Shown: piece after piece, positions 1-64,000 of the stretch
Position numbering within the stretch: position 1 is the first letter of the stretch
Layout: every line of letters begins with the position of its first letter
From: Piedraia hortae CBS 480.64
Lineage: Eukaryota
Length of the DNA stretch: 64,000 bases
Direction of reading: 5' to 3'
NCBI GenBank assembly: GCA_010093745.1
Contig: MU005977.1
Span: 186,116 to 250,115, forward strand
Translations under genes and position numbers: made by a program
Notes under the pieces: generated by a model
Seen by the model: the letters and a program-made list of their open reading frames with translations, nothing else
Databases searched by the model: none
What the model was told of the DNA's origin: nothing

Positions 1-30
1 CTACGTGCCTGAATTCTCTGCCTAGCCACT

Positions 31-682
31 TCAAACGATTGCCAGCTTGGTTGCTGCAATGTCAAGCGCATCCACGTCGGGCGTCAGACGCGCAAAAGCC
101 TTCTTGGAGCCATCAGGCCTGTCATCGGGTCAGTATAGATTTGAACCCTTTCACTGCTCTGCATACCGAATGAGGGTGTTGATGCGAAGAGCATCAACGT
201 CGTACAGCTTCTTCAGAGCCTCTTTGATCTGACGCTTGTTGGCCTTGACGTCTACAATGAAAACAAGAGTGTTGTTCTCTTCGATTTTCTTCATGGCGCT
301 CTCCGTGTTGAGCGGATGAATGATGACCTTGCCCGCATCAAGTCGGGGCTGCGAAGGGATCGACTTGCGCGGGTACTTGGGCGAACGCGACAAGCGAAGC
401 GTCTTCGGTCGGTGGAACGTGGTGTTGGTGCGGACTTTGTGCACTTTGTGCGAGTTGACCTGTAGTAAAACAGGCCGTCAGAATGATGGGTTGCTCTGAC
501 ACGCCTCAATTGTGCTCATGGCGGGATGCTTACTCCGCGTAGAGTGGCCTTTGCGGCCGCCGACGCCTTTGCGGAAGGCTTCTTGGAACCTGCGAATGTC
601 AGAAAAGCAGCCAGCATAGACATCAGTGGTGCACACCCGCTCCGCCTTTAGTATTCTTCTTGCCGGTATCTTTGGGTGCCAT
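31..682 (-). CDS. RPL25: 60S ribosomal protein L25 (uL23/L23a), 4 exons (682-637, 589-534, 459-167, 118-31)
   Basis: Spliced translation reads MAPKDTGKK...[29 protein letters not shown]...[35 protein letters not shown]...[27 protein letters not shown]; canonical GT..CTGAC..CAG introns. Confidence 0.97.
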
Positions 683-811
683 GTTGCTTGTCAGGAGTGT
701 GGTAGTGGTCAACGCAGATCAGAAGTCGCAAAATTTCGGCGTGGGCTCGGCGGCTGCCGCCGGCCCGATGCCAAGCCGCTATGCGCTAACCCAGAAACGT
801 GACAAGGTGTC

Positions 812-838
812 GCCTGATTATGATTATCATAATCAGGC
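812..838. repeat. Perfect palindrome with 13-bp arms and 1-nt spacer (GCCTGATTATGAT-T-ATCATAATCAGGC)
   Basis: Read directly; lies about 130 bp upstream of the RPL25 ATG. Confidence 0.9.
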
Positions 839-1239
839 AACAAATAGGTATCATAATATGATATCTATTCGACAAGTAGCTTCTAGATAGTCTACTCAGT
901 ACTCTTATCGTTCCTATCCGTGGAAAGTAATTTCCACCCTCCGCTAGGGGGTGGGCGACAGTGATATGATACTGTGTCCATCCCCAGCCAACACACCCGA
1001 TTCGTCAGCATACCATGTGCAGGGCTTGTCCGCGCTAATCAGACGTCCCTCTTCGTGTTCATTTTATGCTGGCCGGTGGAAGCGTTGGCTGGAAATGGGC
1101 GTCGTATCATATCGCTGTCACCCATATCCTAGTGGGGAATGTATATCTCTTCCCATGGATATCCTATCAAGCTAGACAACTCTGTTGCTTGTCAGACATC
1201 TTGAGAAGTGGGCCATCGATCTCTACAGTATAGGTATAC

Positions 1240-2345
1240 TACCCGCTTTCGAGCTCCGAATACCCGTAAACAGTCGATATCATATAACGTGGGATTCTCC
1301 TTCCGCAGCTAAGGGCATCACGACATGGTAAAGTTCCAAGTAGTTGTCCAAGGGTTCTGCAATTTCTGATAGATCGTTGGCTCAAGGAGCTTTGTGACGT
1401 AGGCCATTCTGTACTTAAAACCAGTCCAGGCCAACAAAGACATTTTCTCGTAAGTGTCCGCGGTGTTGTAGGACGCTGAGATGGCAACAAAGTGGGTACT
1501 TTACTCCGACCATACGCCAAAGATAAACCCGAAGCTTAGCGGGAGTTCACAGCACCTGCGGATGGTTGCGGCCGCTCAATCTCAGATCGTAGGAAAGATC
1601 ACGGCGAGATGTCGCCAACGCACAGCGTTGGCGACATCTAAACCTGGCTGATATACCTTTGGACATAGTATTGTCACTCCGCTGTGGCACATCTACGACA
1701 TAAAGTCTGGGGGTAGGCACGAACCTAGCCTTACACATCGATGAGGTTCATCATCCGACAATGTTCAAATGCAAGTGTGAAGTGCTGTGGCGCTCGTTTA
1801 ACGTCGAATCGATTGCAATCGTGTAGGGCCCTTATAGTCGGATATACATTGGCTCTTGAACAGAGTTACTGGAGTTAAAGTGCAAAGTCAATGTCGATAG
1901 GCTTTGAAATATAGTCCGAAGCATTGATGGTGACCCAAAATGGACCTGATTTTGAATTCCCCTCGATGAGTTTGAGTCTGTAATACTAGGCTATTACCTG
2001 GATTACCAAAATGGCGCACTAGAGAACAAGCATTATGGAGGGCGTGACCTAAGATGAGGGAGCGTGTGGTTCTTGATATGCATAGTCCATATTGATAAAG
2101 TCCATTTCTTCAAGAACGGTGAAGACCTCAAGTCTGTTGTTTCAAAGAAATCTGGCCCATTTGGAAGAGCGGAGAATATGCAGAAAAGCTCCTGTTCTTT
2201 TTAAGTCTTGATATTGGTTAACCAACTTTTAAGCCTACAAAGATCAGCTGGAGGAAAGACGGTGCATGTAATCGCCTCTAGTCGGCAGAAGCACTCTTGA
2301 GTTGTTTTACTCAAACAGCTCGTGATATTCTTGCCTTTCCATATT
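1240..2345 (-). pseudogene. Decayed member of a putative dispersed lineage-specific gene family (boundaries approximate)
   Basis: No long ORF; short collinear similarities to the islands at ~30.6k, ~39.8-40.2k, ~59.2-59.4k and ~61.2k (e.g. GTGTAGGGCC at 1821 and 40121). Confidence 0.4.
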
Positions 2346-2667
2346 AACCAGCGTTGAGTGCGAATGGTGGTGGCAAAATCGGAAGTGACAGTTAGACGGG
2401 TGGGGTCTAGACGTAGAAGGTGCAAGGGGCGGGAGGTCCGGCCCCTCCCGTCTCCACAACCATCCCAGTTCCCCGCCCTCTGCAACGGTCCGCGCTTGCG
2501 CCCTTGGGAGCGAAAGCGGAAAAGCCAAACACTTGCTGACATTCACCAATCTGTCATTCACTTTTTCACCAGTTCAACATTTCTCTTCTGCTTTCACAAC
2601 CACTGCAATTTGACGCGATATCTCGAGTCTAACGCTTGTGCGGAGTGCTTATAGCAGTCAGGACACA

Positions 2668-4666
2668 ATGTACAATGCTCATCGGGGCATGCCCGGTGCA
2701 AATGCACCGCAAACGCGATATTCCGAACTCCTCGAGCAACTGCGGCAGGAGTTTGAGGCGCAGGTAGGCGAGACCGATGCGACGAAGCTACTACGATACT
2801 GACAGTGGTTAGGTTAGTCGAGCCACAGAGTCGGAGCACCAAGGTAGGTGGGAATCGAAAGCGGCCATATGAGGATGCTGAGACAGGGCATGTAGTTGCC
2901 GGCCAAATTCATGAGATGGAAGCAGTGCGAAATAAGGTGTATCAGCTAGAGCAATCGCATCTCGCAATGAAGGCTAAGTAGGAAGATGCACTCTCACAGG
3001 GAAGACGGCACTGACGCGGCAAACAGGTACGAAGAGGAGTTGGCTCGTCTCAGACTCGAGCTCGAACAACGAGGAGGATCGTCTCAGGCACCCCACGCAG
3101 GCGGTCCCGCCACAGCTCCTCCGCCGGCCATCGGCCACGGGCCGTCCAATCTATTCCCAAGCCTCATCACAACAAGCGGCCAGGGAGGGCCGGGGCTTGC
3201 GCCTATGCCACCGGACCAGCAAGGTCCTCCAGGACTTCCTACACATGTACCACATCAACCCGGGCCTCCAGGGCTTCCGCCACACAACCCGTTCCCATAC
3301 AACGGACAGCCGACTGGTATCAATGGTGAGTCGCCCTCTTATCGACAACGCGAGGCTACTTATTCTGAGACAGGCTATGGACCTCCCGCTACTCAAGCCG
3401 TGAATTCCCCAGGTCCCGGTGAGTAATATCCCATTGTGGCAGAACTGTTTCTTACGGATACAGTTGTCGTCCGACCTCCAGGCCAACCTAATGGCAACCA
3501 GCAGCAGCAGCACCAACAACACCAGCAGATTGCCCCCGACTTTTTGTACACGCCTGCACAGCTTGATATGATTGGCAACCAGCTGTCGGAGCTGGAGCCA
3601 GACAAGCTACCGCCGTCTCTTAAGCGAGTCGGAGATGATTGGCATGTCGTGTACAATCCGCGCGTGCGCCGCCAACTTGAGGTGGACCTTGTCCACAACC
3701 TCCCCCATCAAAGCGTTGTGTGCTGCGTACGCTTCAGCCACGATGGCCGCTTCGTCGCCACGGGCTGCAATCGCTCGGCCCAGATCTTTGACGTTTCAAC
3801 CGGCAAACAGGTTTGCCATCTTCAAGACGGCAACGGCTCTCTCGAGGGCGATCTTTACATTCGCAGCGTTTGCTTCAGCCCCGATGGGCGCACTTTGGCC
3901 ACCGGTGCCGAGGACAAGATTATCCGCGTGTGGGACATTGCGACCAAACAGGTCCGTCACACCTTTCCCGGACATGATCAAGACATTTACTCGCTGGACT
4001 TTTCCAGCGATGGGCGGTACATTGCGTCAGGCTCGGGCGATAGATCTATCCGTCTCTGGGACATACAAGAAAAACAATGCGTACTGAACTTGCAGATTGA
4101 AGACGGGGTTACGACCGTGGCAATTTCAGGTGATGGCCGTTTTGTGGCTGCTGGATCTTTGGATAAATCTGTGCGCATATGGGACACGCAGACGGCCCAA
4201 TTGGTCGAGCGAACGGAAGGGGATCAAGGCCACAGCGACAGTGTTTACTCGGTCGCCTTTTCGCCTACGGGAACACATCTCGTGTCTGGCTCGCTGGACA
4301 AGACGATTCGGATGTGGAAGCTGAACAACTACCGCCACGCTGGTTCGTTGCCCAAGAGTGGCGACTGCGTGCGGACGTTCGAGGGACACAAGGACTTTGT
4401 TTTGAGCGTAGCACTTACGCCAGATGGACAATGGGTCATGTCCGGATCAAAGGACCGTGGCGTACAGTTTTGGGATCCGGCTACGGGCGACGCACAGCTG
4501 ATGCTACAAGGCCACAAGAACAGCGGTAAGTCGGTTTTCTTGCTTTATGGACCGTACTAACAGAACAGTTATCTCCGTAGCGCCCAGTCCAAAGGGCGGA
4601 CTCTTTGCTACCGGCTCTGGTGACATGAAGGCTAGGATCTGGCGGTACCAATCTTACACTGGGTAA
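2668..4666 (+). CDS. TUP1: General transcriptional corepressor Tup1/RCO-1 (N-terminal Tup_N coiled coil plus C-terminal WD40), multi-exon including a 31-nt mini-exon
   Basis: MYNAHRGM...SELLEQLRQEFEAQ...EMEAVRNKVYQLEQSHLAMKAKYEEELARLRLELEQRG; WD40 motifs HQSVVCCVRFSHDGRFVATGCNRSAQIFDV, DLYIRSVCFSPDG, LMLQGHKNS|VISVAPSP...ATGSGDMKARIWRY; canonical introns. Confidence 0.97.
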
Positions 4667-4896
4667 CTGGCTACATTCATTATTTGTCTGAAAGCCCTAC
4701 ATACGTTAGTGAGCATGGAGGAGAAGACCAAAATGGCTGAAATATATATGTACTCTGCAGTGTGCTTCCAGGGGGTGGAGGAAGTGATGTGGTGGTAATG
4801 CACGTCATCTAAATCGAATCTAGCGTGACGCATGACAAGTCCCAAAAATATCTCCCGACTCCACTCCAGAATCTCACCTTCGCATTGAGCGGCTGC

Positions 4897-5691
4897 ATGG
4901 AAACATTACACAAGATAGCCGGCGTGCAAGACGCAGCCGATCTGAAAGATTCTTCGACGCAAGATGACGGAAAGCCCACGCAACCAGTGCAACTGACGGC
5001 CAATTCGGCGCCGATAAACGCGCACACCAGCGCAACCACACCTACACGCGCCAGTCTCCCCTTGGATCGACGTCCTAGCAGCAAGTCCTTGCGGAGCGCT
5101 CTCAAGCAAGACACCGACGCGCCGCCCGTTCCCCATCTCCCTTTATCCGCCTCTAATGGTGAACAGAGCCCTACACTGGGCGGAACTCCTTACAATACAT
5201 CTCCCAATTCCGATGAGACCGACTTCGTTTGGGGCACGTCACATCCTTGTTTCCCACATCCGAATCCCTACTGCGCCATGTCCAGCGAAGCGTACAACTC
5301 CACCCGTATCATCCGCGTCAAGCGCGACTACCTCGTCGCCGGCGACCTCTACCCCCAGTTCGCGAACCTCTATCCGGAAATCCTAGACCCGCTCGTCACA
5401 GATGCAGAGTTCCGCGTCCTCATTGCGGAGATTAACGCACGGTTGAAGAAAGTCTACGACCCGTTCCAGGCACGCGCATGGGTGGATGCCGCGCTAGGAC
5501 TGATGACAGGGTTTCTGTGGGATGATCTTGGGTGGACTGGAAAGAAGAGTGGGGAGAAAAGACTAACAACCTGGATAGAGGGATGGAACCTGGAGAAGGA
5601 GCGTGAGGGCAAGATGGTGAGGGTCATGGACTTGCGGAAGTCTGGGCTCATGGCTTTGGAATTTGTCATTCCTGATCCCGAAATGGATTGA
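4897..5691 (+). CDS. ERF4/Golgin-A7 family protein (Ras palmitoyltransferase accessory subunit-like)
   Basis: C-terminal motifs WGTSHPCFPHPNP, TRIIRVKRDY, PQFANLYPEILDP, GLMTGFLWDDLG, LRKSGLMALEFVIPDP typical of fungal Erf4-domain proteins; first in-frame ATG at 4897. Confidence 0.8.
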   Translation: METLHKIAGVQDAADLKDSSTQDDGKPTQPVQLTANSAPINAHTSATTPTRASLPLDRRPSSKSLRSALKQDTDAPPVPHLPLSASNGEQSPTLGGTPYNTSPNSDETDFVWGTSHPCFPHPNPYCAMSSEAYNSTRIIRVKRDYLVAGDLYPQFANLYPEILDPLVTDAEFRVLIAEINARLKKVYDPFQARAWVDAALGLMTGFLWDDLGWTGKKSGEKRLTTWIEGWNLEKEREGKMVRVMDLRKSGLMALEFVIPDPEMD

Positions 5692-5791
5692 ATGATTTCA
5701 TTTGAGACTATGCATTTGACGTGCATGGCAAGCGGCGTAAGGTGAATTCGTTGTATTGATACCCACTTGTGATTAATTCGGGTTGTAGATC

Positions 5792-7330
5792 TTAGCACTG
5801 GCGTGATAAGTGTAGTACTGTCAAACCTCGATCGTCGATGATCTGCCTTAATCCCGTCCAAACACCTTGCTCAAAATCAAGGTCATCTAACCCGATGTGT
5901 CGTGAAAAGTGCCATTCTGGCTTTAAGGATACATTAGAGAACGTCTCGCGAACAACCGACTCGCGGCTGGAGGGGATGATCAGTAGCGTTTTAGTATCGT
6001 TGGTTTGACACGGCAGCTCAGAGTAGATCTTCTCCATGGAATTCGATGACCCCATAAGATCCTTTGTGATGATCTTGAGGTTTTCCTCGCCCAAAAGCCA
6101 CCGAGGAGGGCTGTATGTCTTCCACCAGATCGCCTCGGTGACATTTGCTTGCTTGCTTATCCAACTCTGAGCGGGCACGACACCACCCTGGTGGAAGATG
6201 CCAAAGATGATGCTGGCGAGGGTGTTGAACACTGCCCATGCTGCAACAAACACCCGTACCTTGCTCGTGGGTAGCTTGATGGAAGCTAGCAACAGTGGAA
6301 CAGCCGGCAAAAGAAAACGTGGTTCCTGGTGTCGGAAACAGGAGAGAAGAACAATACCACCAATGCCTGATCGAAAGAGCATGTCTTTACGGCTGGACAA
6401 TGCTATCAAAGGTACAGCAGGGCCCAGTAATTGGATTAGATTAACCGTAAAATGCTGCCATAGTGGATGTAAGCCGTGGTGGGCAAGATTGCTTGGATCC
6501 ATGTTGTAAAGGAGATTGTTGTATGGAGTGAAGACTGCCCCCCTCAGCTTGTCTCTCAAGCGCAATCGATGGTTGGTGTAAAACGCAGTGTCTAGCTCTA
6601 TGGCCACGAGCGTACAGAGCACGCCGGTGAAGAGTGCGACATACAATCGCCAAGGTTTGGAAAAGAACAGAAGAGCAGTTTCCAACCCGGCACTCAAGAG
6701 AAAGGCAGGAAACGTGATGCGGTTGAAGATGCCCAAGACGCAAAGAGCTGCAAGAGTTGCGCAATGTTTGGTCTGCGTCTTCTGCGTGTTGTCTATCAAT
6801 CGGCGTAGAAGAACCAAACACCAAAGCACAATCAATGTTTCTATGCTGTTGGAGAATGTATGCACCTGATATGTCCAGGTCACATAAGAAGACGCGACAA
6901 GAAGCAAAGCCACGACGCGTTCCCGCTTGACAGGTAGCAGCTCATGCAGAGCCCAGTCTTCGAGCACAAAGCTGAGTAGAAACATGTATGTCCTCAGCGT
7001 GTAAAACACAGCTGTTGGAGAAGGGCTGTGGCCAATGCCTTTGGCTATCAGCTTAAAGATGACCAAGGGAGGCCCGTACACAATCCATAAGGGGAATATG
7101 CTGCGAATAGGGTGCTCTGATGTGAACTCCCATGTCTTGAATGAGGGCCAACCGAGAAACTGACCTGAGTTTTGATCAGAACAAGAAAAAATAGAAAACA
7201 AAGCGAATGCAATACCAACAATGACCTCTGGACCCTGAAAATGCTCGTCTGGATGAATGTAGCTCGGCGCCAATGCAAAATAGAGCCGCACTAACACCAA
7301 CACGAGGTAGATGAATGCCACCCTTAGCAT
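5792..7330 (-). CDS. SMP3: GPI mannosyltransferase 4 (GT22/PIG-Z family); probable in-frame 51-nt intron 7165-7215
   Basis: SYIHPDEHFQGPE, TWEFTSEHPIRS, TFSNSIET, HQEPRFLLP, GIFHQGGVVP, WWKTYSPP motifs; multiple hydrophobic segments. Confidence 0.92.
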   Translation of the reverse strand: MLRVAFIYLVLVLVRLYFALAPSYIHPDEHFQGPEVIVGIAFALFSIFSCSDQNSGQFLGWPSFKTWEFTSEHPIRSIFPLWIVYGPPLVIFKLIAKGIGHSPSPTAVFYTLRTYMFLLSFVLEDWALHELLPVKRERVVALLLVASSYVTWTYQVHTFSNSIETLIVLWCLVLLRRLIDNTQKTQTKHCATLAALCVLGIFNRITFPAFLLSAGLETALLFFSKPWRLYVALFTGVLCTLVAIELDTAFYTNHRLRLRDKLRGAVFTPYNNLLYNMDPSNLAHHGLHPLWQHFTVNLIQLLGPAVPLIALSSRKDMLFRSGIGGIVLLSCFRHQEPRFLLPAVPLLLASIKLPTSKVRVFVAAWAVFNTLASIIFGIFHQGGVVPAQSWISKQANVTEAIWWKTYSPPRWLLGEENLKIITKDLMGSSNSMEKIYSELPCQTNDTKTLLIIPSSRESVVRETFSNVSLKPEWHFSRHIGLDDLDFEQGVWTGLRQIIDDRGLTVLHLSRQC

Positions 7331-7618
7331 GGCCGCCTATAGATTGAGCAAATAGTCACAAGTGTCCACATGCCGGCAGCAAACGAAAGATTATACAACC
7401 ACTAGTAAGCCACTGTGGCAGGCGCAATGCGGTTGGCTGGCTGGCTAGCCGTTGTAGGGTGCATATGAGGCGTTAGGGTCCGAGCGTTGCCCCGCCTGAC
7501 GTTTATTGGTTGCCTTATAGAGCTTGACGTACATTTGTGGCACCACAAACACTCCACCTCAACCGTAAACCACTTTAACCAGCACTACACAGCGTTTGCA
7601 TCTTCTCAACCACACACA

Positions 7619-8185
7619 ATGGCTTCCAACGATATTACCGACCCTGAGAGCGAGAATTTTCAGGTCACGCTGACCAGCTCGGATGGCGTCGAAATGAAGA
7701 CAACACGCAAAGTTATTGAGCGGTCGACGGTCATCAAGGATATGTTTGGCGACCTTGGTGCCTCCAGCGAGCCGATACCCATCATGAACGTGAGTCCGAA
7801 TTTCCCTTTCACCGCCATCTCGTCGCTAATGTTGTAGGTCACGGAGAACGTCCTTCGCAAGGTCCTGGAATGGTGCATCCACCACCAGAATGACCCTCCG
7901 GCCTCACTAGAAGATGATTCCGATTCCCGCAAGAAGACGACGGACATTGATGAGTGGGACCAGAAGTTTATGCAGGTCGACCAGGAGATGTTGTTTGAAA
8001 TCATTCTGGCCGCCAATTACCTTGACATCAAGGCTCTACTGGACATTGGCTGCAAGACTGTAGCCAACATGATCAAGGGAAAGTCACCAGAGGAGATTCG
8101 CAAGACCTTCAACATCCAAAACGACTTCACTCCGGAGGAAGAAGAACAGATTCGTCGGGAAAACGAGTGGGCCGAGGACCGCTAG
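7619..8185 (+). CDS. SKP1: SCF ubiquitin ligase subunit Skp1 (SconC); intron 7790-7837
   Basis: VTLTSSDG...[22 protein letters not shown]...[78 protein letters not shown]. Confidence 0.98.
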
Positions 8186-8489
8186 AAGCATGGGAGCTAA
8201 TCGCTAATGGTCTTCTCATCATCTGGTGTTCATGGGGCCTGTCAACTGCTGGGCTTCTACTGACCAGCCCTGTCGGCTGGCGTGGTAGGCATTGTCACGT
8301 ATACAGCATGTCTTATGGCTCGGTTTTTTTTTTGTTTTCTTGACTGCAAGACTGTTTCTGCATGTTGTAATTTGTAGCGTTGAATCCACGGGCAATTGTC
8401 AGTGAGCCGTGGCGGTAGGCGTTGTGTATACGTGTCCTCGTAGACCTCCATTCCTACAAACTTGAACACCGTCACCTTCTTCATAAGCC

Positions 8490-9469
8490 ATGTATCTCCT
8501 ATACGACCTTCTTGCACTCCTCACACTTACATCGTTGGCCTACGCAAAGCCCAAGCCCAAAGCTGCAATGCTCCTTTCCACGGTGCAAACACTTACGCTA
8601 CGCGATGGGCGGCTGACCAGCCATCGTCGCGTCGCGGCAATGCCGCAGCTAACCTGCGTCGGCGGCAACGCCAAGGGCCTGTATAGCATCGACGTGATGC
8701 GGTGTGAAAACTCGGGTACCGAATACGGGTCCGAAGACATTCAATGGACGTGCAAAGCAGACTTACCTGGTGAATTCAAACTAGGCAGCACCGATGTCAT
8801 CTGCGAGGGTTACGATCACGCTGACGACCCCTACGTTCTGAAAGGAAGCTGTGGAGTGGAATATAGGCTTATTCTGACCAAGCTTGGAGAGGAGAGATAC
8901 GGTCGCTCCGCGTTTGACAGAGCGTGGAGGAAACCAAACAAGGAAAATGTGTCTTCAGCCCTCTTTACTATGCTCTTCTGGGGGACTTTTATCAGTGAGT
9001 TTGATTGAGGAGCTTAGGGTGTATGGTGAGGAAGCTGACGATGCGGCCAGGTGTAGCACTCTTCATCATATACAAGGTCCTTCTCGGCGGCGATGGTGGA
9101 ATGCCACGGCTTCCTCCTAACCGTGGTTTTGATCCCTTTGACCCTCGTGGTCCGCCACCAGGTCCTCCTCCGCCGGGTAATGACTACAAGAAACCCGATG
9201 GTCCCTGGCGTCCAGGGTTCTGGAGCGGAGCAGCTGCGGCTGCGGCTGGGGCATATGCAGCTAACGCTTACAGGAACTCGCAGAGAGATGCAGGTCCAAG
9301 TTCGCAGCAGCGTGCCAGGTATTACGACGAGCAGCCTTCTTGGCTGCATAGGGAGAGGACGCCCTCTCCTCCAAGGGCAAACTATGGATCGGGTCGCAAT
9401 AGAGGATCGTCGAGCTTTGGTGGCAATACTTATGAATCCACGGGCTTCGGGGGAACGAGAAGGAGATAA
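8490..9469 (+). CDS. SARAF/DUF1183 family membrane protein; intron 8995-9050
   Basis: Signal peptide; VQTLTLRDGRLTSHRRV..PQLTCVGG, QWTCKADLP..FKLGSTDVICEGY..DDPYVLKGSCGVEYRL; transmembrane segment; C-terminal PGFWSG and ESTGFGGTRRR. Confidence 0.9.
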
Positions 9470-9822
9470 TTTCTAGTTGGATGTGTCACGACACGAGGCT
9501 AAGGACGAGGGGTCGGGGCCGAGGGATCGATGAAAGACAAGGGTGAGAGGCTCAAAGCAATGGGCTATGGACGTGAGGACTGCGTAGACCCTATTTAGAA
9601 GAGAAGAGAAAACTCAGTGCCGCTTGAGCACATGCCGCAGAGTGGGGTCGCTAGGATCGGGCCGTAGGCGGACCGGGCCTTTCCGTCTGACGGGATGGCT
9701 TTCAATTTTCTCAATGTGGAGGGGGAAATGCGGGGTCCCAGAGCACCTCGCTTTTCACACACACGCACACACCACGAATACACAAATCCAGCGTAGACAG
9801 ATATAGTAGACGCAGACCAAAG

Positions 9823-11547
9823 ATGAGCACAACCAACACAGTGACTGAAAACATGAAGAGAAAACGCCTGAGTGCACCCAAAATCTCACAGCTCGCCCCT
9901 GAAGGTGAACGGTACATGCGCGCCTGCGCCGACGTGGCCAACGCACTCGTAGCCGACTATGAAGCCTCACAACAGCATGGGACTCCGTCGCGCAGCCGAG
10001 ACATTAACCTCAACAGCCTCAGGGGCCAATGTGCCAAGAAACATTTTCTCTCGCGCCAGCCACCGCTCGTGGATATCATTGCGGCCGTGCCGGAGCAGTA
10101 CAAGAAGTACATATTGCCTAAGCTCGTGGCTAAGCCCATACGTAGCGCGTCCGGCATAGCCGTCGTCGCGGTCATGTGCAAGCCTCACCGTTGTCCGCAC
10201 ATCGCATACACGGGCAACATATGCGTTTATTGCCCGGGGGGCCCGGACAGCGATTTCGAGTATTCCACGCAGTCATACACGGGCTACGAGCCAACCAGTA
10301 TGCGGGCCATCCGGGCGCGATATGATGCGTTTGAGCAGGCACGCGGACGGGTGGACCAGATCCGCAATCTCGGCCACAGCGTCGATAAGGTGGAGTATAT
10401 CGTCATGGGCGGGACATTTATGAGCCTCTCGCAGAAGTACAGAGAAGGGTTTATAAGCGCTTTGCACAATGCACTGAGTGGATACACGAGCAACAGCGTC
10501 TCGGAAGCGGTCGAGGCAGGAGAACAGAGCACGACAAAATGCGTGGGCATCACTATCGAGACGCGCCCGGATTACTGTCTACCTCCTCACCTCAGCGATA
10601 TGCTACGCTACGGCTGCACGCGGCTGGAAATCGGCGTGCAGAGCCTCTACGAGGACGTCGCCCGCGATACAAACCGCGGTCACACCGTCACTGCCGTTTG
10701 CGACACCTTTTGCATGGCAAAAGATGCCGGCTTCAAAGTCGTGAGCCATATGATGCCTGACCTGCCCAACGTCGGCCTCGAGAGGGATCTTTTCCAGTTC
10801 CAAGAGTATTTTGAAAACCCCGCTTTCAGGACAGACGGGCTGAAGATCTATCCTACCCTCGTCATTCGCGGAACCGGTCTGTACGAACTCTGGCGGACGG
10901 GACGATATAAGAATTATACTCCAAACGTTCTTGTCGATTTGATCGCGCGCATCTTGGCCCTGATACCCCCATGGACGCGCATCTACCGCGTGCAGCGAGA
11001 TATTCCCATGCCACTCGTCACATCTGGCGTGGAAAATGGCAATCTGCGGGAGCTCGCGCTGGCACGGATGAAGGACTTTGGGACAACCTGTCGCGATGTA
11101 CGGACGCGAGAAGTCGGTATCAATGAAGTGAAGAACAAGATCCGCCCAAACCAGGTGGAACTGGTGCGGCGGGATTACGTTGCAAATAATGGTTGGGAGA
11201 CGTTTCTAGCCTACGAGGATCCGAAGCAAGATATCATCATTGCCTTGTTGAGACTGAGAAAGTGCAGTGAAAAATTCACATTTCGGGATGAGTTGACGGC
11301 GCAGGCAACCAGTCTTGTCAGAGAGCTGCATGTTTACGGCTCCGCAGTGCCCATTCACGAGAGGGTTAAGGGCAAGTCGCAGCACCAGGGCTACGGCACT
11401 TTGCTCATGGAGGAGGCCGAGAGGATCGCTTTGTTGGAACACGGATCAGAAAAACTTGCTGTCATTTCCGGCGTCGGTGTAAGGGGTTACTATAGGAGAT
11501 TGGATTACGAGTTGGATGGCCCGTATATGTCCAAGAAGTTGAGTTGA
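9823..11547 (+). CDS. ELP3: Elongator complex catalytic subunit Elp3 (radical SAM plus GNAT), intronless; start 9823 or 9853
   Basis: [88 protein letters not shown]. Confidence 0.98.
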
Positions 11548-11560
11548 GTTTGGCAATCGC

Positions 11561-12901
11561 TCAACTGAGAATGAAGGCGTTGACGCTTTGCAAAGTCGTT
11601 CGGCTTGGTGATGCCGATGGAAAGGAGGTACTTATCCAGCTTAACCGCTGCTTGATGGCCGTCTTGTTGAGGACGGTGTTGGGGCGCTGTGTCCCATCGT
11701 CGCTATATGCCAAACACAGTATGGCCAGGCAGACGCCTATCGACAAATCCCTTCCAGTCTCACAGGTCACCAGTGTTTTGGTCGTGTTTTTCCTCAGGAT
11801 GGGGAGTAGAGGAATCAGCTTTGCAAGTTCTGTGCGAAGCTTGCGGCTGCCAACTTTGCCGCTAGACAGATCGAGTTGGTGGGACTGGAAAGGGACATCA
11901 GGTCCACAGGAGATTACCAGACTGTACTGATGGGACACAGCCTTGGCCGCAGCATTGGTGGCTATATGCACGTTTCCAGCAACATTTATCGCTATTGGCT
12001 CTTGGAACTCTGTTTCTTGCGATTGCGAAATGAGCTCGTGTATCACCCGAGCCAAGTCATCTTCTGCCGTTGTCAATAGTTTCTCTTGATGACGCCAAAA
12101 CGTAGCTGCATCTAGCCCACACGCCCAGTTCTCGCTGTCATCTCCTGCACCCTGAATATAGGGCAAAGAGATCAAAGGCTCACTCACACAGCTTGACGCC
12201 GCGTACAGAATTATTGCGTTGTACTTTGATGAAATGTCTGGCCCTTCCATCCATCGAGGCGTAACCCACAGAGGCATCATAGGCTTGGTGCCCAATTTCG
12301 TCTTAAGCCCGCCAATGTCTAGCGCAAGCGACTTGGCATTTTGGACGAATCTCGACATTTGCTCTTCAATTTGCGAATGTTCAGAGGGAGACACTACAGA
12401 AGATGGAGTGTGTAAAACGCTAGCTTCTTCATCATGAGGGAAAAGAAGACGGTTCATAACACAAATCCAGATTGGGACAGTCTTGGATAGTGCATCCGGC
12501 ATGGATTTGCCTTTGCGTGTTGAATCGACAATGATGAGTCTATATGTTCAGCAGACCTTCCTGCACAATTAAAAGACCTACCCGCCATGGCTTTTGACGA
12601 TTTCAAGCAAGTGGAGATTTAGCCGCCGCAGACTAAAAGACCACTGACCGAAATGGCCGTCTGTGGATTTGAAATAGGCGCTGCCTCGTCTCAAGTGCGG
12701 GCCAACATACCAGCTGCCACAGCGTTCATTGGCGATGATTGGGAAATTACCACCACGGGCCTCGTGAACCTGTTTAACTAGAGCTGCATCCCGTGCAATG
12801 GAATGCAAACGCGCTGTGATTGACTGTTCTCTGCGTCTAGAATCACCAAGAAACTGGTTGATTTCGTTTGTCGCGTTGGAAAAAATGAGAGCCCGCGACA
12901 T
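11561..12901 (-). CDS. RIT1: Initiator tRNA A64 2'-O-ribosylphosphate transferase; intron 12540-12581
   Basis: IANERCGSWY, AYFKSTDGHFGQWSFSLRRLNLHLL, GG|LIIVDSTRKGKSMPDALSKTVPIWICVMNR, YIQGAGDDSENWA, C-terminal CETGRDLSIGVCLAILC...PSRTTLQSVNAF. Confidence 0.95.
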
Positions 12902-13199
12902 GAGTCCAACGGTTAATTGATTGATTGCTTTAACTATTTAGTTCTTCGCGGGTGACTTGGGTGGTGATCACGTCCAGGTTCAGGTCAAGATGGGTCACGT
13001 GATTCCGACGGGTTGCGCGCTAGCGGCCGCGGCGCGAACGACGAACGACGTCAACTCTCCATCCGCTTCTTCTCCCTGCATTAGGTTCTCACTTCTCTGT
13101 GTTGCTTCGGAGTATACCGGGGCTGCAACCGAAGTCGACGCGCTCCCCCATGAGTTTCCATTCCGGGGCAACGGACGACGACAGCGGGTGGCCGAGGAT

Positions 13200-15611
13200 A
13201 TGGCCTACCAGCAACAACAGCACGATGCAGGAGGCGGAGAGCCGCAAGGAACGCCGTACACACTACAGGGTGAGTTGTTTCTCTGACAGCTATAGGGGGT
13301 TATCTGATGAGGCAGGTGTAATGCGCTTTCTGCAGCTGGAATGGCATAGCCATGAGCGCGCGCGCAACGCGTGGGACATCGAGAGGGCCGAGATGAAGGC
13401 CAAAATCGCCAAGCAAGAAGGCGAATGCAGACATGCGAAACGTGTCAACGATCAACTGGAACGACAGATACGCATGCTGGAGCAGGCGCTGAAGAACGAA
13501 CGGGCCAATAACGGGAAGGGCGAGGTCAATGGGGAGAAGAGTGGTGGGGGAAAGCCAGAGCTAGACGACGATAGACGTGCGTGAGCCGCAGTTAGTCGTG
13601 AGGGCCGAGCTGACGATTGACAGGACTGTACAGCAAATCACTAATGCATCACGAAGCGCAGGAAAAGGAGCGAGACAATGTGCTGGATAACACGTCCCGC
13701 TACCTCAAAGACTGCATGCGGGAGATTCAGTACCTTCTGACACCGCCTCATCACCCGCCTTTACCCAAACCATTGCCCAACGGCGACTTTTCCATGATGC
13801 CTCGACCGCCAGAACAGCAACAGCAGCAATCGGGCTCCATGCATAGCCAAGCGTTGCCGCAGCAGGATCTATCCGACACGACAGGGAGTATGCTGCCAAC
13901 GGGCACACGTAGCTCAATCTCTGATTACTCACTTGACACATTCTCGCAGACGGGATCCGAAAAGAGCACGCCTGACCCATTATTCGGGTCTGCAGCCTAC
14001 GTAGACTCGCTCGAGGAGGAGGAAGTCGACTCTCTCATCCACACATTCACCTCGCTGACACCAGAAGAATCGGAAAGAGGCCCGAGGTCGAAGCTGGGTC
14101 TAGTAAAGGCTCCTGGTACCGAGGACTGGATGTTTGACGAAGAGCCAACGCTGCCCGCGGAGGAAAACAGACTTAAAGATGGCATCAGGAGGCCCGACAC
14201 AGACACCTTTCCCTTGGCATTGCAGTCGTTACAGACAAGGTCTCCTCGGGAATCACACAAGCCTAAGTCGTCACAGGGTTCCCGTCGACATGGCTCAATG
14301 GGCAAGGTCGACTTGGCCGAGGTGACTTCTGTCGATTCGCATGAGTTTCGGGTCAAGTTTGCCCTCCGCGGCCACCTAGATACGGTCCGCAGCATCATCT
14401 TTTCTGGCGGTGGGTCCCCGTCGGAACCCGAAGTTTGCACTGCTGGGGACGATGGCACCGTCAAACGTTGGATCATTCCAGCAACATATCAAAATTACGG
14501 ACACCAGGACCTCGATATTGGGGCTTCCTTTACGCATCGGGGCCACAATGGCATTGTCACTAGCTTAGCACCATGTCCAGTGTCCATGGGCTTCAGTACC
14601 GGTGGACGAGCACACGGCGATGGCTGGATTTTCTCGGGTGGCCAGGACGCCACGGTGCGGGTGTGGGAGCGAGGGAGGGTCGATCCTAAGGCCACACTAG
14701 AAGGTCATACCGACGCTGTATGGGCCGTCTGCGTGTTGCCAGCACCGGCAGGCGTGATATTCGGAACGCGGCAGGCAGCCTCCTATGGAGGGCCGGACCG
14801 CCTTGTGCTCCTATCAGGCTCTGCAGACGGAACGGTCAAGGTCTGGGCAGTCACTGCGCCTCCACACAACCCTACGTCGAGTGGAGCAGGTTCAAGACGA
14901 GGCGTTGGTGGCTCTCGTCGTCATAGTGTAACGAGCGGCTCTAACTTCCCTACGTCTCCGCAACCCAGCACGGCCAGCAACACGCCCTTTGGCCACACCT
15001 TAATTCACAATATTCGCCGCTCTGCCGCGCCAACCAGCATCTCTGCCCTTTCTGCCGCCGGCGAAACGTTTGTCGTAGCCTACGCCGACAGCTCGGCTAT
15101 TGTCTACGACACCCGTACAGGCGAAGAGGTGATTGGTATGGCCAGCAACGAAACGTATGATGGTACGCCGGCAACCCAGATCAACTCTGTTGTTGCCATC
15201 AGCACGAGCGGTCTCGAAGACAGCACCGAAGAGGATGAAGGAATCATCATGACAGGCCATGAAGATCGCTTCGTCCGCTTCTTCGATGCCAATTCTGGTA
15301 AGTGTCCCAGTCTACATTCAACATTGCTAATAATCTCTCCAGGTCAGTGTACATACACCATGCTCGCTCATCCCAACAGTATTTCCTCTCTAGCGCTACC
15401 TCATTCTGGGAAGCCTCGCGAGGTTGCCTCGGGCGGCCATGACGCCTCTGTCCGCGTGTGGAGCATGGAGAAGAGGATCTGCGTGCAAGAGATGCACTCC
15501 CACCGTGCAATGCGTGGCGAAGGCGTCACCTGTGTCTGTTGGTCTGGGGACGGTAGACTACTCGTCGCAGGTGGTGGGGATGGAGTTTGCAAGGTGTTTT
15601 GTAGGGTCTGA
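13200..15611 (+). CDS. Striatin (STRIPAK scaffold, PRO11/HAM-3/Far8 homologue); introns 13270-13315, 13577-13623, 15298-15342
   Basis: YTLQG|VMRFLQLEWHSHERARNAWDIERAEMKAKIAKQEGE striatin N-terminal signature; C-terminal WD40 (KFALRGHLDTVRS, ATLEGHTDAVWAV, HRAMRGEGV). Confidence 0.95.
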
Positions 15612-17339
15612 GAAGTAGAGGGAAGGGAGATGCTTATATGATGTATTTTTATCATGGTGTGTGCATTGAGAGTTTCCTTTTTGGACTGTATGTAAATCTA
15701 TATTCAGTTGAAATGGTCAACGCTCGTTTCTGATGGCAGTAATCCTACATGAAATTACTTTCATCAGAGACTCATGTGTACAGTGCATACTGTACACGTG
15801 ACGGTCGGGTCGCATCAAGCAATGAATTGAATACGAAGATCAAGTCTTCCCCCCCCTCAGAGCGCCCAAAGCGTCTTGGAATCAACATCAAACCACACAG
15901 ACGCACGTGAATCATGCGACCTTTGCACCGAAATCTAACTCTATCCATTCTCCGTTTGAATTGAGTTAAGGGCAATGATCCGGAAAGTCCCGCTGCAGAC
16001 GACACTGATCCAGTGTGCTGCTGATCTTGGCACTACAAAAGAACCAGTGAGATATGTATCATAATCAGGAGTGCGCGATGCATCTCGCCTGATACGGTAC
16101 CTATATGTCTGTGATGACCACCACCCTTTATGCGCCTGGCATTCCCGCAGAAATCTTACGTGACTTACTAGTACATCTGAAAGATGATTGTGATGATCCG
16201 AAACGATCCATCACAGCCTGGGGAGGTATAGACAGAATTGCTACGACGCAAACTCATTGAAAACGCTTTCCAGCCTGGTTTCGGAGAAGAAAGCAATAAT
16301 GAAAAACTATGCCGACAGAGTCCAAGAAGTGACAGTCTCTTCTCCGGCCTCGCTCCAACTTGATGGACTTACGGTCCTGTGTCTCAGGCACCTCTGTGTC
16401 TACTAGTAACAGCAGCTGGATCCCCGGAGGCTAGGGTCTACCTGTTGAGCATTACGCGCAGTTCCTATTCAAACCACTGCCTATACGGTTAGGACAGGAT
16501 GTCATCTCCCTTCGTACATTCCTATCGATTATGTATCACAGCTTGGAGCAATTGAGAATCGATGATACAAGCAGTTACCTGCTGGACAATGATCTTTCGA
16601 GCTGCAATCATCTAACCAGCGTTCGAAGCATAGTAACGAAATTTAAAAGCTCGATGTTGAACGCTTCTGATGTTTGGCATCGCTGAGGCGTTTGGGCATG
16701 ACCCACGATGACCCCTTCGCGCTCAACTTCGAAAGATCCTTGGCAATAAATCTAGATGAGTCCTTAGCGGAACACGACCTTGAATCGCTCTTCTTCGAAC
16801 ATTTTTCTTCCACCCCGACACTGTCTTAAATTGCGGCAGACTAAGAATGCTCGTGGAGCTCTGTCGAAAACCTCAAAGATCGCATCGTTCTCACAAATCC
16901 TGCCGGAGGTTCCCTTTCCGGATTCAAAAGTGCTTGATCACTCGGGAGAACATGTCTCAATGATCATGGCAAATTTTGCCAAACTGATGGACAAGGCTCT
17001 CAAACATTATGCGCCCAGGCTCAGACATCTTGCATGTTCATCCCCACAAGCGAAGTGTCACGAGCACTGGTGACTTAGATCGAAGCATGCACACGACCGT
17101 CACTCCATCCATTTTGGCGACATAGGCCAAAGCTATCCCCCCACACAACTCTTTGGTCACTCGTCCTTTAGACCAAACAGTTTACGGAAAAGCAAAAGCA
17201 ACCTTATACCCGACACAACTGTCAAGCTATTGTCGTAAAGCCCGCATACCATTCTCGAGAAACACCGTACATGTTCCCATATGATACCGCAGCAAAATCA
17301 AGACGGTCCAGTAAACCCCACTTCCCCAAGATACATCAA

Positions 17340-17672
17340 TCACCTCTTCCCCAAAGCGGCATGCTCACGAATCTGACTATCGTACTTGTCCAGCAAACGG
17401 GTCCATTCGGGGGGAATATTCGATTCCGTAGCGAGGTAATGTCTGATTGTCTGGACTGCGGTTAGGGCTTCTTCGTGTGAGATGTCACTTTGTCGCTGCA
17501 CGACGGACGAAGAGGGGCCCCCAACCGAGAGCTTTTCGATCAGGACATGGGCCATTTCGAGGTCTGGGATTCTGTTTGCTTTTGTCCGGTGTTAGCTGGG
17601 GGTGTACCGTTCTTTCTCTCCTTTTCGAGATTGTGGGAAGAGGACAGAGGCTCGTATCATACCTGATGGCAT
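17340..17672 (-). CDS. Small hypothetical protein (~82 aa, 2 exons; putative intron 17579-17662)
   Basis: ATGCCATCAG|GTATGA...GCTAAC...AAG| splices in frame to the ORF MAHVLIEK...ISHEEALTAVQTIRHYL...; AAG acceptor is weak. Confidence 0.4.
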
Positions 17673-19571
17673 TTTAGTGCACATTTACTGGGTTGAAAAG
17701 GGTAGACGAGCAAGATTGGAAAAGGAACCGAGAAGAGGAAAGAGGAAAAGTGGCGAGTACTTTATGAGTGTATCTAAATCTGTTTTGTCCGTCGTGAACA
17801 GGGAAGGGGGATACCCTTTCTCAGATGCTGCGCTGCAGCACTGCAACGCTTACGCCATGTGCGATTATGTCGTGATCACCACCCTGCTTGTGCTGCCGCC
17901 GCGCTGTGCTGCACTATCTGCAACTCATGACGAAGACTATGTTTCCAGACGAGGGTAGTGCGCCTCTACGAGTGACCAACCATGGAACGTTCCAAGACGT
18001 TAAAACGATGGAGGAATCCGCGTCCAATCCTGAAACAAGGCCGGTACTTTTACAAGGGTTTGTACGGGGATTTCTTCCTTTCCTTGGCAGTATTTTCCCC
18101 GGTCGCGACGGCGTGTGTGCTGGGTTCATCCTGGTAAGTACATATCCGAAACCCGGTTTAAAGCCGTTGGGTTGGACCCGGAATGACGTGGTTGAAGTTG
18201 GATCGGAATGACGCGGTTGAAACGCCCTTTTGAATTTTTGAGGTCTTGCATGTGGCGCATGTCGTCGGCAATCTTGAACGTGCGCCGCCTAAAGTCTAGC
18301 TAACAACATTGTTGGTTTTGATAATGTTCCGCATCAGTGGTAGGAACTGGGCTTTTCATCGAATGGTGCTCTGGGCCATCGCAAGTCATTCCTGCAAGCA
18401 AGGTCATTATCTGGAAGCGCCCTTCCCACATATTTTGATCATTCACTGTTTCCGTCCCATGTGCAAACCTTAAAGGTGTCCAGGTTGAGAATTGTTCCAA
18501 AAGGCTGAAAGATTTTGCTCATCAAAATGTACACCGTACAGGAGAGATTGTATACTGACCTTGGAGCCGTGGATCCTTCATGATCTGACCTCCTTAGATC
18601 CCTTGTCCCAAACTCTACTTCCTTCTGTAGGACGAGACGGTGCCTACCCTATCCTATGCAAAATCCGAATGTTAGTGAAATGATCAAACCAACAGACTCT
18701 TATACAGTTATCTTCCCATTATGACAGACACGAAAGACGGGGTTTTTCAAGCCACAAATAATAAATCAATTACAGTGCTATATGGATCCCTTGCGGGTCT
18801 ATATGCACTCACACGACTACGATGCCGCGAGTAAAATTCCACCCCAGGCCAGAGCTAGGGGCTTCCAAAACCTTGCCTTGATCCTTGTTCTTCTATATTA
18901 TCATCATCTTGAGCCGGTAAGTCCATTCCACAAGTGTCAGTGTTTCCGTTATGGTGGAGATCCTACCATGGTACGCTTGGGAGCGCGTCGAACGCCTCCC
19001 AACCCTCCTATCTCCTCATCCTCATCTTCCACCGTCACCCGGAACTGATCCAGTAGACCGGTGCGCAGCATCGATCTGGCCGCGTACCCAGCTTTGTACT
19101 CGTCAAACCACAATACAGAGCTAAAGTGAAACACCTCACACACTCACATCATCATTGATACCTTGCAGGATTCCCATGGCAGTGACAAGGTAATACCAGT
19201 GGATTTTAACCTCCATACAGCTTATTGGGTAAAGCATGGAGGTAGCTATAAAAAGTAGGTGTATGGTGCTCGAGGGAAAGTTTCTGAGAAAAAAAATCTT
19301 CAAGGGCACTGGCTGGAAGACCGACAAAGTAACTATGGAGCTGCAGTAGATCAGAAATGCTGCTGTTTGGCATACCGCCCGCAGAAGACGTGTTTGCCAA
19401 GGAGTGTGGCGTATAAGTGTGAATTCACGAACACACTCCCCCCCAGTCAACACTCATATGTTCAGTATACTGTTGATTCAATGATACCTATACACAGAAA
19501 AGAAAGCACCCCTGACCACACAAGCCGCATGTACTGAGATCCGTGCAAGAATACCCAAAATGCTACAGCAG

Positions 19572-21071
19572 CTATATCGCCACGTCCTTCATCTCCGCAC
19601 ACTTGCTGGTGTCCTCCTCCGTCTTAGATTCTTCTTCCTGCTTGAGAGTAGGAGTGGGGAAAGAGTGCTTTGGCTGCGGCGTGTCGACCGAGACCAGCTT
19701 CGTCATGGGGGCTCCGACGCGAGTATCGAGAGCCAGCGGCTGCGACTCCTCTGTCACTCGCGCCAACGGGCTGCTAACGTGTGGCTTGGGGCTCTGGGCC
19801 GGAGCTTTGCCGTTGGAAGCGCGGGCGGGGCTTCGTCCGCGGCCTTCTCCATCGCTAGTTGGGCTCTGGTACGGGCTCTGACCGCTAGCTGACGGGCCGG
19901 CGATGCTGCTGTTAATACGAAGGGGTCGCTTGGCGGGCCGCTTCCGTCCGTACTTTTGGTCGGCTCTCCACCGCAAAATGTCAATGTAAGCCGGCTCGAC
20001 GCCAACTTGCTTGAACTCGCGCAATTTCAGCTCCTTGGATTCCTCGTCAATGAACCACTTGTCCGTGTGCATGTCGTCGGCGAGCGTTGCGAGGAAGGCG
20101 GACCAGGAGCGCGAGATAACATACTTGCAGTCGTAGTCGCGGCCCATGAGAATAATCTGCCCCCATTTTCCAGCAGAGCCCGGGGCAAGGTCGACTGCAA
20201 TGTTGTTGCCACCCCAATCGCGCGCCAGAGGAATCCACGACGGGTGGGCATATACCTTCTGGATGGCGTTTGGCGGCTGCGAGTCTTGCTTTGCCAGCAG
20301 ATCGGCGCGCCAGTGTGGCTGGGCTGTCTCGCTTGCTTGCGGAACGGGAACGGCAGAGGAAGAAGCAAAGGCGCGAATAGGCGTCTGCGGAATCTCGTAG
20401 CGCTTCTCGTCGCTCAGGTAGGCCTCATTGACGGTGCGCCAGTTCTGCCACTCTTGCAGAATTTCCTCGCAGTCCAGCAGCATGCAGCCAAAGATGACAC
20501 CCGTAGGCAAGCCGCCGCGCTCCTGGCCGTCGTGGATCTGCAGTGAGTCGCGCACATCGGGCGGGAGCGTACAATCCAGCTCGTTTTCTAGCTCGTTGAC
20601 GTCGTTGCTTGTCGCGCCCTCGCCGAGATTCTCAAACAGTTCCTCGTAGTTGTCCTCCAGCCAGGCATCGATGCGCTTCCACGAGTGGCTGACGGGCGGC
20701 GCGGGCGGCATGCCATCGGAGAAGCTCTGCATCTGGATCTCGCCATGATCGCCGTCCGAGTTACCGTCCACGGCCGTCTTCAGAGCGGGCGAGTAGGGCG
20801 AGCTGGGTGACATGGGCCGGTTCCCGACGAAGCCGTTGCCGGCCTCAATGTCGAGATCAGTACGACTCTCAAACGCCGTGTTTGCAGCAGCGCGGAGTGG
20901 CGAGTGGCTGTTCTGCGGTAGCGGCAAATGGCGGCCGGAGCGAGAAGCCGAGTCGTGCGATGCATGTCGGTCATTCGACGTCAGCGTGTGCCAAAAGGCG
21001 CGAAATTGCGATGACAGACTGTACGGTCAGCGGTTTCTTTCGTCGCGGTGCAAAACATACGCGGGAGCCAT
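19572..21071 (-). CDS. SMI1: Glucan synthesis regulator Smi1/Knr4; intron 21019-21060
   Basis: MAPA|LSSQFRAFWHTLTSNDRHASHDS; SWKRIDAWLEDNYEEL; IHDGQERGGLPTGVIFGCMLLDCEEI; AHPSWIPLARDWGGNNIAVDLAPG. Confidence 0.95.
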
Positions 21072-21123
21072 TGCATTCACCTGAGTCGCGTCGACGCTGC
21101 AGTCTCGGTGCTGGGCAGCTGTG

Positions 21124-21155
21124 GTTGTGCAGTTGTGCGGTTGTGCGGTTGTGCA
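21124..21155. repeat. 8-bp tandem repeat (GTTGTGCR)x4 just upstream of the SMI1 ATG
   Basis: gttgtgca gttgtgcg gttgtgcg gttgtgca. Confidence 0.85.
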
Positions 21156-21320
21156 GATGCGCAGGATCGCGTTGCTGAAGTTAGTGCATCGGATCACGTG
21201 CTCTCCTTTTTGTGGACGGCACCTGTTGATTGGCTGGAACCCCTGTCGTCCCCTGCCTGGTTTTGTTTGTGTCGTCCGCCCCGTAGGAATGAGTCATCAT
21301 ACGCTGTTATATAGTTACCG

Positions 21321-22457
21321 TCATACTGTCACCGTCTCGCCCACGTTAATTAGTGCTACACCTGACCCCCAGATCCCCTCTTTCTCTGCTGCTGCCTTCC
21401 ACCGCCGAGGCGGGTCTCGCACGTCCTCGTACTGTGACGATATGCCGCCGCGAACAGTCCCATAATGCATGCCGATACTCAATCGCGACTGCATCTCGCC
21501 ATGAATGGCTAGTGACTGTTCCGGTGTCGCATGCACACTTCCCATGAAAGATGCTGGGCTCATCAATCCAATAGGTAGTAGTGCTAGATCAAAAGGTCCA
21601 AGAGCCTGTCCAATAGCGGTAAACGCTGGACATGGCGAAGGAGCTCCCACTGCCTGGTAACCCGTATCACCCGCAAAGTAGGCCTTTTTTCCCCCTGACT
21701 CGACTGCCCAACCGCACCACAATGTTTGGCTCAAGGACATTGGTGTTCGTCCTGAGAGATGTTGTGTCGGGCAGCATGTGAATACTACATTGCCCACACC
21801 GTCGACGGCAACTTGGAACCGATCCCACCAGTCTGCTTCGGTGACCTGTGTCGCTTGACATACGTGCTGTGTGAACCAAGCAGTGTTCCCCAAGCCAACC
21901 AAGAAATGTAGATTTACCCCAAATCTGCGCTGGAGTTGCTTGATAGTGGTGTAGTCGAGGTGGTCATAGTGGTCGTGCGAAATGCATACAATGTCGATGT
22001 CAGGCAGTTCATCCAGGGCGCACGGCGGGGGCGTGTAGCGCTTAGGGCCGAAGAACTGTAACGGGCTGGTGCGATCGCTAAAGACGGGGTCACAAAGGAT
22101 CCTGATGCCGCGCTCGCAGCCCTCGTCAGCCGGTGTTTCGATCAAGAATGAAGCGTGTCCAAGCCATGTTGCCCTTAGACGATCTTTTTGATTGGAACCC
22201 CAGTCCGGGCGCTGCACTCGCACCAGTTCTTCGGAGCGCTCGCCATTAGGTCCTTGCGGCACGGGCACGAAATTCTTCTCCACGTTAGACCCAAAACGCA
22301 GTTTGAAGACTTCAAGTAAGCCATGTTCTTTGAACGATGGCCACGGGTTCCGAAAGCACCTTGGTGGCTTGCCAACGTGGTGTGCCACGGCGTCCCAGGT
22401 TTGCGGTCGACATGACGGTAGAGCTTTGACGGTGATCATCTTATGTAGTAAGGTCAT
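21321..22457 (-). CDS. NAPE-phospholipase D-like metallo-beta-lactamase hydrolase (Fmp30 family)
   Basis: FRNPWPS, TWLGHAS, DPVFSDRTSP, SHDHYDHLD (HxHxDH), YFAGDTGY, LLPIG, HATPE, GMHYGT. Confidence 0.92.
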   Translation of the reverse strand: MTLLHKMITVKALPSCRPQTWDAVAHHVGKPPRCFRNPWPSFKEHGLLEVFKLRFGSNVEKNFVPVPQGPNGERSEELVRVQRPDWGSNQKDRLRATWLGHASFLIETPADEGCERGIRILCDPVFSDRTSPLQFFGPKRYTPPPCALDELPDIDIVCISHDHYDHLDYTTIKQLQRRFGVNLHFLVGLGNTAWFTQHVCQATQVTEADWWDRFQVAVDGVGNVVFTCCPTQHLSGRTPMSLSQTLWCGWAVESGGKKAYFAGDTGYQAVGAPSPCPAFTAIGQALGPFDLALLPIGLMSPASFMGSVHATPEQSLAIHGEMQSRLSIGMHYGTVRGGISSQYEDVRDPPRRWKAAAEKEGIWGSGVALINVGETVTV

Positions 22458-22768
22458 AAGGTAGGTATTTGGGTTGCCGAATGAGGAAGGTCCAGGCTTT
22501 TCAAGCTGAACTTATCGCTATTTGAGATTGTGTGGTTGTGGCATCAGACATGTTCTTCGTGACTAGCCCATCCTATCTACGAGCAATGTATTCCGTATCT
22601 TGTGCCCTGGGACCATCAACATCAACAATGGCTTTATAACCTCTAGAGTGATTCTTACGAGCATTTTCCCCAAGCCAAGACTTCCAGCTCATGAACACTT
22701 TCATATCTTCGTGGTTTCCTCTCTTCTTAATCTCGTTCAATGACAACATTCCCTACTTTCAACCGTCC

Positions 22769-25369
22769 TTATTCCACCACACCTCCAGCAACAATTTCAA
22801 AACTAACATTCCTACCCAACCCGCTTTTAATGCTCTCCACGCCGTGACTCTCGATCCACGGCCGGAGGTTTTTACATTGGCTAACGTCAAAGTGTTTCAG
22901 ATCTTCACAGCCTTCGACAACAGCCTCGACGCCCAACCGAGTGACCCTCACACAGCCTCTCACAGATAAGCTTCTCAGGTTGCTGAGATGCATGCCGATT
23001 CTACGGAGCGAGCAGTCCGAAATGGCCGAGCCGCAGAAAGCCATGTTAAGGCTTTCGAGAGACGGAAGGCCAAGCGCCAGAACTTGGGTTCCTGTATCTG
23101 AAAGGGCACAGCAAAAGGATAGGTCGATCTCTTTTAGGAAGCGGCAACCGCCGACGATGCCGACAATAGCCTGGTCTGAGAGGTAAGTGCAGTCTGCCAG
23201 GATGAGGCGACGGAGCGATGGGAAGGAGTAGGAACCCCAGCTGTTGAAGGCCGCATCTGAGATAGATGTGCAGCGTGTTAAGTCAAGGGATTCAAGCCGG
23301 CTCGAGGCGTGCAGAGCCAGATGTAGCATGCTTCGGTCTTGGATGTGTTTGCAGTAGGATAGCGTCAGCTTGCGCAACTTGGGAAAACCAATTGCTGTCA
23401 ATGTCGCTGTTGTCGCTGGTTGTTTCTGAGAGGATGCCGTCCCGCGTCGTGAGCCTCCTTTACGCTTGCCTTTGGTTGGAGTCTGAGTCACAGATGTTGC
23501 TGACCCTCGAGGCTTAGGTGGTACGGCCCAGCCGACTACCCTTGCCAGGAGGTTGTCTCCAACTTTGCGACAGTTTGAGAGGTCTAGCTCCTCCAGTTCT
23601 TTGGCTTGCTCAATTAATGTCAGTATAGCCATCGCTGAAACGTCCCACACGGATTTCATCTTCCATACCCGCGCTTGCTCGCCACATGTTTCTGCCAAAG
23701 CTTTGAAGCCATCATCAGTTACGTGGAAGCAATTGTTGAGGTTGATTACTCGAGGTCGGTTACCGACAAAGGGACATATGTTGTCCCGTAGGGCTTCGTC
23801 AGTAACCCGTCGGTTATGCTTGCTGAGGTCGAGATTATGCAGAATATTTGGTTCCGTATTGATGAGGTGCCACCAATGCATGCATACCAGCCGCAGACGC
23901 ATGAGGTCTAATAGCTCGAGATGTTGGAAGACAATAGTCAAGATATGGTCGGGAAGCTTTCCTTTCACGGATGCTGACAGTCCTCGAGCTAAGCTGGGTC
24001 TCTGTGGCGCGTGAGCTGCAGTCAAAGTAGCAGACGTCGATCCTCGCGATGTTGGCCTCGAACTTGAAGAGAGCGATGGTGTTTCTACCGGGGGCGCAAG
24101 AGACGAACGTCGTGACTTTGCTTTCAGGTCGGGAAGAAAGTACGGATCGGGATCTATTGGGCTCATTGGAACATCAAACTCATCGGGACACAATTTGAAG
24201 TCGACTGAAGCTTCGTTCAGTCGCCTCTTGGCTTCGCTCTCCACTTGTCGCCGAAGATGAGAACCACACCTCCGCCACAACTCATCTAGCACATGCCCGC
24301 TGATGAGTAGACAGTCGACAGAATTGACGCTTCGCACCGTTGCCGTCCTCGTCGGAGCTAGGGACAGGTTTGTGACTTCTCCAAAGTACTGTCCCGCCTT
24401 TAGCCTTGCTCGAACCTTGGGCATACAGTCCGCATTGTCTGACACCACGGCAAACACTTCAACCTCGCCTTGTATGATGAAGTAAACATCTCTGCCCGAG
24501 GTGCCCTGTTTTATAATCTCCACAAATGGTGGGAAAGACAATGGCTGAGCATTGACACCGATAAAGTGGAGTATCTCCCCTGGTAGGCCGGAAAAGAGTG
24601 GCAACTCTTTTAGGAGCGAACGTACAGGCAAAGGGGGATCCACAACGGCTTCTGCCACGCTAGGAGAGGGGGATTTTCGCTTTTTGTTGGCCAAAGTGGC
24701 ACCATCGACGCTCAACTCTTCATCTCCAGTGTCCACATTGTTGGCCATCCAGTCCCGGGATCTCTTTCGAGGCCCACCTGGGTCGTCTGATGTACCTTTC
24801 TCCGTCTTCTTTCGCTCGAGGATGGCCAACCGCTCCAAAGCCTCCTCCCTGATGGCACGTTCCACGTCGGGGTAGATGGGGAGAGATTTTTGCAGATCCT
24901 CCTTGTTCAACCGGACTACTAAGCTGCGAGTACTAGCGGCAATAGAGGCTGTCCTCGGCATGTCCATCAAGATTCCGATCTCTCCGAAGAAGGCTCCCGG
25001 CCGCAGCTCGGTATAGATGCTCTCTCCATCCCGACTCGTCACCCGCACGCTACCTCGCACTAGCCAGTACATGGCTTTGGCATCTTCGCCTTCCCGTATG
25101 ATATCCTGGCTTGTTTGGTAGATGTGAGGGTGCAGGCACATCCCAATGTCCACCAGAAAAGACTCTGGAGCAGACTCGAAGAGGGGGAAGGCTTTGAGCC
25201 GGTCCAAAAGTTCCAACGGCAGACCGGCAATTGTAGAGCTGCCCAAGGGCGATGATTTGACCGGACGAGAAGGATTGAGACTGGCATCGAAGCTGTAAAC
25301 CAAGGTCGAGGGGTCGGCTGTGGTAGAACGAACAGCAGCTTGTGAAGCGCGAAGTTGCTGGCGCCGCAT
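22769..25369 (-). CDS. Protein with two cyclic-nucleotide-binding domains, an F-box and leucine-rich repeats; intronless
   Basis: Phosphate-binding cassettes FFGEIGILMDMPRTASI and YFGEVTNLSLAPTRTATV; F-box LPDHILTIVFQHLELLDLMRLRLVCMHW; AMN1/FBXL-type LRRs (LDLSNCRKVGD, LTLSYCKHIQD, LDLTRCTSISD). Confidence 0.92.
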   Translation of the reverse strand: MRRQQLRASQAAVRSTTADPSTLVYSFDASLNPSRPVKSSPLGSSTIAGLPLELLDRLKAFPLFESAPESFLVDIGMCLHPHIYQTSQDIIREGEDAKAMYWLVRGSVRVTSRDGESIYTELRPGAFFGEIGILMDMPRTASIAASTRSLVVRLNKEDLQKSLPIYPDVERAIREEALERLAILERKKTEKGTSDDPGGPRKRSRDWMANNVDTGDEELSVDGATLANKKRKSPSPSVAEAVVDPPLPVRSLLKELPLFSGLPGEILHFIGVNAQPLSFPPFVEIIKQGTSGRDVYFIIQGEVEVFAVVSDNADCMPKVRARLKAGQYFGEVTNLSLAPTRTATVRSVNSVDCLLISGHVLDELWRRCGSHLRRQVESEAKRRLNEASVDFKLCPDEFDVPMSPIDPDPYFLPDLKAKSRRSSLAPPVETPSLSSSSRPTSRGSTSATLTAAHAPQRPSLARGLSASVKGKLPDHILTIVFQHLELLDLMRLRLVCMHWWHLINTEPNILHNLDLSKHNRRVTDEALRDNICPFVGNRPRVINLNNCFHVTDDGFKALAETCGEQARVWKMKSVWDVSAMAILTLIEQAKELEELDLSNCRKVGDNLLARVVGWAVPPKPRGSATSVTQTPTKGKRKGGSRRGTASSQKQPATTATLTAIGFPKLRKLTLSYCKHIQDRSMLHLALHASSRLESLDLTRCTSISDAAFNSWGSYSFPSLRRLILADCTYLSDQAIVGIVGGCRFLKEIDLSFCCALSDTGTQVLALGLPSLESLNMAFCGSAISDCSLRRIGMHLSNLRSLSVRGCVRVTRLGVEAVVEGCEDLKHFDVSQCKNLRPWIESHGVESIKSGLGRNVSFEIVAGGVVE

Positions 25370-26508
25370 ATTGTAGGTCCGGTAGGAGTGAATTGAGAGA
25401 GACGGTGCCCAAGGCGAGGGTTCAGTTTGATCAGAGCGTTTGTTTGACCATCATGGACATCAAACAATGATCAATCACGAGGGGGCCAGAGAGGGGGGTT
25501 TATGTGGGCCGTGTGGCCGCGTCAAGCAGTCCGTGTGTATTCTCGTCAAGCCTATACCAATCATGGCACCCTTTGATTCCGATGGAATGGCGGAACTACG
25601 TGTCCAATAGGCTTGTCTGCGGTGCTTCTTCATGCTGCTACGTTGACAAAGAAAACGGCTTTCAGTCCATATCAAATCCGTCTATCTCAATGATAAGATT
25701 TTGCAAAGTCTTTTTCGATCATTAAGCATGCGCTTCTATTCATGCTGTGGAGGACTAGGTAAGGGCGGGGGACTGAGACCCTCGCCTCGGCAAATTCACT
25801 TGATGATCCTAGCTCCTGCGCTCCACAGACAAACAGCCTCTGTGTTCAATCGACATTGTCTTGTAGGCTCAGTCCTTTTGGGATGTCGAACGATAGATGT
25901 GTTGTCCAAAGTGGCCATGCGACTTCACAGAACCTCATGAACATGTGAACGATATCATCGGGATGGAATGGGCTAGTTGTCTGTCAAAGTGCCCCCCTGA
26001 TCACCCTAATGCCATATTCGTGGAGACAGGCAGCGCGAACGATACTGTATTATGTGCTTGGTTCATCGGTGCGAAGATATGCCGGAGCATCTTCTGTTTT
26101 TCGAACGGCACGTGGGTCTAGCCTGGTGCGAGTCTGGAACGTAAGACTTCTGATAGCGGTGCATGTCGTCCAGCTTATCGGCCTGTTTGACCTGAAGTTT
26201 ATATTGCTGAATCTAGGGGCAGACTCTGTGCCAAGATGCTACTTTATTTTCACAATCCAAGAGTCTTGGCACACGATATACGGACAGACCTGTAGCTGCC
26301 ATCGAATAGTTATTCAAACAATTGAAAACACGTTGACGAAGCACTCTTCTAACGTCAAAGAGTCCTGGCTACAGATCGAGTAACCCGAGATCTTGTGCTT
26401 TGACACCCGGCTCTGTTCGACTCTTTCGTATATCCACTTTTGTCCATCGCCATCCGGCGAGAAGTCTCCGTACAGTGATTATATCCATGATGAAATTCAC
26501 CCCAACCC

Positions 26509-26818
26509 TCATTTCTTCCCTTTCCCATCTTTCTTCCCACCTTTGATCAATTCGAGATGTCCCGCCTTCTCCGCCAGACTCTTTTCCGTGCGTGCCGTTA
26601 AGCCCGCAGAGCTCTTCTTCTTCTCCACTTCCTTCTTCCTTAGTTCCGCCTTCTTGGGCTTAAGAACGCGCGATCCAATCATTTTTCTTTGTGAGCTGCC
26701 CCATAGTCAGTCTTTATTCCATCATCCAGCAAATGCAATACACATACGCCTTTTTATTCGCCTTTGATTTAGAGGAAGTGACATTGTTCTTCTTATTCTT
26801 AATCACACCTTGCGCCAT
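26509..26818 (-). CDS. UPF0390/DUF2462 (C19orf53-like) small basic protein, 85 aa; intron 26696-26747; absent from the ORF track
   Basis: Spliced MAQGVIKNKKNNVTSSKSKANKKA|SQRKMIGSRVLKPKKAELRKKEVEKKKSSAGLTARTEKSLAEKAGHLELIKGGKKDGKGKK*; GTATGT..CTGAC..CAG intron restores the frame. Confidence 0.88.
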
Positions 26819-27011
26819 TTGTGAAGCGGCAGCGAAAACTCAAGACCCACTCACGATTCTGGGCGGTAGGAGCCCCACCCACACCACGTGGCGAAACCAC
26901 CACCCCACGACCCCACCAGAAACCATCCATCCAAATATCTCGTGCAGCGACACCAACATACGACTCTGTAACAACAGTCATCTCGCGCAGCAATCCACCC
27001 CCTTTACCATA

Positions 27012-27461
27012 ATGTCCCCAGTTCCATTAACATTAACCTTCCTCTCGTACAAGACCAGCATAACCCTCCTCGCCTCGGCAAGTACACCCCTACCCACCCT
27101 CCGCGCCGAGCTCCTTAGAGCTCTACACCAAACTTATTCTGACGGGATATTCAATGGGCTGGAAATCCCCGCGCATCAAACTGATATCCTCCTCGCGAGG
27201 GGAGTGGAAGGAGGGGAAGGTTGGGAGGCGCTTGATGAACCGATGGTTGGGGTTTTGGTCGATGGGGAGGGGGTGGAAAAGGGGAAGGGAAATAGTATGA
27301 AGCAGCCTGAACGTGAGGCTGAGACAGTGGGGAGCAAAGGGCTCAAGGATGGAGATGTTTTGGCATTTAAGTTTAGGGAGTTTGATGAGGACGAGGGAGA
27401 CCCGTTTTTGGATCAGGTTAGGGAACAATGGAATGTTACTGTTCCGGTATGTGAGGATTAG
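27012..27461 (+). CDS. Conserved fungal hypothetical protein (149 aa), possibly a ubiquitin-like beta-grasp fold
   Basis: MSPVPLTLTFLSYKTSITLL...LRAELLRAL...GLKDGDVLAFKF...QWNVTVP; divergent from the UPF0390 gene; the ORF-track 5' extension is antisense overlap. Confidence 0.65.
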   Translation: MSPVPLTLTFLSYKTSITLLASASTPLPTLRAELLRALHQTYSDGIFNGLEIPAHQTDILLARGVEGGEGWEALDEPMVGVLVDGEGVEKGKGNSMKQPEREAETVGSKGLKDGDVLAFKFREFDEDEGDPFLDQVREQWNVTVPVCED

Positions 27462-27659
27462 AATGAGCGTGGGGGGAAATTGAGGACAGGTTGGTGAAGA
27501 GAGTATGCGTCGCATCCCGTGTTATGACTAGAGGATATATGTCAGCCTGTAAGAGTTTAGCATCACTCGACGGTGCAAATTGCAATGCTCAAATCCGTTT
27601 CATTAAGCATAAATCGTTGAATGTGTGGTTTTGTCTCGACCCCCATGGACCAATCTGAT

Positions 27660-29704
27660 TTATTGGGCAAGGGCTTTATCCACAGCGTGCGCCCCCTGGA
27701 TGACGGCCGGCGGCTTGGGCACCTTCTGGAACAGAAAGTACTTCTTGATAACGTACGGCGCAGTAATCCTCAGCTCGTGGCTGATGAACTTTGCCGTTGG
27801 GACGGAAAATACCTCTGTAGATGCGTTAGCTAGGGTCCTGCATTTTCGGTGGCAATGGCTTACGGTCCAACTCCTCTAGCGTATACCCCTTAGTCTCACG
27901 CACAAAGCAAAATATCATCACCCATGCGATGAGGTTTAGTCCAGCATAAAATCCAACTGAAAAGTGTAAGTCAAGAACTGTTAATTCACTCCAGTGCAAT
28001 TCACTTACAAGCTCCTGTTGGCGTCATGACGGATTGCATTCGAGGAAAGGTCAAGCCGAGAATGCCGGCAAAAGTATTGTTGATACACACGGCCCACGCC
28101 ATTCCTTGCTCACGCTGTATGTTGGGAAACACCTCGGCCGAGTACTGAAACGCCACTGGCCCTTCGCCGAGCGAGTAGCATATCGTGAAGAGGTAAACGA
28201 ACAGTACAACGGGCCCGATTTGAGCACCTTTGCTGCCGGAATGGTTCAGCAGCGAAAGACCGCCAGCCAGCAAGAAGATGCACATGAGGGGAAAGGTCTG
28301 GCAATCGGTCAGTATTCATCCCAACGCGTTGCCAAAGAACATACAATCATGCATAGCGTTCTGCGACCTTTCGTATCAATGAGAAAGAGGGTGGGGATGG
28401 TCGACACCACTTGAACGGCACCGTATCCCAAAGAAGCATATAGGGCCTGCGTATCCGTGTAGCCGGCCCTGGTGAAGATGGTCGAACTGTAGAACGAGAT
28501 GATGTTGATTCCGCACATTTGCTGGGCCAACATGACAGTGGAAGCGCCATAATTTGCACGCCTGATCCGGGGCACGGTAAAGCAGTCCTTTAGGCGCGAA
28601 AAGTAGTTTGTGCCCTGAGCATCCCTGAGCTCTTCATGGTAAATGATGTAAGAATAGTAGTAGTCTCTTGCCGCAATGATGGGGTTAGCCCGCAGGCGCT
28701 TCATTGCTTGGAACCCTTTAGCAACCTTGTTGTGCTTCATCAGCCAACGAGGACTCTCTGGACAAAACCAGATGCCGCACAGGAGGATGAAAGACGGGAT
28801 AAAAGCCGAGCCAAGCTGAAGACGCCAGGCAATCCTAGGGACATCCTTGACAATCACATTGGCAGCAAAGCCGAGAAAAATGCCAACAACGACCCAGAGC
28901 TGCCAAAACATGACAAGGGCGCCTCGAATGCGTGCAGGAGCCATTTCTGCAGAAAAGATGGGGACAGTTGCATTCTTGGCGCCGATCCCAATGCCCATGA
29001 CGAAGCGAGCAGCAAAAAGGCCTTGCCATGATTTGGCGAAAGCAGCACCGATCGGGGTGGCCGTGAGACAAGCAGCAGTGAGGAAAATCTCACCTCGGCG
29101 TCCAAGGTATTTGTTGAGGGGATCAACAATGAATGCACCAATGAGACCAGCAGTCAAGAAGATGATGGAGTTGATCAGACCGACAATCCACTCGTCGCGA
29201 CCTTTTTTGTCAATCTTAAATTCTTTAGGAAAGGAAAGATTAGCACCGTTGGAACCAGTTTGATCCCATCCCTGGGTAGCTGCACCAATGGCACACAGAC
29301 CAATGGAAAACCACAGCATCTTCGGTCCATGCCACTTGTGATCTCGCTCGTAAATAAGCGCCTCACGCTCTGGCCCCTCGAGCTCGGCTAGGTGCTCGAA
29401 ATCATAGGGACTGCGAGCAACAAGAGCGGCACGCCCGAACAAGGCAGCATCTTCTGACATGTCATGCTCTTCAGCCCAACGCCGGGCATTTGCAATAGTT
29501 TCTTCATGAGTAAAACTCTTTTTCACATCAGTCAGTACCAGAAAGATGTCGGCAAAAGATCCGACGCACCTTCAATGGATTCTCAACGATATTCAAAGCA
29601 ACTGATCGCCGACGACCCGTGGCCTCAACGACTTCTGTAGGTTTAATCGACTCTCGTCGCTCATCCTGTTGGTAAGGGCCTGAATGGTTGGATTTTTCCG
29701 ACAT
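27660..29704 (-). CDS. MFS sugar porter (polyol/myo-inositol transporter-like), multi-exon
   Basis: AATQGWDQTGSNGANL, PLNKYLGRRG, GIGIGAKNATVPIFSAEMAPARIRGALV, PESPRWL, QQMCGINII, GEGPVAFQYSAEVFP, VRETKGYTLEELD. Confidence 0.93.
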
Positions 29705-30499
29705 GATGTGCTGAATAACAGTGGCTTAGATTGCCCGCAGGGTTCAAGGGACTATCAGGCCCTTATGTAACGTCCAGGCTATCCCCCGCATTGGGTATGG
29801 GGCCCCATGGGGACAAAGTGGAGGTCCCGACGCAGGCCAGGCCAATGGCCAATCATTTGCCTATAGAGACCATCATAAGCGACCATTTCTCCGCAATCGT
29901 TGTCAGGCGCATAAGTCCGGGTGTGGCGCTGGGGCGCTGCCGATCCAAGGTTTGCCAGGCTGAACGTTTTGTCAGCCATGCAGCAGGACGGTATCAAAGC
30001 CGGCATGTGGACGTTGACTAGTATCGCTGAGAATTGGGACCGCACATGGCCTACGCATGGCCCTAGCCTTCCCCTTGACATGGACGTTTCACACTTGCTC
30101 TGCAGCCATCATGTGGCCCATCTGTCCGCAATGGAATCTGGGGGGGACGGTGGGGCGCATCCCCGGTCCCACACCCTGATTTGGGAAGACGTCATCAAAT
30201 TTGTTGCTTGGCGCAGTCCTCGGAGGACGGCAGTTTAGAGAGTGCAAGCCCGTGTGTTCTTGCTGCATCGCGGATCCGCTGTGTCTGCAACCTAATAGCA
30301 AGTAATAGCACAGTGACAAGAAAATTGTTAATGTTCACCGCCCCTGCTGAGGCACCAGCCGCAAACGACGTGCCAGAGGGGCAGAGGGCCGGCTATCAGA
30401 ATCCCCAAATAGGTCATACGGTGGATAACGGCCTTGGCTGTTCCTGACCCGCTTGAGACTACATTCGGTTGAAGAATACCATGTCCACGATCGAGAACT

Positions 30500-31570
30500 T
30501 GTTACTCTGAAGGATCCCTATGCGAACTTCTGAGCTAACCAGTGCCAGTCTTTCCCGGTCAAGAGCATTGGATAATTGTTCCTCACATGCGAGAATGATT
30601 CATAAGCGCTTAAGCAGGCTCTTAATACGTAAAGGTCGACTTTGACGGCGCAACACTTTGGCCTCAAAGTCGAACCCTTGTGGGCCTTGAGCCCTGTTAC
30701 GTTTGAAGTAGGTGCCCTACCATACGTCCTGCACGACAGCGTTAACTCTATGGTGCGCGTTATCTGTCTTGACGTACGAATAGGCAAACCCGCCATCAGC
30801 CAGGTGGCTGGACCATTTCTTGACGACGTCCCTGCATACGAATGGCAGCTTGCCAATAGGTGGTTTGTTAAGGCGGCGGGGTTGGAACTGTAGCTAGGAG
30901 TATCGTGAGTGTTCCCACCAGTTTAGCCGGGCTGATCAGGCCAGTAGCCATACTCTAGTAGCGGAAGCTGCGACATACTTAGTATCATGTTTTATTCAAT
31001 CAGTTGAATCCATTTTCGATTTATAAAGGCACACTGCTGACCAAGACTGCTCGGAGCCTAAGAGTTCAACTGTTGCACCGGTGTATGCATACATTTCATC
31101 CACAGCGGCATGTGCTAGCAGCTTGGGCACTGGGGGCTTGTTGATACACAAATCTTGACTGACACCTTGGTCCCTTTTGAGAGTTTGAACCTGTGATACC
31201 ATCATATCGATTATATTCCCACAGTCTGTGAGCAAGTGTATAATACAGCCAATGTACCGACTCTGTTCCGACCCCATGTGGATGATTGATGATGTAAGTT
31301 GAAACTTAAGAGGCATCTCGGGGTATTTGAGGTTTGCGTGATATCAACCTCCACTTCAGCCGTTGCATGTGAGTTCAGGTATAGCTACAACAGGGTTTCG
31401 TATGAATCAAGTAGATCGGCAGAACATTGCTCCTTGATGGAGTATTGCCTCAGCGACTCTCAGATTATGGTGATACCTTGGGGAAAGCATGAACTGTCTG
31501 ATCGAGGAGTCATCGTGTCGAGAGTGCTATATGCTGCTGAATACTGCACTGAATGTGGACGAGCATTGTT
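30500..31570 (-). pseudogene. Decayed paralogue of the dispersed family (boundaries approximate)
   Basis: Minus-strand KAHKGST resembles SDYKGPT (1.8k) and RTYNGP (61.3k); fragmented ORFs. Confidence 0.3.
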
Positions 31571-31651
31571 GAGCTGAAAACAGCAGATGACGTGCCGTGG
31601 CGTTACTCGTGAAATCCGACGACACACGTCAACTCTCACATGTATTCCACT

Positions 31652-33223
31652 ATGGAGCCCCTACTGCGCCAGTGCCCTTTTTTGAAGCAGACGACTCCGT
31701 CAGCCATGCGAGCCATGAACCTCCAGGCCGTTGGGCGGAAATGTCCAGTCTTTGGCCCTGCATTGCGCGTGCAAAAGGCGCGAATGGCCACCCACGCAGC
31801 TCATGTGCCCACCCAACATGCGCCATTTGTGCCTCCACCACACCAGCCAGCGCAGTCCAAGCATGCAGAGTCGGAACCCCGAAAGCCAGCGCGGTTCGAC
31901 TACAACGGCTTTTACCGGCAGGAACTGGACAAGAAGCGCAAGAACAAGAGCTACCGCTACTTCAACAACATTAACCGCCTGGCTCAGGAGTTTCCCCAAG
32001 CCCACATGTCGGCGCCAGATGAGCGCGTGACGGTATGGTGCTCCAACGACTACCTGGGCATGGGTCGAAACCGGAAGGTGCTGGACAAGATGCACGAGAC
32101 ATTAGACCGCTACGGCGCCGGTGCCGGCGGCACACGCAACATTTCGGGGCACAATCAGCACGCCATGGACCTGGAGGCCACCATTGCCCGGCTTCATGCC
32201 AAAGAAGCTGCCCTGGTTTTCTCGTCGTGCTACGTGGCCAACGATGCCACTTTGGCCACGCTCGGGAGCAAATTTCCAAACTGCGTTATCCTCAGCGACA
32301 GCATGAACCACGCATCGATGATCCAAGGTATCCGTCACTCTGGGGCGCAGAAATTGGTGTTTAAACACAACGACCTGCGAGACTTGCAGAGCAAACTCGC
32401 CAGTCTTGGGCCCGAAATCCCCAAAATTATCGCATTTGAGAGCGTTTATAGCATGTGCGGCTCTGTAGCCCCAATCGCAGCCATCTGCGATCTTGCAGAG
32501 CGATACGGTGCCATCACATTTCTCGACGAAGTCCACGCAGTGGGCATGTACGGACCCAACGGGGCCGGTGTAGCTCAGCACCTCGACTTTGACGCCTACG
32601 AATCAGGACGTCAGCCCCGTGGAACGGTCATGGACCGTGTTGACATTATCACTGGTACGCTGGGCAAAGCCTACGGATCCGTGGGTGGGTACATTGCTGG
32701 CAAGGCCGAAATGGTCGACACCATCCGCTCCCTTGCGCCAGGCTTCATCTTCACCACCTCTCTCCCACCGGCAACCATGGCCGGAGCCCGCACGGCGATC
32801 GAGCACCAAATGGAGTCCTCGCACGACCGTATACAGCAACAGCTCCACACGCGAGCGGTGCGGGCCGCGCTGGAAGCGGCCGACTTACCCGCGCTAGCAA
32901 ACCCATCGCACATCATCCCCGTCTTGGTCGGCAACGCTGAAGTCGCAAAGCAAGCCTCAGATCTGCTGCTGGACAAACACAAAATCTACGTTCAGGCTAT
33001 CAATTATCCGACAGTTCCTGTCGGCCAGGAAAGGCTGCGAATCACGCCGACTCCCGGCCACGGCAACGATCTTCAGCACCAGCTTGTCAAGGCCCTCGAT
33101 AACGTGTGGTGCGATTTGGGTATCAAACGTACAAGTGATTGGAAGAAGAGCGGTGGGTTTGAAGGTCTGGGGAAGAAGGTTGCTCCGCTTTGGACGGATG
33201 GGCAGTTACGTCTTGACGGTTAG
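31652..33223 (+). CDS. HEM1: 5-aminolevulinate synthase, mitochondrial
   Basis: Heme-regulatory CP motifs RQCPF and [52 protein letters not shown] lysine in GTLGKAYG. Confidence 0.98.
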
Positions 33224-33230
33224 ATATATA

Positions 33231-35181
33231 GAGGCTGATGAATTTAGTCGTTAACGACTAAGCGGGATAACAACTTTTAACGACTAGCATGTGATGAGAG
33301 CAGTAGCTTTGCATGTGACGGGGCGAGTAGATGACTAAGCAATCTGCCTTTCAAACGACTAGCACGTGACGAGCATCCTCATCACACAATGAGATGTGGG
33401 CCGTGCCGTTCGCACAATGAGTCTTATAATCTTTGAATAATTGGACAAGATTTCATTCCTGGCAGCCTTTGTGGCAGTCGCTCGCTATGTAATGCAGATC
33501 GACATGGATTTTGCTTGGGCGGCCACTGGAATGCCCCTTCGCTACGGCAAACACCCAGCAAAATGACGGGCGGGGGCCCGATACCACAAAAGGGTTGTTG
33601 GAAAAGGCAAAGGTCAAACTGCCTCATGAAACTCAAAATCGAGCCTCGCGACCAATGACCAGCTTGCAGCTGCGGAATTTCGGAATTCCTTGGAGCATAA
33701 AGTTCAAGAATTTTATTGGGTTGAACACTGGCCCTCCGGAGACTTCTCGAATGTCAATTTTCCTTCTGGCGAGGCTGACTGGGCTTGCCGTTGCGGATGA
33801 GCATGGAGTCCTGTGACAGGTTAATGATTTGATCCAATCGAAACTGTACGACCAGGCAAGATTTGTTTGGTGTACAGAGATGCTAAAGATGGATGAGTCG
33901 GGCCAATTCGACATGTTTGGCTCCGTTCAAGAGTACTTCATTGACCACGCAGCCCATATATTCCAGATTTGCTTGACCAGAACAAGCAACTGCTCTTGCA
34001 CGTACTGCCCCCGGAGTCAGCGACCGACAATAAATAGACGAAAGTCATCGCGATCGTGTCAAGAGGATCAATTCTTCTGGCGGACCAGCAAGCAATTCAG
34101 ATAGCGCTGAGCGGCAATTTAGCTGTCTGCCGAACGAAAATCGACTACACCCAGGACCTGCCGACTACCTCATTCAAGTGGATGGAGTCAGAGTCTCTTG
34201 AGGAAGGAGAGGCATCAACAAAGGTGGCAGTTTGCTCTGGTACACGTGAATGTAGCGATTGGGAAGTGCAATCGTCGCCAGAACTCCTTGACATTGAGGT
34301 CATGCTGATTGAAGACATGATCGAAAAGCCCGTATCAACCATCCAGTTTGGAGGACACAGATACGACTTGAAAGCAGTCTTTTACACATCCGCGGCAAGG
34401 AACTATATTTTCCTCGCACGTTGTGGTTCAGGGGCAGTATGTTTTTTATGATGGAATAAAGACACCGAAAGTTAGACGGCACACCGAGCAAATGTACCAG
34501 CAGACCAGAGACCTCATCTGCAGGGTCTGGTGCCGCCGCACCAGTTCCTGTCCATCATCCGATAATCCTCAAGGCTCGGTTAATGATCTGATAGACCCCT
34601 GTCCAGACGAGCCTCCCTCCTCTTCTTAACTCCCTGAGGCCACTCTCGTTGATGTTGCGAAGAGCATCAAAGACAAATTTCTTCCAAACCTCAACAGGAG
34701 AGCCAGGAAGGCGCAGCAACCAAAGCGCGGCGCATGAAAGTACCCTGTAGATCTTTCAGTACAGGACGTCTTATCAAAAGGGCCATTGTCCGTGTGCGCT
34801 GGCTGCCAGGAGAAGATACCGCGCGAGAAGCAACGGCTTTTTGTCAAGACAAAGGCGCCAAAGATGGGCTGCCCGGAGACCAAGTCTTGCCATCTGGTGA
34901 CAGAGTGTCTCCTGAAGGCTTTGACCGTGAGTGAGAAAGGTTAATTCATGGAGTCGGTCAGAATAAATGAGAGCTTGAAGGAGCTGAGTCTTACAATTCA
35001 TTAGGTTCCCATGTAATATGTATATGAACACAAGGCTCAGAATCCATAGCAGGCGACGTTGGCACCTTCAATGTTTCATTGATAATTAATTACCGCGCTT
35101 AGTCATATACTAACTTGGTCACGTGCTAGTCATTACAAGTCGTTACCCACTTAAGTCGTTAACGACTAAAATCCGAACCTC
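33231..35181. mobile_element. Non-autonomous or decayed TIR DNA transposon (~1.95 kb), superfamily unresolved
   Basis: TIRs ~33231-33294 and ~35119-35181 (GAGG...CCTC, about 80% identical by eye), each with the internal palindrome AGTCGTTAACGACT; flanked on both sides by ATATATA; subterminal AACGACTAG repeats. Confidence 0.85.
33660..34944 (+). pseudogene. Frameshifted cargo ORF of the element: USP/C19-like peptidase remnant plus PARP-type zinc finger
   Basis: YDLKAVFYTSAARNYIFLAR..VCF/YDG resembles the USP His box; CAGCQEKIPREKQRL...SCHLVTEC at 34795-34908; in-frame TGA at 34735. Confidence 0.5.
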
Positions 35182-35587
35182 ATATAATAGACTATGTGTC
35201 AGAACTCAGGGCCTACGTCATGCGAAAGGGCCCGGTCCGTCCACGGCCTGAGTCTAGTGGCGGCACATACTCAGTCGGCACTGACATTTCTCATCTCTTC
35301 TTCACGCGTTGTTCTTTGTCTACATAGGGTCTACGCAGTCTTCTCGTCCATAGCCCATTGCTTTGAGCCTCTCACCCTTGTCTCTCCTCGATCCCTCGAC
35401 CCCGGACCCTCGTCCTTAGCCTCGGGTCGTGACACAATTACGCAAATGAACTCTTGTTATTTGTAGAATGGCGGCATAGCGATGATGTCATGTGGGATTT
35501 ATACGGGAGAGCTCAGCAGAGATTTTCAGCTTATTAATGTTAACAGTGCATTGCAAAGCTTGCAGGTCGAAGCCTGGCTAATTAGGT

Positions 35588-37088
35588 CTAAACTCCACGC
35601 AGACTGGCCTCGCAAACTCGAATGCCTTTGCCCCACTCCGAGTTGAGGATTTGATGGGCCGTCAAACGCCGGCTGGCTTTTGGATCCAACACGCTGTAGA
35701 TGACATTGCGGCAGCGGGCCTGATTGAATCCTGTTAGCCATGGCTCGTAGTAGAGAATGGAAATAACTCACTCTATGCAAAGTCTCGATGGGACCATATC
35801 CCTCCTCACTCTTACGGCCACGAATATAGTTGTCGTAAAATTCGTCTTCGTCCTGCTTGGCAACACGCCAAAGGTGACGGCCGGTGCGCATAGCCATGTA
35901 GATAACGCCGCAGGCCCAGACATCGACGGCGCGAGGATCGAATTCCGTATCCGTGTACTCTTCTGGCGCAATGTAGGGCGCACTGCCGCAGAGGCCGGCC
36001 GTCATGTGCGGCTCCGTCTCCCACGCCATCCTGAAGCACTCGCCATTGCCAAAGTCAGTAATCTTCAGCGATCCGTGAGTCGTGAGAAGGAGGTTTTCGG
36101 GCTTCAGATCGCGGTGCGCAACACCCATCTCGTGAATGTATTCGACGCCACGCATGAGCTGCGAAAAGTAGCAGTCGGCCTCGGCCACCTCGAGTTTGCC
36201 AGAGGCGAGAACTAGCGAGTACAAGTCTCCTCCGGCGCAGTACTCCATAACCTCGCAAAAGTCTCCCTTGGCGTCTTCAAGCAGGTCGAGCGTGTGGATG
36301 ACGTTGGGATGCCTCAATGACGACGAGATGCAGAACTCCGAATTGAGCCTCTTGCTGTATTTTTTGGAATCTTCTTGTGGCCTGCGGCGGAACTCCTTGA
36401 CCGCATACAGCTGCTCCGGCTTGCCCGAGTCTGTGGGGTTTGCTTTGTGGGCAATGCGCACGATGCCAAACGCTCCCCGGCCCACAACCTCTTGACATTT
36501 GCCGTATTTCTGCACCAATGTCGCCGATGCGTTGGGACCCTGCGAGCGGTCTTTGGCCTGCTTTTCGTGTTTCATCTGGTCCATCCACGACGCCACTAGC
36601 GACAATGGCTGTTCCTCCGGGTCCTGTCGACGGCGGCCGCCCATGAAATCTCTGATCATGTTGCCGAGTTTCTCCTGGCGTCGTGCGCTGCGCAGGTAGT
36701 GGAAGTGTTCGCCGGAATCATCGATCCAGAAGCGCTTTTGCACCACCTCCTCGCGCTTGTCCTTGTTCGGTGCGCCGCTGCGCGTCTTGCTCTGGTTTCT
36801 CGACCTTCCTGGCACACTGGACTCGTCATTCGCTTCCGTCTCAGACATCCTCTCAGCCGGTCTCTCTCGAACAGTTTCTCGAACATCGTCCTTTCTGAAT
36901 ATGCTACCAATGCGCTGCAGCGTGGTCCGTTTCTGGGACAGACTGGGTCGTGTAGGTGCGATTTGCGAACCATTAGACTCGGGACGGTACGGCGACCGGG
37001 CCCGCGACTGAGAGGCAGTGCTCACGGTGGACCCGTTGCGGCTGGGACCAATGTCGGGGTTGGGGGATTGCTGAGTCATTACTGCCAT
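35588..37088 (-). CDS. SAT4: Ser/Thr protein kinase, HAL/NPR family (Sat4/Hal4-like); intron 35720-35771
   Basis: KYGKCQEVVGRGAFGIVRI, YAVKEF, SEFCISSSLRHPNVIHTLDL, HRDLKPEN, DFGNGECFRMAWE, GLCGSAPYIAPEEY; splicing gives ETLHR|ARCRNVIYSVLDP. Confidence 0.92.
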
Positions 37089-38353
37089 TAGAAATACTCT
37101 TGTGGAGGCCAGTCGGTGTGTATGTGTTGGGCGGGGGACGTAAGGCGCGGTGAGCGGTGTCTTGTTGACGAGTCGATATTGTTGTGCACGTGGCTTGTTG
37201 TTGAGCAAATGATCTGTCACCATCAGCGTTGCCAGCACACCCAAGTCAGAGACTTACTGCTCGGAACAGACGGCCCGAAGACCCTGCTATCACGAAAAGG
37301 CTAAGTGCACAATCATGGTGAAAGCGAACAAGTAGATTGTCGGCTCTGGGCAACGGGAGCTTTGGTTTAAGCAGCGCAACTGAGGGGTCCAATATGAAGC
37401 CTCAAAGTGGGCATGTGGGAGGGGCCGCGTTGCTCCTTGGCACAGAACACAGAAACGGGAATCCCGGCCGATGCACGATTCTTTCACTCTCTTACAATGC
37501 GCCAGTATTAACCACTCTCGGTCAAAATAATAACCAGTCGCAGTTTCTGCCCGTTCGCAAACCGTTGATTCCTTTTGGAGATCCAAACGACTCGTGGACA
37601 CCTGCCTCCCAGCGTTTTCTCCTGACTCGGGCTAGAGGGTGGGCCAATTACGCTTCCTATCTTCGGACCTCATTCTGCATGTTGCGCTTTGATTGGTCAG
37701 CAAGAGTCTCACAGGCCTTGCTGCGACAGGTCTCGTGCAATTGGCTCCCGACCGTGTCCGCTTGCGGCCAAAGCACAAAGGGACTGTGTTACCGTCACTT
37801 ACCAATAATAACATTGCTAACGGACTAGCCATGAGCAGTCCATGCAGACGTTCTGGATGTAGGGTCGAAGCTTGCACTTAGATAATATCTTGTTCGTTTT
37901 GTTTCTACCTACATGCAACTGTTGCTATCCTGCTCATTGCATCTACAAGGGTTCTCTCGTATGGAGTCATGAGCGTTGGACTTTCCATGCATTTCTGTTA
38001 CTGTAAAGGGAAGTGCTGGGGATGTGCACGGCCCAGGTTCGAGCAAGATATTGTCTGGTATAGAAGGGCCTGAGGGCCTGCTATACACTCATGAGCTCCT
38101 GCACAGAAAGCGCGCGCATACTGCGTAGGCGCGCGCCTGGTGAAGCGCACCCATAAAACAATCATGGGACGAAAGGGCTAGCCCGTAACAGTTACATTAG
38201 AATTCCGTTACTTGATCCAGACGTTGAGCCCTAATCATGTTCATTTGAGATTTTCGCTATAAATTGCGGATGAATGGATGGATGGAAGGCTATGTATGTC
38301 GTGGAGATTCGAATTAATACATGTCTGTACGAAGGCATTATTTTACACATGTT

Positions 38354-38905
38354 CTAAGAACCACCGGCAGATGCATTAGCAATGGCATCATCTGATTGTT
38401 CCTGACTTGGTTGTGGTCGTGATAAGGCTTCGAATCTGCCTATGGAGGGTTAGCAGTTGTAAGATTAGGCGTGTGGAGCAAAAATACGCTGAACAAGGTT
38501 CAAATACGAACGCTTCCCACCTTCCTGCGTGTCTCGCGTCTCCATGCGAGCATCAGCTTCGATGAATAGTCGCGTGCTATTATAAAATCAGTCGGACTCT
38601 CCACCACACATCCGTGCGTGCGCTTACCCCTTGGGGAGTGCCAGGAGAAAATCCCGCTGAGGCCCATCGGCAAAGCTGGTGACATTGAACCAGCTAGTGG
38701 CCCGGTTTCCCATTTCGTCCCTCGGACCATAGTTGACGGCAACAGCGTATCTGATGAACTCGCGACCCGACGACGATGCAGAAAGCTCTGGCGTGTCCGC
38801 AAGACGCCCAATCAGTTGCATCGACGCGAGCGGACGCACCGCAGTTGTTGTAAAGGCACGCGTGCCAACTGCTGAGCGTGACAATGCGGTTCGGAATGTT
38901 GACAT
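38354..38905 (-). CDS. RIM1: Mitochondrial single-stranded DNA-binding protein; introns 38577-38627 and ~38440-38487
   Basis: Presequence MSTFRTALSR..RAFTTT; MQLIGRLADTPE; IRYAVAVNYG; TSWFNVTSF; LPKG|TRLFIEADARM; LNLVQ. Confidence 0.93.
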
Positions 38906-39279
38906 TTTCCGTAATCCGATGAAGTGAGGTCGCGTTTTGCCCTGTTTACCACGCAAACTTGAAACGGGCGCACGGGCCACTACCAGCGTGCCTCCGCCCG
39001 GGGTTCTGCCGTACGCAATTTATAAATGCCAATTGCGGAAATTTGCATCTGAGAACGCTTTTAACAGCCGCTGCTAATGGGCTCACATAGCTCTGGAATC
39101 TGCACAGCCGACTAAGCAGCTCACAAACTTATTACTAATCCAATCTTGCAGCTCAGCTTGCTGGAGCCAAATTCTGTCCGCTGTTTCTAACATTGCATCA
39201 TATGTGAGTCTTCATACAGTTCAAATGATACCCGTAAACAATACTGTCACGGCAGCTACATGTTGGTATCTAATCCACA

Positions 39280-40900
39280 TTCAAGGGCTTGTTCTGTAGC
39301 ATCTACCAGTACCATCTGAACGGATCCCTGAGCCATCCGTCGTTGTAAATGTCTTTTTGCGTAGCCTCAACTTTGCTGAAACCTGTGAGCACTTGTTCGA
39401 TCTATTTGTGGGGGAGAACTCGCTACCATCTCCCTTCTGAGTGAGACCCCCGGACTTGACCCAGAGGTACGCGGTTGTAAGGCGAGCAGAAGCATCAGAT
39501 TTCATGATCACCAGACTATTGGATCCACTATTCAAAATTTTGACCTTACCGCAGTCCTGTCATTAGATATCCTGCAGCAACTTGCTGCGAACCACAATTA
39601 CAAGTCACCGAAGCTGACTCTAGATTCCGCGGGTCCCTCTTTATAGCGGCCTTTCAGCACCGCTGGTTCGCCCCCATGAACCTGTAGGTACCTGGACACA
39701 GCGGATTCTTGATATAGTGGAAAAGCTTGGTCCGCTCAGTTGTAGTGAACAATGAGATAGTACTATGTCTGATGGTGTTATGTTGTTGCAATGAACACCT
39801 CGGGACCTGCACCGGCCCTGGAACGTATTCAACACCCGACATGGTACAAAGGTCACTATGATCCCCCGCAGTAAGACTATCAGAGGTCTTGCCACGGGAT
39901 TTGCGACCAGTTTCGCTGACACTGCAGACTTGTTCAGGACCCTGCCCATGTATATATACCAGAGCATATTATGTATCATGTTCCCTCTCCTCTCACCCAA
40001 GCGCCATAGTTGGGAAAAAATGATGTTGAGTTGGATCTTTTTTCGGGACTTAAGAATCCCTTAAAGGGATTCTTTTCTCTTGTGCGGTATACCATTGGTG
40101 AAATCTTGTCCTGGAGGTTTGTGTAGGGCCTGTCACGTGGGATCATGTCTGTTCCGTTGAAACAAATTGCCTAGAGCAAACATGTAAAGTCGAAGGGAGG
40201 TGGAAGTTGTATACGACGCATGAATATGACGCCAGCAAGGAATTCCCTTGGCCTTGAGGAGGCCATGAACGTCGCAGGCATGGAGGTCGACAAGCACATG
40301 AAGACTAACGAGAAGGCAATACTTTGGCAGGGAACAACTTCTTCTCCAAAAGAAATTAACGCTCATAGCTGTTAATGGAATGTACCTGCCAGTGTATTAA
40401 ACTTTGTTGTATTTTCCAGTCAGAAGTCGGTTCTGGCTGAGTGGCAGTCAGCTTGTCCTGCCGGGTATATGAGATTTTTTGGGGGTCTAGCTCGTCTAGG
40501 CAGTGGTTCCCGTGCAGGTGCCCCCAATCCATGATTTACATTGTCCAGTCTGACTGCTGCCAGAAGTACGAATGACTGACCTTGCGCCCTAGGGCCTGGA
40601 AGAGTGTAGATTCCTGCTTACCTTCTCTCTCTAAAAACTACCTGTAGTGGATGATGGGAAGCTGCAATCAGGAGAAGTTACCAACAAAAATTAAACAGCC
40701 ACGCTCTGCTACAGGTGACTTCTCAGAAAACCAGCGTGGACTGTCAAAGTCTGTTTTCAAAGCGAGCCAAAGAGCGACTTTTTTACGGTTATATGCTGCG
40801 GAAACCCTGCTGAGGGGATAAAGCTGTAGCCACGGATTTGCATCTCCAAAATCTATTGCAAAATGGCGCTCATGGGTATAAGAAATGAGAATAGTTTGCA
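39280..40900 (-). pseudogene. Decayed paralogue of the dispersed family (boundaries approximate)
   Basis: Collinear matches to 1550-1890 (ACCTGC...GTA..AAAG.TCAC...GTGTAGGGCC...TTGAA); no intact ORF. Confidence 0.4.
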
Positions 40901-41567
40901 TGAACGTTGTAGGAATAGGCCTTAGCGAAATTTGGTAATAGTTCCCGAAATGGAGAATGCGACGAACAACTCAAAGCTTACAGATCTCAATTTCTTGCAT
41001 AGCTCCCCACAATGGCAGAATATCGTATTCCAGCTGATTGGCATCCAAAAACAAATGTAAAGTCAAAAGACATATTCAAGAAGAAACAGGGAAAAATAAA
41101 ACCGAGAAAACTTCATTCTGCACATCGTGTTCTGAAAAAGCAGCTGCAAACATTTCAGATCTTCTTGCGTTCGAACAACTCTCGATTATTTCTCCAATTC
41201 ACAGTGAACGCATGAGATTATACGTGACCATATAGTCGAAAAGGAGAAGATGTATGTATGTATACAGTACCAAACCACCACTGCTTTCGGTGCTCCCGCC
41301 AATACAATAAAATCAGGTATCATTTGTCACCTAATCTGATTTGGTGACCAAATGACTCCTGAGACCAGAAAAGCTGCGAAGAAATGTATTATGAATTTGT
41401 TTCCCAACGGTCTTGGAATTCGGCATAGGTACACCATGAAGACAATATCACATCCCACACCATCTATTATACATGGAGCTGTTGTCCGCGAAAATGACAC
41501 GTGACCAAAACCTCGCCTCATCTCCTGGTCCGCTCAAAGCGACAGCTCCCCCTTTCTTTCCTGAAGC

Positions 41568-42290
41568 ATGCCGTACTGTTTCGATAATCACCGCTCGCGT
41601 ATCCCTATGCGTCCGCAAACCCCGCTGGTGAAGATTTCCCGATATGCCGTGGCTGTCGCAACCAGGATCACAACCTGCGGGAATGCTACCACTGCCTTAG
41701 GGACCGCCGCCTCCAGCCCGAAAGCGAGTTTGTCAGGCCTGGTCGTGGTTTCTACCAGCCGTGCAACCGCTGCCGTGAGCGTGAACGTAATAGGCGATAC
41801 AGGCGGCGGGAGAAAACCTCGAACCCTCAGGAACACAAAGCTCGGATTTCCTACGCGATCGCGGTCGCTGGCAACATCCCGAAAGAGACGTCATCTAGGC
41901 TCCAGAAATGTACAATGCGTGCACTGAATTGCGCCCCATTCTATGCACGAGACTGACACATCGGAGGGCAAACATTCCAGCTGCAGCATTTATTAGGAGA
42001 TCGCCGTGGAGATCACTTCTCTGCCTGAGTGCCCTGCTGTCCCTGATCGTTCAATTCTCCCTCATGATCGCGACCATTGATAATGGTCCAGTGAGATGTT
42101 GGTACAGCCCACGAAATATACTGCGCCTCCATTGCTTGGTTTCAAGGTCAGACGAATACCGGAGGGTATTTATACGCAGCTGCTGTCATGGCAAGCAAAT
42201 TGCTGTCAAGAGCACCCTTCACAATATGTGTTGAGACTCTTATGCAGCGGCCTGCCCTGTTTGATTCTGGAGGCAATATTGCAAGAACGT
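41568..42290 (+). mobile_element. Decayed Helitron-like Rep/Hel N-terminal fragment
   Basis: Frame 41633-41956 (not in the ORF track) ICRGCR..ECYHC..QPESEF..PCNRCRER; then frameshifted YCASIAW / FIRSCCHGK / HPSQYVLRLL. Confidence 0.55.
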
Positions 42291-43341
42291 TCCCGGTGGC
42301 TCAGTGTTCCCCACGGGCTCAGATGGCGATGGCGTGTATGCAGCGGGCTGCATTATGGCCTGTACTGGTCGATTAACCGCAAATATGCGCCGTGAAGCTC
42401 ATGAGCGATTAAAAATGGGCTAACCGGATAGAGCAGATATCATACGATCGCGCAATGCATTGCTAAGTTTGGTTATCTTCAGTTGTACGCCATAGGATGG
42501 TTGAGCTCCAGCAACTGACTGGGTTCGTTCACTCTAGGAATTTCATTACGACGGCTACGACGGACAATCTTTCCCCCCCCTTCGCGAGCCGTCCATGATA
42601 TGATGCCTGACCGAGTCTAAACCTTCCATTCCGTGGATTGGGCAGACGGTCATGGAGACGATGTAATCCATGAGCTGACCGCCTTATATCTCGCTAGACC
42701 TATTCTACTCCGAAACATCTTCCTCCGTTGATTCTCTAGCTCAAGCGGGAGATATCTGTTATGCTGCTGCGCAGCTGCCATCCCAAAGCTAGCAGTTGCA
42801 ACTTACCCGCTTAGCTATCACGTAAACGCACTCATTGGTGGTGGTTTCACGGCACCCATAAGTTGCTCTTTAAGATGAAGATGCTCACTAACAAGGTGAA
42901 TTTCTTAGTATTGACGTTAAATCAGCTCCCAATATGCTCTTTCTGTGCAAAATTAACCCAAAGGGGCCCATGTTCTGTCCTCAAAGCCTGTGCGCATGGC
43001 TCTGCAGTGCAACGGACTGAAATGGCCCGGATGATAATACCATCAATACAGCTTACTAGGCAGTTGAGAATGATACCTTCGATTGTATCCTATGGCGACA
43101 GCTATGTAATATAAATTTCCATACCCTCTTGCTACTTAGCTTAACGCTCAAAAATTCAAGAGCTGGACCAACAACTTAGTGACTAAGTTGGCGTTGGTTC
43201 TCGTACTAAGTATGGCGGGCTCACCGAATGAAAAGTAGCCAAATGATTCATGCCAGCATTCGAAAATTTTCCACAGGGGAATCACGTGATATGTTCATTG
43301 CATACATATATCCATATTCTTGAGAAATGCTTAGAGAACAA

Positions 43342-43413
43342 TCGGATATGGTGTATCGGTTAGCATCACCCGCTTTCACCGGGTAGAGCCGGGTTCGACT
43401 CCCGGTATCCGAA
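43342..43413 (+). tRNA. tRNA-Glu (anticodon TTC), intronless
   Basis: Acceptor TCGGATA/TATCCGA; anticodon arm ACCCG-CTTTCAC-CGGGT; T arm CCGGG-TTCGACT-CCCGG. Confidence 0.96.
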
Positions 43414-43418
43414 TTCTC

Positions 43419-43425
43419 TTTTTTT
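43419..43425 (+). terminator. Pol III terminator (T7) of tRNA-Glu
   Basis: TTTTTTT 5 nt after the tRNA 3' end. Confidence 0.8.
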
Positions 43426-43964
43426 ATCCCTCTAAGATATACCCATAATTGGGGTCGGGCGGATTTTTTGTTTTGAAATGTTACCAACTTGCTTGTCACT
43501 GGTCTGGGTTCTATAATATGATGGAAGAAGAGGGAGTCGATATTTCCTCCTTTTTGAGACGAGTAAATGTAAGGACGATGATATATTCTCAAAGAAACTG
43601 ATATCAAGGTAGAACTATCGTTATGTTATTAATCGCTGTTCTCTTTCGAATGGAGTGGTGATATATTTTGGTTTGCGTGGTGCATTCGTGAAAAAACATC
43701 TTTTTGAGCACCCTGCGAAGCTCATATGGTCAAATAGAAGAGGAGTTTTCAAGACATTTGTGCTTTGTCTCGCTCTGAATTCGTACACTACGACAGACAT
43801 ATGAGCAATTGCAAGATTCAGCTGGCCGGACAATAAAGGGGCAAAGCACGCGCGAGACTGGAATGATGCCAACGTGACAGATCTAATGATGCAATAATGC
43901 TCAACGCCGAGAAACGCAGACCATCACAAAGGGTATCCATGTACAATCTTCATCCGTAACACCT

Positions 43965-45601
43965 CTAATGACGACGTTGACCCTCGGCCGGCACAGCAGG
44001 CTGCCCATTATCTGTGACAGGGACCGCATTGGAAGTCCAAGCTGTATCTTGCGGAGTTTGAAATTCATCACCGAAATCGAAATCGAAGATGTCGGGGTCA
44101 AAAGCATTTGGATCCCCGGTATTTTCGTACATCTCATTCGTTCTGCCGACAGGGATGCCGTTAGTGGAAGAGGTACCGTCAGCGGTTGGAATGGGATCAA
44201 CGGGAGACAGCGGCTGCAGCCAATCACTCAATTCCTGCACTCTCTGGTTTTGTGCGCTCTGAAGCTGGCTCAAATAATTGATTTGTCTCTGGCTCTCCTG
44301 AAGTTGCGGTATGCTAGGTACTGGCGAATGACCCTCTTCATTCGGTCGATCAGCCAACAGGTCATTGAGCACTGTATTCAGCTGGTCATTGGGCGTGGTG
44401 GGTGCCGGCGTGCTAGCCGTACTGGGATTGAGACTTCTCATGACTTCCATTATCCGGTCATTGCCGTCGACGGGTGGAGCTGCAGTGGGGCTTGCGGCTG
44501 TGTTGGGCGTGGCTGATGCCGGGCCCGGAAGGAGCAGAGGTCTTCGACGCAAAAACTGCGCCGCTTGGTTGGCGTCTAGGTCGTTGACGTCAAACTCCTC
44601 CACTACCCTATTTTCTCCCGAGTTTTGCGCCGCATGGTTCTGGAATAGGTTGACTAGATTGGGCGGTAATTGCCCTTCGATGCCTTGTTGACGGCAGTAA
44701 TTCATCAGAAATGCCAGAATGGAATTAATGCTGTTTTCGTGAACGCTGTGGAGCTGAAGCAGACGGCTGTACTGGTCCTTCAACTGCGAGATGCACTGGG
44801 ACATGAGGCGATTCTGATCTTGTAGCAGCCGTTGCTCCCGCCGCAGACTCATAAGTTCCATATGAGGCATTTGAGCCACGCCGTGGTCACCATTTTGCTG
44901 GCCTTCAGGCGTAAAGGGTCGTTCGTCGTCGCTATCGTACCCATCTCTTCCTTCACGTTTCCGCTTGGCGTTGGTCCTGGTCGGTTTCTGCACAAGATGC
45001 ATGAGCTCGGGCCTATCCCGGTGGAAATAGCGATGCGAGTACATGTTGGGTAGCTTTGTGCCCAATCTCGCCCTTTCTGACTGCCGCAGCGAACCATCAT
45101 TGATATTGACCTGCTTGTGGAAACCGTACATGTTGAGCTGACGAACAAAGGAGGCATAGTTGCTGTGCTTGAACAGTTCCGGTATCAGCTTCCGCGAAAA
45201 CTCTTCTTCGTCCGTGATGACAAAAGCATCGCCAGCTTCGGTCCACCGAATGATATTGGTGTTGTCATGGTCTAGATAGCTGATTCTGTTAGCGTAGTGA
45301 CGTTAGCGGCGGGCGGGGGAACTCGCCTTCTGAGCTTCAAAACAAATGGTGGCGTCTGCTTCTTCCGCCAAGGGTCTTCCTCGCTGGGCGGAGCTGTAGC
45401 CATAGGGTGAGTTGGGTTGCCAGTGGCCCACGCCCCGTCATCACTTTTCGGTGCCAACTGACGGAATTTGGGCCGCTGCACAAGGGACGTCGAAGGTGGG
45501 GCAGGGTTGACGGAGATATCAGTGAAAGAGGACGGAGTGTAGGCCGGCGGTATCGGCTGCGCGCTGTTCGGCGGGAAGTCGCGGAACTTTGGCACCTGCA
45601 T
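43965..45601 (-). CDS. HSF1: Heat shock transcription factor; GC-AG intron 45280-45326
   Basis: TPPFVLKLRS|YLDHDNTNIIRWTEAGDAFVITDEEEFSRKLIPELFKHSNYASFVRQLNMYGFHK HSF DNA-binding domain; heptad repeat ending HENSINSILAFL. Confidence 0.95.
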
Positions 45602-45848
45602 GGCGACAGCCTACCTGGGCGGATGCTGTTTACCAATGACGGTACAATAAAATGTACTATGAGAGAAGCTGATGCTACGAAATGGGATTTCCCTGCAGTG
45701 TCAGGCGCTGAAGACGTCACTCTCCCCATATCAAATTCGCCGCCAACGTCTGCCAAGGCCGACCTTACCACCTCTTCGCTTTCAACTTTCGATGCGTTAC
45801 CTTTGTAGCATTACCTTTGTACTTTTACAGAACAGATAGTAGACAGTC

Positions 45849-46463
45849 TCAACCCTGCTGCTCCAACTCAGCAATCTCGCGTAGCACCTTCTCCTTCCAC
45901 ACCGCGTAGTTTCGCCGCCGCTCGGCGCCAAGCCAGTCGACTGCAGGCTGGAACATTGTGCCAAGACCCTGCATCAGTCCAGAACTTGCCTCATCGTCCT
46001 TATTATCCTCCGCACATATCACAAATGTGCCATGCTTCTCCAAACGCCGTAGGGGTGTGGCCAACGGCGGCACAGAGGACGATTTGTGAGTCGAGGAAGC
46101 TGCTGCACGCCGTTTGGGGCTCGGATTGCGAGCTGCTACTTGGACCAGTTGCCTCTTTTGACCCGCTACTCGAACCGCTGTGGCCCGTAAAGAGCCTTCT
46201 AGATACGTCTTTAGTCGTTTATAAACTCTTGGCGGCACCGGTGGTGTGGGATGGGCAACTTCCAGGTTCAGCCTATTGCTCAACCGCTCACAGGCAATAT
46301 GGCAGCAAGCATATGTGCGACCAACCTCTTCCTCTGCCTTGAGCGTGGCTGCCCGGGTTCGTGACTGGGCCAGAAGAGCAGCGCAGAGGTCCAGCAGTGT
46401 CGGAGGCAGGGGCCAATGAGTAGGCAGAAGTGACTGCAGAGCAAGCTCAATAGTTGATGGCAT
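45849..46463 (-). CDS. ORC6: Origin recognition complex subunit 6 (compact, 204 aa)
   Basis: LLAQSRTRAATLKAEEEVGRTYACCHIACERL, PPVPPRVYKRL, C-terminal GLGTMFQPAVDWL...YAVWK. Confidence 0.88.
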   Translation of the reverse strand: MPSTIELALQSLLPTHWPLPPTLLDLCAALLAQSRTRAATLKAEEEVGRTYACCHIACERLSNRLNLEVAHPTPPVPPRVYKRLKTYLEGSLRATAVRVAGQKRQLVQVAARNPSPKRRAAASSTHKSSSVPPLATPLRRLEKHGTFVICAEDNKDDEASSGLMQGLGTMFQPAVDWLGAERRRNYAVWKEKVLREIAELEQQG

Positions 46464-47124
46464 TTGGCTCTAGATCTACAGTCGCTTAGACCAACGCGAT
46501 GCTAGGGTTGCAAGCTTAGGGTTTGCATCTGGCTTGGCCGGCTGACGATGTGGTTCAGGAACAGCATCATATCATATACCATTGACACAAAGTGAGACGG
46601 TTGAGCCACATACTTGCCAGACGCTGCTTCAAACAGAAAGCCATGCTTGTACTTGGCTGTCATTCTAAGAATAGCTGCCTCGTAACTCTTTCTAAACCAG
46701 CTCGTTGCGGCCGGCGGAAACTCTCTCAGTCAGGTCGATGCAGCCAGTAAAAACTTCCCATTATCAACCCCTCATTGCCATCAAGCCACTCGGACATGAG
46801 CCACAAGAGGAAGTCAATCATACTACCATCGCCGTCTAGCAAATGCAATAGATGAGTGAGGCGCATCGACCGAGGTTGCGCTGCACGTGAGCGGGCCGGA
46901 CCGACAGTGATCCTCGGGGGTAAGACGTTCGCTCCACGAGGCTCTTTCCACCTTTGGTGATCTTAACATCTCGTCCAATCTTGCCCACCACGACGACTTA
47001 TATTGGCCCTGCTGCCTCCTTCCGCTCCCTAGGGCCTTTACGCCCCTTTGCGTTTGTTTCGAAGGCTCCCCTTGTGCCCCTTACCTCGCCCCCTTCCACT
47101 TCGCCCGCGCGCCAGGCTTCCAAG

Positions 47125-48392
47125 ATGAGCGACGAGAAAAAGCGCGACGACGATGCAGTCATCGAAGTCCCCAGCCGACGTCCCTCTCCGTCTCCCGCCA
47201 TGTCCGGCCATGGCTCTGCAGCTGTTAGCAGCGTGGCCAATAGCCCTTTTATCAGTATTCTGGCCTACTGTGGCAGCAGCATTCTCATGACCACGACCAA
47301 CAAATACGTTGTCAGTGGAACGCATTTCAATCTCAACTTTTTCCTACTGGCCGTACAGGTATGTGCTTTGGCTACCGGTTGCGGTTCTCTGACGTTTCTA
47401 GTCTATTGTTTGCATCCTTGCTATTCAGACGGGCAAGTCGCTTGGTGTCATTTCATTTCGTGACTTCAATTCTGACGAAGCACGCAAATGGTTCCCAATT
47501 ACCCTCTTGTTGATCGGCATGATCTACACTTCTACCAAGGCTCTCCAATTTTTGTCTATTCCCGTCTACACTATCTTCAAGAATTTAACCATTATCCTTA
47601 TCGCCTATGGCGAGGTTCTCTGGTTTGGCGGCTCAGTTACACCCATGGCCCTGCTTAGCTTTGGGCTCATGGTCCTGAGTTCCGTGATTGCGGCCTGGGC
47701 TGACATCCAACACGCACTGGCCTCGTACGGCGGTGGAGATGGTGGGCTCGGCGGTGTAAGCGGCGAAGCGGCCGAGAAAATCAGTACTCTGAACGCTGGC
47801 TACATGTGGATGATGATCAACTGCTTCTGTTCGGCCAGCTACGTTCTCGGCATGCGTAAGCGCATCAAACTGACCAACTTTAAAGATTTTGACAGTAAGT
47901 ATGCTCGTCCTAGCCTGGCAAAAATTGACGGCTGCAGCCATGTTCTATAACAATCTACTCTCTATCCCTGTTCTTCTGGCTTGCTCAATTTTGTTGGAGA
48001 ATTGGTCTTCGACCAATCTGCTGCTCAACTTCCCCCAAGAGACGCGCAACTTCATGATCAGCTCCATGATCATCTCTGGCCTCTCAAGCATCTTCATCAG
48101 CTACACTTCTGCATGGTGCGTACGTGTTACGTCGTCGACGACCTACTCCATGGTCGGCGCTTTAAACAAGCTGCCCATAGCCATTTCAGGCTTGGTGTTC
48201 TTTGACGCCCCTGTAACAGTTGGAAGCGTCAGCGCCATCTTCGTAGGCTTCATCAGCGGTCTCGTCTACGCCGTAGCGAAGATGTGGCAAGGCAAAGGCA
48301 AAGGCGGCGGTGTGCGGGAACAGGGCAGCAGTTCCATTCTGCCCACGACCAGCGCCAGTGTGCAAAGCATGAGGGATTCCTTGAAGTCATGA
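47125..48392 (+). CDS. VRG4: Golgi GDP-mannose transporter; introns 47359-47401 and 47895-47937
   Basis: [70 protein letters not shown] (GALNK motif). Confidence 0.96.
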
Positions 48393-48519
48393 AGTCGTTA
48401 GACCGGTGGCACCGGAGTTTGTTCACGGAAATTGAATGCGTGTAGATTAGCTTCATTTGCATAAGAAATATACTCAAAAGTGCATGGGTAATTGATTTTT
48501 TTAACTAAAAATGATCAAA

Positions 48520-49974
48520 TCAGTGATCGAAAGACCTAGCATGGAGCCTCGCATGTCGTCGTGCAAGCATGGGGCTTGAGCCCACCGTCATGATGGTTCC
48601 GAATCCTCCCGCTGTCGAAGAGGGCGTAGCCAAAGTGGAGGCTGCCGATGAGAGGACAGACACCACCGTCGAAGTCGAACTCTCCATTGTCGATGAAGCC
48701 GTGAGGTCGACATATTGCGTTTCAACCTGCGTGATGGTGAAGGTCACGACGTCCAGGCCTTGAGCTTGCAGATCCGCCGATGCTGACGTTACCTGATTAG
48801 AGGTAGATGAGGCGGTCGCAGACTCGGAGGATGCGATAGATGATGACGCCGTAGTCGCTGCCGCGATCTTTTCCGCTGCAGAAAAAACCCGAAGTTGTTG
48901 GGTAGCGTCCCAGGTCAGATACTGCAGCTCCTGGTCCATCTGCTTCGCCTTTTGATATGCCGCGGGACTGAAATCCTTGAGCGGAGCGCAGGTGGGAACG
49001 GGCGCCGGAGTGCGCGCGCCGCCAGGCGGACATGCGTCCATGCTTCCCGTCGGCGTTGGCATTCCTATGTATTGCGTCTTGTCGCCTTGGATGCGGACAA
49101 CCGGCGGCGAGAGCGTGTAGGCTCCGCGGCTCTTGTACTCCTTGACAGCGTCCGTCTGGCCGTTCTCCTGCGTCAATCTCTTGCCCTTTCCCGGACCCGG
49201 GTCGGACGTGACGATTTCAAAATCCGCACACGTTGTGTAGTACTCGTCCTTGCCGTGTGGATAAATGCAGTCCATGCCGGGGTTTGTGGGCCACTGCCAG
49301 ATCCAGTACGTCGTCAGCTTTCCCGCCGGCTGGGATGTTGGGATCTGCACGTTAGATTCGCACCACTGCTCAATGTGCGATTGCGGCTGGCCGGGGACGT
49401 GGTTGGGGTACAACACCTGGCGCGTGAGAGAAATGTTTCCACAATTCATCTCGTAACACCGTCCGTCGTCAAAGTTTTGGGCAGCCAGCAGGAAGCCTTT
49501 GCCGTTGCCGCCGGATCCGTCGGCCGTCCATTCCAACACGTCCACCATTTTGTCGTCTTCTGACGGCTGTGTTGTGCCATACACGAATACCGTCCCGCCC
49601 GCCTTGGGCTTGCCGGCTTGGCTCCATGGAAGGCTGACGTGCCCATTCTCAAGATACTTCAGAGCTACCCAGCTGCCGGGTTGAACCTGGAGCATCGGGT
49701 AGTCTGGGTTAGTGTAGTTTGAGGTACGTTGAGCAGGGTGACAGACATGATCAGATGAGCTGAGACGGATGCGTGCGGATTCATCAGAGGGAATCTGGTA
49801 GCTCATCGAGAATCCATTGAAGGTGCTGTCGGTTCGGGCAACATAACCCCGTGAAAAGCCCCGGCTGCCGGTGTAGCTTCCGTTGGGGCCAATGACCTGG
49901 TACTCTTCTACCCACGAGTGGGATTGAGCTAGACCTGCTAGGACAGAGGCCAGGAGAAGCGTGCGTGCAAACAT
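48520..49974 (-). CDS. Secreted protein with mature N-terminal His (LPMO-like or copper-binding candidate) and Ser/Thr-rich tail
   Basis: Signal peptide MFARTLLLASVLAGLAQS followed by HSWVE; YLENGH; TYWIWQWP; EYYTTCADF; multiple Cys; ends ARRHARLHARSFDH*. Confidence 0.85.
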   Translation of the reverse strand: MFARTLLLASVLAGLAQSHSWVEEYQVIGPNGSYTGSRGFSRGYVARTDSTFNGFSMSYQIPSDESARIRLSSSDHVCHPAQRTSNYTNPDYPMLQVQPGSWVALKYLENGHVSLPWSQAGKPKAGGTVFVYGTTQPSEDDKMVDVLEWTADGSGGNGKGFLLAAQNFDDGRCYEMNCGNISLTRQVLYPNHVPGQPQSHIEQWCESNVQIPTSQPAGKLTTYWIWQWPTNPGMDCIYPHGKDEYYTTCADFEIVTSDPGPGKGKRLTQENGQTDAVKEYKSRGAYTLSPPVVRIQGDKTQYIGMPTPTGSMDACPPGGARTPAPVPTCAPLKDFSPAAYQKAKQMDQELQYLTWDATQQLRVFSAAEKIAAATTASSSIASSESATASSTSNQVTSASADLQAQGLDVVTFTITQVETQYVDLTASSTMESSTSTVVSVLSSAASTLATPSSTAGGFGTIMTVGSSPMLARRHARLHARSFDH

Positions 49975-51637
49975 CGTTGCTGTAAGGTTGGTTGCTGAAA
50001 GATAATGGAATCTTGGTTCTGCTTGAGTGGGTATCGAGTCGAGAGTGAGCGAGAAGAAAATGCTGAAAGCCGTAGGAGAGTAATGTAGAGGTGCAAATAG
50101 GACCAGCCCTGGCAAAATAGGTATATAGCAGGAGACTCCTCTCAACGAAGTGAACGGTGGATATCCAGTGAAGCGAATGACAGAGATTCAGAGCGAGAGA
50201 ATAACGTTAACCTGAGAGGGAGGAAGCAAGAAAGGAAAGAGGAGGGCAGTGAATATACCTTACACCAACCATGCCCTCCTAACAGGTTTTCGCTGCCAGT
50301 GAACAGTTTAGCTTGTGGAAACCACATGGCGGCAGCAGTCAGAAGCATCTACTTCACTTGATAGGCCGGGAAGGCAGCATGTTAACTCCGCACGCGCGAC
50401 ATGCACCTCTTACTGGGGGATGAGGTTTCACACCACGGGCCGTTTCGGAACGGCGCGCTCTAGAGTCAGTTTGATTGGTCACATGCCCTAGCACCCGTTA
50501 ACCCCGGCCTGTCACTGGGCGCTAAACGTCGATTATTTTCTCCGGCCGGATGAGCGCTTGTCGTGCAATGGCGCGCGCTTGCATGCGGTTCCAAAGATAA
50601 CCTTGGCTAGATCATTCTCAAGGGATTAGCTAAGAATAGATGCGAGGGAACTTCACTCTTTTCCTTCCCTGGACACGCCCATCTACAAGATTCCACGAGT
50701 AAGTACTGCACTTATCAAGGCTTGTACCAGCCAAAGACCTCGTCACATTTCTCGACTACAACATTGATGTAATCCATCCAAATATCGACGTATGTTTGTT
50801 GTTCATTTTATGTCTCTATTCCATAGTTCATCACACCTCCTACCAAGCTTGTGTTCAGACCCTATTGGGCATTCGAAGGCGCAGCTAACAATGGCTGTCC
50901 TGATGGCCCGTTTCGACATGCAAGATGTATTCTGGCAGTAATGCAGGCGATGGACGCCGCAAGTGACTAGCTACAAACTTGCTTGACCCTGCCAGGCCTT
51001 TTGATTCAAGAAGCCTAGCATTCCGGAAACTAACTGTGGGGAGATGCGTCAAGGCTTTTGACGCAATTTCTGGCCATTTGCCTCTTGAAGAACATACCCA
51101 GACCGAGGAAAAGGTTCTTTGCAGCAAGTTCCTCGCCCAGGCTCCCAATTTTTCTTCGTCCATTCAACTGACTACTGGCCAGCAATTCTTGCAGCAGCTG
51201 ACTTTGATCAGATCCTGCTGTAGAAAAGGCATGGGAACCGCGCGGGGAATTTCGAGTTATGCTATCGATCCGCAGAGCGCTTTCGACCATTGCATTGGTT
51301 TCGACTTTGTTCATAGAGCCTCGGATATTTGTCGGCTTGTTCCATCGTCTGGGTGGCAACAGAAGTTCCATGGCGCCACCAGGTGCTTTGGCTCAATTGC
51401 GTGCCTGTTTCCTTCATGAAATTAGCAAACAGGACAAGACCTGTTCTTCTTTGGCGCTGATGAGGATAGGCAGAACACGGCGCAACAGCACCCAACCGGT
51501 CCGGGGGTATGCCTCCAACGAAGGAACAAGCGTCAAAACCTACTCAGCGTGTTCCTCCTTCCACCTCATTTTCCTCCTCCACTCATGTTTCTCTATCTTA
51601 CTTAAGGGTTCCCCCCTTGTTTTTACTCTCTCGTGTA

Positions 51638-51669
51638 CCTATCTATACTCCCTATCTATACTCCCTATC
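51638..51669. repeat. 13-bp tandem repeat (CCTATCTATACTC) x ~2.5
   Basis: Read directly. Confidence 0.8.
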
Positions 51670-52183
51670 ATCTCCATCATTCTTCCTCTCTCCTGAACCC
51701 GTTCCAGCAGCCGCCTGTCACTATTCACTCTGGTCTCCCTCTTGTTTCCCAAGCATTCAGCCGCAAAACCAATGCAAAATATCTAATGCTGAACTACAAT
51801 TCCCGGAAAGCCCGAGCAGGTTCATGTCGAAAGGTCTGAGCATGATGCATCCTCTTGAATCAACTCGTGCGAGCAGGAAAGAATTCAACAACAAATAAAA
51901 CTTTGATAAACGATTGCCTACTCCAACAGGGTTGCCAGAAACCCAAATCTTTGATATATTTCAAGCAACCCTTTCAAAAAGGCTACTGATTAGACAGTAA
52001 TTTATTTGTGAACTTTTCCCTATGATAAACGACATCTACATACAATGAGGAAGCCTGAGATCAAGTATTCTAAGCAAGTATGTGTGCGCAAAAGTATAAC
52101 CCGCCCACTTGAACAAGGAACAAATCTTCAAAGAAAAAATCATCCGATTCATGAACAATGAACATCTCGCAGAAGTGTTCCAT

Positions 52184-52190
52184 AAAAAAA
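52184..52190 (-). terminator. Pol III terminator (T7) of tRNA-Leu
   Basis: A7 on the plus strand, 7 nt downstream of the tRNA 3' end. Confidence 0.8.
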
Positions 52191-52197
52191 GCCAGAC

Positions 52198-52321
52198 TGA
52201 CGAGGGTGGGACTCGAACCCACGAGGATTGCTCCACTAGTAATATGATGTAATTACGGTGAGGATAATTCCTTAGCGTAGTTTACCTGAAACTAGCGCCA
52301 TAACCACTCGGCCACCTCGCC
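52198..52321 (-). tRNA. tRNA-Leu (anticodon CAG) with a 43-nt intron (52242-52284)
   Basis: GGCGAGG/CCTCGTC acceptor with A73; TGGCCGAGTGG A box; CTAGT-TTCAGG[intron]T-ACTAG; long variable arm GGA-GCAA-TCC; GTGGG-TTCGAGT-CCCAC. Confidence 0.95.
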
Positions 52322-55300
52322 CTTCATATCACTCAAATAGTGAGGATCAAAATATATAAATAAGGCAAACAGAGATTTTATACGGTCGTGGACATGACTG
52401 ATATGGCCTTGGCGCATAATCATCAAGTATGTTAAACTGAGATGTTTGAGAGCAGGAATGAGCTCCGTCCGTTTGTTCGTGCTGGTTTCGCTCCTCCCCT
52501 TCCCCCTTTACCGCCCGGAAAGGAGTGATTGATTGATATTCCAGAATTTTGTAATCATCTCTGTGCGTACGGGTTAGAAATTTTGGCTGGATTCAATGTT
52601 ATTGGTATTGGACGGACAATGATAACATCGTAAACAAGAAAGCATACCATGTATTTCGCTGCGGGAATTCCTTTTGGCCCTCTGTATGAGTATCGTAGGA
52701 GGAAGTCGTCTCTAGACTCGTATTATATATTTTGTGGTAGAATGGTGACAAATTAAACGATGAAAACTTGAAGAGACATTGCGAGCTAGCACGATGCGAA
52801 TCATTCAGAGTTGGCTATGTTTCCTTTTTGGCAGGAAGCAAACAATTCCCTCCTTTACTCTGCCTTTGGGCAATGGATAACTTAGAAGATGGGCTTATCC
52901 ATTTCTAGGCACCAATTTCTATATGCTCTGTGTGAGCCAACAACTTTGTTCTATGGCTGATGAATGAACATCATTCTAGATTCCTGAATATGGTTTACCG
53001 CTCGTCAATTGCTGTGGAACCTCTTACCTTCTGACAGCCCATGAAATAATTTTAAGAGGACGAAAGAATGACTATCGGTGGATCTAGCAGCTCAACATAG
53101 TCTCTGTTCTCCTCTGTCACTCGGCAGTCAGTTACGGATTGTCTGCGTTTGGAAACGTCTAGCCGGTGATTCACCTTGAAAGCGGGATTAGCGACGCGCA
53201 GAGCTGTACATCAACCAGCTCCCTCCATCCGAATCTATGACGTTCTTCCAAACCATTGGAGAAGCATTTGTTAATCTACAGGAATTTCCGCGTGGCATTT
53301 TGCCCAACCCAGTCTCTCCATCAAAGGATCAAGGCCAGCCTTCCCATTTTGGGATCGGGTGTGGAGCAGACGGCGATTGTGGCGAACACAAACTTTTTAG
53401 AAAGCCTAATTCCACCCGACATCTTGGCGACTGACTCGTGCATTGTAAGTGACCATATCGGTCTGAGGTACCGTGACAGATCAGCCAACTTTTTTTTGAA
53501 CAATGTGGCGAATGGGCATGCTCGACTGAAATGAATCAGGAACAATCCACTGAGGTCGTTGGGTGTCACGGAACCATATCGCAGCCACGTGACCCGGCAC
53601 CTCACCTCCAGCCCATAGCGTAGTTAACTCTTCCGTAAGGCACAACACAGTTATAAGGATAGCATAGTCCGCGATGTGATATTGGGAACATGGGGGCGGG
53701 ACCTCCTTGGTACTTTTGAACAATACCGTGTGTTAAGATCTACAACTCTACAAGCCGGCAGGAGTGCAGTCAAAGAATGTGGGCTAGGCTCTGGATTTCT
53801 CTTTTTAGGCCTGAGCTCGAAGATTGGAGTAGCTGTTCAAGGGCAAAGCTTTGATGTTTGTGCACAGAAATGCTCCTGCCGAACGAGGTTGCTATGAAGA
53901 CTTTAGTAGGATTACGCTCGATATTGATAATGCAGCAAACGAGCTGGGGTGGTCATTGATGCTCATCCAAGACTCGTTCGGTTTTACATTCGAGATAAGA
54001 CTCAGGAAGCAACTAAAATAAGTCGGGGAGCGTGTTTCTCGCTGAGCAAGTTGCTGGATAGAAGGACAGAGCAGTGATTAGAATGCTGGGCTGATTTTGC
54101 TATTTATTCGTCACAGTGCACTATTTCCAGACCAACAGGCACCATAGCCAGACCATGGAGTTGCACCAGGGTTGCGGTGAAGAAAGGGAGCGGACCATGC
54201 TGACCCTGAAACCACGTATCCAGATTTCAGAACCAGACACGCCCCAATCATCAACGTTTTCGATACCAGCCAACCAGCAAGCCACCCAACCACGACAGAT
54301 CTGATGAGGCTACAACAAGCCGAAAATTCACCAGCCTTTCTCACAACCGAAAACTCGATAGATCCATTGATCCCCTGCAGCCTGCAAGCTTGGTTTCTCT
54401 GATAAGCACTGCTGAGCCAGTACTAAAGGAGTCGTGAGGCACGCGTTGAGTAAGAGGTGCAGCACGCTGACGCCTCGCGACAATTTCCACAAAATGATGG
54501 TTCTCGTAGACTATTGCGGTTTCTAGTTAACGAAAGGGGCCAGCCACAACCCACATACGTCAGATGAGGCTGACCCGCTGAGCGAGTTTCTAAGAATGCA
54601 TCGCTCAGGAGGGATAACTACCGGTGCATATCTGTGGGTCGTCTGCGCCTCGCAATAATTTGGTGGTGGGGTACTTGATTAAAGCAGTAGGGTGGACGAA
54701 CAGCGGCTCATGTTTGATGTGCAAGTCCCGGCGAACAGGTACGACCGCGAAACAATGAGTGAAGGATCAATTCGCTTCGAGCGAATGCATGTATGCCGCC
54801 ATGATCGATTTTGGACAATTTGTCTAAAGCTCCTCATGTTCACATGTGTCGAGAACTCTGCATATGTATCTTGAGTTGCAAATCTTTCTTCCCTGATCAT
54901 TTATTGAGTTGAGTCTGGACTTCAAACTCATATCGGTAGGGTATCTGACTCTAGAATCAAATCAATAGGGCAACTGACTGCAGAGTGTGAAGTCTGTTGC
55001 CACGCGCCTCCCAACTGCAGACATAGGATCATGCAGTGCGGTCCTACTTAAATCGACCAGGTATTACCAAGTAGCTCAGCAGCCACTCCCGGTTTCTCCG
55101 ATCATCTTTCCATAGCCGTCAGACCCCGGTGAGCCTCGGCTGCATTTGGATGAGCGTTAACACGTCACACTACGCGTCAGCATCAAGATCTTGCAGAACA
55201 TCTATCCAATTAGGCTTTGCGGTGGCACTGATCTCTCATGCAATTAATCGAACATACAAAGAGGCGCGAATGGTTTTTTTCATGGCAACAAACTCTTGCT

Positions 55301-55650
55301 ATGCTCCAGTGTACGCGATGCATGAGGGCAGACCCGACAGACCGGCATTAATTAATAACAAATGACGCTAAGACAGTTAGGAGCAAGGGATTTGTGTTTC
55401 TCGGGGTCTTACATTGAGTAAATCCCCCGACCCAAGCTGCCGGGGCGGCTGCTAAGTAGGGTTCCTACGGGGTCCTCACAGGGTCTTGATTAATGGAGTG
55501 ATGATGACGGAATTGGTGGGGTTTTAATGAGCTTGCCTCGGTTATGTCCCGGCATCGCCCGACGTCGAATAGAATGCCTTGACCGTTGTCAAGTATGAAT
55601 TTTCCATGTGCTATGCCAATCGTCAAAGAATATGTACATCATCTCCTCGT

Positions 55651-56880
55651 TTAGTGCCCCGGCCAACCCGTTGACGACTCCGGCGTCACATGTTGTACCG
55701 GCCGCGTCACCGACCGTGTGTTTGTGATCCGCCGATTCTTGCCCCTTCCTTTGATACCCTTGTTGCAGTTCTTGTAGAGTCCGCTAAAGTACTCCCACAT
55801 TTCCCGTTCCCATGCTTCCACCGTGCTGCCCTCTTGTACCGTCTCGAAGCGGGCCCGTAGCCGGCGGATTGTGTCGACATGGAATTTGTTTTGGTGGCTC
55901 TTGAGGTTTCCTAGCTGGGTGAACTGCTTGTAGCAGTTGTCCAGCTTGCAAACAAAGGGTTTGGTCGCTGTATGAACAATCTTATGCGCACGAACATTGC
56001 CGTGTTGTGCAAAGGTCTTGCCGCAGATGTCGCAATGGTATGGCCGCTCGCCCGTGTGCCGCCGCTCATGCGTCTTGAGGTTCCCAAGCTGGCTGAAACG
56101 CTGTCCACAGCTTGGCTCCTTGCACACAAAGGGCTTGATACCTGTGTGGGCTCGAGAGTGCAGCTCAAGATGTGTCTTTTGGTAGAAAGTCTTGCCGCAG
56201 TCGGGCACTTCGCAGTGGTACCGTTTTCGTGTTTTGCTAGATGATCGCACCGGCCTTTGCTTTGGCTCGGTAGACTGGGCTTTTGATTGGATGGCCCGCA
56301 TGAGAATATCAATGTCGGTAGAAAACTCGACCGGCTTAGCCGAAGTGGGGGTGGGTGGTGGGGGCTGCTTGGCCACCTCGGCCACATACTGCTTGGACAT
56401 GTCCTGAGGATACTGGACCTCGTTGGGGAAGAAAGCAGCAGGATGGATGGGTGAGGGCTTCTCTGTCTTGACAAAAGCCTCGTTCTCAAGGTTTGTGGTT
56501 AAACCCGGAGGCTTGATTTGGTGATGGTGCAGAAAAGTCATTGGCATCGAGTCTTGGGGCATCCAGGCAAGTGAGTTAAATCCAGAACTATCGAAGTTTG
56601 CTGCCAGGTTGCACGATTCGACATAGGCTGGGTCGTACGCCGACGTGGACACGGGGGCAGCAGCGAGCATTGTCGTGTCCGGGGCCAGGCTCATGGGATC
56701 TATGGCCATGGCATGGTGGTCCTGATGGTGGACATAGGGAGCAGCCGCCACTCCAGTCTCGGGACGGAGGTCCATCGAGTAGCCAGGCACGGCCTGGCCT
56801 ACGGGCGGATGGTGCTGAGGATGATACGAAGGCTGACGGAACAGCGAGGGATGATGTCCCAAGGGCAAGACGGCAGCCAT
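55651..56880 (-). CDS. AZF1: C2H2 zinc-finger transcription factor with four fingers (Azf1 family)
   Basis: YHCEVPDCGKTFYQKTHLELHSRAHTG, FSQLGNLKTHERRHTGERPY, FTQLGNLKSHQNKFH, LYKNCNKGIKGRGK. Confidence 0.93.
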   Translation of the reverse strand: MAAVLPLGHHPSLFRQPSYHPQHHPPVGQAVPGYSMDLRPETGVAAAPYVHHQDHHAMAIDPMSLAPDTTMLAAAPVSTSAYDPAYVESCNLAANFDSSGFNSLAWMPQDSMPMTFLHHHQIKPPGLTTNLENEAFVKTEKPSPIHPAAFFPNEVQYPQDMSKQYVAEVAKQPPPPTPTSAKPVEFSTDIDILMRAIQSKAQSTEPKQRPVRSSSKTRKRYHCEVPDCGKTFYQKTHLELHSRAHTGIKPFVCKEPSCGQRFSQLGNLKTHERRHTGERPYHCDICGKTFAQHGNVRAHKIVHTATKPFVCKLDNCYKQFTQLGNLKSHQNKFHVDTIRRLRARFETVQEGSTVEAWEREMWEYFSGLYKNCNKGIKGRGKNRRITNTRSVTRPVQHVTPESSTGWPGH

Positions 56881-56960
56881 GATGGATGACGTCCTGCACC
56901 AGACAGTCGGTCATACAGCGAGATGTCAGAGAATGGCAGCGCGGCAGGGTCAACCGTAGC

Positions 56961-56992
56961 GGCAGCACGGCAGCACGGCAGCACAGCAGCAA
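56961..56992. repeat. 8-bp tandem repeat (GGCAGCAC) x3-4 in the AZF1 5' leader
   Basis: ggcagcac ggcagcac ggcagcac agcagcaa. Confidence 0.8.
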
Positions 56993-57746
56993 CAGTGAGT
57001 TATAATACTGGGAGCATGCATGATATTATACCAAGTAACGCTGCTACGAGGAGTGCAGGCGGGCTGGAGGGGCCAGCAAGCGAGACGACAATCAAAGGCG
57101 TTGTCGCCATTGGCCGGGCTAGGCCGACGGGCGGCGCCTGGCTGTCGGGCAAAGACGCGCCCCCGGTGGTCGGGATCAGAGTGATCGGCCACCCGGGATG
57201 TCGGCCCTGCGTTAATCTCCACCCCCAGAGCTCCACCCCCGCCATTGGCGCCTCCACCTTATCTCTTCGGGCAATCCGGTGCTCCTAAGCAATCGATGGC
57301 CGCGCCAGCCTCGATGGCCGTAGGTGGCCTTAATGGGATATTCGTGACTGTCGTACCCCTCAGCAGTCGTATCATACCATCATCTGAGCCCTGTAGCTGC
57401 CGCTCGGCACTACTTTGTGCGTGGCCACAGCCATTCGGTTTTTGCACAGATGCTAGCGTGACGTCTCCCCGGGTCATCCATGCCCCACCAGCGTGGGACA
57501 GCCGCCCTGTTGGTGTCTAGATCAAGAAAACCTCCTTGCCGTGCAGTCACGTGGGTCATGTCACTTTACCCCGCGTGGCTCGCGCGTGGGCCTCGCGCCG
57601 TGCAAGCGTTGCAAGGGATGCCAGACAATAACGGTAATACACAGGCGACCGGTAATTCACCCCACAAAACGTCAGTTTGCACAACCCGCGACGCCCAACG
57701 GTACTCCCACTCCACATATGCAAGCGTTGCGGATCCACCTGCCACG

Positions 57747-58396
57747 ATGAGAGAACCGACAGCTGGACCTGCGCCGAGCACGCGATCCCACGACGTACTG
57801 GCAGCCGCTCAGATTCGTAGACCTGGCGGTCAGATAAGAGCTACAGGAGCGTCGACTGCGCCCGTTGTTGGGTTCGGGATGGCGCAGCAGGATGGTGACG
57901 CGGGTAGGGATCGCAATAACGAGGCGACAGAGGATCAGGCTGTCCCAAGACGCCAGTTGAGACCGCGTCGGAACCGAAAACTTCAGGGTTCGCCTGATGG
58001 GCGCTTGCGAGCGAGGAACAGTGATGAGCCGGACCTAGTGAACCGACACGCCGACGGTGGATTCCTGTGTCAAATAAATGACTTGCTTGAGGCTTCTTCC
58101 GAACAGCAAATGGAACTGATGCAGTTCGAACAAGAGCGCGCTCCTGGTAATCCTTGCCCTCCCCTTTTACCCTGCGGGCGCCTCGCTAACGTCGCCTAGA
58201 GATCCAGGATGACGAAATCATCCACAAAGTCCGCTGCTATTTCGCTTCTGGCGCAACATCCAAGAGAACCAAGCAGCCAAATGACGACGTCATTGTGCTT
58301 ATGTATAAGCGTCTCCATGCACAGGCTGTGTCGAAACTCGAAGATGAGCGTTGGCGATACGAGGCTGCAGACCGCTCTCGCATGCCTTTAATGTAA
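57747..58396 (+). CDS. Hypothetical two-exon protein (intron 58147-58199; start uncertain)
   Basis: G|GTAATC...GCTAAC...TAG| joins ...FEQERAP to EIQDDEIIHKVRCYF...AVSKLEDERWRYEAADRSRMPLM* with no stops. Confidence 0.5.
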
Positions 58397-60474
58397 TGCT
58401 TTGGGGGTATTTTGTATTACAAATAACTGTCCTGATATACTGTCGCGGTAGGGATTCCGTACATATACCAATTCTTCGGGTCAGGGCCCTGGGCACCCTG
58501 GACTCGGGAAATCTTCCCACACAATAATCCCGGCGTCACTGTTGCCTTGGGGTCATCACCTCATACTGCAACAGTTGCCTATTCTCGGGGGAATTGTTCA
58601 TGCGAGGCCATGCTCTGATCCAATGGCGCGAAGCAACCAGTCTCCAACACTCGAATCTGCCATCAGGAGGCGGTGAGGCACCGTGATTCCGATGATCGAC
58701 CGCCGTACCTCGGTGCTTCAATGCCGATTAATCTCATTGTTGGCGCGAGTTGCAGGCAATGTGGCGGGATCCGCGCCCGGGGAACATTCTATGCAGCTCC
58801 CCATTCACAAACACTTCCGGATACGTGTGCCCTCACGGAGCTGGCGTATTTGGGTAGTGGTCTTAAGCTCTGTCTTGCTCAAATAGAAAGCTGCAACTTC
58901 GCTTGCGGCAGTGATGTATTTAATCTATCTAGCCGTGGTGGTACATGCAATTAAAATGGAACAGGGCAGGGTCTGCACTATCCCCATCCATCTCTATCCG
59001 GGAACTCCAGACTTCTGCTGTTGTTGGCAACTGTACTTTGGGGACACTTGTCTGACTACTACCAGCAATTTGCCATAACTGTAAATGTTTTGGAAGCAGT
59101 TAGGGCCTAAAGGAAGGCATCATACATATAAGGCAGGAGGATGAAAGTAAGCATGGGCAGCTCAGCATGTCGCTGATAGCACACAGCTTACTTGCTGCAA
59201 TACCTCCAACGGATGCTCCAGCTCGCAGTAATTGTTGAGCATCGTTGGTGAAGAGGACATCCAGGGGTAACAAAACGTGGTCTACGTGGTGTGAATGCAC
59301 CGGCAAAAGGGAAACATGAACAGTTTATTGGTGATGCAAGAAGCATGGATCTTTCCAGTTGGTTTTGCAATGTTCTCGCGATAAGCCGCTCCAGATCCTG
59401 ACATGGCTGACCGGGAGTCTGGAGAGTGTACGGCTCCTTTAACACGTTTTCGAGATTGGCCTAGGGTCATGCGTTCATTACCTTATTGGTACTACACGAC
59501 GAGAACTTGCCAGCATGTACGTCCCACACAGCTAGATTCATTGAACTGACATTTTGTCTGATCAAGCATAGCATATGTCTGTCTTCGCCCATGGGGTGCG
59601 GTACATGCGTGTAGGACCACGTGGTCTTATAGATAGAATGGTCTGCACATGGTGACATCGGTGACACAGCCTGTCAACCTTTGATTCCGCACCGGCGACT
59701 GTCGGAAACGACCTGTCGTTTGCCATATTTTAGATTAGTGTACCACCGGGCGACCATGCAAGAAGTCGCGGGCTCGAATTCTCGTTCATTCCCGTCTCAT
59801 GAGACCATCTCGCAAGGGCTTGGACAAGACTGCAATAAGATGCATCGGCGACGCCATTAGATTAGAAGCAATAATCTTCAAATTGATTGGGGTGGAATCA
59901 TCTTCAGTTGTTGCGTATTGAAAGGGGACCGGTACCACGTGGCTGATTACAATGTGGTATAGTGGTCAAATGATATTTGCATGATTCAAGGGTAATGTGA
60001 AAGCCGTTATCATCCTAGTTTCTCGATATTCCTCGTAAAACTTCTTGAAAACAGTAAGCTGTGATCCTTGTTCTCTCGATCCATGTTCAAACTTCTAGTA
60101 ACACAAAGCCAAACATGTGGACCACCTGTGGACCATTCAGGACTCGGCTACATTATGGGTGAACCAAACTTGTACCGGACCAATGTAGTCTTTGTGCTTG
60201 TTCTCAACAATAAACAAAGGCAACAGCAGCGTTCCAGGGCACCTCAGTCAGCGCCTCAGCAGGGTTCAACGTATGAATCAGATTTTCCAAAGCCAACTGA
60301 GAACGAAGGAACTTAAAACGCGTTCCAACATTACCATCCCTTACCAACCTTCATCCACAGCGCATTATATCCAAGAGTGCTGTCAAACATGCACGAAGAA
60401 AAGTCTGGACGCAAAAGCACAACCTCTCTCTTTACCAAAAACAAAACCAACTGATCATATTCCCCCGTAACCCG

Positions 60475-60952
60475 TCAACCCGGACCCAACGAGTCAGAAT
60501 CAATTAACCCCCTTTGCAGCTCCTCCAGTCCCAGCATGTTCATTCTGTTGTACTCCCTGGCAGCCCTCTCAGCATAAGCCTCTTTGTACAGCAACAGCGC
60601 GTAGGTCCTAAAGCTCCACAGACACACCTTGCGGACCAAGAGTGGGCTTTTTTCTATCCCTTTTTTGCATGTTCTCATATAGGTCCCTCCCCCTCCATGG
60701 AAGATCTTTCCAGATCTTCATGATTGCGTGTCTCGTCTGTGCGCGGCCTGGCAACGCGTAATCCCTGTCCAACTCTAGATCCAGTCCGTGGCGGTTCATG
60801 AGCTCTTCTCGCACCTGTTCTCGCAGGACTGCTGTCATGACATCAATGGATTTTTGCGGTGACTTGAACGTTGTGTGTGCGATGCATTTGCAGTTAATCT
60901 CCGCGGTTGCGAGATCCTGTGGCATCGTCGGATTGATCCGGGAGTAAGCCAT
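60475..60952 (-). CDS. Divergent HMG-box-like small protein or frameshifted pseudogene
   Basis: REQVREELMNRHG...AIMKIWKDLPWRGRDLYENMQKRDRKK resembles HMG helices 2-3; a second frame continues past two A6 runs. Confidence 0.35.
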
Positions 60953-60989
60953 CTTTATTAATGGTTCGATTTATACCGCGGTCTTGTTT

Positions 60990-61950
60990 GATATCTGCTT
61001 GAGGGGTTCGAGGCGGGTTGGCTCGTTGGCATGCTATTCGAAATAAAGGCTCGAGTCGGGATAAAGAACATGGTTTCCTATTAGTCGGAGTCGGAAGGAA
61101 GGGAAGTGATTGCTTTGCAAGCTTTGAACATGTCATATCAACGTCTCGTCTCATGAAACTATTGAAACTGCGGTTCATAAACATGAGAATGTGCTTTCCA
61201 TTGCATGGTGATGTAGGATTTGATGCACCCGCTGAAATTGCACGCCCATTGCGCGCCCTGAACCTATGGCCCATTATACGTTCGGCTGCTCGAACCTGAG
61301 TGATAGGTAAAAAGTGGCTGGGCGACAAGTCGACATGCATGTCGTAAGGCAAAGCCGCATCGGACGCGGAACTTTGCACAAAGAACATGCATGCCGCATG
61401 TCTTTGTGTTCGTCAAACGAATTTTGATGCCTTCCACGCAGCTCAACTTGGGCGTGCAATTCAAGAGGCGCTCGCCATCGGGCTATAAACTGCTCATGAT
61501 GCAACTCTGCATGCTGTGGTGCAAACCGCTCTCCAGTTGAAAGGCAAAGTCCGGCGCAAAGTGCCGCAAATCACCATCTGAGGTCCTTGACTCACACACA
61601 TGACAGTGAACTTGATACTCCTGTATCCGGGCCAGCCAAGGCAGGGTAAGGTTCCAGGAGAGAGAAATCATGTTCGGTAACGCCGCCCACGCATCAAATG
61701 AGACATGAAGCCACCAATTAGCTCCTCCTCACGTGAGGCATACAAAAGCCAACAACCACATCTATAATATAAGCTTTCGTTACCAGGAAGTATCACACAC
61801 CCATCGAAAAGAACTAAGCAATTGTTGGCAACATCTCTAAATCCTACAGATATGGGTCGAACCTCCTCAATCCTACCACACTGTCGTTTTCCCACACAGT
61901 GCAGCCACGTAAGCACACCACATTACAGTTGGCAGGACTTTCCTCCCTTG
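60990..61950 (-). pseudogene. Decayed paralogue of the dispersed family (boundaries approximate)
   Basis: ggcccattatacgttcgg..tcgaacctgagtgataggtaaaaagtg (61268) aligns with ggcccttatagtcgg..ttgaacagagttactggagttaaagtg (1827); REEELI vs KEQELF. Confidence 0.4.
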
Positions 61951-63398
61951 CACTCGCGCTTGCAAATTATACTCTCCAGTGATGAAGCTTCATCAGAAAA
62001 GGAGCCTTTGTAGCGGCATTATCAAACACTTATAACCTGAACACATATAAGAATACGAACTTCTTTTGGTCTTCCATTCCAATCGTTAAACCATCTATTG
62101 CCTGAAAATTGTACTATTCCTAGAACAATCAAGAACGAAGGACTGAACGGAACACAAGGACGGCCTCATCTAGCGAAGAACAGACTGTTACCTAGCTTCG
62201 CGATTACGGCCAATAATTTCCGGGCCACTCAATCATGATTGAGTGCAATTGAAACTTTTCATCAAGGTTTTCGGCTTCGAATAGGAAAATTCGCTACGCC
62301 TTATAGAGAGCGCTTGGTAAGTGCCGGCGCTACACGAGAGTACTGGTGAGCTTGCCTACAAACTGCACCCTTCCCCCCAAGGCAAGTAGTCACAACCACT
62401 TTCTAAGAGTGGAAATCCTTCACGTACAGCATCGCTACTAACCCTTTAAACCCTTATCAAGCCGCAAGTATAGCGGAAGAAACAAACTCAAACTGTATCA
62501 TAACTCGTTCTTGGGAACAATTTTTCTTGCCTGGAGCACTAATTAATACCTTATAAGTTGAAGAGCCTTCTCGCTGTTTGGACACCGGGTACAAATGCGG
62601 CTACACCAACCTTACGTAAATTCAACCGCATAAGGGTCAATCAGAAGATAGCCTCTTGGACGCGGGGCAACTGAGCGTGGCCTATCATTTGGTTGAACTT
62701 GTATATGACTCAGCAAGCTAAGTTCGCTTCTTCCTTTTGGTCCTTTCAAAGCCGATGGACGGCTTCATGGGCTCAAAGGTTCCGCACAAAGCTCCATAGG
62801 AGGTTTGACTCACTTATACTGTAGGTAATTCCATTGAGATGGAGATTCTTGTAATTTTTGAGATGTGGATGCCTGTGAAAGTACATGGAAGGTAGAGGGA
62901 ATGATTGGGGTTGTTTTGAGCAATATCTGGTTGGGTGTTGAGGGCTGGAGGGGATGGCAGGAGGTGACGATATTCTGGGCGACGAATCCTTGAATTTGGT
63001 TGATTCTGTTATCTTCAGAGAGAGGCATTTACCTTGAAAATCCCGATGTTTTAGTAAATTTGAACCCATTGCTCGAGGAAACCGAGCTGAAAGCCTGATT
63101 CATTCCCCGAGAATTGAACATTCTACTGGACACATCAAAAACTTTGTTACACGGATGGAATTCCTGGAATGCAAGGCAAAACAGCTGAGAGATGACACTA
63201 CCCAGTGTGTCGAATACCAATTTGTAAAGAGATGGAAAGGTATGTAACAAAATATGCTTATTCATTTTATCCTACAGCGTGTTCCAACTCATAACTCAAA
63301 GCCAGTATAACGCAATGCCGTGCTTCCTTTCCACCATGTGAAACCTAACAGAAAACCTCCTGCCCCCAAGATTTCCTCCTCTCTGACCAATAGGAAGT

Positions 63399-63842
63399 TT
63401 AGCCGGAGAAGCATTCCGTCCGTCCGCTCTTGTCTCCCATCACAATGCAGGTAGCTCGCTCCGACGAATTCTCGCGCGCCCCTTTCTTTGAGGAAGAAGG
63501 CTTGAGTTTGACGCGAGGATCCGAAGGGGGGTTCCTGAGGTGATAGTTTGTCATAAGCTTGACTGCGCAAGGAAAAGAATCCGGCTGCCAGATGACGGCG
63601 AAATGCTCGTTGTTTCCTGACAATTTACGTTTTACCATGCCATTGCTATAGTAAAAGTGCTTTAGAACCTTGGCTGCCGCGTCCTCGCCACCCATGCAGT
63701 TGTGCACATTGGCTGTCTTCCTGCAGTCGGGACAGGTCTGCATGTGCTCTTCGAAGCGATGGAGATAGAACTTCTCGTTCTCTGTAGGTGGAGAGGTGTG
63801 GGCGGTGGTAGATGCTCTGAATTGCTGCTGGTGACGTGTCAT
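63399..63842 (-). CDS. Conserved-looking fungal hypothetical protein with an H-x3-C-x2-C-x8-C putative metal site
   Basis: PTENEKFYLHRFEEHMQTCPDCRKTANVHNCMGGEDAAAKVLKHFYY; TATA-like TATAAG about 58 nt upstream; clean ATG to stop. Confidence 0.6.
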   Translation of the reverse strand: MTRHQQQFRASTTAHTSPPTENEKFYLHRFEEHMQTCPDCRKTANVHNCMGGEDAAAKVLKHFYYSNGMVKRKLSGNNEHFAVIWQPDSFPCAVKLMTNYHLRNPPSDPRVKLKPSSSKKGARENSSERATCIVMGDKSGRTECFSG

Positions 63843-64000
63843 GATGTCTTGGCTTGAAGCTTTGAGTGCTGTTAGGTGTCTTGAAGACGGACAGAAACTC
63901 TTATACAGCCTCAGAAGCAGAGGAGCTTAGCACTGTGACAATTGATGAATACTCATCGTCACCGCCACCTAGTTACCATGTGACTCATTTAGTGAAGATG

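Follow-up and report, generated by a model that had tools for sequence, protein, structure and literature searches.

What is the function of a secreted fungal protein whose mature chain is predicted to begin with a histidine? This question is raised by an ORF in a 64,000-nucleotide stretch of Piedraia hortae CBS 480.64 (the window), in which all features of the ORF described below lie on the minus strand. The ORF runs from 49974 to 48520 (1455 nt, ATG to TGA) and does not require an intron, giving a single-exon CDS of 484 aa (48520..49974). Contigs of run X1, which is only presumed to be RNA, span 48482-50177 with no joints listed and leave 50262-50600 uncovered; the depth of this run gives no ranking of genes. 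The sequence-only reading had described an N-terminal His, the motifs YLENGH, TYWIWQWP and EYYTTCADF, and a Ser/Thr-rich tail. All of these were confirmed in the translation, including the tail end RRHARLHARSFDH, which is the C-terminal end of the protein. The predicted signal peptide (18 aa, 49921..49974) ends in A-Q-S, and the next codon, CAC (49920-49918, preceded by MFARTLLLASVLAGLAQS), encodes His19, the predicted His1 of the mature protein (49918..49920). A, G, S or C precedes His1 in 128 of 130 homologues. A cleavage-site matrix built from 117 signal peptides of homologues, and thus partly circular, ranked AQS|H best of 13 sites (13.0, followed by VLA|G with 10.5 and GLA|Q with 6.4).

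The protein belongs to DUF7492 (PF24320), a Pfam family of filamentous ascomycetes without an assigned function. The profile matched residues 17-259 (profile positions 2-242 of 265; E 4e-93), no characterised AA family was matched, and homologues carry the UniRef name 'DUF7492 domain-containing protein'. Judged from sequence, the DUF7492 features of this ORF are far beyond chance, because the match scored 311.9 bits (gathering cut-off, 27) and because both His1 and His94 (mature numbering) are present in 131 of 131 diverse homologues (alignment A1). Conservation of His1, which had been set beforehand as a test, was thereby borne out; Tyr228 is present in 130/131. The same pattern was observed in 506 distinct domains. 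His1 is found in 492, the other 14 being gaps with zero substitutions; N92, G93 and H94 are found in all 506, E91 in 502, W206 in 503 and W208 in 505. Position 226 is E in 462 and Q in 41 domains, and position 228 is Y in 501 and F in 4. D151 and D152 are, like E91, conserved acidic residues.

The family comprises 553 clusters at 50% identity, and 1,816 proteins were found in the profile search. DUF7492 is represented in powdery mildews, lichens and black yeasts and in Pseudogymnoascus and Aspergillus; tractable fungi with a member include A. oryzae, A. fumigatus (AFUA_2G03690), Aureobasidium and Z. tritici (MYCGRDRAFT_33309). Named matches are all ascomycete except for one contaminated MAG and two records labelled with a host plant. 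The MAG holds the only DUF7492 locus in GTDB genomes; it shares 92% identity with a protein of Cadophora, and we therefore read it as fungal contamination and rejected a prokaryotic DUF7492. None of 55 pattern matches in viral contigs was confirmed. The Af293 reference model of A. fumigatus has an internal Met as its start, so that signal peptide and His1 are missing from it. This truncated model may be one reason why His1-based screens missed the family.

Structure prediction revealed an LPMO-type beta-sandwich, the immunoglobulin-like fold that an AlphaFold and Foldseek check was expected to return. The core (mature 1-240, 49201..49920, with conserved Cys at 60, 155, 187 and 231) was modelled with a pLDDT of 95.7. 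All Foldseek matches listed were LPMOs, with 26 matches at E<=0.001, and ranks 1-22 of 48,161 chains in a fold search were LPMO-fold proteins. The alignments to LPMO chains begin at model residue 1, that is, His1. The distance is about equal to AA9, AA10, AA11, AA13, AA15, AA16 and X325 (Z 8-11, 8-19% identity). The best Z of unmatched models is usually 7-8. A Phytophthora 'Oxidoreductase B' was matched with Z 6.8; AA17 was not among the names of the matches, which is uninformative either way. Outside DUF7492, the clusters matched in the ESM Atlas were labelled LPMO or had no label and scored no more than 0.79-0.85, to be taken as leads only.

The putative copper site can be mapped on this fold. 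His1 would be the first histidine-brace ligand, as suggested by conservation and the fold alignments. The proposed second ligand is His94 (codon 49641-49639) in the invariant E91-N92-G93-H94 (49639..49650), which lies between strands 84-89 and 110-116 of the AlphaFold model. His94 presumably converges with His1 in three dimensions, because both strand order and conservation point to it. W206-x-W208 (49297..49305) aligns to the W-x-W of AA11 proteins from the same genome (hhalign), and AfAA11B W129/W131 lie near copper (PMC12186267). E226-x-Y228-x-x-C231 (49228..49245; Glu226 codon 49245-49243, Tyr228 codon 49239-49237) would supply a second-sphere Glu and the axial Tyr. Y228 is in register with all four references (MtPMO9E Y168, NcAA9C Y166, AfAA11B Y141 and ScAA10C F185), and E226 with NcAA9C Q164 and AfAA11B E139. 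This register was obtained from alignment end points only, by numbering backwards from the final residue of each alignment, and assumes that the last 11 residues are ungapped. PMC6950343 gives N/Q/E-x-F/Y as the axial and second-sphere motif of LPMOs, and the DUF7492 protein carries such a motif, as well as the two conserved His of the LPMO superfamily. Thus, what had been called an uncharacterised DUF-type protein with LPMO-like histidine-brace residues is indeed one, and the site is very probably a histidine-brace copper site. A structural wall glycoprotein that has the LPMO fold and no functional metal site would be consistent with the long Ser/Thr tail, and brace-less LPMO homologues do exist, since an AA11-type gene of the host genome (on C9) lacks both His. 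However, neither His1 nor His94 is ever substituted in the 506 domains, and among the host genome copies His1 is seen replaced only in one that carries stops as well. A purely structural protein is thus very improbable.

The Tyr and Glu pair is described as the arrangement of AA11, which is chitin-active (PMC12186267). It has also been linked to high oxidase activity (PMC10472438; likewise in AfAA11B), so the protein might be a copper oxidase whose main product is H2O2 at the wall, serving cross-linking or other oxidative enzymes, with no glycan cleavage. AA16 proteins are described, in the title of PMC10088020, as oxidoreductases boosting AA9 LPMOs, and polymers may bind less readily because of the insertions close to the site. 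However, AfAA11B combines high oxidase activity with glycan cleavage, and AA9 partners were undetected in the host genome, which by itself does not prove their absence. We consider a dedicated oxidase quite improbable.

Does the protein belong to a named family? AA11 resembles it in structure. AoAA11 (4MAI), AfAA11A (7P3U) and AfAA11B (9EXJ) gave fold Z of 9.1-9.9, 4mai superimposes on the model with an rmsd of 2.9 A over 137 residues at 18% identity, and both share the axial Tyr and Glu, W-x-W and E-x-Y-x-x-C. The last two strands align to AA11 with hhalign probabilities of 60-73, in single comparisons over 42-47 columns only. AA11 identity was nevertheless rejected by sequence: the DUF7492 profile matched no AA11 chain at E<=10, whereas a control AA11 profile matched 3 at E<=2e-41. 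Five AA11-type genes of the same genome match AA11 chains (E 1e-41 to 1e-49), and an AA11 query against this genome recovered none of the DUF7492 loci. The two also differ around the site. DUF7492 has ENGH and a 14-residue insertion after His94 where the aligned AA11s have H-G-G-G, has a 10-residue insertion before Glu226 with no counterpart in these AA11s, and lacks the AA11 Asn of N-C-A/N-C-[IV].

Other families share the beta-sandwich and an aligned His1, with 8-16% identity: AA15 (5msz, Z 10.2), AA10 (9.6), AA13 (8.4), AA16 (7.9) and AA14 (7.3). LPMO_10 (PF03067; AA10/AA15/AA16) reached only 2 of 84 diverse members, with about 16 bits against a cut-off of 23, and LPMO_AA14 (PF22810) reached 0/84 at E<=0.1. 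Searches of the PDB with the single-domain sequence gave 7 matches at E<=10 without an LPMO among them, and a profile search gave 12, all in the low-complexity tail. Egh16-like/TrsA (PF11327), which PMC12377627 proposes as a new family, likewise comprises fungal proteins with His1 and the LPMO fold; the axial residue of TrsA is Phe, and PF11327 matches 0/84 DUF7492 members. The earlier statement that the protein fits no characterised AA family therefore stands by the sequence searches made. Since it combines an LPMO fold and copper-site residues and no named family fitted, DUF7492 is probably a separate LPMO-type family outside the CAZy families with solved structures.

X325/Bim1 (DUF6595, PF20238) also consists of secreted His1 proteins with the LPMO fold, and the fold search matched X325 6ibh (Z 8.4, rmsd 3.4, 134 aligned); the DUF7492 domain is much larger. 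X325 has the brace and is inactive, so that the presence of a brace is by itself no predictor of polysaccharide oxidation. By analogy, the DUF7492 protein could be a non-catalytic extracellular copper binder that hands copper over to uptake or buffers it, and His-rich tails can bind copper, as described for an AA14 tail in bioRxiv 2025.11.04.686606. Several observations argue against this. Glu or Gln at Tyr-2 is kept (503/506), and X325 has an extra Asp copper ligand and a GPI anchor, whereas a hydropathy screen found hydrophobic GPI-like ends in only 4 of 331 homologues. PF20238 matched 0/84 members, and a profile comparison to the genome's own X325 gave a probability of 0.7, i.e., no alignment. 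One of the two X325 genes of the host genome is located beside a ferric reductase, whereas the 23 recurrent neighbour ORFs of DUF7492 include no reductase, only one cation-efflux family in 4 loci. A copper binder of this kind is therefore improbable.

AA9 (CvAA9A, NcAA9C, MtPMO9E) resembles DUF7492 in the fold (Z <=11.0), the axial Tyr register, an N-terminal beta-hairpin and an X283 tail. The best single Z came from AA9 5nlt (11.0, rmsd 3.7, 156 aligned), and Cys60/Cys231 are placed like the conserved AA9 disulfide (CoAA9A Cys59/Cys176). AA9 identity was rejected: PF03443 did not match the protein and gave matches below cut-off in 4/84 members (best E 2.8e-4), identity is 9-19%, and AA9 has Gln where 462/506 DUF7492 domains have Glu.

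The region after the core is not all tail. The sequence-only reading had placed a disordered Ser/Thr-rich tail after EYYTTCADF, but it does not directly follow the last strand; the disorder was seen and the placement was not, since the full-length model is ordered to about mature residue 335. A conserved extension of the catalytic domain (mature 249-272, 49105..49176) has a pLDDT of 88-95 over 251-270, with A258 in 132 and P272 in 119 of 142 rows, and structural alignments reach the C-terminal part of AA9/AA11 domains. It is followed by a clade-restricted module (48916..49032) with Cys297, Cys311 and a helix at 319-335 (pLDDT 90-92 over 311-330); these Cys are found in 60 and 59 of 142 rows, respectively, which are the closest homologues. 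The Ser/Thr/Ala-rich tail (48565..48900) has a pLDDT mostly <50 only at 341-463, and S, T or A account for 57 of the 100 residues from 371 to 470. The protein ends with two tandem X283-type motifs, RRHAR and RLHAR, in a basic, His-rich end (48535..48561). The remark that this end is familiar from AA9 was right, as RRHAR corresponds to the CAZy X283 consensus RXHAR of AA9 tails (PMC10990093). H[APS]R was found in the last 25 aa of 77/331 homologues and in 0/331 mid-tail windows. The C-terminus is basic and not hydrophobic, i.e., not of the GPI type. CoAA9A has a dimer-forming Cys just before X283, whereas the DUF7492 protein has no Cys after residue 329.

These AA9-like features raise the alternative that the protein is an LPMO for an outside substrate, be it a polysaccharide of plant walls or some other polymer from a host or the environment. 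Besides the 5nlt match and the weak PF03443 matches, PMC10990093 places X283 tails on plant-penetration AA9s, and the expansion to 7 loci, which is specific to the lineage, points to a niche role. However, members are found regardless of lifestyle, in obligate biotrophs and lichens too; a search of 84 diverse members turned up no CBM family; and Glu rather than the AA9 Gln prevails. Obligate biotrophs and lichens are poor in plant-wall enzymes. An outside substrate is thus unlikely.

We favour instead, with about even chances, a secreted LPMO-superfamily mono-copper enzyme that acts on glycans in the wall or matrix of the fungus itself (chitin/chito-oligomers or beta-glucan). The fold, the register of Tyr228 and Glu226 and the conservation speak for such an enzyme, as do the AA11-type Tyr and Glu pair and the alignment of the last two strands to AA11. 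That the protein has redox activity on a glycan is rather likely, and own wall or matrix as the target is, overall, a balanced proposition. Signal peptidase would cut after Ser18 and free the His1 amine, which conservation strongly favours. His1 (NH2 and ring N) and His94 would then bind Cu as a histidine brace, with Tyr228 axial. A reductant would prime Cu(II) to Cu(I), and H2O2 or O2 would be activated, with Glu226 positioning the peroxide. By analogy with AA9/AA11 chemistry, a glycosidic C-H would be hydroxylated, leading to chain break, and W206/W208/Y228 may form a protective hole-hopping path. The enzyme may be held at the wall by its basic X283 end together with the Ser/Thr tail, which is probably O-glycosylated. 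A self-directed role is consistent with the lifestyle-wide spread, the lack of CBM, a PIR repeat in one of the 84 members, the rare GPI-like ends, and the 7 DUF7492 and 5 AA11-type loci in the host genome. Against the favoured reading as a whole, Z values of 8-11 are barely above the first non-LPMO match (NIS1, 7.8), and ENGH and the two insertions could block a flat substrate face. The fold does not reveal the substrate.

A stronger version is possible but doubtful: a separate catalytic LPMO family might oxidise a polymer of the fungal wall or matrix that lies outside the range of known LPMOs. Beta-1,3/1,6-glucan, alpha-glucan and melanin-linked or extracellular glycan are suggested polymers, and the copper environment would comprise the invariant Glu-Asn-Gly-His, Glu-x-Tyr and large loops around the site. 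If true, the seven-locus expansion in a small genome without detected AA9 would mean a lineage dependent on that chemistry. So far, every LPMO family newly described has come with a new substrate or a new biological role, and DUF7492 bears on the question of what LPMOs do in fungal wall remodelling.

The seven DUF7492 loci of the host genome are lineage-specific copies. Three copies, located on C83 and C2, are identical, and either a recent duplication or an assembly error may account for this. Searches for AA9, AA14, LPMO_10 and Egh16 detected none in this genome, three of these four being silent in control genomes too. RIP was rejected as the cause of two decayed copies, because 37/113 and 45/130 changes are transversions and CpA bias is absent. 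No CAZyme was found among the 23 recurrent neighbours, which came from 46 stretches (11 Pfam-matched, 12 not). A functional gene cluster was also rejected, as neighbours vary by lineage and those in the window are housekeeping genes (HSF, ORC6 and others). In Eurotiales, DUF7492 is located between HMG-CoA reductase and SH3/epsin/RasGAP genes. We take An07g08280 and An07g08220 to be the A. niger genes matching these neighbours. No A. niger member was found among 30 DUF7492 clusters looked up. These loci bear on 'LPMO16' (A. niger An07g08250), which Voshol 2017 (PMC5320794) and 2019 (PMC6950343) describe as a putative and very divergent group of fungal LPMOs, with a predicted structure like that of AA9 and a position close to AA16/AA14/AA11 in a profile tree. 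DUF7492 may be this putative group. By description, the two differ: according to these papers, 6% of the LPMO16 sequences come from oomycetes and 4% from metazoans, whereas named DUF7492 matches are ascomycete, bar the MAG and the two plant-labelled records. An07g08250 is absent from four supplements of PMC5320794.

The novelty claimed for the protein thus holds in that no characterised family was matched, and falls short in that the family was already numbered in Pfam and perhaps flagged in 2017/2019. DUF7492, PF24320 and gene identifiers of some members were unmentioned in the literature searched, with subscription journals and the CAZy X-module list outside the search, and by topic the family was absent from titles and abstract openings. 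A specialist is unlikely to be startled by one more LPMO-fold DUF. What is added to the Pfam number is the predicted LPMO fold and the putative active-site map, which makes the family directly testable. Furthermore, the domain lies on one exon in 47 of 48 DUF7492 loci, so DUF7492 should be easy to clone and test.

The gene occupies 49974-48520 on the minus strand as a single exon encoding 484 amino acids, and a check of this sequence found every motif quoted in the sequence-only reading at its position. The sole Pfam match is DUF7492 (PF24320, E 4e-93). The DUF7492 domain was modelled with pLDDT 95.7 and pTM 0.92. As the earlier reading had proposed, the model was compared with LPMO structures by Foldseek, which gave 26 matches at E<=0.001; all matches listed were LPMOs. 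In a search of 48,161 representative chains, ranks 1-22 were LPMO-fold proteins. AA15 (Z 10.2, rmsd 3.5, 160 aligned), AA9 (Z 10.1), AA11 (Z 9.8, rmsd 2.9, 137 aligned), AA10 (Z 9.6), AA13 and X325 (Z 8.4 each) and AA16 (Z 7.9) were recovered, and AA14 (Z 7.3) fell below the first unrelated chain at Z 7.8. The best Z in a second fold comparison was 11.0, to CvAA9A; as a yardstick, two AA11 proteins 75% identical have a mutual Z of 31.5 (PMC12186267, excerpt). The margin of LPMO chains over unrelated sandwiches is small, and the LPMO fold is assigned because the top ranks all belong to one superfamily and the alignments begin at His1, not because of this margin.

The register of the predicted active site was derived from the first and last aligned residues only, counting 11 residues back with no gap assumed. 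Tyr228 is in register with MtPMO9E Tyr168, which is axial (PMC11725913), NcAA9C Tyr166 (PMC10472438), and AfAA11B Tyr141 and ScAA10C Phe185 (PMC12186267, excerpt), that is, with four of four references with published numbering. Glu226 is in register with NcAA9C Gln164 and AfAA11B Glu139. In single comparisons with AA11 genes from this genome, both the W-x-W pair and the E-x-Y-x-x-C motif find direct counterparts (probability 60-73, E 3e-5 to 8e-5). His94 lies between strands 84-89 and 110-116, which we take to be where LPMOs carry their second His, so that His94 is matched by topology. Peculiar to DUF7492 are the invariant E-N-G-H and two insertions, one of 14 residues following His94 and one of 10 residues ahead of Glu226.

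Loss of His1 in homologues would have spoken against the sequence-only reading, and the opposite was seen: His1 and His94 are invariant in 131 diverse sequences. Tyr228 is present in 130/131, position 226 carries Glu (115) or Gln (16), and 128/130 have A, G, S or C directly before His1. A larger set comprised 556 proteins, 541 with a near-full domain and 506 distinct, which are not independent because strain variants are included. Here His1 is found in 492 (the other 14 are gaps), Asn92, Gly93 and His94 in 506, Tyr228 in 501 (Phe in 4), Glu226 in 462 (Gln in 41), Trp206 in 503, Trp208 in 505 and the four Cys in 497-506. No other conserved His occurs among these 506 domains, and beside such figures a metal-free wall protein is hardly credible.

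The earlier reading could place the protein in no characterised AA family. Searched against PDB sequences, the DUF7492 profile had no LPMO hit at E<=10; a control profile from only five AA11-type genes of the same genome found three AA11 PDB sequences at E 1e-41 to 1e-49. A Pfam scan of 84 diverse members gave AA9 in four and LPMO_10 in two, all below cut-off, and no match to AA14, BIM1-like, Egh16-like or any CBM. The feature is real: a DUF7492 protein, LPMO-like by all tests applied and in none of the AA families covered by these profile and Pfam tests (AA9, AA11, AA14 and those under LPMO_10). The view of a secreted, LPMO-like, unplaced protein was thus sound; model fold, register and His1/His94 conservation agree with it.

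Fold, register and conservation are read from the model, whereas we infer copper binding and chemistry. Signal cleavage would free the amine of His1, and copper would be held by His1 and His94 with Tyr228 axial. After a priming reduction, H2O2 or O2 would be activated, Glu226 confining the oxidant, and a glycosidic carbon would be hydroxylated, as in the general LPMO scheme (excerpts of PMC10952591 and PMC12186267). An oxidase making H2O2 could be proposed for the same predicted site, but is improbable. The weakest link is the substrate, for which the fungus's own wall or matrix has about an even chance. It is favoured because the family persists across lifestyles, lacks CBMs, has the same Tyr and Glu pair as chitin-active AA11 and is retained together with AA11 in its own genome. 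The most novel possibility, a less likely one, is that the protein would oxidise a wall polymer that no LPMO is known to attack. A substrate outside the fungus is unlikely. Among 23 scanned neighbours (Pfam match in 11, none in 12) no CAZyme was found, and no neighbour was common beyond a lineage in 45 metagenome loci of at least 6 kb plus the window. A copper carrier like X325 is quite unlikely: the DUF7492 profile does not align with X325 of the same genome, where one X325 gene adjoins a ferric reductase, whereas DUF7492 neighbours are shared only within lineages. This X325/BIM1-like gene (L009:1186-3346, contig C25) is divergently paired with the reductase, whose ORF opens with a Met/Asp-rich stretch, and the two are likely a copper-uptake pair.

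The genome (16.9 Mb, 132 contigs) has seven PF24320 loci (L002-L008), one on C15, two on C83, one on C21 and three on C2. They form one clade (FastTree support 0.969, tree of 352 domains), and therefore the expansion is lineage-specific. Three copies are full-length: the window gene and one copy each on C15 and C83. Two copies end early and share 830 identical bases with the C83 full-length gene; the two copies on C83 stand in inverted orientation with about 17 kb between them. Assembly duplication could account for the identical copies. Two decayed copies carry stops, one with His1 changed to Tyr; RIP was rejected as their origin, the changes not being RIP-like. One copy is broken just past the catalytic core by about 125 bases (L006:2266-2390) with AGAAC repeated on both flanks, resembling the insertion of a small mobile element that duplicated 5 bases of its target. 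The genome also has two X325 and five AA11-type loci; AA9, AA14, LPMO_10 and Egh16 were not detected, in a search that does not establish absence. Four AA11-type genes (L011, L014-L016) have His1; three related ones among them bear a long Cys-containing insertion, and the L011 protein ends in a His/Arg-rich tail. The fifth (L013:1486-2013, minus strand, C9; about 700 codons) has Asn for His1, no second His and Asp for Glu, and from its sequence appears to be an LPMO homologue without a histidine brace.

In the full-length model, order extends to about residue 335. An extension present across the family (249-272, mature numbering) matches the C-terminal portion of AA9/AA11 domains in alignment. 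Next come a Cys pair and a helix, both clade-restricted, and after these a disordered Ser/Thr tail; LPMOs typically have disordered tails (PMC8615602). CoAA9A has a dimerising Cys with no counterpart here. The RRHAR end had been likened to AA9 C-termini, and RXHAR, which is CAZy X283 (PMC10990093, excerpt), indeed occurs twice at the protein end. Among 331 homologues with tails of at least 60 residues, 77 have H[APS]R within the last 25 residues and none in mid-tail windows.

DUF7492, PF24320 and gene identifiers had no mention in the literature searched, which holds few subscription papers, and topic searches of it gave nothing on the family. In Eurotiales loci, DUF7492 has HMG-CoA reductase on one side and SH3, epsin and RasGAP genes on the other, neighbours that in A. 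niger presumably correspond to An07g08280 and An07g08220. On this synteny, An07g08250 is fairly probably the A. niger orthologue. The available portions of the account of its putative 'LPMO16' group (Voshol 2017, PMC5320794; 2019, PMC6950343) give no motif, structure or activity. Related literature, in excerpt, includes PMC12377627, PMC10349129, PMC13353379, PMC13431639, PMC7924993, PMC10714830 and bioRxiv 2025.11.04.686606.

The window is of fungal origin: the long ORFs in it are eukaryotic housekeeping genes, and the closest named homologues of the DUF7492 protein are from Dothideomycetes (identity up to 67-68%). Contigs of one public run (X1), guessed to be RNA, span 48482-50177 without joints, a hint that the gene region is transcribed. 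The convergent neighbour (46900-48511, plus strand) is, by its motifs, what we take to be a probable nucleotide-sugar (GDP-mannose) transporter, and a Pfam scan of its ORF pieces gave no match. Its X1 contig terminates at 48511 in 19 A's absent from the window; the 3' ends of the two genes overlap, because this poly(A) is 9 bases from the DUF7492 stop codon. About 5 kb upstream (50200-55600) holds short ORFs only, three of which had no Pfam match; given the compact genome, it is a long intergenic or regulatory region.

A sequence search found 801 homologues among 1,159 candidates, another search 553 clusters at 50% identity, and a profile search 1,816 among 8,000. Named members were drawn from the best 120-150 of each search, so the taxonomic edges lie outside view; among the matches listed we place them in Dothideomycetes, Eurotiomycetes, lichen fungi, Leotiomycetes including powdery mildews, and a few Sordariomycetes. 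No viral contig searched had a match. The one match in prokaryote genomes (L001, NYXK01000223.1), in a MAG labelled Deltaproteobacteria, encodes a protein that shares 92% identity with one from Cadophora, and we interpret this match as a contaminating fungal contig; two records labelled Quercus suber are probably contamination likewise. The A. fumigatus Af293 model AFUA_2G03690 (P0392, 307 aa) begins at an internal Met, without signal peptide and His1, both of which are present in the 371-aa form from other strains (P0379). A Paramyrothecium variant (P0552) has Gly/Phe where Glu226/Tyr228 are expected. Four Botryosphaeriales-type proteins (P0296, P0316, P0332, P0339) have hydrophobic GPI-like ends, and one of the 84 diverse members scanned (P0550) carries a PIR repeat.
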